From Ginglymostoma cirratum (taxonomy: Eukaryota), in NCBI GenBank assembly GCA_024137785.1, contig JAHRHZ010000133.1:67070245-67134244 (forward strand): 64,000 nucleotides of DNA, in the 5' to 3' direction. Position 1 is the first letter of the stretch; the number at the start of each line of letters is the position of its first letter. The notes under the pieces are model-generated. The model saw only the letters and a list, made by a program, of their open reading frames with translations. It ran no database searches and had not been told where the DNA came from. Shown in pieces: positions 1-64,000 of the stretch. The translations under genes were made by a program, and so were the position numbers.

Positions 1-625
1 AAGCCTATTAAGTGCTACGATTAGGATTGTGATCCGCTGTGGCTTTTTCTCATCTTACAATTCAAAAAAAATTTGTGCAATTCCAATCCTTCCTCCCCAT
101 ATTTAAAAAAAAAATAAAAGAATGAATAAACGCGGCTTCTATTCAAGAAATTACTGCGTTGAGTAGCTTAACTATTAAATTCCACATAAGCAGTGGCCCG
201 GGTCAAGGGTTATTTCTACAGGTCTGCACCTCAAAATGCAAGTAATCTCAGGTTTGTTTTTTTGAAAAGTGGGTAAAATCAAAAGGGATACCCAAAACAA
301 AACAAAAAGAAGTTTCAAACAACAAAAATAAAAAGGAAAAGGAAAAAAAAGTACCTGCACATGATGCTTGAAAAAATATTTTAAAAAAAAACAATAAATA
401 CAGAAATTATTGCACAGTTGAAAAGGCTCAACATTATTTTACTGCCTCTATATCACCCTCAGGTTTGATTGAGCTTCTCAGACACAAATTATACCTTGAA
501 AATATTTAAGTGCCACAGGAGGCACTCTGGGCCGACTTTCTCAGTTGGCAATTAATTAAGCTTTACAATTGAATTTTTTGTGTGTGTTTTTTTTTAAAAC
601 CAAGTCTCTTTTACTTCAAGGAGCT
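1..625 (-). other. BCL11B: Proximal 3' UTR of BCL11B (probably continues past the window edge)
   Basis: Lies directly after the stop codon, is U-rich on the minus strand and contains no recognisable repeats. Confidence 0.85.
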
Positions 626-2628
626 TTAACTTCTTTCTGCTTGTTCGATTTTTACGTCGCTTGTCAGCAAATGTTCTCCATGCCATTTTTTCATGTGTTT
701 CTCAAGGGTGCTGTAAACGCTGAAGGGCATTTGACAAATGTCGCACCTGTAAACCTCCTTGCCGATCTGGCCGTGCGTTTTCATGTGGCGCGTCAGCTTG
801 CTGCTCTGGGCGCATGCATAGTTGCAGAGCTCGCATTTGTAAGGCCGTTCGCCGGTATGGCTCCTGCGGTGCACTGTCAAGTTGCTGCAGTTTTTGAACA
901 CTTTGCCGCAGTACTCGCAAGTGTCGCTCCGGCGTCCTTCCTTGGAGCTCGGCCTCCCCGGGCCGGGCCCTCCCATGTGAGGGGTACTGCCGCTGCTGGC
1001 TGTGCCACTGCGGCCCGAGAGTCCCCCATCCAGCATGTCTCCAGGCGGTGTGGAGAACCTCAGGCTGCCGTTCTCCGAGGAGTGCTCAGAGGAAGTGGCA
1101 AAAGGAGATTGTCTAGAGTCGCCGAATCCCAGGAATGGGTCTTTCATGAAGTGCCTTGATGCTGCGTAGCCCACCAGCCATTGAGAGTAAACATTCTCAG
1201 AGGGAATTAAAGGTGCCGAGGACAAGTCCAGGTCTTTCTCCGTTTTAATTCTTTTTGAAGAAGCGACTGACAGAGAGGGACTAGTGATGAGAGGTGGTTT
1301 CCGAGGCAACGTGATAGGGAAAGATTCACCAGGACCAAAGCCTCTTCCGTTCACTGTGCCATCTTCTGGTCGATCCAGTTCGCCTGCGACAGAGTCCTCG
1401 TCTCCAGTGTCTCTCTGACCGTCGGAGGATCGTTTTGAGAAGCTATTACGCTTCTGCTTATCGGTAAGCACGTCACTGTAATGTTGGATTGCACGGAGAC
1501 CTACATTTTCCATGACTTTGCCCAGAACACAGTGCTTTTCATTCACTGGCAGTTTGAAGCCATTCTCTCGGTTGCGACTCAGCTCGGAGTCCATACTGAA
1601 ACTAGACTCGGGCCGGCTTTCATTTTCCAGTTCCTCTTCCTCTTCCTCCTCCTCCTCCTCTTCTTCCTCCTCGTTCTCATTCATTTGACCAGTGTTGAAA
1701 TTGGTTATGTTGGCTTTCAGGCCACATCCCTCCCCGCTTGCATGTTCACTGGTGCCGGGTTCAGGTGAGCTCGTGGTGGACAGCCCATCGTCTGACCTGG
1801 CTGTGACGGAGGCTGACTTGTGCATGTGTGTCTTCATGTGACGTTTCAGCTTGCTGGCCTGGGAGCAGGCGTGGTCGCACAGCTGACACTTGTACGGCTT
1901 CTCCCCCGTGTGGCTACGCCGGTGGACTATCAGATTGCTCTGAAACTTGAAGGTCTTCCCACAGAACTCGCAGGACTTGCTCTTCAACTGTGACTGAGGA
2001 GGAGTTGTGCTGCTGGGGGGCATGGGGGGGAGTGGCGGCGTGCTCAGAAATGGTGACTTGGGGCTGGGTTGGAAGGGCTGAAGCAAGCGATGCATAGGAT
2101 TGTGACGGCTGGGCGACAAGGGCGGAGTAGAGCTGTTGTTCCCTGCTAGTTCTCGGAGCCTCCTGGAGAAGTCCATAGACTGGGATTCGATACCCAGTGG
2201 GTGGTTCAAGCGCATTACTCTGTCAAAGGCACTATGATGCTGAGATACCAAGCCCATTTCATCAGCATTAAGGCGGTCCAGACGATGCGGGTCTAGATGA
2301 TGGCGAGGCGGCGGGCTGAAAATGGGGGGAGTATTGGGGAGACGGCCATCACCAAAGCCCGGGTGTTCCTGAAGTATAGGTCCAGTCATCCGCAGCAGGT
2401 TGAAAGGATTGTTCTCACCGAGAAAAGTAGTAAGGGGGGACTGAGAGATTGGATCTGGTCCCAAGGAGGGGGGAAGGCCAATCCGAGGGGTAAGGGGACT
2501 GTTCGACGGATGCGTTTCCAAGTAAATCCGGAATCCGTGTGTATTCTGTGCATGTTGGAGCAGGAACCAAGCACTCATAAAAGGCTGCTTGCATGTTGTG
2601 CAAATGTAGCTTGAAGGCTCATCTTTAC
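626..2628 (-). CDS. BCL11B: BCL11B (CTIP2) terminal coding exon; C2H2 zinc-finger transcription factor
   Basis: Translation runs (G)[16 protein letters not shown]...[20 protein letters not shown]. It has a single finger, a finger pair ([28 protein letters not shown]), a poly-E tract and a C-terminal finger triplet. The KIEQAERS ending matches BCL11B rather than BCL11A. Phase-1 acceptor ttttcttgcag|GTAAAGAT; stop TAA at 628-626. Confidence 0.97.
1633..1677 (-). repeat. GAR triplet repeat encoding the poly-Glu tract
   Basis: (tcc/ttc)n on the plus strand; the translation contains a long E run. Confidence 0.9.
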
Positions 2629-2655
2629 CTGCAAGAAAACAGAAAATGAGCTTTA
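2629..2655 (-). other. 3' splice acceptor and polypyrimidine tract of the terminal exon
   Basis: Minus strand reads ctcattttctgttttcttgcag|G, with the AG at 2630-2629. Confidence 0.93.
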
Positions 2656-2699
2656 AAATATAATCACTCATACAATACAATCTAAAATATTACCAAAAG

Positions 2700-3580
2700 C
2701 AACCTTCATCATGTAGCACTTTAACATGGCAAAGTGTCCTGATGCACTTGACAAAATTGCCAGACAAATTCTGATATGCACCACAGAAGCAAATATGACA
2801 ACAACTGACTAAATCATAAGCATATCAAAGTAGGTTTAAGGAATGTTGATAGGAACACAGAGAGCTAGAAAGCTGGAGGTTTATCAAGGGAATTTCAGAA
2901 CACGGGGTCTCGATCCACATGCTCCAATGACAGGGTAACTGAGAAGTGGGAGATACGCAAAAGGCAACAACTGGAGATCCTAAAGGGTGAGAGGACTGGA
3001 ACAGTTTACTATTAAACACAGTACAGCATAGCACAGGAACAGGCCCTCTGGCCCACCTTGTCTTCGCCAACCACGATGCATTCTAAATTAATCCCATTTA
3101 TCTGCACAAGGTCCGTATCCCTCTACTCCCTGCCTGTCTCTGTCTAAATGCTTCTTAGAAGTTGCTATTGTATCTGCTTCTACCACTTCCCTGGCAGTGA
3201 GTACTAGGTACCTACCACCCTCTGCGTAAAAAACTTGCCTTGCAAATCTTCTTTGAACCTTCTCCCTCTCACCTTAATCCTATGTCCCTAGTATTCAGCA
3301 TTTCCATCTGACTATGCAAGGAGGCTATGCCTCTCATAATTTTACACACTTCTAAGGATGCCCCTCAGCCTCTGACACTCTAGCAAAAACAATCGAAGTT
3401 TGTCCAACCTCTCCTTATAGCCAAGAGATGTGGTTGGACGGGGATTGCGGGGTGGCTGCCAAACAAAGTTACAGGGAGATTTGAAATCTAAGGATCAGAG
3501 TTTTAAATTCGAAGCGTCGCTGGAATGGCAGCCAGTATAAGCTGGTGAACACATGGGACAATACATAAATAGAATTTGGT
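2700..3580 (-). mobile_element. Old L2-type LINE 3' fragment interrupted by a CR1 fragment
   Basis: Resembles a reversed L2 3' end (tagcactttaac...aaagtaggtttaagg...agggaatttcagaac). It resumes after ~3420. Confidence 0.5.
3010..3420 (-). mobile_element. CR1/HER1 LINE 3' fragment
   Basis: Typical reversed CR1 tail: acaggccctctggcccacc...ccaccctctgcgtaaaaaacttgcc...caacctctccttatag. Confidence 0.8.
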
Positions 3581-6099
3581 TCAACGATATCAACCTCAAA
3601 ACCAAAAATCAATGAAAGACAATATTATCCATGGGCAGATTGTGCCTTTCCTGCATCAACAGCTACTTGATCACTGGTAAGCATTGTCAGACGCAGGGAA
3701 CTTCACTGATAGATGGGAAAAATAAAAGGTCATCCAACCCAACGTACACCGTCTTCGCGAAATTCAGACCTAAGTGCAGGAAGGAGAGAATCTGTGCATG
3801 TCTTGCTGGTTTATAAACACAGGGCTGTTTTACAGGCACCTAACCATGCTGCTGAAATGAGTGGGAACAAAAGTAAAAATCATACATTTGGAGACAATAA
3901 ATTTTGAATATTCAAGTCTACAAAGAGTTGAGGTAAGAATAATTCATTTTCTTTGCATTACACAGGCTGAGCTGTTTTACTTCCTTTCGGTGCTGCCTGA
4001 AAGTTACTAGCAGTGACTTTCAAAAGGGAATCGAATAAATACTCGAAAAGCAAATGTTTGCAGGACCAAAGGGAAAGAGCAGGGCAAGTGGAACGAACTG
4101 GATAGAATTTTTCAAAGAGCCGAATGTCAATATCCTACGTTTTTTTCAATCTAGGAGGGACGAGATTTCAGTAGAATTTGAAATCAAGTATCAGAGGGTC
4201 TGGTATAACTAAGGAATTCCAGTGCTGATGGTTCAAAAGAGGAGTTAGGGTAACGCTATGTTCCCTGACTTTACAGACTGTAGGGGTGGAGAGAGGAGAG
4301 GAAAAAAAAAAGAGATTGCCAGATATCTGTGTAGCTGCTCTCATCACTTTTTAAATTTCAACAGAAGTCAATTTTCTATTGGCTTTAATCTGATGCTGTG
4401 GCAGAATAACTTATAATACAGTCGACCAAAAGCTATTTTTCAATAATTAACAAACATGCATGGACTGAATCATGTAGCATTATCTTAACTGGTAAATTAA
4501 AATAAGCCAGAGACCTCTAATAGCAACAGAGGTCAATTGTAAAGACCACTCACATCTTGTCTAATCAGCTGCACTCTCACAGCTCAATTTATTGCAGTCA
4601 CTGATACACAGCAGTGGAATACCATAGTCAGGAGTCAAGCAGAAATGAGAAAGACGTGCCTTATGCAACGGTTCCTCTAGTTGTAACAACTCAGCTGCCT
4701 CCCCAAATCTTAACCACCTGCCCTAACCCACGCCCCAGTCTTTATCAACCACTACTTTTAACCTCGGTTTTCTTTTTTCCTGAAATGTGCACTGCAGTAC
4801 AAATTTTATTATTTGGCTGCTGAAATAAATCCTCGAGCTGCGGCCTTATTTTTTTTGGCTACCACAGACACAACCAGCCGAATGGCCCCTTTCTGCATGA
4901 CAAATTTCTATGATCCCATAATCAGGAAACGAGATTCAAAGCTTCAAAACAAGCATGATAGGAATATCCCACTGCAGGTGAAATTGGTCAGAAGCAGTTT
5001 CTGGATTAACGCAGTTATCTGAGCAGACCTAAGTTCTCTCGAGCTTCAGACACAGGAGTCAGCAGTTCAATATTAATACTGTTAACTCCAAGTATATCTT
5101 CACTATATAGAATCTATAAGGAGATCCCAGGACTGGGATTGTATCCATTTAATGTGCGGCTGCATCCTTCACCTTGGGTTTTACCTGCTTTTCCTGACTT
5201 TAAACTAATCTATTAATCAGAGACAGCTGTTCAATTATACTTCAAAAAATTTACTAGAGATCTCTACAGCCACTTCCATATGGTTCCTGATGAAGGGAAC
5301 TTTAATGACCTGCTCACTGCTACACTACTGAATGAAGAATACCATTAATGTTTTTTCATTAAGACTGTCCCAGTACATTGTGTTTAATATGATAGCCTAA
5401 TTCTTTATCTTTTACTGACAGGAGTTAACACACCACCACCACCATGCAGACACTGCCCTCCCCCATTTTAAATGAGAATGATGGGCAAATGAGACAATTT
5501 CCAGTGCAAGAATGTATCTCAACTTCCTTTTCCTCCCACACCACTCACCAACCTCCCCCCCCACCCCACTCCACCACCACTACCCCTTAATACATATGTT
5601 TTATAGCCATTAAAACAAAAAATAATACAAAGAACATTTATCTTGTTGACTTGGGAATTCGTCTTCTCACGTTGCTGAAATTCCGCATGAGCCATGCGAC
5701 TAGGCAACTGTTTCTGACAGCTTCAGGCTGAATCGCAGCCAAGAGAAAGAAGAAAGTAAAATATACAGTGCCTTTAGAAACATGCAAGGGTTCCCACTTG
5801 AAAATACACATCCACCTAACACATGGCTTTTTCATTAGGAGTGTTTCAGAGGTGAACTCACAATTTAACTGGAATTCTCAAAAAACCACTGGGTTTTGCC
5901 ATCTCCCTACTGACCCTAGGAAACACTCTCACTGCTACCCGCCAGCATTTCCACAAAGATGCCTTTAAACGTTTTCAACCAAGTTCCCTCAGATCTCTTC
6001 AGCTCAGTTCTGGCAATAGATCTGCACAGATCAGTCATCTCTATAGAGAAACAATGCCTTGCATTGTGAAGCCCCATCTCCACCACCACCAATCACTTA

Positions 6100-6590
6100 A
6101 AAAGTGTGTTGCAGGCATCAAGCCACAGGAACTGGAGGAGACCATTTGGCAAATCCAGCTCAACAGGTTATTGACCGAATTCAACACTCTTCCCATTTTG
6201 TAGCTTTTTTCCAGATCCCCTCCATCTTTCTGATTGTCAAGAAATGCATCTAACTGTCTCCTAAAGAACCTGTATCATTTGTGTCTGACATATTTTCCCC
6301 GTTTAACTTATTCCATATGGCCATTTGCACAAATTCCCTAATCACTCCTAATTTTTAAATGACATCCCTTAGTTTCTGAACCCTACTTTAAACTAAGGTG
6401 AAATAAATCAACAGGAAAGGTAACTGTAGCAAACAGACGTTTTTTTAATAGGTTCAACAGGCAACAGATACGTTTCTGGGACAGACAAGGGAATAAGACA
6501 ATGGTTAGACGACGCTGAACTAAGCAAATGGTCTGGTGGATTTGCTAGATTTTTACTGGGTCCTAACATCTTTTATATTTCTATTTCTAT
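6100..6590. mobile_element. Two highly decayed CR1 3' ends in opposite orientation
   Basis: ggagaccatttggc...aactgtctcctaaa on the minus strand, then a plus-strand tail ending tttctatttctat. Confidence 0.45.
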
Positions 6591-6621
6591 AGTTAATGCA
6601 CAAAATGTACTACATCAAATG

Positions 6622-6822
6622 ATGAATGCTAGAGGAAGTGGCGGAGGCTTGTACAACTACAACATTTAAAAAGCATCCGGATGGGTACACGAATAGGAAG
6701 GGTTTAGAGGGATATGGGCCAAATGCTGGCAAATGGGACTAAGTTAATTTAGGATATCTGGTCAGCATGAACGAGTTGGAGCGAAGGGTGCGTTTCCGTT
6801 CTGTACATCTCTATAACTCTAG
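6622..6822 (+). mobile_element. CR1/HER1 LINE 3' end
   Basis: acaacatttaaaagcatccggatgggtacacgaataggaagggtttagagggatatgggccaaatgc...ctctataactcta; same family as the 3' end of 48283-49525. Confidence 0.85.
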
Positions 6823-8870
6823 GACACTGAGTGGGGTAAGTTTTTAAGATTGAAATACTGGTTCTTTCAATCAATATTTGCATTTTATAAGAATAAGAGT
6901 TCCTGATGTGGCTTATTCTTCTAAAGAAAATGCCACATTTAGTTTCAACGCACTTACAGAGAAGCCACTTAACATCTAACCAGTAGGATAATTACTTTTT
7001 TTTTTATTTTTGTCCGTCCCCTCCTAATTTGATTGTATTTGTGATCTCCCTGGATTCTTGCTTCTTCCTAGATGCACTGGCCAAGTGAACTCTCCTCATG
7101 GGTACCCCTTGACAATGAATGGTGACAGGTTAACTGTCACCTAGTGGAAGAGCATATTTGCTGGAAAAAGGGTCGCTATAGGGATGGAACCTCTGGTTAG
7201 TTCTCCATTCTCTAAACCGTGGGACTGCAGCAAATTTAACGTCCTATTTACATGGTCAGTTGATTCCACAGATTGAGCCTGCGATGCTACAGGTTTGTAT
7301 GTCTCAAAAGATCAGAACTTTTTCTGAACCACAGGAATGTCAATCATTGTATTCTTCAACATAGGAATAAATTACCCTTGCTGGCTTATAGAAAGTAATT
7401 ACATTTTTGATACTGCTAAAAGCCAAGGAAAAATACTGAAATGATTCAAGCTGAGAATCAACAGCAAACCCACCAAACTATATACAACTTTCCTGATGTA
7501 CCAGTTTGTAAAAAATTACCATCAACCTTAGTGCAATTTTACTTTGTTCACCTTATTGTTTTAAAATTGACATTTTGTGGTATCATTGGGGTTCTGACCT
7601 GGAACATTAGGCAAACCACACAGCACAAGACAGCTGAACCATCACTAAGACAGCAAATTATTGAACTATTAGTAAGAGACCATCATTAATCTAGAATAGT
7701 CATGTTAATTCAGCTAACCTACACTGTTGGGCTCAACACTTCCCCAATGACACCATGATTATCAGAACTGCTTTTTGTTTAATTAGTTGAAATGCAAGGA
7801 AAAGAAAGCTATTTACTGTAAAAGGAGAACTTACTGGCTGATGGATCCAACAGTTTTTTTTTAAAGCATATTCTAATCACAGGCTGACCATGACCCTCAT
7901 TCCATTCCTTCAGCCTAACTTGAATGAGACTTACAACTGATCGGCTCTGGATGAATGTAGTGCATGCCAGTGTTAAATCATGATCTCTCTCTCTCTTGCA
8001 CTATTCATGAATTCCTAATACATTTAAAACTTAGCCTGGCTTTTTATAAAGGCAAGGAATAAATAAAGTGATAATTTGACTTTCTTTACAGATTTATTTT
8101 TATTTACTCATCTATTATTATTCAAGCAATGATACATAGAAGATCGATAACAGACCAAATGTACGCAGTTTTCCTTTCACATGTAACTACACTGTCTACA
8201 GTGACTGATTCGGGTTATTCTTTGAGGCAGCTTTCATTAGTATATTTATCTACGAACAAACAAAGCCTGTTGAATAAAATTTCCACCTTTTAAATCCTGA
8301 TTGCTTACTTTGACATTTCATTATAGTTCTTCTCAAAGAAGGAAAGTTTACAGATCCACATGGACTAGATCTCCTGAGGGGGGTGCTGTTTTGGTTCACT
8401 CAGGTCAGCAGGGGAATCCTCATGCACTTCGAAGTTTTAACTTTGGAATATCATCACCTTTGCTACAAGTTAACCATGGTAAGAAAATAGTGAATGAAAC
8501 AGAAATAGACTAGGGAACTTCACCCTTCATGTCATGCAAGACAACCTGTCCAAATCATGTGCAATTAACAAGTCCAATCATCTTCAGGGACAAATGGGAA
8601 ATTCACAGAATTCTGATGCAAAAAAGCACAGAAAATCCCTTCTATCTACAAAATAAAACTTGGCTTAATTCAGTTACTGTGAACCAGTGTCTTAGCGAGT
8701 GTGCTAAAACAAGTTCCTGTACGACTGAACCGATGTACTCGCAAAGAGTGTTGCAATGAGACATGATTGGTCACAGTAAAATTGCAAAGTCCTGTCTCTG
8801 AAATTTAGACCAGGAATAACTCAATTTTGGTGCAGGTTTATGAAACAGGCAGGAGAGAAGTATCATTGTA

Positions 8871-9172
8871 AGGTACACTCACAAAAAGACTTTGTATTTC
8901 ATCAACAACACAAAAGCAAAATACTGCACACGCTACTTTTTTTGTTACCTTACCAGGTACAGAGCTTTTCTTAAATTAAAAAATATGTTGACATCCCAGC
9001 ATGTGCTGTGGTTAGCTCTAGGGCACACTCACAAAAAGGCTTTCTATTTCATCCGCAACACAAAAGCAAAATACTGTACATGTTACTTGTTTTTGTTACC
9101 TCACTAGGTATAGATGTGTTTTTTTTAAATTAAAAAAAATGTTGATATCCCAGCATGTGCTGTGGTTAGCTC
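8871..9172. repeat. Diverged two-copy tandem duplication, period ~150 bp
   Basis: acactcacaaaaag...atcccagcatgtgctgtggttagctc occurs twice, starting at 8871 and 9021. Confidence 0.92.
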
Positions 9173-9709
9173 AGCGATGCATAGTTATCAGTCGATGAGA
9201 TTTCATAAAAATCAATCAGAGAATGGCTAATTGAAAACCTTAGATTGTTAACAGTTATGTTTTCCATTAGCTTCTATCGTAGTAAATCTACACAAACCTC
9301 CTGCCTAATCCCACGAGCCAATGTACAGACAGTATTTTAATTTTAATGGAGCTATGCAGAGCATACATTTAGCAACTAAGTGGTAATTGACATTACACAG
9401 ACACAGTCTCATAGCCACATTATATAGGTTAGCAAATACAGAAGGGAGTCATTAATGGGGCAGAGCAAACAAATGATAATGTATGTATGCAGTGCTGAAC
9501 GATGTGATATTGAGTGTGTTGGGTCTTGTGGGATTTATAAAACAGGAAAAAATGACAACTGAGCACTAGTAAATTTGTCTCATTTGTCTATTAAATTAAA
9601 GGTCAGCCTTCTGACCTGAAACACAATAAAATATTGTAACTTCAGAGTGGGCCTATGTCGGTGCTTACTCAATTTGACTTTCAGCAAACTTGAAATGCTT
9701 TGCATCTAG

Positions 9710-10075
9710 TGTCAGCTTCATTCACTTGGTAACATATTTGCCTCCAAGTTAAGAAGGTTGAGTGCTGAAGTGTTACAGTGCACTCCAGTACCTAATTGAG
9801 GCCAAATTTTATATTTAGAAGAACTGCCAGGATGTTAGGGGTACTGTCTTTTATATATGATGTCAACCCAGCCCATCCTAACCCCACCCTAATCCAGAAT
9901 CATAGTCCTATCTGAAGACATTCTCCTGATGTTCCTAGTCAACTTTAATCATTCAGCCATGAGCAGCAAAGTCAGTCTAAGCGATCATGTGCTGTCTTGT
10001 GGGACGCTTTGTGTACAGAACTGGCTGCTGCATTTGGCCAAACAACAAGTCACTAAGAGGCTTTTCTGGTGCAAG
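9710..10075 (+). mobile_element. SacSINE1-like DeuSINE, decayed
   Basis: tRNA-like head plus Deu-like core (gctgtcttgtgggacgctttgtgtacagaactggctgctgcattt). Confidence 0.6.
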
Positions 10076-11589
10076 GGTAATGTCTATACCTCTTGGCCAG
10101 GTCTAGGTTCAAGTCTCACCTATGCCAGAGGTGTCACCTAACATGTCAGAACTGCAGTTAGTATAGTTCAAAAGATCTATACTGAATGTACAATATTCTG
10201 ACACAACTGGGGAAGAGGTAAGAACATGCATTTATACAGTAGCTTTCATTCCCCACTAATTTTCTGCAACTAGCAAAATTTGCTTATTCATGCCTTCATC
10301 AGAAATTAATAAATCCATTTCTCAAACTTCCCAGGTTCTGCAGAAATACCAGGCATCCGAGCACTTATGGTTTCATATTCAGACTTCCATCATTTGTAAA
10401 TCATTATTACTGACAAAAATAATTCTTCTCTGAAAGCAAATCAAACAGCAATGACTGAATGGCCATTATTTGCAACAACAGTGGAATGTCAACTCAAGTG
10501 GCTCAATTAAGAAAGAAAGGGATGTGGTGATACAGTCAAAATTCCAATGATGGATAAAAGAAAACTTTTCAAATTCTCTTGCTTCAAAAGATCTAAGAAA
10601 TTCTGTACAGTGAACTATGAAATGCTTTACTTTTCATCAATGTCCATTCTGAAATGACATCTTACTCGTCCGATTCTCTATATTTAAGAACAGCTAGTTT
10701 CAGACCACAGTGAGCCCTGTACAATTTCCTCTGGTCTCACATGTCGAGGCTGGAGCCTGTGTATGCAGAATGCAATGTCCGGATGTACGGTCTCTGTGGT
10801 TGCTTCCACCCTGAAACCTGACTGCCACTGTACTTTACTCTTAACAATTCTTCATGAGCTGATATTGGATACTAAGAACAAAGTATGGAAATGGGGAGGG
10901 GTAAGATTACAATCACTCTAGAATCTCTGCCAAGACCAACACCCTCTTGATCAGACTGTCCCCTGTGTGAAGTTCCATCCAACTTCTCGGCCTGTTCCCT
11001 TTTTTGGTCCTAAAATGACTACACCTAGACAACAAACACCAGGTTATGACCACCAGAAGACAGCCTGGGGATAAAAACTTGAAATGTTTCAATACTCCAA
11101 CACCAAACTTATATGTGCTTCGTTCACCTTGATTTTTTTTAAAGGCACTGATTGAATGTAGGCAGTATCTACCTTCAGTACATCGTCAATGAACGTCAAC
11201 AGAAAATCACTGCCATCACTGGCCCAGTCCTCACAAGATATTTAGGCACTTCCACTTTCAGATCCAAAGCAGACTAAATCTCTGTAGGGATGGAAAGTAT
11301 GTCCTGGATCACTGACCCGGGAGCCTCACGTAGGGCTCAATGTCTACATATATTAAAAGCCAAATCTCCCGGATCAGTCACTTCATCAACACTGGATCAG
11401 AGCAATGGAGCTCAGTGCACTGCTGACAAGTTGGACAGGCACTTGTGGAATCCTCAAGAAAATCCACTTGTGGAATGTGAGTACTGGCAGCAAGACCTCG
11501 TTTCTCTGGAAGGTGGCTGTGGACCTTCTTGAACAGTTGGCACTGGTTTAAGAAAACTGAAGAATCGATTTCAGACAGCAGTTTCAAGT

Positions 11590-12208
11590 TAACAAGGTGT
11601 GGGGCTGGATGAACACAGCAGGCCAAGCAGCATCATAGGAGCAGGAAAGCTTGACGTTTCGGGCCTAGACCCTTNNNNNNNNNNNNNNNNNNNNNNNNNN
11701 NNNNNNNNNNNNNNNNNNNNNNNNNNNNNNNNNNNNNNNNNNNNNNNNNNNNNNNNNNNNNNNNNNNNNNNNNNNNNNNNNNNNNNNNNNNNNNNNNNNN
11801 NNNNNNNNNNNNNNNNNNNNNNNNNNNNNNNNNNNNNNNNNNNNNNNNNNNNNNNNNNNNNNNNNNNNNNNNNNNNNNNNNNNNNNNNNNNNNNNNNNNN
11901 NNNNNNNNNNNNNNNNNNNNNNNNNNNNNNNNNNNNNNNNNNNNNNNNNNNNNNNNNNNNNNNNNNNNNNNNNNNNNNNNNNNNNNNNNNNNNNNNNNNN
12001 NNNNNNNNNNNNNNNNNNNNNNNNNNNNNNNNNNNNNNNNNNNNNNNNNNNNNNNNNNNNNNNNNNNNNNNNNNTTTCTGATGAAGGGTCTAGGCCCGAA
12101 ACGTCAAGCTTTCCTGCTCCTATGATGCTGCTTGGCCTGCTGTGTTCATCCAGCCCCACACCTTGTTATCTCGGATTCTCCAGATTCTGCAGTACCTTTT
12201 ATCTCTGA
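11590..12208 (+). mobile_element. Penelope-like insertion with inverted 5' arm around a 400-N gap; 17-bp TSD
   Basis: 11590-11674 is the reverse complement of 12084-12168. TSD agcagtttcaagttaac at 11577-11593 and 12209-12225. Confidence 0.85.
12075..12108 (+). ncRNA. Minimal type-I hammerhead ribozyme motif (Penelope-associated)
   Basis: ttt CTGATGA a gggt-ctag-gccc GAAA cGTC aag: core boxes, helix II and vestigial palindromic (acgt) helix III. Predicted cut after C12105. Confidence 0.75.
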
Positions 12209-13022
12209 AGCAGTTTCAAGTTAACCACTTAGGTGCGAGCCCAGAGGCCAGACTGATTACAGGGAACAGGTTTCCTTCCCTAAAGACATGTGCAAACCAA
12301 TTTTAATTTTAGCGCTATCGGATAGCCTTATGGTCATTACGGCTTTTCAAAACTGAACCTAACTTCTCAAAGTACCACAATAGGATCTGAATGCACGTTC
12401 TCTGCATTATTAAAACATGTCTCCGCTTTACTAGTCCTATCCAATAAAATAACCATCATACACCAAGTAACATGACACAAGAATTTTCAAACAACTGATA
12501 ACTGAGGCAGGTGTCTGGGAGTTTTCAGACTGTTGACAAGAACGATTAACACATCGCTTGGTTTCAATTTACCAATATGCCTCACTTGGGCCAATTTACT
12601 CCACAGATTTTAAAACTTTGAAGAGTTACAACATTATCCAAGTTGCCTACCAGATACAATCATGACGTTGAAACAGGGAAGAGGCTTTTGATTCAGTATG
12701 CCTTTGTGATTGCTACTGTGTGTGCGCGCGCACGCATGCATGGGTTTGCCCATTCGTGTGCTGGGAAAAGCAATTCAGCAACATGTTCAGAATTGGCCAC
12801 TTATGTTTTCAGTGCCCAGTGCAGCTGTTTCCTCGGATGCACAAATTAAAATACAGCCAGTGTGAAGGCCTTGCATATGACTTCAAACCAACCGTAAAGC
12901 CTGAATCATGCACATTAAACAGGAGAAGCCTAATGATGCATTCTGAAGTGCAATGGTACAAATAATGGATGTAAAACCCTACTGGATTCACAGGGGATCA
13001 GGCCAGATGAGGAAAGGGTTAA

Positions 13023-13155
13023 CAAAAGAAAAGCATAAGTATTGCAGATGCTGAAAATCTGAAACGAATGCAGAAAATACTGAGATACGCTATCTGGCAG
13101 CAGTTGTGGAAAGAGAAACAGAGTTAACATTGAGTCCAATATGGCTCTTCTTCAG
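13023..13155 (-). mobile_element. Old short Penelope-like copy with degenerate hammerhead; 9-bp TSD
   Basis: Minus strand CTGAAGA agagccatattggactc aatgttaac...cagcatctgca. TSD aagggttaa at 13014-13022 and 13156-13164. Confidence 0.7.
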
Positions 13156-14979
13156 AAGGGTTAATATGTTAGGGGTGAGCGTGGAGGGGAATTGGCAACC
13201 TATACTTCCAAAATCTGTTGGAATAACGCAATACATCCAAAGAGATCTTTTTCAATCTGACTTATGCCTTCTGGCTCTATCGGATGAGAAGCTTGAGCTA
13301 ATTGGTTGACAACACAGGGAACACAGCAGGAGCCCTGTGGTTGTTTATCCCCCATATGATCATAGGGAAAAACACGAACGAACGGCCTTTCCTTCCTTTG
13401 CCCATTGCCTACGTGACTCTTCAATTGATCTTGGGAATCCAGTTGACTTGCTACCTTGTATCCTCCTGCTAACCAACTCCAAACAGGAAGTGGATTGGTG
13501 GAATCTAAACAGACCCACATGATTAAAATCAACCAAGGTCTCCCTCCCTCTGTCCAGAGAACAGATGGTACATTAATTGGTGGGAGTGGTTTCTTACTTG
13601 CCCCGATTTTGGAATAGCCATAGCCAGGGTCAAAGGCAGGCCGAGAACTCTGACCAAACGTTTTTGCTTCTTCCAGCCTAAAAGTAGCATCTGCACTGTC
13701 AGGTGGCCATGGGAAACAGGCATCAATGTGATGACTCCATGGGAGAATAGCTGGCAGACACCTGCTACCTGAGGGATGTAATGCACCCCAGTACGAGGAG
13801 AGATGAATAGAGACAAAGTATAATCTTCACATCACTTTTCAAGCAGGAGTTTGGTGAAGTGTATAAAATATATCTTGCCTCGCAGGGCAAGGTTTAAAGG
13901 ATATTTGTCAACAGACAGTACTTTCTGCTTGCATTCCAGAAAAGCCTCCTTTCATTCCATTTAAAACAACTGGCAAAGTTCAATGTCATTCCTTGACGAG
14001 TAACATTTTCCTAATCTCCATCTCTAAATTAAACACAACAACAAAAACAAAATGAGGGGAAACAAGCATCTTGGTTAAAATCCTGGATAGAGAGGAAAGA
14101 TAGCCATGAGGTTGGGGGGGGGGGGTCGGGGGATTAGTCTTCTCCCTCAATAACAGGCCAAAAGCTAGCCATGTAAACCCATCCTCTCAAGTCGGAAAGA
14201 CACTCGCAGACTTGTCACACAGTACAAAAGTCATCAGTAACTAAATGTTCTTAGCTGCACCGCAATTAAGCAAAATCAATATGATGTGCCAGAAATGGTA
14301 TTTTACTTTCAATAAGGTTTTCGGCTGAGTTTATTCAGAATATTTTAGCCGCCCCCAGGGGGATTTTGCTCAGTCACAGATGGCAAATAAAGTCCTCAGC
14401 CTCAGGCTACATAGTATTATGTTAATTCCAATGTCAGATGTACTTTTATATACAGCTCTATTTAATCACCCCATTATTCTGCATTTCCATATGAAAAAAA
14501 CCCCACAGCAGCTCCTGCTCAGTCCTCACCACAATGGCTGCCTTACCCTTCAGCTTAGAGAACTGAATTCACACTGGTCACTAATATCTCTCCTCAGAAA
14601 GGACAAAAAAAAGACATAATAATAATCAAAAATGCAGCTGCTGTGTTTGCAAAAACCTGTACAAGTTACAGAGGTTGATTTAAATAGCCGGAAGCTGGAA
14701 AATGTTAACCAATTAGCTCAAGCTGCCAGCCACGACATGGATTTGCAGTTCAAATCTGCAGCAGACAGAAGATATTGCAGAAATGGCCCATCAGAATGGT
14801 TCAGCTCTTAAAATCTGGCATCTGCCAACCTTGTGCCACTCTTTCAAAACTGTCTGAAAGTGTTCTATGGAACCTGGTGCCTAAATCATGCTCAAACTGT
14901 ACAGAGAGATGAAGAGTTACTTTCACAATAAATGCCTGGTGCATTACAGCGATGCAGATTGATTGATGAATGATCCCTA

Positions 14980-15320
14980 ACCTGAGGTAGCTGATCTAGT
15001 CAAGCAGCAGAGGAGACATTTAACTGAAATACTGTCTGCCATCTCAAATGAGTATAAGAATTCCTCTGGCACTACTTCTAAGAGAAGGACGGTATTTCTC
15101 CTGAAATCCTGGGCTAACAATTACTTTTCAATAAACATGGCCAAAATGAAAAGTATTCAAGCACAGAACTCTGCTTTTTGTGGGAGTCTGCTGTGTGTAA
15201 ATTGGCTGTCACATTTCCCACTTTACAACAGTCACAGCACAGTTTCTGAAACTTTCTTCCCTCGCTTTTTGTGGGATGGGCTGAGATTGTGAAAGGTGCT
15301 ACACAAGTGTTAGTTCTGGC
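14980..15320 (+). mobile_element. SacSINE1-like DeuSINE
   Basis: ctgctttttgtgggagtctgctgtgtgtaaattggctgtcacatttcccactttacaacagtcac...tgtgaaaggtgctacacaagtg. Confidence 0.7.
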
Positions 15321-18159
15321 CTTTTGTCAAGTAAATACCCATGAGAAAAGAAAGTTTGAAAATGGGCCATGGTTGTATCTCCTGGTCACAGCTGAGACAA
15401 ACAGTCATGTTTAAAAAGGCCAGCTGCAATTATTTGGTAAGGACATGGTCACCCTTAATAATCAACCCTCACTCTCTAATCTAATCACACTGGAGGGGAC
15501 TGCGAATGTGGTGGTGGGGGAGAGAGGTACATGGGGTGATTAGTGAGGAGAAGGCTAATTACAGCATTTTAAAAACTATTGTAGAGTCAATTAGTGTCTA
15601 GGTCCTTGCAATTAACTTTGGACACGGAGAGAACGTTTTTAGTACCCAATTCAAAAAGGATATTCAGACTCCACTGACTAGTGGAACTGAATTAGAATCT
15701 CCAATTTACTTATTAAAACAATGCCACCCCCAATATCCAAACCCAAATGGTTACTACTGTCAACATGTCGCAATGGCCCAAATAAAGTTTTTATTAACAT
15801 ATTTACAAGAGAATCATTACATACTAACAGATGTGAAGCTGCTATGCAAGATTGACACATACGTCCTACATGTGCGACAGCTACCACTTCCAGTTTGGCA
15901 CAATCAAAAGTCAGCCAATCAGAAAGCACAACCATGTTAAGTATACACAGACGCAAGGATAAGGAAGGGACTTTCTGCATATCTCGATCATCCCTACACT
16001 GCTTAGGTTGATTAAATCTAGCATGCAACCACATTTTTAACAACTCTGATGACCATAGATGCTGCTACCGTACATCCAAACATTTCAACTTCTAAAAAAT
16101 CCTGATACCTATTTTTAAAACTTACTTGCTTGCCGATTTTAATTGGCTTGTTCTGACTTGACTTGAAGCAAGCCAAAAGACTCACCTTATCTGTTCAAGT
16201 CTGTACTTGATAATCATGTAGTTGTTTTTTTTTGGGGGGGGGTACAAAGTGGAGTTCACTGACTCCTCACTCCAAGTGGGGACCTCAGCAAAAAGTCTGG
16301 ATCGGAGAATCAGAGCCAGAAAATGTTAGCCTGCTTTCAATTTGTACACTCCATTTCAAGTACTACTTTCTGTTAAGGGGCCAGCATCATAGAGTAAACT
16401 CCTTGACATGTTCCACCTGTGCTTTAGCACTCCAACGGCACTGTACATCTTTGACTTTGTCTCCTACCTCAAACTTTGCCTACCACTGTCCTTTACTGAT
16501 AACATTTCTGAAGGCCATGATGGAGTGGTGTGGGATGGAGGAAGACATGCGTAGATGAGTCGAGGTGCGTTGCCTAAACATTTTGTCAAATCCAAAGCCA
16601 TCTCTCAATCAGGCTGCTCATCTAAGTGATGTGCAAACTGAGTAACTATTAATTCTAAACTACACAGCTTAGGTCTGAAGTTAATCCGTTAAGTCCAATT
16701 AACTCTGTGATACTGCTCAATGTTCCAATCCCTTTTGATAAAAACAAACTTAACATCACAGTTCTGATTATGATCCTGTCAAGCATTTTAATATGTCCTA
16801 CTACATCAATGGCAGAAGACAAACGCAAGTTGTTACTGTTAATCCCAGTCTGGTGTGTAAATTGCACTACTCGCTGAAGTCCATTCTCATCAAAATCTCT
16901 GGCAAACTGCAATTCTGCCTCTTTTTACACCTCATTTCTCCTGTTTGTAGATGACACAAGTAAAGCTGCTCCCAGGAGCTCCAGTAAAGAAAGCCTGCGA
17001 CAGGGGCTGTTCCAAAGGTAAACACTAAAGGGTTGTCTCAAAACCACACTGGCCGATCATTTCACTCCAGATCAGTTCTTCCCACTTTTATTTGTCTTTT
17101 GCCTTTGTTGTACAATTGCATTAAAGCTACTATTTAGCCGACACGAACAAAATCAACTGTATCATTAAACCAGAGGATCACCAAATGGTGCTAAAACGTC
17201 TTGAGACTTTCTGCTTGTAATTCTGGAAAGATGAAAAATGCCCGAGAGTCTGCTTTGATAAATACTGTGAAAAAGGTCACGTCCAGCTTATCTGGACAAC
17301 CTTGGTTATTCATTTGTCTTGCCACTCCGAAATGTCACAGTCCTGTGCTCTAGGTTTTCACCTCCGCCTTCTAACCAACATTCGGTTGTATGGTCACTTT
17401 ACTGACCTAGGTATTTCTCCAGACCCACCACTGGACTGTGTCAGTGGGAAACAAATGGTTCTAAATGAAAGCTTTTAAAAAAAATCTGAGACTCAGCATC
17501 TTCTTATAACAAAAGAGCACTGACTTCTTTTTTGTTCTGCCCCCTTCCTCCAAGCAATAAAGCGGAGACTTAATCTATAGATTGAGAGGGAAAGAGATAG
17601 AGGAAAGTTCAATCAAGAAGCCTTTCAAGCCCACAGCAACGTGGCCACGAAAAACCTTCCAGAAAACCGGTTCCAGGTATGTTTTATTAAAAAAAAACTT
17701 CACCAATTAGTATCTTCCCACCTCTTGGTCATTGTTACAAGTGACCCAAGTATGGGGTTCATGGAGGAGAGAAAAGGAAAAGTAAAAATTTACAAAAATC
17801 AGGAAACTTTCAAAAGACAAAGCTTAATTTGGTCAACAGGTTGGTGATGTAGCAAAGTGGATTCTCCATCCAAAGCCTACAGAGTCACAACAGGATGAGC
17901 AAGTGAGAGCTACAATGGGTGAGTGGTTCACATGTCCAAGTTAATGAGGGAGTGTGTTGAAAATGGTAACTTGTTAATGGAAGGGCATTTAATTTAAGAA
18001 GCTGACATCTCATGGGAGCAGCCTGACTGAACTATTGCCCAAAACAGCAGAGTGAACCTACTGAAACGACAGCAAACTGACCACTGCCATGTGTGTACAG
18101 GATGCCAATCCATGTGGAACGACACAGAGAAGGGACATTGTGGCACAAAATACACATGC

Positions 18160-20050
18160 TGTACAAGGAAACAGAACTATTGGAAACTGTAGCATGGTAA
18201 GAGGTATTCAACCCACCCTCCCTGTGATGCCTGCATAAATTAGCTGCCTAATCTAATCCCATTTATCATCTAGTCAGTAGCCTTGCAAGTTACAGCTCTT
18301 CAGGTATTTGAGTTGAGTTCTGATCGAGTTGCCTCAACCTCCAAACTGGGCAGTAAATTCTCTGCATGAGAAACCCTTTTCCTCATGTGCCCTATAATTC
18401 TTCCACCAATCACTTTAAATCTGTGTCCCCTGGAAACTGAACTCTCCATTTGGGCAAACTGGTCCCATAACCCTCATTATTTTGCTCATCTCAAATGAGT
18501 CATCTCTACACCTCCTCTGTACTACGGAGACAACTCTAGCCTATCCAGTCTTTCCTCATAGTTGTAATTTTTAAGCCTTGGCAACATTCTTGCAAATGAA
18601 TTATGTCCTTCCTGTGATAGGATCATAATTGTACACAAAACTCTAACTCTGTCTTAACACACTTCCAGCAGTGCATCCCAGCTATTACATTCAATACCTC
18701 GTCCAATGAAGTAACAACCTTATCTACCTGTCTTACCAGTTTCAGGGACCCGTGCATTTGTGCTCTAATATCTCTCACTTTCTCTCTCTCTCACTACTCT
18801 CATTTTTGTGCATTCCCCTGCTTTGTTCACCTTCTCCAAACACCTTAGCTCACAGTCCTCCATAATGAATTCTATTTGCCATTTTTGACCCTCTCAACCA
18901 AATCATTCATATCATCCTGCAGTCGATAGCCATTCTTTTCCCCATCTATTACCCAGACTGGGTCATCTGTAAATTTCCCAATTATGTCTCCCACATTTAA
19001 GTCCAAATCATTAATATATACCACAACCAACAAGGGAATCAAAGCTAAGCCTCGTCGATCATCATTAGAAATTAGGTCCATTTGCAAAAACATCCATCAA
19101 CCATTACCCAGTGTTCTCTCACTGAACCAATTCTGGATTCAACTGGCCACATTCTCCTCTATCTCACAGGCTTTGATTTGTCTGACCAGTATACCACATA
19201 GGATGTTGCTAAATGCCTTCCAAAAATCCAAGTAGACAACATCCCATTGCACTAGGCTAATCAATCCTCATTGTTACTTCTTCAAAAATTCAATTAAGCT
19301 AGCAAGACATAAACTTCTCGTAACAAAACTGTACTGACTATCCCTGATTAATCTGAGCCTATCCAAGCAATAGTTAATCATACCTCTCAGTCTGTAATAA
19401 ATTGTAATAAATTGCCCACATCTGATGGCAGACTGACTAACCTATATTATTTGGCCCTGCATCCTTTTAGAGCAATGATAGAATCTTTACAAGCCTCCAG
19501 ACCTGTTACTTCACCTGTATTAAGTAAGGATTCGAACATGATCCTCTGGGCATCCACTACTTCCTCCCTGGTTTACTTTATCAGCTTAGGAAACCATTCT
19601 TCCAGCCCTGCTGATTTACCCACCTCCAGAGGTCAGTCCCTCCAGTACTTCCCTTCTCATTATGTTCATTATATATATTTCATACTCCTCCTCTTTAACT
19701 AGAATCATCCCTCTCCATTGTGAAGATAGAGTCAAAGCACTCATTAAGAATCCTGCCCACATCTTCTGCATCCACGTACGAGTTACCAAGTATCGCTGAC
19801 AGCCCTGCCCTTTCCTTGTCATCCTCTTGGTCTTAATATACTGATAAAACATCTTTGGATTTACATCGATCTTACCAGTCAATATTTTACATTATCTACA
19901 TTTTCTGAAGTTTCTTTCTTGCTTCATCACTGTACTTCCTTTAACTCTGTTAAGCTTCCAGAAGTATTACTTTTTTGAGACTGTCTCAAAGCTTTATTCT
20001 TCTGCTTTATCTTACCCTGCATGCATCTGGATAACCGAGAGACCTAGACT
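18160..20050 (-). mobile_element. Long decayed CR1 LINE (ORF2/RT remnant)
   Basis: Minus-strand peptides VYINDLDLNVGDIIGKFTDD (degenerate FADD) and PKMFYQYIKTKRMTR, plus a CR1-type 3' region. Confidence 0.85.
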
Positions 20051-23000
20051 TGTCGGAGATCTAGGCGATAGTGTCACTGTGTGGTAGTGTCCCTTGCTGG
20101 GGAGACAAGTCCAGGTCTCACTGCTACTGGCTGTTAGGTATGGTTGCACCAGTGGGCACATGCTCCTTAAGACTCAGGGGAGAAAAGAAGATTATTTGTC
20201 TGCTCACTCTCTGCTTCAGCTACCTGCCACCATTTGGGAAACTTAGGCGACAGTGGTGTGTGATCACAGATAGGCATAAAAAGCAGCTTTTGGCACAAAG
20301 CTTATTCATTGTTCCCTATTACTCCCTACAATACAAATTTGATACAACACATTGAAACAGAAATAGAAAACTCAATCACACTTTATTTGAATAAGGCAGA
20401 ACTAGAATTTAAAGTGGGTAACTGTGGTGGAGAAGATAGAATTTTAAAATCCCCTAGTGCGATATATTAATCCAAAAATATACCGCTATTCCAATGGAGA
20501 ATGAGGGGTGTTAGAAAGATTTTGATTTGTTTTGATCAGCTTGCCCTTTGAAGCAGAAGAGACAGTCACTGAAGCTCAGTCTGCACACGATTGCACCATG
20601 CACCAAACAGCACAATGATGCTGAAAGTTGCAGCCCACAAGCTGAGCTGAACTGGAGAAATGGATTAAATAACAAACCATGTGGCTAAATTCATCCACCA
20701 ACAGCGAAGAGCAACCCGCAGACACCACCCTGTTTCTTTTTGGAATTGGAAGAAATTAGTATAAAACTGAAAAAAAAAACAGAAGAGTAAAAACTGCAAC
20801 CTGGCAGCAGCTAGAGCCCTTCACATATACCGGAAGACAAGACTCACCTACTCAAAGTCTTTTAATATCTTAAGCCTACCCTGGTTTTTAAAATTCGCAG
20901 CCAGCAGCAAAGTCAACGGCTTTAACCCTTTGCCGCAAAATGTCTACTCGTGGCCACTTACCTTTTTGTGTGAGAACAATGAGTCAGGGCTGGGTGGGTG
21001 TGGTGGGTGAAGTAGTAGTAGAGGAAGGGCAAATGAGAAAATTTGCAATGGAAATGATTCTCGTCTAAGCTTACAGTTTTAGGCCACACTAAGTAGTCCA
21101 CCTGACATTTGTGCAATTGGGTTACCAATACTCTGCAGCCAGTACAAGCCGTCCAAATTTTCCATGCTTTACATTCCCCAAGGTTAACATCAACAGAGTG
21201 GTTGCAAATTACCTTGCCAACACCCACTTCCTGCGCAACCCAGACTCAAAATAATTTACCTGATCTGTACAGCCTCAGGAGACACAGATTGTAAGATCAA
21301 ACTGGACAGAACAGCAAGTGTAACTACCCTACACAGCAAGTGAAAACCAAGTGAAGGTCTACAGTGTAAGACATTTCAAAATAGAGGGGCGTAGAGGGGG
21401 AAACAGTGGTGAGGAAAACAATGCAATTTGGGGAAAGATCCAAGTGGACACAGATTGATACTAAACTCACAAAATTCTGCTGAGTCAGAAATGCAGGACA
21501 ATAAGAGGTTAAAAGGATTGCTGTGCTTTCTATGCACAGTGAAGGTGTGAGCCTTCTAGCTTTTAATTTGCTCTTCCTATTTGTAACTGCCAGTGAATAT
21601 AAAGTTTTGAAAATACCTGACATTTTAAACAACAGTGGGAATATTTTGTCAACAGAACACACTATTTAAAAAAAATCATTATAAGCAGTTCCGGAATACT
21701 GTATTGAGGCAAAACATGCAGCAGAAAACAGGAGGCTGGAATGGTTTCTAAAGTGATGTGGAGATGAAGGGGGAAGGGGCCTACCCAGGATAACCTAACA
21801 ACGGGGTAATCCACCTGTTTTGCACAAGACCACCCAAGACAGTAGGTTCTATCTGTGGGTGCAAGCTCCTGTTTCACACCAGGACCATCGATGCAGTTTT
21901 AAAGCTGTTTGTTTTGCTCCACCCCAAGTTTGAGACAGCCTTCCCCACAAAAAAGGGAAGATAGCTGGAAAGTTGCGCAAAATGCTCTCAGACTTAGAAG
22001 GAAGCTTACATTGCATGGAAAAACACAGCCATGCTGAAAACTGAAAGACAGAAAAGCAGATCATCAGAGCCGTTTTGAAAGAGGTCCACTGTCCCTAACG
22101 CATGTGAATCCTCCAGCAGAGTCAGCCAGTGACAGACAGCAGGGATCCTGGAAAACTTTACTGCCTTTTTGCTTATCCTAGGGGCACCAAGTCCAATTCA
22201 TGGAAAGTGGGGCAGTGATTATAGGCTTACTGCTCTCAGGAGTGAGCCAAGGTCCAAGTTTAACAATTTGCATGAAAGATGATAATACACTGGATACTGG
22301 GACCCAACAAATTTAATATAAAAAAAGCCTGCATCCTGTCCTCAGACAATTATCACAGTTTGTCCAAATCTTGACTAAAAAGGGACTTTGGAAATTCACG
22401 TTTCATTTAAAAGTCTAAGGGTATCGTCCACGTAAACTCTGCAGAAAAACAAGGTGCCTCTCAGCTTAGCTGCTTAAGCTGTTCTACAATACTGATATCA
22501 GGCAAATAAGAGAGACACCTCCTGGACACCTCTTTAGAATGTTAAGGGTTAACAAGGAAGTGCAGAAATGTGCATGGTAAAACAACATTGAGAGAAAGCG
22601 CGTGAAAGGGAGCGATATAGTGACAGGAAGAGAAAGAAACAGACATCACCAGAGAAAGAGTGAGAAATCACGGGAGCACAGAGACAGACAGGTTAATGGA
22701 GCAGCATTATGAGAGAAAGTGAGAGAGAAATAATGAGAAAGCAAAAAAAAAAGAAAAAAAATCGCCCAAGCCTGTGCCAGAGAAAGCCCTTCTTTTAAGA
22801 GTTAGTCAGTCCGCATGGACTGTGACTCGAAGGAATGCTGTGCTTGCTTTGGACACTGTTCACACACTGTGCTGGCAAAGGGCTGCTTGGAAAGAGCACA
22901 GTAAAATGCCGTCAGAGACATTCACACTCACATCCTAACAGTTCCTACCATCCGTTTTCTAACATCACACGTGCCAAGGGAAGCAAGATCAACAACACAA

Positions 23001-23559
23001 AAACCTTGTCAGCGCAGGCTTGCCAAGTGTTTATTTATTTTTATATTATAATGAAGTAACACGTGTTCACATACTGCATTTCTGATGTAGCCTCCCTGAC
23101 TTATAGAAAGTGTTTATTTAGGCACAGCTCTTTATATACACAAATGATGACTTTGGACATTTTCCTAAAGTATAACAGCTACTGCTGGCTTCCTCAAAAT
23201 TGCAGTCAACGTTACTGCTTATTGAGCCTTTTTAAGATAAAGGCCATGTCAAGTTAGAATGACACTCACTTGAATGACTACTGGGCTCATTGTCTTCAGC
23301 CATGTCTGGTTTCTTCTTTGATAACTAGGTTTTAAAAATAGATTTTCCCATTCTTTACTGCCCTCCACTGCATCCCCCCCCCACCCCCGAACGCATTAAC
23401 ATGCTCCCACTGATGCCAGCAGCTGCTCTAGTGCCTCATCATCATGCTCTCGTTTGTGTGGGTGAAGCTGGACCAACGGCAGACAGACTAAAACAGTGCC
23501 TGTGCTGTCCACTGTGAAGCAATATAAATTAAGAGATACATCGTCATTTCTCGTCTCAG

Positions 23560-23850
23560 TCTAAGGATACAAGGAAGACCATTTAGGGCTGAGTTGAGGA
23601 GAAATTTGTTCAACAGTGAGTGATGAGCCTATGAAATTCTCTGCCACTGAAAGCAGTTGAGGCCAAAATTTGAATATTTTCAAGGCGGCGATAGACACAG
23701 TTCTTAAGGCTAAAGTGATCACCAGGTATGGGGAGAAAGCAGGAGCAGAGTACTGAGTTGGATGATCAACCGCGATCATAGTGAATTGCAGAGCAGGTTC
23801 AAAGGGCTGAATGGCCTACCCTTGTTCCTATTTTCTATGTTTCTATGTCT
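23560..23850 (+). mobile_element. CR1 LINE 3' fragment
   Basis: atttagggctgagttgaggagaaattt...aagggctgaatggcctacccttgttcctattttctatgtttctatg. Confidence 0.85.
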
Positions 23851-24609
23851 CATTAACAATTACAATAAATAATTACATTTGTGTTTCCCTTTGGTAGGAT
23901 TTTTTCTGGTGAAGGTGAGGTAACAGAACATTTTAAAACAAAAAGAAAAACTTCTTCTTAACAAACACATGACAAGCTGACTTTGCTCTAAAAGTGAAAG
24001 AAGCTCATAAGACATCTTTAAGCAGCAGATCTCAGGCTTACTTTCACTTTTAGCATTTAAAAGCAAGGATTTTGTTTTGCTGTTGTTGCCTCAGATGGAA
24101 TGAATCCAATAAATTCTTGGCGATGTTAATAAATTTGTACTCTACAACACGACTCATGGGAATAGGTGCAAGGCCTTTGCAAATTTACAATTTAAAAGTG
24201 GCTCTTGAAAACTGTTCATTACTCCCTGACAGATGCTATAGAAACCATTAACAATTCCGCTTGTTTTGGGAGAAGGACAGCGTGCACAGTTTTTGTGTAT
24301 CAATCAGGAAACTTTGCAAATGACCTACTTAAACAAAAACCAAGCTGGAAAATGAAGAGGAGTTGTAGGATTGCAGAACTTCCAGGTACAGTTTCCAAAA
24401 CTTTCACTGTGATAGGAATCCCTCTCTAAACTCTCCACACAAACTCTTCTCCATTCAAACAGCCTGCCATCTCAGGGCACACAACACAAGCCACTTGGAG
24501 GGTGAAAACCAGCAACGTGTTCTGAAGCTCTAAACCAGCAAGCACAAAATCATTTCAGCAACTAGTTGCCTTCTGGATTGCAGGATGAAGTATCCAACTA
24601 TTTTATGTC

Positions 24610-25335
24610 ACATGCTTTCAATGCAGAGGATAATGCTTAGAGGAGATTTGACTGAAGTTTTCAAAATCAGGAGAGGTCTAAAACACTGGGAAAAACTGTT
24701 CCCACTCACAAAAGGATCAGGAATGAGAAGGAACCATTTAAAGTGATTGCAAAAGAAATAAATGTGACATGAAAAAAACCTTTTCACATGGTGAGTGGTT
24801 CAGGTGCACTGTCCGGAACTGTGGTGGAAGCAGATTCAATTGAGGCATTCAACGGGGCAGTGGCCAATTAGTTATAAAGGAATAATGTCCACAGTAATGG
24901 GGAAAGAGAAGGGAAGTGGCATTAAGTCATGATATTCATTCAGAGAGCCAGTGCAGACATGAGGGGCTGAATGGCCATCATGACTATAAGGCAAAGGTGC
25001 AGAACTAGGCCATTCAGGCATAATGTCCACTCCGCTATTTACCAAGATCGTGGCTGATCTGATAATCCTCAACTCCACTTTGCTGCCTCATTTTCATAAG
25101 CCTTAATTCCCTTAGCGATTAAAATTCTGTCTAGCTCAGCCTTGAATATTTTTAACGACCTACCTCTGTGGTAAAAAAAGTCTACAGATTCACCATCCTC
25201 AGAGAGAAAAATTCCTCATCTCTGACTTTAGTTTTTTATAATGCCCTCTGGAGTGAGACAATTCCACAAAAGGAAACAGCCTCTCCACACCTACTCTGTC
25301 AAGCCTCCACGTATTTTATATATTTCATTAAAATC
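24610..25335. mobile_element. Tail-to-tail CR1 3' fragments (+ 24610-24980; - 24985-25335)
   Basis: agaggagatttgactgaagttttcaaaatc...gggctgaatggcc, then reversed ggccattcagg...atcgtggctgatctg. Confidence 0.75.
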
Positions 25336-27199
25336 CTTCATTTCCACCATAACAAATCTGTGATTCTGCATGATTCTAATGTACAGCTCAGGTAATTGTT
25401 CTTTTAATTGTTTTCCTAAACCACTGCCCCCTCCCTAAAATGGATGTGTTGCCTTTGGAGCTAGGGCACATGAACGAAACAAGACCAGAGTTGTTCATGA
25501 TGGAGCTAGACAAGGATAAAGGAACAAATAATCATAGAAGGTACAAGAATCGTGATCCAAAGAGCTCACAGGAAAGAAATGTATATACCGTCTCAACTTA
25601 TTGACCAGGTTGACCATAAAACCTATGGAATAGAATGGCAAAAAATAGGATTTGTGGATTTGCATAGTTCATGACTGTTTTTATTTAGCATGGTTACGTC
25701 CATTTTCAGCATTCAGCTTCATCTTGTGCCAAGTCAATCACCAGCATGGCAATCCTTTCCAAATATAAACATACCTTGAAATTCACAACTGTATAATCCT
25801 CTCTGCACAGCTGGAGTTAGTTTCCAGACCTTGGAACTAGAAAAACTGTGCACTCGCACAAACATATGCAAGAGAACAAGCAAGAGACAGAGGGAGAGGT
25901 CGACAATGTTTGTGTGCGTTTGGGCAACCGAGAGAGAGAGCACACACAAAAGAAAGCAGTGCCTGCATATGTGCATGGTGCGTGTGTGCATCACATCTAT
26001 CAAACTTATTATTGCTGACCCAAATTCTCAGGTGCGAACCTTAAATTCCAAACTATACACAGAAATACCCACCAACATTTCTCATTTCAGTGATAGATTC
26101 AAAATACTTTAATTAGTTAAAGTACTACACTTAAAAGGATTTCTCAACCCTGGCAAATAGATGGTAATAATTTGAAATCCCTGAACTCAACTTGCAAGTT
26201 TCCAATTTTGGCAGGTTCAGTAACAAGATTTTACTATCTGCGGACCTTTCATTAAAAACAAGCCCAGTTTTATATAAACCTCATAATACTTCAATAGCCC
26301 TCAGGGGGATTCTACTAACGCAGATCACACACAAGCCCAGACTAGTAAATGATCTCCATCCAGTAAAAACAACCAGCAGACAAGTTCTGTAGACTGAGAG
26401 CTGCATGGACTTGTGACGTTTCCAGCGTTTTCTTTCTTACCAAATTCAAAAAAAAATTTATTGCAGCACAACGCAATCAAAATCAATTTAAACTGATTTG
26501 AGGACAAAATCCAACTCAGGACTGTAAATGAGAGATACTGGACAAGCAAACATACTACCTATTACCAATTCACTGGTAAGAAAGATGAGGTAGGGTGTCA
26601 GACAAATGGCAATCCACTAACCTCTTGCCCCACCCCATACTACACACTTTCCCCAACACCCCTCAGAATTACAAAAAAAGGGAGGTACAGACAGACAGAA
26701 ACAGGGAAAGAAGTTAGTGGTAAAAATGAACAATCTAAATGACTTCCATCATCTGATTTTAATACGTGGAATACAGCATGAACAGAAAAGGAAAGACAGT
26801 GGCTTAAAATGGCTACAGTGATCATTTCATCATAGTTTAAGCCAGTTGATAAAATCATCAATATGGATCCGGTCTGATCCAAAATGAATATGCCATCAAA
26901 ATAACTGATATGAATTACACAGATTTGTATCTCCTGTTTGATTTACACAGTTTTGGAAGTTTCACACATTGATATGAAATTCAACTGGTTATGCAGCTTC
27001 AAAAAAAAAAATGAAGCGAGACACAGGAATTCAGAAAAGAACTGTATTTCAGGTAACTCCTTTTGGACACAGCAGAGAGGAAAAAATATGGATTTTAATT
27101 AGTAAGTTTGCTCTTTCTCTCAACCCTTTGATGAACAGCGCCCATCGGGAAACAATCATTCATGAGGACAAAGATATCTACAAATTTATTGCTGCGAAT

Positions 27200-27572
27200 G
27201 ATGCGAGTCATCAATTAAACAACCATGATCTCGGGTTAAACCTAACAAGTCAAAGACTAGAGGTTTTTTTTTAAAACTATAAATCTTGATTCTCCTTTTT
27301 GTACCAGGCATTCTCCCCATTTTAACCTTTATACCTGTGTTCGTATATGTATTTGATGCGGCGTTTTATGATTTTGTCCAGGGTTGGTAAGCAATAAAAT
27401 TTCTCTTTCACTCAAGAAAACCTTGTAATTCATTTGTTATTTTTGAACTAGTGAATTGCATTTTAATTATAGGGTGATAAAACTGCTTGCTAAAAAGAAT
27501 TTTAAAACTTTATTACAATTGAGGGGGCTAAAAAGAGGGAAATGATTCTCTCCTTTTCACTTGGTCATAACA
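27200..27572 (+). mobile_element. Probable 3' part of a decayed solo LTR
   Basis: AATAAA near 27393 and a terminus cacttggtcataaCA resembling LTR ends. The 5' TG end was not located. Confidence 0.4.
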
Positions 27573-28384
27573 CTAAGAATTTCCTCGTTATTCTTTATTG
27601 TTACATGGCTTGTGAATAACCCACTAATCATAGTGTCGATCAAACACTGATGTTCATTATACAATTTACCCAAGGTTTCAAGAAGCTATAGGTAAAAGGA
27701 GTACTGGTGATCTTGCCTTTATTTCTGTCTTGTCTAGCAGTCACACCCGGCTACGAAGTTAGTCTTAAAAAACACTTAACATCTGGGACAGTTATATTCA
27801 AAGAAAATTAAGGCAAATTATGGTCACATAATTCCACACTTTGCTGGGAATAATGTGATTGGATTCCTCAAATGGTTCTCTCATGGCACTCAGTGACAGC
27901 AACATGTTACTCTACCTGGAATGGCCTGCATTCGAATCTTACAGCTCTCAACTCACGGAAATTATATTTCAAAATAGGTACTTCACCAGCTGCAAATGTT
28001 TTGGGAAGTCTGAAGGTCAAGAAAGGTGCTGTGAAGGTACAAGGTTGTCCTCTATCAATGTAAACAATGATAGGAAAGAAATTGGATCTTGCCAGTATTA
28101 CCCACACATTAAGAACATACGACAATCAAAAATAGATCAGCCCATATTTCCCCCAAGAACACTTCCCAAATGCCAGAGGTAACCGATTTGAAATGGAGTA
28201 AGGCTGTCATGCTTAATACTGTGTCCATCTTATCCACTGCTGACCAAGTAAGTTCATAAGAGGCTCCTATGGAGACTAAACACAGGCACAGGACAGTGGG
28301 GCTGAAGAGTCTTTTTTCTGTGCTGTAAATACCAAATCATATGAAAGCAAATCACATCAGTCTTGAAAACAATGGGTAGTGAAG

Positions 28385-28610
28385 AGGCAGCCATGTAGTG
28401 GTAATGTCACTGGACTAGTAATTCAGAACCCTATGTTAACGGTCTGGGGGCATGGGTTAAAACCATGAGGACCTAACCCTAACCCTATCGCAGGTGGCAG
28501 GTTATCAGGGGTAGACAGGAATGTAGAGTAATCAGATAAGCCATGATTTTACTGAATGCTGGAGAAGGTTCAAGGGACTGAGTTACCTTCTCCTGCTCTT
28601 ACGTCAATAT
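28385..28610 (+). mobile_element. Truncated SINE head joined to a CR1 3' tail via CCCTAA repeats
   Basis: gtggtaatgtcactggactagtaattcag...gggttaaa / cctaaccctaacccta / tatcagggg...gccatgat...aggttcaagggactgagttaccttctcctgctc. Confidence 0.6.
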
Positions 28611-30257
28611 GATGCACATGCCAGAAACAAGCAGCCCTGCCACCCCTACTAAGTGTAATATTAAAACAGCTGCAGATATCAACACACATGATAGGGCATG
28701 TTTTACTCGCAACTTCCAAGTAAACCTCGAGTATAAAAGTGGATCTTTCCACTTTGCTTCATCTGTTGCCACCATCAGAAGACTGAAAGAAATTACACGG
28801 AAACATGTTAAATCCTGTCCGCTTTCACATCATGTTTTCTTTTTGAATGCTTTTTAAACTTAGCTAAATTTTTAATTTATTATTTTCAGTAAGGCACTGG
28901 AACAAAACCAATCTCAATTTCAATAATCTAGTACAAGTATGTAGAAGCCCTGTAGCTTGTATGATCTTCTAAATTGTACTTTTTGCCCAAAGCAGGGATA
29001 TAACCAGTTACATTTGCTAAATGTCTGGACATTCTTGCTCAGTAATCCTGCAAATCTTCAACCTAGATTAGGCACTGGATTAAAATTACCACATCAATAA
29101 TACAATAGACTCCTTATTCTTCTATTCTTCCTTTCCCTTGTTCCACCCTCCCAATGCTGATTTTAAGACCTAATATTCCAATTATTTTTGTGTAAATTAT
29201 TAAATTCTTCATAAATATTGTGGTCACACTTCATCTGCACCTTTAGAATGAAAAGCAAACTCATCTTTGATCCTTTGGGAAGATCTGATACAAACACTTT
29301 AAATTTACTCCTGCTATCCTACACCACGGTGTTTCCTGAAATTAAAAATCCTTTGGGTCTAATAGTCATTGTCAGTCAAAGGTTTTCACCAGATCTACTA
29401 ACTTAACACAACAGCAATCCTCCCAAAGTGATGGCAGAAAAGAATTTCAGTTTTTTTTAAATATATATATATTTTAGCAGATAAAATACTCCAAAGACAT
29501 TAGCAGACCAAAACGAGATCACCACAGTAACTGTGCAATTGACAAACTGGCAAATGCTACAAATACTGTAATGCTTAAAGGCTGCTGTGTTTACATTGCT
29601 CTGGAGCTATTTTTAAACCGAGGAGCTCTTCACTATAAGAATGACGTGCTGATTGTACTGAATAATCAATGAGCACATGAGCAAGTCGATTCATTTATGG
29701 GTTTCAACTTAAAAATTGCATTGAGAAAGCAGCAATTGGGAAATCTGCACATAACTTGATCTTGATTATTTCAAAAAAGATTATTACCAGTACAAAATAG
29801 TCCAATATGAAAGAAAGATGGAATCCCTTTATTAGGTTAAGGGTTACAGGACTGAGGGGAGGCTGGTGCTGAAGAAGGGTCAACCATGAAGAGGTGAACA
29901 AGTTGAAGGGCTCAATGTCCAAGGCCTATCCCTATCTTTCTAAGAGAACTGTAGCTGAACAGATTGTTGGGGTTTTTTTTTATATAGTTTTGTGAAATGT
30001 CACAAGTACACATCTGAGCCAGTCAACATGTGGAACAGCAAGGCAGTTGAGACGGCAGGAGAAACAGTCATCAGTTCCAGTGAGATGCTCAACCACAGAG
30101 AGTGTGTGTTTTTTGTTTCAGATTCAATTTTCTCCACCCTGTCAACTGGACATAAAAAGTTCCTGCGCTACTTGTTCTGAAGGCTGTCAGGGAAATTCTT
30201 CCCTGAGTTCTAATCAACATATAGCCCTCACCATTATCACAGAAAAAAGTTATGATC

Positions 30258-30690
30258 TGGAGGCTTTTAATTATGAGGAGAGGTTGAATAAACTTGGATT
30301 GTTTTCACAGCAAAGATAGACACTGAGGGGCGACCTGGTAGAGGTTTACAAGACTATGAAAGGCATGAATACGGTGGATAATCAGAGGCTTTTTCCCCAG
30401 GGTGGAAAGATCAACTACAAGAGGGCACAGGTTCAAGCTGAGGGGGAACTGTTTAGGGGGAAAAGTGCAGGGAAAACTTTTCACGCAGAGGGTGGTGAGT
30501 TCCTGAAATACACTGCCAGTGGATGTGATGAAAGCAGGTACGTTTGCAACGTTTAAGGCATATCTTGATAGACACATGAATGGAAGGCGGACAGAGGGTT
30601 AGAAGCAGCGCATGGGCAAAAAATAGCGGGAATAGGAATCAGCACAGGCTTGGTGGGCCGAAGGGCCTGATCCTAAGCTGTACTGTATTG
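30258..30690 (+). mobile_element. CR1 3' fragment nested in a SacSINE1-like element (30185-30845)
   Basis: Encodes NYEERLNKLGLFS and ends in gggccgaagggcctg...ctgtactgt. The Deu-like core continues after 30690. Confidence 0.8.
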
Positions 30691-31430
30691 TATCACGGTG
30701 CTGCAGTTTGCAAGAGTTTTCTGTCCACAAACTGGCTACTTGCTTTTCCTGCAAAGTGACTGCACTTCAAGAACACTTCAATAACCATAAATGTTTTGGG
30801 ACATCCTAAAGTGGTGGAAGATGTCATATAAAAGCAAGTCTTCCTAACTCTATCTTCCTATCAATGAACCTTAAAAGACTCCAGCCAGAGATAGTAACCG
30901 AGACAGCAAATTGTTATTGAGAGCAAATCACAAAATTAATATATAAACATTTCCTGCCAAAAGAGATACAGAGCCAAGCAAGACTTTTCTTTTATTTTGG
31001 AAAAGGGGAAGGCAATCTGCACAAAATACAAGAGGCAGGTTAACAACTGTGATTAATTCTGACATGTTTGGAATAACTAAAATTAGCAGATCTGAACCCT
31101 GCTGACTTTTTAAACACGGCCAAAATGCTTCACAAACTTTTTTTTAAAAAATTGGGATTGAGCGGCCGGTCAGTGACACTGCGCACAAGTGTTAATGTTA
31201 ACCACCAGTGAAACTGTGTTACATGTCAAGACAGTTCAAGTAAATCTATTCAACACAAAACAATTAACAAAAACACTTCGAAAAGAGTAGACTTCTGTTT
31301 AAAAAGGGAGCACAAATGTCTGCAAACTGCTTTGTTAACTTTTGGAAACATTCTCCGTGGAATGGAAAGCTGAATTTGCAACAAAATCAAAACAGTGTAT
31401 CCACTTTGCGGTGCGGAACACAATGGGTTG

Positions 31431-31529
31431 TGAAGAGGGGTCACCGAACCCAAAACGTTAACTCTGATTTCTCTCCACAGATGCTGCCAGACCTGCCAAG
31501 ATTTTCCAGCAATTTCTGTTTTTCTTACT
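31431..31529 (+). mobile_element. Short Penelope-like copy with degenerate hammerhead; 8-bp TSD
   Basis: tgaaga ggggtcaccgaaccc aaaacgttaac...cagatgctgccagacctg. TSD atgggttg at 31423-31430 and 31530-31537. Confidence 0.75.
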
Positions 31530-32584
31530 ATGGGTTGGTGGAATGGTTAATAAAGAATTATCTAAAACATAAGAAGGCAAACATATTTTCCTTCAACTCT
31601 GGGAATGCTTTTGGTGTCTTAGGTACTTTATCATCTTTAATGGTCACAGTTCACTTGCACAGCACTGCAAACCTCCTGGTAATTTACATCCACTGGGCAA
31701 TACTCCCTTCTGTCCATCATGTAACCAAATGCATAGCAAACTTTTTTCTCCTTACACCACATGAAAGATATCATTCTGTGATGAAACTGCTTTCCCTGTT
31801 GACCTCTAAAATCCACAGGAGTTGTTTTACTTACTTGGACCTGAGCTCGCTGCCACTTCTGCTGCATCCCTGAATGTTACACAAATCACACTGCCAACCG
31901 ATCCATATTTCAGTGACACACTCATATCTCCAGTCAGTAGGTCATGGACTTAAACCCTGCTCCAGTGTCTTGAACAAAAAAATTTAGACAACACAAAATG
32001 CTGGCGGCATCATTCCAACAATCATTGTGATGAAACAAATACAGCCCAAAATGAGGCCATATGGCCCATCAAGCCTGTGCTGAGAATCCCATGTTCTTAG
32101 CATCAGCTGGAAATAGAGGACAGATGCTAGAATTTGTCTACCCTGTTCTCAGGGGAAACCAGCTGAAGGCTAGCAAGAGCGAAAGAAGATGCAAGCCTCT
32201 GTCTGAGAGGAAAGATGCATGAAACCAAGAACTGAGACAGAGAATACAGGGGCAATGCAGTGTGGGTGTGGAACATGCAAGAGTGTGAAAAGGACAAAAC
32301 CGAAGGATCTGTAAACAACTGAGTTTTGCACTTGAAGACAAAGGATTGTCAGTACACAGAAGACAGGAGAAATGTTTGTGGACACCACAGAGCATGACCT
32401 TTGATACCCTATTTCCCACTTGGTGATTTAATCTGGAGATCCTTTATATTCAAGTGATATTTCAGGACTTGGTCCTACAATCCCTGAGGGGCAAGGAATG
32501 AGCATATATGTGCATAAACATATGCTGTTGTGTATCTGTGTATATATAGTCTGTGCTTGTGTATACTACACATATTTTAGTTCA

Positions 32585-32885
32585 TTCATGTAGACCTCAC
32601 TGGCACGGCCAACATTTAATGACCATTCCTAACTAGACTAAATGAGTTTTTGTTAGCTTGTTTGAGAGGGCAGTTAGGAATCTCCCACATTGTTGTGGGT
32701 CTGAAATCACAGATCAGACCAGGAAAGGACAGTACAAGAAGTTCAATAAACCAGATGGATTTTTGAACAATCCAACAGTTCCATAATCAACATTGCTGAG
32801 ACTGGTTGCCTTTTTGTTTTTTGACTGAATTGAAATCCCCTAGCCACCATGGTGGGATCTGAACTTTTGACTCCTGGATCAAATA
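32585..32885 (-). mobile_element. Shark tRNA-derived SINE
   Basis: Reversed box B (gtgggatctgaac), with body and tail matching 38225-38595. Confidence 0.7.
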
Positions 32886-32924
32886 GTTACGATACAGGGA
32901 CAGCGTTATGGCAAAAGCGAGAAT

Positions 32925-32926
<2 letters not shown>

Positions 32927-32996
<70 letters not shown>
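32927..32996. repeat. (GT)35 microsatellite
   Basis: Perfect 70-bp dinucleotide run. Confidence 0.98.
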
Positions 32997-32998
<2 letters not shown>

Positions 32999-35384
32999 AT
33001 ATACATCATTTATGCATAAAATGCGAACTGTCTGCTGTTCTCATACTGCCGCACACAAGCAGCTGGGGATTCCTAAAAATAATGATCTGCTGGGTGCAGC
33101 CTTTTTGCAAATCGGACAGTTTGAGTTCTTCAGAGGCACAATCCAGTTACAGAACTGCACAGGATGCACTGGGCTGGGATTAAATTAACAAAATGCTTCA
33201 AATAATGCTGGAGTCGTGAAGAGGAAAAATAAAGGGTTAATTGAGCTCAGCAGGAAAGCTGTCATATGGCAGCTCCATGTGCCCTTCCAATTATTGAAAT
33301 GATCTGCTGAGTTCCCTGGGGAGATGTCACACTGCATTTCACAGCGACATTGAATGGCTACGCGTTATATTAGAGGCAGCCCACTCGGATAGGCTATAGG
33401 AGGTGTCACATTTGTGGACATGTGAAACGGAATGACTGCCAGGAAAGAAACAAAACTGCCAGACATCCTTTTTTTCCTTCTTCTTGGAATGGTACAAATA
33501 GTTGCAATTTTATGTGGGAGGGCAGGGAATAAATCATTTAAAAGGTTGGCGATTTAATAAAAGGTTAAAGTCAGTGTTGTCTGCAATCTGTTCTACACCT
33601 GCCACTGAAAGTAAAGCAGTAGATTTTCTACTAATCTGGTTTGGAAACCTGTGACAAGCACAGATCCACCTATGCCAATCCATCAGCCTGTACTTCCAGT
33701 AGGGAAATATTTTAACTCCACGCTGCACAGATATATTTTATCAAGCCCAACACATTTACACTAACACAATTAAGATGATTTTTCCATCATTCAATTCCTC
33801 TTCCCCCCACAACCTCTCAAAAAAAAAGAAAGTGCACCCAGTACAAGGCACCATTCTCAAAATGGGGATCCTTTACATCGGGGAAAGTGTTAAAAAAAAA
33901 AATCCCTTGAAGCTTCTGTAAAAACGTGATGGGAAGGAATGATACAAGTAGCCTTAGCACCCCTGAACAAGGAAGAACAATCAGCCTCTCCCGGTCAAAT
34001 CCAAGGACAGAATACCAATGACACCATTATCCCGCTCTCAATAAATGCAGGCACATGGCTGCAGAAAGTCCACTTAAGTTTTCAAACTCTGTAAAGCCCC
34101 CAACAAGGCACAACAGCAGTTTTAAAAGGACAGTGCGGCACTACTAGTTACAAACGAATAACAGTGTTTCATCCCAACCAGTTTCAACAAATTGCTCCCA
34201 ATAAACATTTGTACGTGGGCTACATCCATAGTTGCTTAACGTAATGGCAGTGAAGACTGTTACACACCACGTGTAAGGCAGCTCCTCAAATCAATAGACA
34301 TAATGTTCAACATGCCAATGGGACAAGTTCCCATTCATTCAGTAAAGTTAGGGTTAATCACAGTTCAATCTGCACAGGATTTCTGGGCCAATAGCCATTT
34401 ATTTTTCCCTGTATAATTTATGGTTCTGTGTCGTGCCGTTCCATTAAATTCCTTATGTGTGTACTCTCTTCTGAACCTTATTTTTTTAAAACAGTTACAG
34501 TATAAATATTACTTCATTACAGTCAATTGAAACCTCATTAATAAGAACACCTTGGTTAAAACTGACTCAGTCTTTTGTTCCCCTAGAAATGAGCCAATCT
34601 TTTTTTTTAAACATACAAGGCACACACAGAAGATTTCACCGCAACCTTAACAGTATAAATCACTGATAACAATAAAATGGGAGCTGTCAATCCCCACACA
34701 CAGTTCTTGTTGCTGAGGTATGGCTTCTTTTCTAAAATACTCTGCATCTAAAATACTTTGCATTGCATTGTCATATAGAATAATCACAAGTTAAATAACA
34801 GCTTGTGCTAAGTATAAAGAGTGCCCATTCCTTTATTTTCCTCAGAATGCACTGATAGCAGGTAGGGCATTGAATATCGCACACTAACAAGAAAGGGCTA
34901 TACAAAATAACTGTGCAGCACTCAAGATTCAAAGCAAACAGGCAATTTAACTGAAACTCATTACATCTTTATTTTTTTTAAAATTAAAGCATCAGTATTA
35001 GAAGTAAGGTCATTAAAAAAAAATGATTTTATACATGTACGTCAAAACATTGAACACAAGGGAAGAATTGGCCATCTTCATCAAAGAGACCTCTATTCAG
35101 AACAAGCCATCAAAGTTGGCTTACAAGGTTTGCCCGGTAAAAGGAAACCATTCCACATGCAAGACAATTACATCATAGTTGAGAATGCAGGGGAGGTCTA
35201 TTGGAAGGAGACAGTCCCTCTGAATTTCAATTTTTAAATGTTATCATTCTCCATTGTAAACTCTCCACCATATGTTAGATCTAAGATAGAACAATCTTGA
35301 GACAGCTTTCACTGCCAAGTCAGAACAGCCCAGCCTCTGCTGCATTCCAGAACTCAGTTTTCGATATTACTCATACTCACTGAG

Positions 35385-36330
35385 TCAGAATATGGTTGGA
35401 GCAGAGGGGATCATTTGGCCCATTGTGTCCATGTCATTTCACTGGAAGATATACTCACCTAAACCCACCCCCACACCATTTTCCCATGGCTCTGCAAACT
35501 TTCTCTCCTCAGGAACTGCCTAATTCTCTTTGAAAGCCACAATGTACCTACCACATTCTCCACAGATCCTAAACACTCACTGCATAAAATAAGTTTTCAT
35601 GCATGTCACCATTGCTTCTTTTCAAATCACCTTAAATTGGTGCCATCTAGTCCTTGATCTTTCCAGCAATAAGAACTGTCCATCCCTATCTACTCTGTCC
35701 AAACACTTCATGATTTAGAGCACCTCATTCAAATACCGCCCCCCCAGTCTTGGCTGAGAAGAACGGCCCCAGTTTCTCCAATCTATACATGTAGTTGAAG
35801 TCTCTCAATCCTGGAACCATTGTCGTGAATCATTTTTGATCCCTCACATCTTTTCTAAAGCATGCTGTCCAGAATTGGGCAAAAGACTCCAGTTGAAGCC
35901 AACCCAGTATTTTAATGGGTTCATATGTAACTTCATTGCTTTTGTACTATGTGAACCCATTTATGACACTCAGGGTCTCTTTGCCTTAGTAGCTGCTTTC
36001 TCAATCTGCCATGCCGTACAGTCAACACATCACAGAGACCAGCATAGAAAAAGACCTTCTCTGCCTATCATGTTGGTGTTGGTCAAAACCAGCCACATAA
36101 CAATTCTAATCCCATTTTCCAGCTCTTGACCCATAGACGACTATGGCCTGACATCTCAAATGCACATCTAAATGCTTCGTTCAAGGTCATGAGGGTTTCT
36201 GTCTCTATCATTTCACATAGTGAGTTCCAGATTCCTAACGCCCTGCATGTGAAAAGGTTTTTTCGCCTCACATCTCCTCCAAACTTTCTGCCCCTTGCCT
36301 GAAATCTATACTCCTGATCATTGATCCTAC
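35385..36330 (-). mobile_element. Two adjacent CR1 3' fragments (35385-36020; 36020-36330)
   Basis: Two reversed CR1 tails; peptide MRRKNLFTCRALGIWNSL resembles the CR1 ORF2 C-terminus. Confidence 0.75.
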
Positions 36331-37780
36331 TATCTTTAATAACCTACAAAATTCCAAAAGCATGATAAAGCAGACTAACTTGAGGTGGGAGGGTGGGTTC
36401 TGGTTCTCTAAATGCACCAGATCTTACTTGCTTGTAAAGTCCTGTGTTGCCAACTCTTCATTCACCAGTGCAATTCGATGACAGCACATCACAACTCAAG
36501 ATAGGACAGCCAAGAGAGATGCTTGCACTGCTGGAGAACCCAGGAGAAGGCTCCTATCTTTGACAGTGGGGTGAATGAATGGAAAAACAAGCTGGAAACG
36601 AATTGAGAAAACAAGCCTTGGTACTCTGTTTTGAGCTGAGCAGTTGTCATGGTCATGCACATTAGGGCTATCAGCTGTGCGGGCTATGAGCCACAGTCTA
36701 TAAAAATGTCAGTGCTGCAGTAATTAAGAGGCACAGGCTAGCTACTGAATGATAAGCTTTCTTTTTACCAGACTGCAATGAAAGAGGCCATCAGAGCAGC
36801 AAGAGGTTATTAACATTTTGTTTTTTTTAAATGATATATTTCGCTTTCCATTCAACAGCTCAGTTAACACACAGTCACCAAAAAACAATGGAGGTGTGAA
36901 GCCAGACACAAACAACCTAACTGCTTCAATCAACCAAAGTTTAGGGTCATTGCTGTGTTCCTGTGAGGTGGTTCTTTCTGTGGTCTTTCTTAAATGATTT
37001 TACCTGTGTTGTGTTTCCTAACATTTTCCAGACCATCAAGTTGTTCCATCTAAATTTGTACATTAAGTCAGTGGTGTGATATCAAAGCTGGCAATTTATA
37101 TTAGACTCTTTCCTCAGTAACAAGGAGTCATCAATTTAAACTGGTCACAAAGAGAGCAAGGAAGGTGGCTTGGGAAAAAAAAGCTTTATGCCAAGAATAT
37201 TTGATGGCTTTGCCAACAGCAGTGGTTGATGCGGAGAGAGGAAAAAAAACTTTAGGGGAACGCTGCAGAAATATTTGTAGCAGAAAAAGAACTACAGGGA
37301 CAGCACAGTCCAGTAGAATTAGTTTTGCACTGCTCCAACTGAACGATCTTCTGTGTTATAAACCTTTACAATACTGCATTACACAATCTCACTGTTGGTA
37401 AGCAAAACAACTTGCACGTGGGGGATTGAAAGTCTGTTGGGGAAGGGGAATTTGGGAGTAAAGATTGTATATACAAGCCTTTGACCTCATCATGTTGTGC
37501 TTTAAATGGTTCATGGACAATACTGATTTGCTTCTCTCAAAATGCCCCCAGAACAACAACCATCAATGGCCAACATTCACTCCAAATTATACCATTCTAA
37601 ATGGTCTCTCTGGGAATAAATGACATTGACAGGGCAAAAATCATGGAATGCAAATAAAAGCCAGATCAGAAGAAGGTCCGTTGCTTGATTTACATCAGCT
37701 GATTGTAATATCATTTCTCTGTAATTTCCCTGTATGTTTTCATCTTCTTCAACTCCTTACCTAGTATGTTCTAATCTGCT

Positions 37781-37920
37781 CAGTTCTGAGGAAGGGTCCC
37801 GGGACCAGAAATGTTAACTTTGTTTCTCCCTTCACAGATGCTGCTAGAACTGTTGAGCTTCTCCAGCAACTATGTTTTTGTTCCTGATTTACAGCATCTG
37901 CAGTTCTTTCGGTTTTTATT
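37781..37920 (+). mobile_element. Short Penelope-like copy with hammerhead motif; 16-bp TSD
   Basis: cagtt CTGAGGA agggtcccgggacca GAAA tgttaac...cagcatctgcag. TSD tatgt(t/c)ctaatctgct at 37765-37780 and 37921-37936. Confidence 0.8.
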
Positions 37921-38224
37921 TATGTCCTAATCTGCTGTTGGTCATAAGGTTAGCTGGACATGATAATTATTTGACATTCACAGATTTACTGCTACACCTC
38001 TCTGAAATCCCAGAGAAATGTCCTGTTCTCTTCTGCTCCTAATAAAGAATATGGGAACAGAGAAGCTTTGGGTTGGAGATAGGATTGCAAAACCATTGGC
38101 AGTGTTAACATCTAACCTAAGGCTTCGCATAAATACAGCATCACAGATATCACCTCATTCCTAAGTATGCTATTTGTGCGTGCCCTGCACATATATGTAC
38201 AGGGTTATGTCACAGCTGTGTAAC

Positions 38225-38595
38225 AGAGCAAGTAATCCAGAGGCCTGGGCTAATAATCTAGAAAATACGAGTTCATCTCCAACTGTGGTAGTGTAAATTT
38301 TTTGTGTTTGATCGTAGGTTTAAGAATCCGAAAATTAAAAAATGTTATCTGTAAAAGTGACCAGGAATATTTCAAATTGATCTAAAATTTTGACTGGGTT
38401 CCTTAGTTCCCTTTCGTAAAGGAAATCTGCTTCCTTAGCTGGTTTGGCCCATAAACATCTCCAGTCCCAAACCATTATTAAATGGGCCTAGCAAGGCACT
38501 CAGTTCATCCAATTACTACTTAGAAGATATTCACCAACACCTCAATCGGAGAAGGACAATAAATATCAGTTCCCCCACATCCCCAGAGAAGACAA
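38225..38595 (+). mobile_element. Shark tRNA-derived SINE
   Basis: agtaatccagaggcctgggctaat...aaggaaatctgc...gcctagcaaggcactcagttc...caataaat...cccacatccc. Confidence 0.7.
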
Positions 38596-38702
38596 ATTTA
38601 AAATAAGGTCAATGCAACTCACGAGCAAACAGAATAAGTGCTTGCTTAACATTCTTAATTGGTTCCTGGAAAACTCAACATTATATGAAACATTATATGA
38701 AA

Positions 38703-38840
38703 TATCATTTCTGATGAAGGGTCTAGGCCTGAAACGTCAAGTTTTCCTGCTCCTATGATGCTGCTTGGCCTGCTGTGTGTTCATCCAGCCCCACGCCTTG
38801 TTATCTCGGATTCTCCAGCATCTGCAGTACCTTTTATCTC
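38703..38840 (+). mobile_element. Young short Penelope-like copy with hammerhead motif (38707-38742); 12-bp TSD
   Basis: attt CTGATGA agggtctaggcct GAAA cGTC aagt; near-identical to 12075-12208. Flanked by cattatatgaaa. Confidence 0.85.
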
Positions 38841-52120: not shown

Positions 52121-54779
52121 TACAATCATAGTTCCAGCTCTGGTTTTAAGTCCTGCACAGCTTGCAGTTTTACAGCACCAATTAAATGTGGCTCGATATA
52201 CTGGGCAGTGTCCTGTTCTGTTTGAATAAAACATCATTTGTGCAGAGAATGTATATCTGTTTGCTTTTGGAGCACACTGTCCAATTTTCAATTAAGCTCG
52301 GTGAACACTGAGTGCGGGTCTAGTTTTATACTTATCAGGAATGATAATCACTCATTTCTCCTACTGTATTGCTTACTGTAGAAATATTGCCTATTGAGAT
52401 AAAGTACCTGGAGATTTTGATGATTTTTCACAATTCAAAAGCAAATCTCCAGACTCACACCAGCCCTCAGAATCAAGTCACTTCTTAAAACCTAGTTCTT
52501 TATCGAAGCTTTTGGTCACTTGCCCTACTTTTTCTTCATATAGTTGATCATTGGATATTATTTGATAATTCCCCTGTGAAGCACCTTGTATTGTTTTTTA
52601 ATACGCTAAAGGTGACACATAAATGCAAATTGTTATTTTCTTTCTGGAAAAAAGGTGGCCACACTCATGACTGTCACCACTTTCTGTGCCACCTGTGTTC
52701 ATATCTATCTCCGGCAGAGCATAAAGTCCACAGCACATCCACAGCTAGGAATCATCACATTCTGATTTAATACTAGCAAAATACTAATCTACTTCCCTGA
52801 TCAACTCAGTATAATTTCAAGCCAACTTACCAGAACTACACCCTCCTGCTTTAATTTTTTTAATGCTGTGGTTCCCCAAGGAGAGTTAGAAACAGCTTAA
52901 AATGGGGACGGTATCCTGTTGCTGGAGAGAAATTGGCTCAGTTGGTATTGTTCTCAGTTTCTAATGAGAAATTTATGGGTTCCAGCCTTGTTCCTGCATA
53001 CAATACAGGATGGCACTTCAAAACAAACACACATTAATAAGGCTCTTGGCACACAGTGATATTGACTACTTCTTCCCAATATGTGGGGTGCACCCTTTGG
53101 TAGCATGGTACTCCACACAAAAGCTCAAATTGCTTAGAATGGGCAACCTTCAGCAAACTAAGTAACAGCTCAAAAATGTGGTAAACCTTGGCTGGAGGCA
53201 TGCATGGAAAAGTTCACGGTTCACTTTATTTATAGATTTACAACCCACAGTGAGCATGGAAGGATGTGACCCACCAGACATACCTTGCTTGTCACATGTA
53301 CACGAAATCATTGGAGCCCAATGGTGTGAACTGTAAGAAATCTATTTGTCCACTGGTCCAGAGCAAAGTATTTTGCTACTACAGCAAAAGCAGCATCTGC
53401 ATTTGGGATTTACTAGCTTAACAAAGCGACAGGATCCCCCCGATATAATTGCCAAGAGGGGGCAAAAGGAATGACTTGCCAACTAGGAAAGATCATGACG
53501 ATGGGAGCAGGTAGTTGAGGGATTCGGACAGGCTGTCTGAACACAAGCAGTAAAGTGGGTTCAAAGCACTGTACGTGTCCCTTTATTTTTGTTGTAAATG
53601 TATTTTTCCTGTAGCCTGAGTCATTCTGGACGGAAGTTTACTTTGTGTTAAATTTCACACTGTGGCTGAAGTTTCTTCCACCCCTCAACCACCCGAAAAT
53701 TCCTGACAGTTGGCCTCCGCTTGCAGCAAGCTTTTTAAGATTATGCAGGAATATTTTAGTAAAGGATTTCTCGGGAATAGGCACATCCAGTACTTTGTTG
53801 CATTCAAAGGTCTCAACTTCCAAGCCTTTTATGGCCTCTTGCCATTCTGGATTTTACACTGTGTACTGTTGCAGATTCTTTCGTATTGTTGCTTCAAGAA
53901 CGAAGGTACCTCTTACTGACTCTCAGAATTTATTTCCTCTCAATCAAGTTACAGTCAAAAAATATGAAGTGAAGAGCCAGTGATGGCATATATTAAATTA
54001 AGATCACTGAATACACAAAAAAATTATTTAAAGAAGTCAGAGTCCAGATTAATTTTTCCAACCTGCTTCTCCAAGAGATCTGCCTTTTCATCAGACATTT
54101 TCTGCCATTTCAGCAACTTTAATCAGTTGAGCTAGCTTCAAGGAGCTGGGAAAGCTACAGTCACATCATCTTTTAACCACTGTTCATTTTTCCATGCACT
54201 TAACCCAACAAAATCAACAATTCCAAGGCAGTAATGATTTGGTCGGTGCAGCATTCAGATTTGCCACCAAATACTTGTAAATTCAGACTGTGTACATTTG
54301 TTCAGACTGTATTAACCAGTTAACCTTCCCTTCCTTTGGCACTAGCTCAGCCCTACACAGAACATGGAGTGCGTGATGTGGTCAATCATGTGTCTTGAGC
54401 AGCTCCAATGTCAACACTCTACAATTTCATCACAATATTTTGCCAGGGGGCTTATACTATCTCCTCTGCCCTTGTATACACCATCTAACAAATGGAAGGT
54501 TGGAACTGGGCTGCCGTTGCAAGTTAACGGCATAATTAACAAGACAGGGGTCAGTCAGGTTTCCTCCAATAGGCTCAGATAGTTGACTGTGACCAACTAT
54601 ACAGCCATTCAGACCAGGGAGCTCTGACCCCACCTTGGTGCAGAGGTGTCAGCCATGGCTCAGTCACCTCTGTCTCAGAAAGCTATGGACACAAGTTCCC
54701 CTCCAGAGGCACCAATGCAAAACCCAAGGTTGGTGTACTAAGATGGTGTTGCATTGTCAGAGGTTTCATCAGATGAGAT

Positions 54780-55108
54780 CATAGAATCACAGAATAGAAT
54801 CCCTACAGTACAGAAATAGGCCCTTCGGCCCAACAAGTCCACACTAACTCCTGGAGCATCCCACCCAGACCCATCTCCCTATAACCCATCTAAGCCACAC
54901 ATCCCTGAACATTATGGGCAATTTAGCATGGCCAATCCATCTAACCTGCACATCTCTGGACTGTGGGAGGAAACCAGAGCACCCAGAGGAAACCCACGCA
55001 GGGGAGAATGTGCAAACTCCACACAGACAGTTGCCCAAGGGCGGATTTGAACCCGGGTCCCTGGCACTGTGAGGCAGCAGTGCTAACCACTGAGCCACCG
55101 TGCCGCCC
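54780..55108 (-). mobile_element. Full-length HE1-type V-SINE, 6-bp TSD, nested in an older SacSINE1-like copy (54650-55375)
   Basis: Minus strand gggcggcacggTGGCTCAGTGGttagc (box A), GGTTCAAATCC (box B), V-domain tgcgtgggtttcctctgggtgctctggtttcctcccaca and a HER1-like tail. TSD tgagat at 54774-54779 and 55109-55114. Confidence 0.9.
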
Positions 55109-55640
55109 TGAGATGTTACACTTACAGGAGGATTCTGTCAGCACCATTTCAAAGAAGACCAGAGGATTTCTCCTATGCAATTTTATTCCTCAAACCAAGA
55201 CTACCAATGCAGATAATCCGGTCATTACTGGTTGTGGACCTTGCTTATATACAAACTGCCTACATTTAGGTAAACTGTTCAACATTTAAAAACTAAACAC
55301 ATTTCAAAAGTACTTGATTGTCTGAGATTACAGCGAGAGATATTCTGAGATTGTGAACAGTCTTAGAGGATCTTCAAGTCCATTGGCAAAAAATACACAC
55401 AGACTAAAATAGATTATTTATTGTTTGCCATAGAGCTTATATCTCCAAACTAAAAGTATCCACCTGAGTACTGGCTTGGCTTGTCTTTATATACACATCA
55501 AAGTGTAATTAACTAAATTAATACCCATTTAGCTTATTACTAGGCATTTACTATCTATCAACAGAACCTATTAGACACTAACTGACGGTACTGTCTAAAT
55601 CATGTGCAAAAAGTCATGGATACACAGCAATTTCAACAGT

Positions 55641-56226
55641 ATAACAAGGTGTAGAGCTGGATGAACACAGCAGGCCAAGCAGCATCAGAGGAGCAGGAAA
55701 GCTGACGTTTNNNNNNNNNNNNNNNNNNNNNNNNNNNNNNNNNNNNNNNNNNNNNNNNNNNNNNNNNNNNNNNNNNNNNNNNNNNNNNNNNNNNNNNNNN
55801 NNNNNNNNNNNNNNNNNNNNNNNNNNNNNNNNNNNNNNNNNNNNNNNNNNNNNNNNNNNNNNNNNNNNNNNNNNNNNNNNNNNNNNNNNNNNNNNNNNNN
55901 NNNNNNNNNNNNNNNNNNNNNNNNNNNNNNNNNNNNNNNNNNNNNNNNNNNNNNNNNNNNNNNNNNNNNNNNNNNNNNNNNNNNNNNNNNNNNNNNNNNN
56001 NNNNNNNNNNNNNNNNNNNNNNNNNNNNNNNNNNNNNNNNNNNNNNNNNNNNNNNNNNNNNNNNNNNNNNNNNNNNNNNNNNNNNNNNNNNNNNNNNNNN
56101 NNNNNNNNNNAGGCCCAAAACGTCAGCTTTCCTGCTCCTCTGATGCTGCTTGGCCTGCTGTGTTCATCCAGCTCTACACCTTGTCATCTCAGATTCTCCA
56201 GCATCTGCAGTTCCTACTATCTCTGA
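55641..56226 (+). mobile_element. Penelope-like insertion with inverted 5' arm around a 400-N gap; ~17-bp TSD
   Basis: 55641-55710 is the reverse complement of ~56118-56187. TSD a(g/a)caatttcaa(c/t)agtat at 55626-55642 and 56227-56243. Confidence 0.82.
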
Positions 56227-56619
56227 AACAATTTCAATAGTATTCTTTGCGTAACCTTTCATCCCCTCGCCCCATGTGATTAGAGAAAGATGGGCACGAC
56301 CGAAGGAGTGTATTTGTGAGAAGATTTTCTTTTAAACGTTGCAGAGTAAGGTGGAGCCACTTCAGCTTCACACCAAACCGCAAGTGTGCTTCTGACTCGT
56401 TGACTGCTTACACTATCTCGCCCCAGAGTGGATAATTACCGGTTTCTATATTGAAATGTTAGTCATAATTTTTACTATGTGTATGATTCAAATTTATATT
56501 GACAAATGTGCTCAATGTCCCTAGACTGGTAAGGAGTATGAGCACAGCTAGTATGCTACTAATCCTGCTGTCTTTCTTACCCCTACCTTGATTCAAGGTG
56601 CTCTGCTTGGTGCAACAAG

Positions 56620-56830
56620 AGAAATAAATGCATCCTATTGTTCTTCAAACTATTTCCCGGGATATCTGAAAGGACAGATGGGTCTGTAGTCCTGAAAGGC
56701 AGCACCCCTGACAGCCCAGTCCTCACTCGACACTGTCCTGGAGCGTCAGGATGAATTTTGTGCTCAAGTCCCTGGTTTGGGCTTGAACCCACAAACATCC
56801 AACTTGAAAACCTTAGCTTAATGAGCCATC
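56620..56830 (-). mobile_element. SacSINE1-like 5' portion
   Basis: Reversed head (gggcttgaacccaca, ctgaaaggcagcacccctgacag); matches the plus-strand copy at 63290-63590. Confidence 0.6.
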
Positions 56831-59800
56831 AGACTGTAAACCAAGTAACAAGCTATTCAGTGAATGGGTCCAAGCAGGCGAAACTGGTATTTGTCGTCTT
56901 AAAGTTCAGATGGATAGTGTGAAGATATAAATCTACCCAAAGGTGGGTTAGTATTATCCTTTGTGCTGTCTGCATTGGCTGCTTTAAAGAGAAAATAGCT
57001 CCCCGTTCCACCCCACAAGTGCCGCTCCCACCGTACCAGCCAACCTCATCAGAACAGAGACATTCTCTGCTTGCTTGCATTCAGGGAGCAAGAGAAAAAA
57101 ATTGCAGATTGAATTATCTTTAAATGATATCCATTTTATTGTGTTCCTTGACAGCGGCCAGGGCTGAGTTAACATGTACTGTGTGACTGAGGTTGGGGAC
57201 TCAAGCTGTGTTAAATTGACCTGACAATTCTGCGAGATAGCTCTGTTATTTAGCCCGCAGTTCATTAGTTTAAATCTGCCACTTGCTGTTGGCAGGCTCT
57301 AATTTCACACCTCGTCTTACTGACGTTACATTCATTGCAATAATAATCGAACAATTTCCACCCCCCTCATCTCTTCCTCATGGGAAGAGTTTGAGAATCA
57401 TGGCAGTTGAGGAGGGGGGGTGGGTTTGGAGAGACGATGGACACTGACACTTAATATTAACGCCAACAAAGATGGGGCGGGGGTGCAGTTGACCATTTGT
57501 TCATTGTTATTACTAGTCGCTTAAAAGTTGTCAAACAGTTAAACATTTGTACAACAGCTCAAATGTACATTTGGCTCAGAAATCTCTTATCTGCATGCAG
57601 CATACTTTTTTTTTATTTGCAGCAAGAAGTGTTCCCTTCACTGCGTGAAGCTATGAGCTCCTGAAGATGAATCATTCTTTACAAATTCATGAAAAAACTT
57701 CAGTGAACTGTATTTATATAAATAGCTTAGATTGTTCCCTGGAAAAAATCACAAGTATTTTTTAGAAAGTGACTCTAAAAATCCAGGCTTTTTCTGTTTT
57801 ATTATATTTGAAATATCAAATTTGATTTCTAAAATATCACCTAACTCTGTCCAAATAAATATGCTTCAGTATCAGAAACATTTTGTCATTCCATCACTGC
57901 TTTAGGATTACAGAGGTTGGTTGGATATATTCCTGAAGATTCCTGCTCTATCCAGCCAAATCACCTCCTTTTCTCCCTTATTCAATTTTCCTTTTGTACC
58001 TAATTAAAACATATATGCCTGAAGAAAATAAAACAAAAGATATTTTTTAGATGTTTCCATGCTTTTTGTTTCCTCTAGAAGCTCGCGGCAGAGTCCAGGA
58101 GATTAATCTTTCGTTCCTGGAGGAGTGGCGACTGTCTAGCATAACCACAAATGGTTATGTGGCCAAGTTTAGTTTTCAGTATAACCTGATGGTCCGGCCG
58201 TATCAACTTTTTCTCGAAATCGTTCAATTGTTTGCAACAAAAAGGGAATGGCATGTGCAACACCCTCAAACCCAAAGGATTTCAGCTGAGCAGCATTCCC
58301 ATGCACGAATTCAAAGACAAAGACAATCTCAGCAAAACAAGTCACTGTTTGTTGACATCAAGCCTAGACAGCAGAAAAGGCTCTTGCTGAAATATTACAA
58401 ACCTCTGAAAACTGCCATTAAATCTTCAATGAGAGAGGCCCTCTCCTAATGCAAAAAGATTATTTTTCAATCCCTAAAAAACCTTGGCATTTAATCAAAT
58501 GCATAGACAAAAAGAAAGTAATTTTATCTTTAAGCAGTTTATTCATAACTCTGGAAAGAAGGACCTCTGAGCACTTTTGGCTTTCTGGTTTAATGACATA
58601 CAGTATAAAAGAAACTTATTATTTCTGAAGCTGTAATGTGCAATGAGTGCCTATTATGAAAACTCTGCCATGCACACGTTTCAGGAGAGCTAACGTAAAT
58701 ACTGCACGTTGCTAATTACGTTTTGTCTCAAAGCTTAGTGTCATTTCCTCAACCTTGTAATATTACAGTGAAAGTGATTTCTGTGGCTGTACAGTAAAAG
58801 GGAAGCTATCCAAGTGGAAACTGATTTTAAGAGGAGATAATCCTCAATTCTTCACTGCACCCGATACCAGCCAACAACACAGACAACATTTTTTTGTGTG
58901 TCAGATCCCAGATAAATGGTACCAGGTATCAGTTCATCTCCAATATTTACTGAATGATTTATATAGTTATCAGACTGAGGAATTGGAAAGCAGCTGCTTT
59001 CTATCGGTGTGCTCAGTGTACCAGCGCAGTCCTGTTATCAAAAGCACATTCCTAATCAACAAGCATCTGTTCCTCATTTTCATTTACAGACATGTTGTTA
59101 TTTCCGCATTAATCTTCACCTCTAGGAGAAACTCAGCTTTGTAGCTCAGGCCTTCAACATTGTGAAGGGATCCACCAGTACCTTGACAGCAGAATTGATT
59201 ATGTTCACCCCTCTCCAATGCATGCACCCTATGTCAAAAGTCAATCTCCTTTTATAAAAGGCTTCTTTTAAAATGTGTACAAAGCTGCAACTTTATCTCC
59301 GTTCTACTTAAAGGCAGTCTGGCTAAAAGTGTTAAGCACACAAGGGGCAATAATAATTTTAAAATAAGAGTTTTTTTTGCTGTCCACACATACAATGCAC
59401 CCTTAAGCAGCAGATTAATGACCCCATTCTCACCTTTACAAATGCTAATCCTGTCATTATTCAACTAAATGCCTCTGTTTAACGCCTCAACAGTTCACTA
59501 AACACTGAAGTTTAACCAGTGAAAATGTCATATTCTGCTCCTCACCCTTAGTTTCCTTGGATGAGATTGAATCCTTAACAGTGAGGTTAAATGGTCTGAA
59601 TTTATGTGCCAGTAAAGTACCAAATCTTGCGACAAGCAAGTCAGTATATGCTGCTGGTAAAAAATAACATTGGTTACACATAACAAGGAGCAGTCAGTAC
59701 TGTATACCGTTAACAATCCAATCTTAGCTTTAGATTGGACGATCAAAATGGGTGTGAGCCATTGTTCAACAAGACATACGCCATTATCCAGCCATGCAAT

Positions 59801-60309
59801 AACTAACTGTAATAAACACAAAAATATGATTACAGCAAGATCAACGGTGAGTGAACAAGATAAATAGATGGATTCAAACAGAAACAAACTAAATAAATCT
59901 TGTATAATCTTAGAATAATAGGACAAAAGAAAGCCATTCAGCCCATCAAGTCTACTCAGGACATCGTGGCTGGCCCCACACCTGCACCTTTTCCTCTTAG
60001 TTATTCAGTTTTTGCCTTCAAATATTTATTCAAATCCATTCCTGATGCCTCAAATGAATCTACCTCCAACATTCGCTCAAGCAGGGTATTCCAGATCAGC
60101 ATCATGTTATCTTTACTTCTTTTGCCCATCATTAGAAACTAGTATCGTATGGCTCTTAACCTTTCCACCAATGGGAACAATTTCTCCCAATCCACTCCGT
60201 CCAAGCCTATTATAACTCTGATGAATTCTATCAAACCTTTTCTCAACATTCTCTTCTCCAAGGAGAAGACTCTTAGCTTTCTCAGCGTAGCTTTCTTTCG
60301 TTCCTGGCA

Positions 60310-60422
60310 CCCGAAACGTCAAGTTTTCCTGCTCCTGTGATGCTGTTTGACCTGCTGTGTTCATCCAGCCCCATGCTTGTTATCTCGGATTCTCCAGCAT
60401 CTGCAGTACCTTTTATCTCTGA
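60310..60422 (+). mobile_element. Short Penelope-like copy truncated inside hammerhead helix II
   Basis: cccgaaacgtcaagttttcctgctcc...gcagtaccttttatctctga; same family as 38703-38840. No long TSD. Confidence 0.8.
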
Positions 60423-60738
60423 TACCATTCTTGTGAATTGTTTCTGCACTCTCCCTTAAGCCTTCACACCCTTCCTGAAGTGGAGTATGCAGAATTAGAC
60501 ATTACTCCAGATGAAGATGAAGCGGTGTTATATAAAGGCTCACAGTAACCTTCTTAATATTATACTCTACGGTACCGTTTATAAAGCCCACGTATACACA
60601 GTGCTCCCTTTAGAAATGCACCTTTTACTTTATATTGCAACTCCTCATTCATCCTATCACAAGTTATTATTACTGTGTTAAAATTCAAGTGCCATGGATT
60701 TGCACATTCCACCAGCCTGTCTATCTCCTCTTGAAGTC

Positions 60739-60941
60739 CAGGCTGAGGTTAGCTTGAATGGCTAGTTTATCATGCAGTAATGCTGACTGTGTGGGTTCAG
60801 TTCCTGCATCGACTGTGGTTACCGTGAAGAACTCTCGTTTCCAACCTTTCCTCTTGTCTGAGGCATGGAGACCATCAGGTTAAACCATCAGCAATACAGA
60901 GAGAGCAGCCTTATGGTCTGTGAGGATTATAGTGACTTTAA
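60739..60941 (+). mobile_element. tRNA-derived SINE nested in CR1
   Basis: Box A-like ttagcttgaatgg, box B-like gggttcagttcc and tail gagagcagccttatggtctg...gtgacttta. Confidence 0.6.
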
Positions 60942-60981
60942 TGTTGAGGTTGGTTGGCTCGCCGAGTTTGTTTGTTGTTCG

Positions 60982-61021
60982 GCAGACGTTTCGTTACCGT
61001 GCTTGGTAACATCCTCAGTGC
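60982..61021 (-). ncRNA. Minimal type-I hammerhead motif, sense to BCL11B pre-mRNA
   Basis: Mirror copy: gca CTGAGGA t gttacc-aagcac-ggtaac GAAA cGTC tgc. Confidence 0.78.
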
Positions 61022-61277
61022 AGCCTCTGATGAAGCGTCGGTGTATTTTCCTGCCTGGTTTTTAAACTCTGGGGTCCGGTGCGATGGATTGCCTCACTTC
61101 CGGGTTTCCTCTGTAGTGGAATGTATATGGGGTTGAGGTCAATGTGTTTATTAATAGCTTGACCTCAACCCCATATACATTCCACTACGGAGGAAACCCG
61201 GAAGTGAGGCAATCCATCGCACCGGACCCCAGAGTTTAAAAACCAGGCAGGAAAATACACCGACGCTTCATCAGAGG

Positions 61278-61321
61278 CTGCACTGAGGATGTTACCAAGC
61301 ACGGTAACGAAACGTCTGTGG
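61278..61321 (+). ncRNA. Minimal type-I hammerhead ribozyme motif
   Basis: ctgca CTGAGGA t gttacc-aagcac-ggtaac GAAA cGTC tgtgg: 5-bp helix I, 6-bp helix II, predicted cut after C61316. Confidence 0.8.
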
Positions 61322-62469
61322 AACACCAAACCAGCTCGGCGAGCCAACCAACCTCAACACCCACAACCCGAGCTACAGATCTACTCCAAAACCTTAGTGA
61401 CTTGAACCGCTATACTCCTTACAGTTCATAATATTTCTACATTTTTTGTCACCTGGAAAATTCTGACATGGTGCTACATTCACCCGAGTTGAGGTCATTA
61501 ACATAAATCACAAAAGGCAGCTATCCTAATACTGATGCCTGGGAGAACCCCTCTATTTACTTTGCCTTTTCCGAAAAAAGCCATTTACCACTACTCTTCT
61601 TACCTGTCACTCAGCCAACTTCATATCTATGCTGCCATTGTCTCACATTTCACAGGCTTCCACTCTGCTAGTAAATCTATTCTGTAACGCGTTTGCTAAA
61701 CACTTTAAGAAGTCTATATATGCATATCAATATAAAAGTGTTGCCCTCATCAACCCTCTGTTACCTCAGTTAACTTAGTTAAACGTAATTTGCCTTCAGC
61801 AAATTAGCGTCAGCTTTTCTAATTTCCTTATCCAAGTTCCCAAAGTCAATCTCTGTCAATTTTTGGCCCATCCAGTATCACAATCACCTCTTCTTTCACA
61901 AGACTTCTGGCAGTATTTTCTTCCTTGGCAAAGACAGATACAAAGTGCTTCTTTAGTACATCAATCATGACCTCTACCTCCATGCAGAGCTCCCCTTTCT
62001 GATCCCTAATTGGACCCATCACTACTTTATGACTGTAGAAAATCCTTAGGTGCCTTTAAAAACTCTGAATTTATGTTAGCTGTCAGATATTTTTCTCCCA
62101 TATTCGTTGCTTCTATCTTACTTTGTCACTCCCCTTCTGAAATTCTGACATTCAGACTGGTTGACTTGTATTACCAAACTGACATTTGTCATATACAATC
62201 TTTTTCTGCTTTACCTTAGTCTCTATTTCTTTTGTCAATCAGACAGCTCTGGCTTTGCTTGTCCCATCTAACCCAGCCATGGGAAAGTACCACAACAATA
62301 TGTTTTAAAGGCAGTGCAATGGTCTATTACAGTTTGCCTGTCAATCTCAATTTAGCTGGTATAGATTTGTTCTCAACCCACGAAAACTGCCAATGTTCTA
62401 ATTATTACTTTTACACTATCTGCATAAATTTATTATTATGCAGTATGCTGACCACTGTGTATTGGACAG

Positions 62470-62782
62470 CTCCGGCCCTACCTCCTACCTCGGAGATCTC
62501 TGCATTCTCCCGGTTTTATTCTCTTGAGTATGCCCAATTTTCATCACTCCATCACTAGCATCCAACCCTTCAGGTGACTAGGCTTAAAATCCTGGAATTC
62601 TGTCCTTGAAACACTGTCTCCCTGACTTCCACAAGACCACCCTCAACACCTCTCTCTCTTTGCTCTGTCTTCCTGTTCTCTGATATGACTCAGTGTCAAA
62701 TTGTATTCAATAATCACACTTTTGAAAAACCTTGCAATGTTTTGCAACATAACCAAGGTGCCATATAAATGCAAGTTGTTAT
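62470..62782 (+). mobile_element. L2-type LINE 3' end
   Basis: cttcaggtgactaggc...cctggaattc...ctcagtgtcaaatt...aaggtgccatataaatgcaagttgtt. Confidence 0.65.
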
Positions 62783-63289
62783 TTGGCACAACTGGGGTCT
62801 GGAAGTCTAGAGTTGCGTCCCAGGAATTCTTCTTGCTCCTACTTTATGCTGTATGCGATTCTACAGTAACCATGCTCTGGCCAAGCCTACCTCCTTCAAC
62901 TGGTCTCACTTCACCTTCTGAAACTCAAGACAAGTTCATACCAGAATGGCTTTACACACCTTGCCCTGATGCGATGCTAAAGACACAGTCAATGTAAGTG
63001 AGTGTTAAATGTCTTTTATTACATTTGAAATCAACACCATTCTGAAATGCTCTGTCTCTTTCTGGCTGATTGATACTTTATTTTCTTGGTTTTAGCATGA
63101 ATGCCAAATCCTGATGTCATTTAATCCCAAAATGATTCTTTTGACCCATATAATCCAACAAAGCAAAACCAAAAGGAAAACCCCCATCTAACTTATTCGT
63201 TTCTAAATTTTTCTACATCGACTTTAATTTGAGCCAAGGGGAAAGAAAATCCCAATGGAAATGCTTCTATAACTTGTATCAGATACAGT

Positions 63290-63590
63290 TCCATGGGTAG
63301 AGCTCTTACTCGGAGTTTAGGAGATTGTGGGTTCAAATCCCAATCCAGAAACCTGAATGTAAAATCTGGGTTGAAAATCAACTGCAGAACTGAGAGAGGT
63401 GCAATCTTTCGGATACAGTTTAAGTCGAGACTGTACTTAAGCCAACAGTTGGGTCTTAAAATTCCCCAAGCACTACAATGAATAAAAAGCGAGTTGTAAT
63501 CATTGGAGAGTTCCATTCATTGTCCTGGCTAGAATTTATTCCTCAACAAACAGTCGCTAATACAGAGTCTTGTCATTGTCAAATACCAAC
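63290..63590 (+). mobile_element. SacSINE1-like SINE 5' portion
   Basis: tRNA-like head with box B gtgggttcaaatccca, then gagagaggtgcaatctttcggat...tgtcctggc...atttattcctcaac. Confidence 0.65.
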
Positions 63591-64000
63591 AGCTCACATG
63601 AGAGTAGTTGGAATGACCAATGACACATTGAAGAATTAGGTAACTTTCCTTTATTCCCTTTCTCTCGAGCGTGTGATGGATTTTTGCCACATACAGTTTC
63701 ACAGCTACATCTTTGAGTCCTTTGGATCACCAGCCAATCAGCGTTTTGCTATACATCTATTTCCGAAAGGAGTGTCAGCAAACCATTCAAACGTGTCAGG
63801 TTTGTGAGCTAACCCAACATCCACGTACGGAGTCATTCTATCAGAAGGTGTACCTGGATGATTAGCAGTTGCAATCCTTTGGGCTAGCTGAAACCATCTG
63901 TAACACCCACTGGCTTCACAAAAATGACCGGAGAGTGAACCAGATCTGCTGCTCTCCTTGCATGGCTACCACATGTAAACTCCTGAAGAGAATCTCTTTA

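Follow-up and report, generated by a model that had tools for sequence, protein, structure and literature searches.

Two 5′-truncated Penelope-like ends, very probably inserted head to head, form a hammerhead-bearing palindrome in a likely BCL11B intron of Ginglymostoma cirratum

In insertions of endonuclease-bearing (EN+) Penelope-like elements (PLEs), as described for Pen2a_Av (PMC3846280) and in PMC8557442, an inverted, 5′-truncated copy lies head to head with its partner between short target-site duplications (TSDs), a tail of 30–40 nt stands at one end only, and the pseudo-LTR (pLTR) holds the first codons of the open reading frame (ORF). Pen2a_Av itself has an inverted pLTR, a 31-bp tail and a 9-bp TSD (PMC3846280), while PMC8557442 gives a general scheme of the inverted pLTR layout with optional tail and TSD, and inverted repeats have been described for D. 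virilis Penelope (PMC2377424). Metazoan PLEs also carry minimal hammerhead ribozymes (min-HHRs) with an extra base between positions 9 and 10.1, a long helix II and a short helix I of 4–5 bp; pairs of them, 100–700 bp apart on opposite strands, have already been reported (PMC4209133). In PAc, a Poseidon element of Anolis carolinensis, the ATG starts stem II, core nucleotides C3 and G8 precede it, and the element cuts and extends both target strands in vitro (PMC11167929). Non-LTR retrozymes are short hammerhead-bearing derivatives of PLE pLTRs (bioRxiv 10.64898/2026.07.22.740005). Double-stranded RNA from inverted repeats is hyper-edited by ADAR, with an excess of A-to-G changes, in lizard Penelope, whose repeats are heavily edited, and in a palindromic frog Harbinger (PMC5625713).

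We analysed a 64,000-nucleotide stretch of Ginglymostoma cirratum DNA (GCA_024137785.1, contig JAHRHZ010000133.1; hereafter the window, in whose coordinates all positions are given) that contains a 418-base palindrome (Table 1). The palindrome is a real, ordinary Penelope/Poseidon-like insertion scar whose layout has already been published. It very probably consists of two 5′-truncated Penelope/Poseidon-like ends, set head to head between a 12-bp duplication, which likely arose in one insertion event and are likely inert as ribozymes. The head-to-head inverted copy, the short putative TSD, the tail at one end only and the pLTR with first ORF codons are all as in EN+ insertions; the ORF body, in contrast, is absent here, the copies measure only about 220–240 nt, the TSD has 12 bp and the site is in a vertebrate, probably within an intron.

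Table 1. Features of the palindromic insertion and its host gene in the window
Feature	Position	Strand	Basis or remark
Last coding exon of BCL11B	626..2628	-	Splice acceptor ~2628
Left TSD (putative), 12 bp	60930..60941		Direct repeat
Left copy: inverted, 5′-truncated, tail-less PLE end, 217 nt (201-nt arm + 16-nt "spacer")	60942..61158	-	In-frame translation through spacer; family reads
Minimal type I hammerhead, BCL11B-sense	60980..61023	-	Core at -61018; predicted cut after 60985; helix I U-C mismatch
Hairpin loop (extra 5′ bases of left copy)	61143..61158	-	Translation frame; family reads
Right copy: 5′-truncated PLE end with tail, 236 nt	61159..61394	+	Alignment of arms; family read ends
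3′ end of PLE ORF (putative GIY-YIG endonuclease C-terminus)	61161..61286	+	Peptide match; frame stops at the UGA of the hammerhead core
Minimal type I hammerhead, antisense to BCL11B	61278..61321	+	Core at +61283; predicted cut after 61316; helix I 5 bp, two G-U
Likely PLE ORF start (ATG at stem II start, 35 open codons through tail)	61289..61393	+	Geometry as PAc; no Pfam match
One-sided tail, 35 nt, AC-rich	61360..61394	+	Family 3′ ends pile at 61357/61359 and 61396/61397
Right TSD (putative)	61395..61406		1 mismatch to left repeat

The arms (60942–61142 and 61159–61359, 201 nt each) are 97% complementary, differ by six mismatches and stand 16 nt apart. Their longest exact stem has 129 bp, against 15–20 in 20 of 20 Markov controls, and the minus-strand RNA of the palindrome has a predicted fold of −402.8 kcal/mol (z −44.5). 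Alignment and controls bear out the first-pass annotation of this DNA, which had described 201-nt inverted arms with six mismatches. The size it gave for the 16-nt gap between them was right as well, but its reading of the gap as a spacer was not, and it had missed the tail at 61360–61394, present on the right only. On the minus strand the reading frame of these 16 nt is continuous with that of the left arm, and their reverse complement precedes 61159 in 144 family reads, so the segment is no neutral spacer and the two copies meet head to head. The loop contains an 8-nt palindrome (61149–61156). Folded alone, the 35-nt tail gave no predicted stem-loop, whereas the PAc tail is described as one (PMC11167929). 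The flanking TSD named by the annotation is present at both ends as a 12-bp repeat with one mismatch; it is a putative duplication, with no empty allele among the contigs and reads listed for the locus. The proposed inverted pseudo-LTR layout agrees with the one-sided tail, the inverted truncated copy and the published Pen2a_Av scheme.

A 47-aa frame in the arm terminates at the UGA of the hammerhead core. An exhaustive protein search with the arm peptide gave four matches, P0122 and three repetitive junk sequences; the match to the C-terminus of P0122 has 71% identity over the last 34 aa (E 3.4e-5). P0121, P0123 and P0124 were rejected as relatives, being repetitive junk whose Pfam matches had no or few passing stretches. 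The 47-aa peptide had no match by word-index protein search, Pfam or Atlas, and Pfam gave no GIY-YIG or RT match for the arm peptides, P0122, P0125 or P0126. The nearest Atlas clusters of P0122 are GIY-YIG (0.93), and P0122 has two cysteines between its GIY-like and YIG motifs, which is described as a PLE endonuclease signature (CCHH; PMC8557442). Judged through this relative, the arms appear to encode the C-terminus of a PLE GIY-YIG endonuclease. P0125, a longer relative of P0122 with a precomputed PF26215 annotation, has no CxxC linker ahead of the endonuclease; by eye, we take some of its motifs to be RT-end-like. The window contains no RT domain, this copy being truncated, so the clade assignment rests on relatives: the CX2-5CxxC finger, a criterion from PMC8557442, is absent from the RT-EN linker of both P0125 and P0126, which points to the Penelope/Poseidon clade. 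P0126 is a zebra-shark protein named as a ZSWIM7 isoform that contains PLE RT-end and endonuclease sequence, and its naming is probably a gene-model error or an exonisation.

The end of the ORF, the hammerhead and the start of the ORF are joined in the arm, a feature of pLTRs. As in PAc, the ATG starts stem II, with C3 and G8 of the core before it; the predicted cut lies 28 nt downstream of the ATG, against 26 nt in PAc, and the likeness extends to an AC-rich tail between two preferred ends, here at +71 and +106 from the ATG (PMC11167929). The tail ends at +106, where reverse transcription in PAc starts near +111–118, a likeness drawn from the described geometry. Together with the endonuclease peptide match and the dispersed family described below, the pLTR layout supports the Penelope-like origin suggested at first pass.

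Six of 24 sequencing runs were mapped, RNA run X21 at ~24% of its reads; run X22 contributed no mapped reads. To the right half mapped 2142 X21 RNA reads, 1810 of them less than 95% alike. Loose ends with mixed flanks in X21 lie at 61357/61359 (127 + 90 reads) and at 61396/61397 (188 + 259), and the outer ends of both copies here coincide with these two preferred 3′ ends of the family. Organisms B and C likewise have the family in abundance, although summed contig depth does not equal copy number, and its flanks are mixed in A, B and C alike; it is dispersed and multi-copy, the window itself containing no second copy. Joints between opposite strands occur in family reads at 61164/61322, 61242/61309 and 61322/61344 and are other fold-backs. 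The last of these is seen in 22 X21 reads that link 61322 to 61344 across strands, while 56 have loose ends before 61322; it is an expressed fold-back copy elsewhere, truncated 6 nt beyond the predicted cut site. Loose ends common to all four runs at 61036–61037 suggest a subfamily with a different upstream part, and a truncation hot spot is suggested at 61064, where 27 contigs of organism C have mixed loose ends.

A second hammerhead-bearing family was observed in the window. Its elements at 11577–12227 and 55628–56243 have inverted arms, a one-sided tail of ~35 nt, TSD-like repeats of 19 and 15 bp, respectively, with one mismatch each, and centres that read N. Solo copies lie at 38679–38858 (hammerhead core at 38711, TSD-like repeat of 15–18 bp) and at 60310–60419, the latter without the 5′ half of the core and 0.5 kb from the palindrome.

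The ORF at 626–2689 on the minus strand shares 82% identity with lungfish and platypus BCL11B, and 75–81% with that of gar, teleosts and mammals. Searching with 8 of 120 BCL11B relatives (tblastn; best E 1.3), we found no upstream exon beyond 2.8 kb in the window, and the insertion is 58 kb from the nearest BCL11B exon found. The earlier placement in a BCL11B intron is thus supported by homology as regards the gene; since the window contains only the last exon, we infer the intron, as the likely setting. BCL11B being on the minus strand, its pre-mRNA would bear the left-arm hammerhead motif. The insertion sits at the end of an older repeat (60786–60941), where X9 depth rises up to ~300-fold above the unique flank; the window departs from the X9 majority at many sites of this repeat, which may resemble a SINE 3′ tail.

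Each arm holds a CUGAGGA / helix II / GAAA / GUC core with a 6-bp helix II and a loop-less palindromic helix III. The core nucleotides, the extra base after A9, G10.1–C11.1 and the palindromic 15.2–16.2 are present in both arms, in keeping with the annotated minimal hammerheads with palindromic helix III and with the min-HHRs of metazoan PLEs. Relative to the latter (PMC4209133), helix II here has 6 bp, helix I is damaged in both arms, and the motifs are known from their sequence. Helix I of the left arm has 3 bp, a mismatch and then 1 bp; that of the right arm has 5 bp including two G-U pairs. The left-arm U-C mismatch is an allele at 60981 found in at most ~2% of family reads (11/549), and the second G-U pair of the right arm stems from a C-to-T change at 61319, where 79% of family reads have C. 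Of the "two complete hammerheads" first claimed, the two intact cores, one per strand, therefore stand and the completeness does not. The cores were found by motif, but Rfam gave no match at gathering score over the palindrome, hammerhead included; by E-value there were 15 matches (14 miRNA precursor models and one xrRNA), all sub-threshold. A miRNA precursor was rejected as a candidate, its Rfam scores being under the family gathering thresholds. In place of the A-C of the window, the family variants A>C (61297) and C>G or C>T (61302) would give helix II a seventh pair (C-G or A-U).

Cleavage of BCL11B pre-mRNA by the sense motif is predicted to be unlikely. Forcing the hammerhead fold would cost a predicted 68–78 kcal/mol in nascent or full RNA, against 3–5 for isolated 61-mers, and the sense motif lies within the 129-bp perfect duplex. 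The head-to-head pair puts this motif on the 3′ arm, so that it is transcribed after its complement, and with a single motif per strand the element can supply no cis dimer. Single min-HHRs showed no cleavage in the published assays of PMC4209133, and the PAc hammerhead is described as requiring protein (PMC11167929). X21 read starts and ends showed no pile-up, and a fragmented poly(A) library would hardly reveal a ribozyme cut. The proposal of a latent self-cleaving motif in the host pre-mRNA accordingly finds no support, with the sense helix I broken, the motif in duplex, its complement made first and no dimer partner on the same strand; the monomer put forward for testing, with a cut after C61316, is antisense to BCL11B and so not in its pre-mRNA.

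The dsRNA proposal fared better, although at the level of the family and not of the locus. A>G and T>C changes account for 47 of 107 listed places in X21 RNA, against 9 of 49 in X1 contigs and 7 of 45 in X2 contigs (Fisher P 0.002 and 0.0008, respectively), a comparison between different individuals with no matched DNA, in which contigs lose rare variants and the type of X1 and X2 is uncertain. Among displayed minor sites, the ratio of RNA to contig frequency has a median of 8.6 at 11 A>G/T>C sites and is at most 2.4 at 16 others (from 40 of 108 rows, two flank rows and majority sites excluded). The family thus bears an ADAR signature in one RNA run, resembling in its A-to-G excess and inverted-repeat dsRNA the lizard and frog systems but, unlike them, observed at family level only (PMC5625713). 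The unique flanks of the insertion have almost no X21 reads, so editing is seen for the family and not for this locus, whose hairpin, in a spliced-out intron, is likely an ADAR substrate.

The insertion is moderately young. Its CpG observed/expected ratio is 0.80, against 0.30 for the window, in line with the retained CpGs on which the annotation had based a young age; its age can be only moderate, because 7 and 9 of the 201 sites of the arms differ from the family majority and the two TSD copies are mismatched at one position. The differences are unevenly distributed. About four to five family-rare alleles are common to both arms, all within the inner 100 nt, whereas other rare alleles belong to one arm (right 61319 and 61326; left 60967, 60969, 60981 and 61112). 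A 16-nt stretch close to the outer end contains five of the six arm-specific differences (P 0.0006 for six events, 0.006 for five). The inner part has five shared changes and one arm-specific change, the outer part none and five (Fisher P 0.015, or 0.048 with linked or polymorphic sites merged; the boundary is post hoc). A chimeric origin of the arms, from two subfamilies meeting at the cleavage site, was considered and rejected, each arm having its own rare alleles.

Homogenisation between arms is known for large sex-chromosome palindromes. We raise, as a speculative idea, that short Penelope palindromes of this genome, too, may have one arm corrected from its partner: hairpin- or cruciform-driven conversion would preserve the identity of the inner 160 bp, in which both hammerhead cores lie, and the outer 40 bp would drift; the clustering also fits source-specific alleles with clustered mutation, or assembly collapse. 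We found no study of arm homogenisation in PLE palindromes in a literature search with most subscription journals outside its coverage. If it did occur, such scars would persist as near-perfect dsRNA and as substrates of ADAR and seem younger than they are, their ribozyme cores would be matched without selection, and arm identity would be useless for dating such insertions.

As to origin, we lean towards two-ended priming as the inferred mechanism. The element's endonuclease would cut both target strands with a 12-nt stagger, each 3′ end would prime reverse transcription at one of the family's start points (+106 or +71 from the ATG), and both cDNAs would halt early, at 236 and 217 nt, and then be joined head to head; whichever strand is transcribed, the hammerhead would be made after its full complement and is predicted to zip into the hairpin. 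The cutting and extension of both target strands by PAc provide a precedent (PMC11167929). The main rival, which we consider possible but clearly less probable, is that one cDNA folded back and primed itself to give the mirror half (Arkhipova et al. 2013), after which recombination between the arms may have inverted the interior. Palindromes at head-to-head junctions have been proposed as sites of self-priming (PMC3846280), the loop has an 8-nt palindrome, and copying of one arm from its partner would be expected to leave the rare alleles common to both, although these also fit a single source locus. Fold-back does not by itself place both outer ends at the family's two preferred 3′ ends, the junction lacks clear microhomology, and the loop has the wrong orientation for folding back a tailed cDNA, while a tail-less arm cannot template a tail; the one-sided tail and the loop orientation together require an extra step. 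Were the interior flipped later, the loop would be reversed and the argument from its orientation undone, and fold-back stays a rival to two-ended priming.

It is improbable, though of more concern than the functional readings below, that assembly or polishing artefacts partly account for the near-identity of the arms, the ends being real and the middle collapsed to one consensus. None of the six mismatches is more than 41 nt from unique sequence (post hoc P ~0.005), and they surround the 129-bp perfect core; the two similar elements in the window have N centres, and the palindrome interior is in none of the listed contigs (X1, X2). However, collapse is unlikely so close to the unique loop as the shared rare alleles at 61163 and 61167, which are 5 and 9 nt away from it, two X21 reads continue beyond the loop's first base, two map at 99% or more, and opposite-strand joints are present in family reads. 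Contigs from two studies, moreover, touch both outer junctions: one from X1 ends 6 nt into the tail, at the right junction, and one from X2 (record 9, 60557–60949) is exact over the left flank and 8 nt of the arm. The latter continues for 47 unaligned letters, which could be a variant allele, a hairpin-skipping artefact or a deletion. Far less probable is a role as regulatory RNA in BCL11B pre-mRNA, whether self-cleaving, perhaps once ADAR loosens the duplex, or as a source of small RNAs. The intact cores of both arms and the A-to-I signature in family RNA would favour it; the predicted duplex penalty of ~70 kcal/mol, the mismatched sense helix I, the missing dimer partner, the drift of both arms from the family, helix I included, the 58 kb to the nearest exon found and the near-absence of X21 reads in the unique flanks speak against it. 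We give equally little weight to the palindrome being the mobile unit itself, as a MITE-like or retrozyme-like double-hammerhead element. It does have its own flanking TSD, and hammerhead-bearing non-autonomous PLE derivatives are known in vertebrates, but retrozymes are described as tandem, head to tail (bioRxiv 10.64898/2026.07.22.740005), and here there is a single inverted pair with tail and TSD. Family reads also run upstream into ORF sequence, the opposite-strand joints differ in place, and the window has no second copy of the family.

The single locus matters little: it is one among many scars of a known class and unlikely to be a gene switch. Because its outer ends coincide with the two 3′ ends that the family prefers, two-ended priming could be tested in vitro with the PAc system. 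In a head-to-head pair the hammerhead always follows its complement, a simple reason why intron insertions could be tolerated, and in this animal ADAR apparently targets the family.
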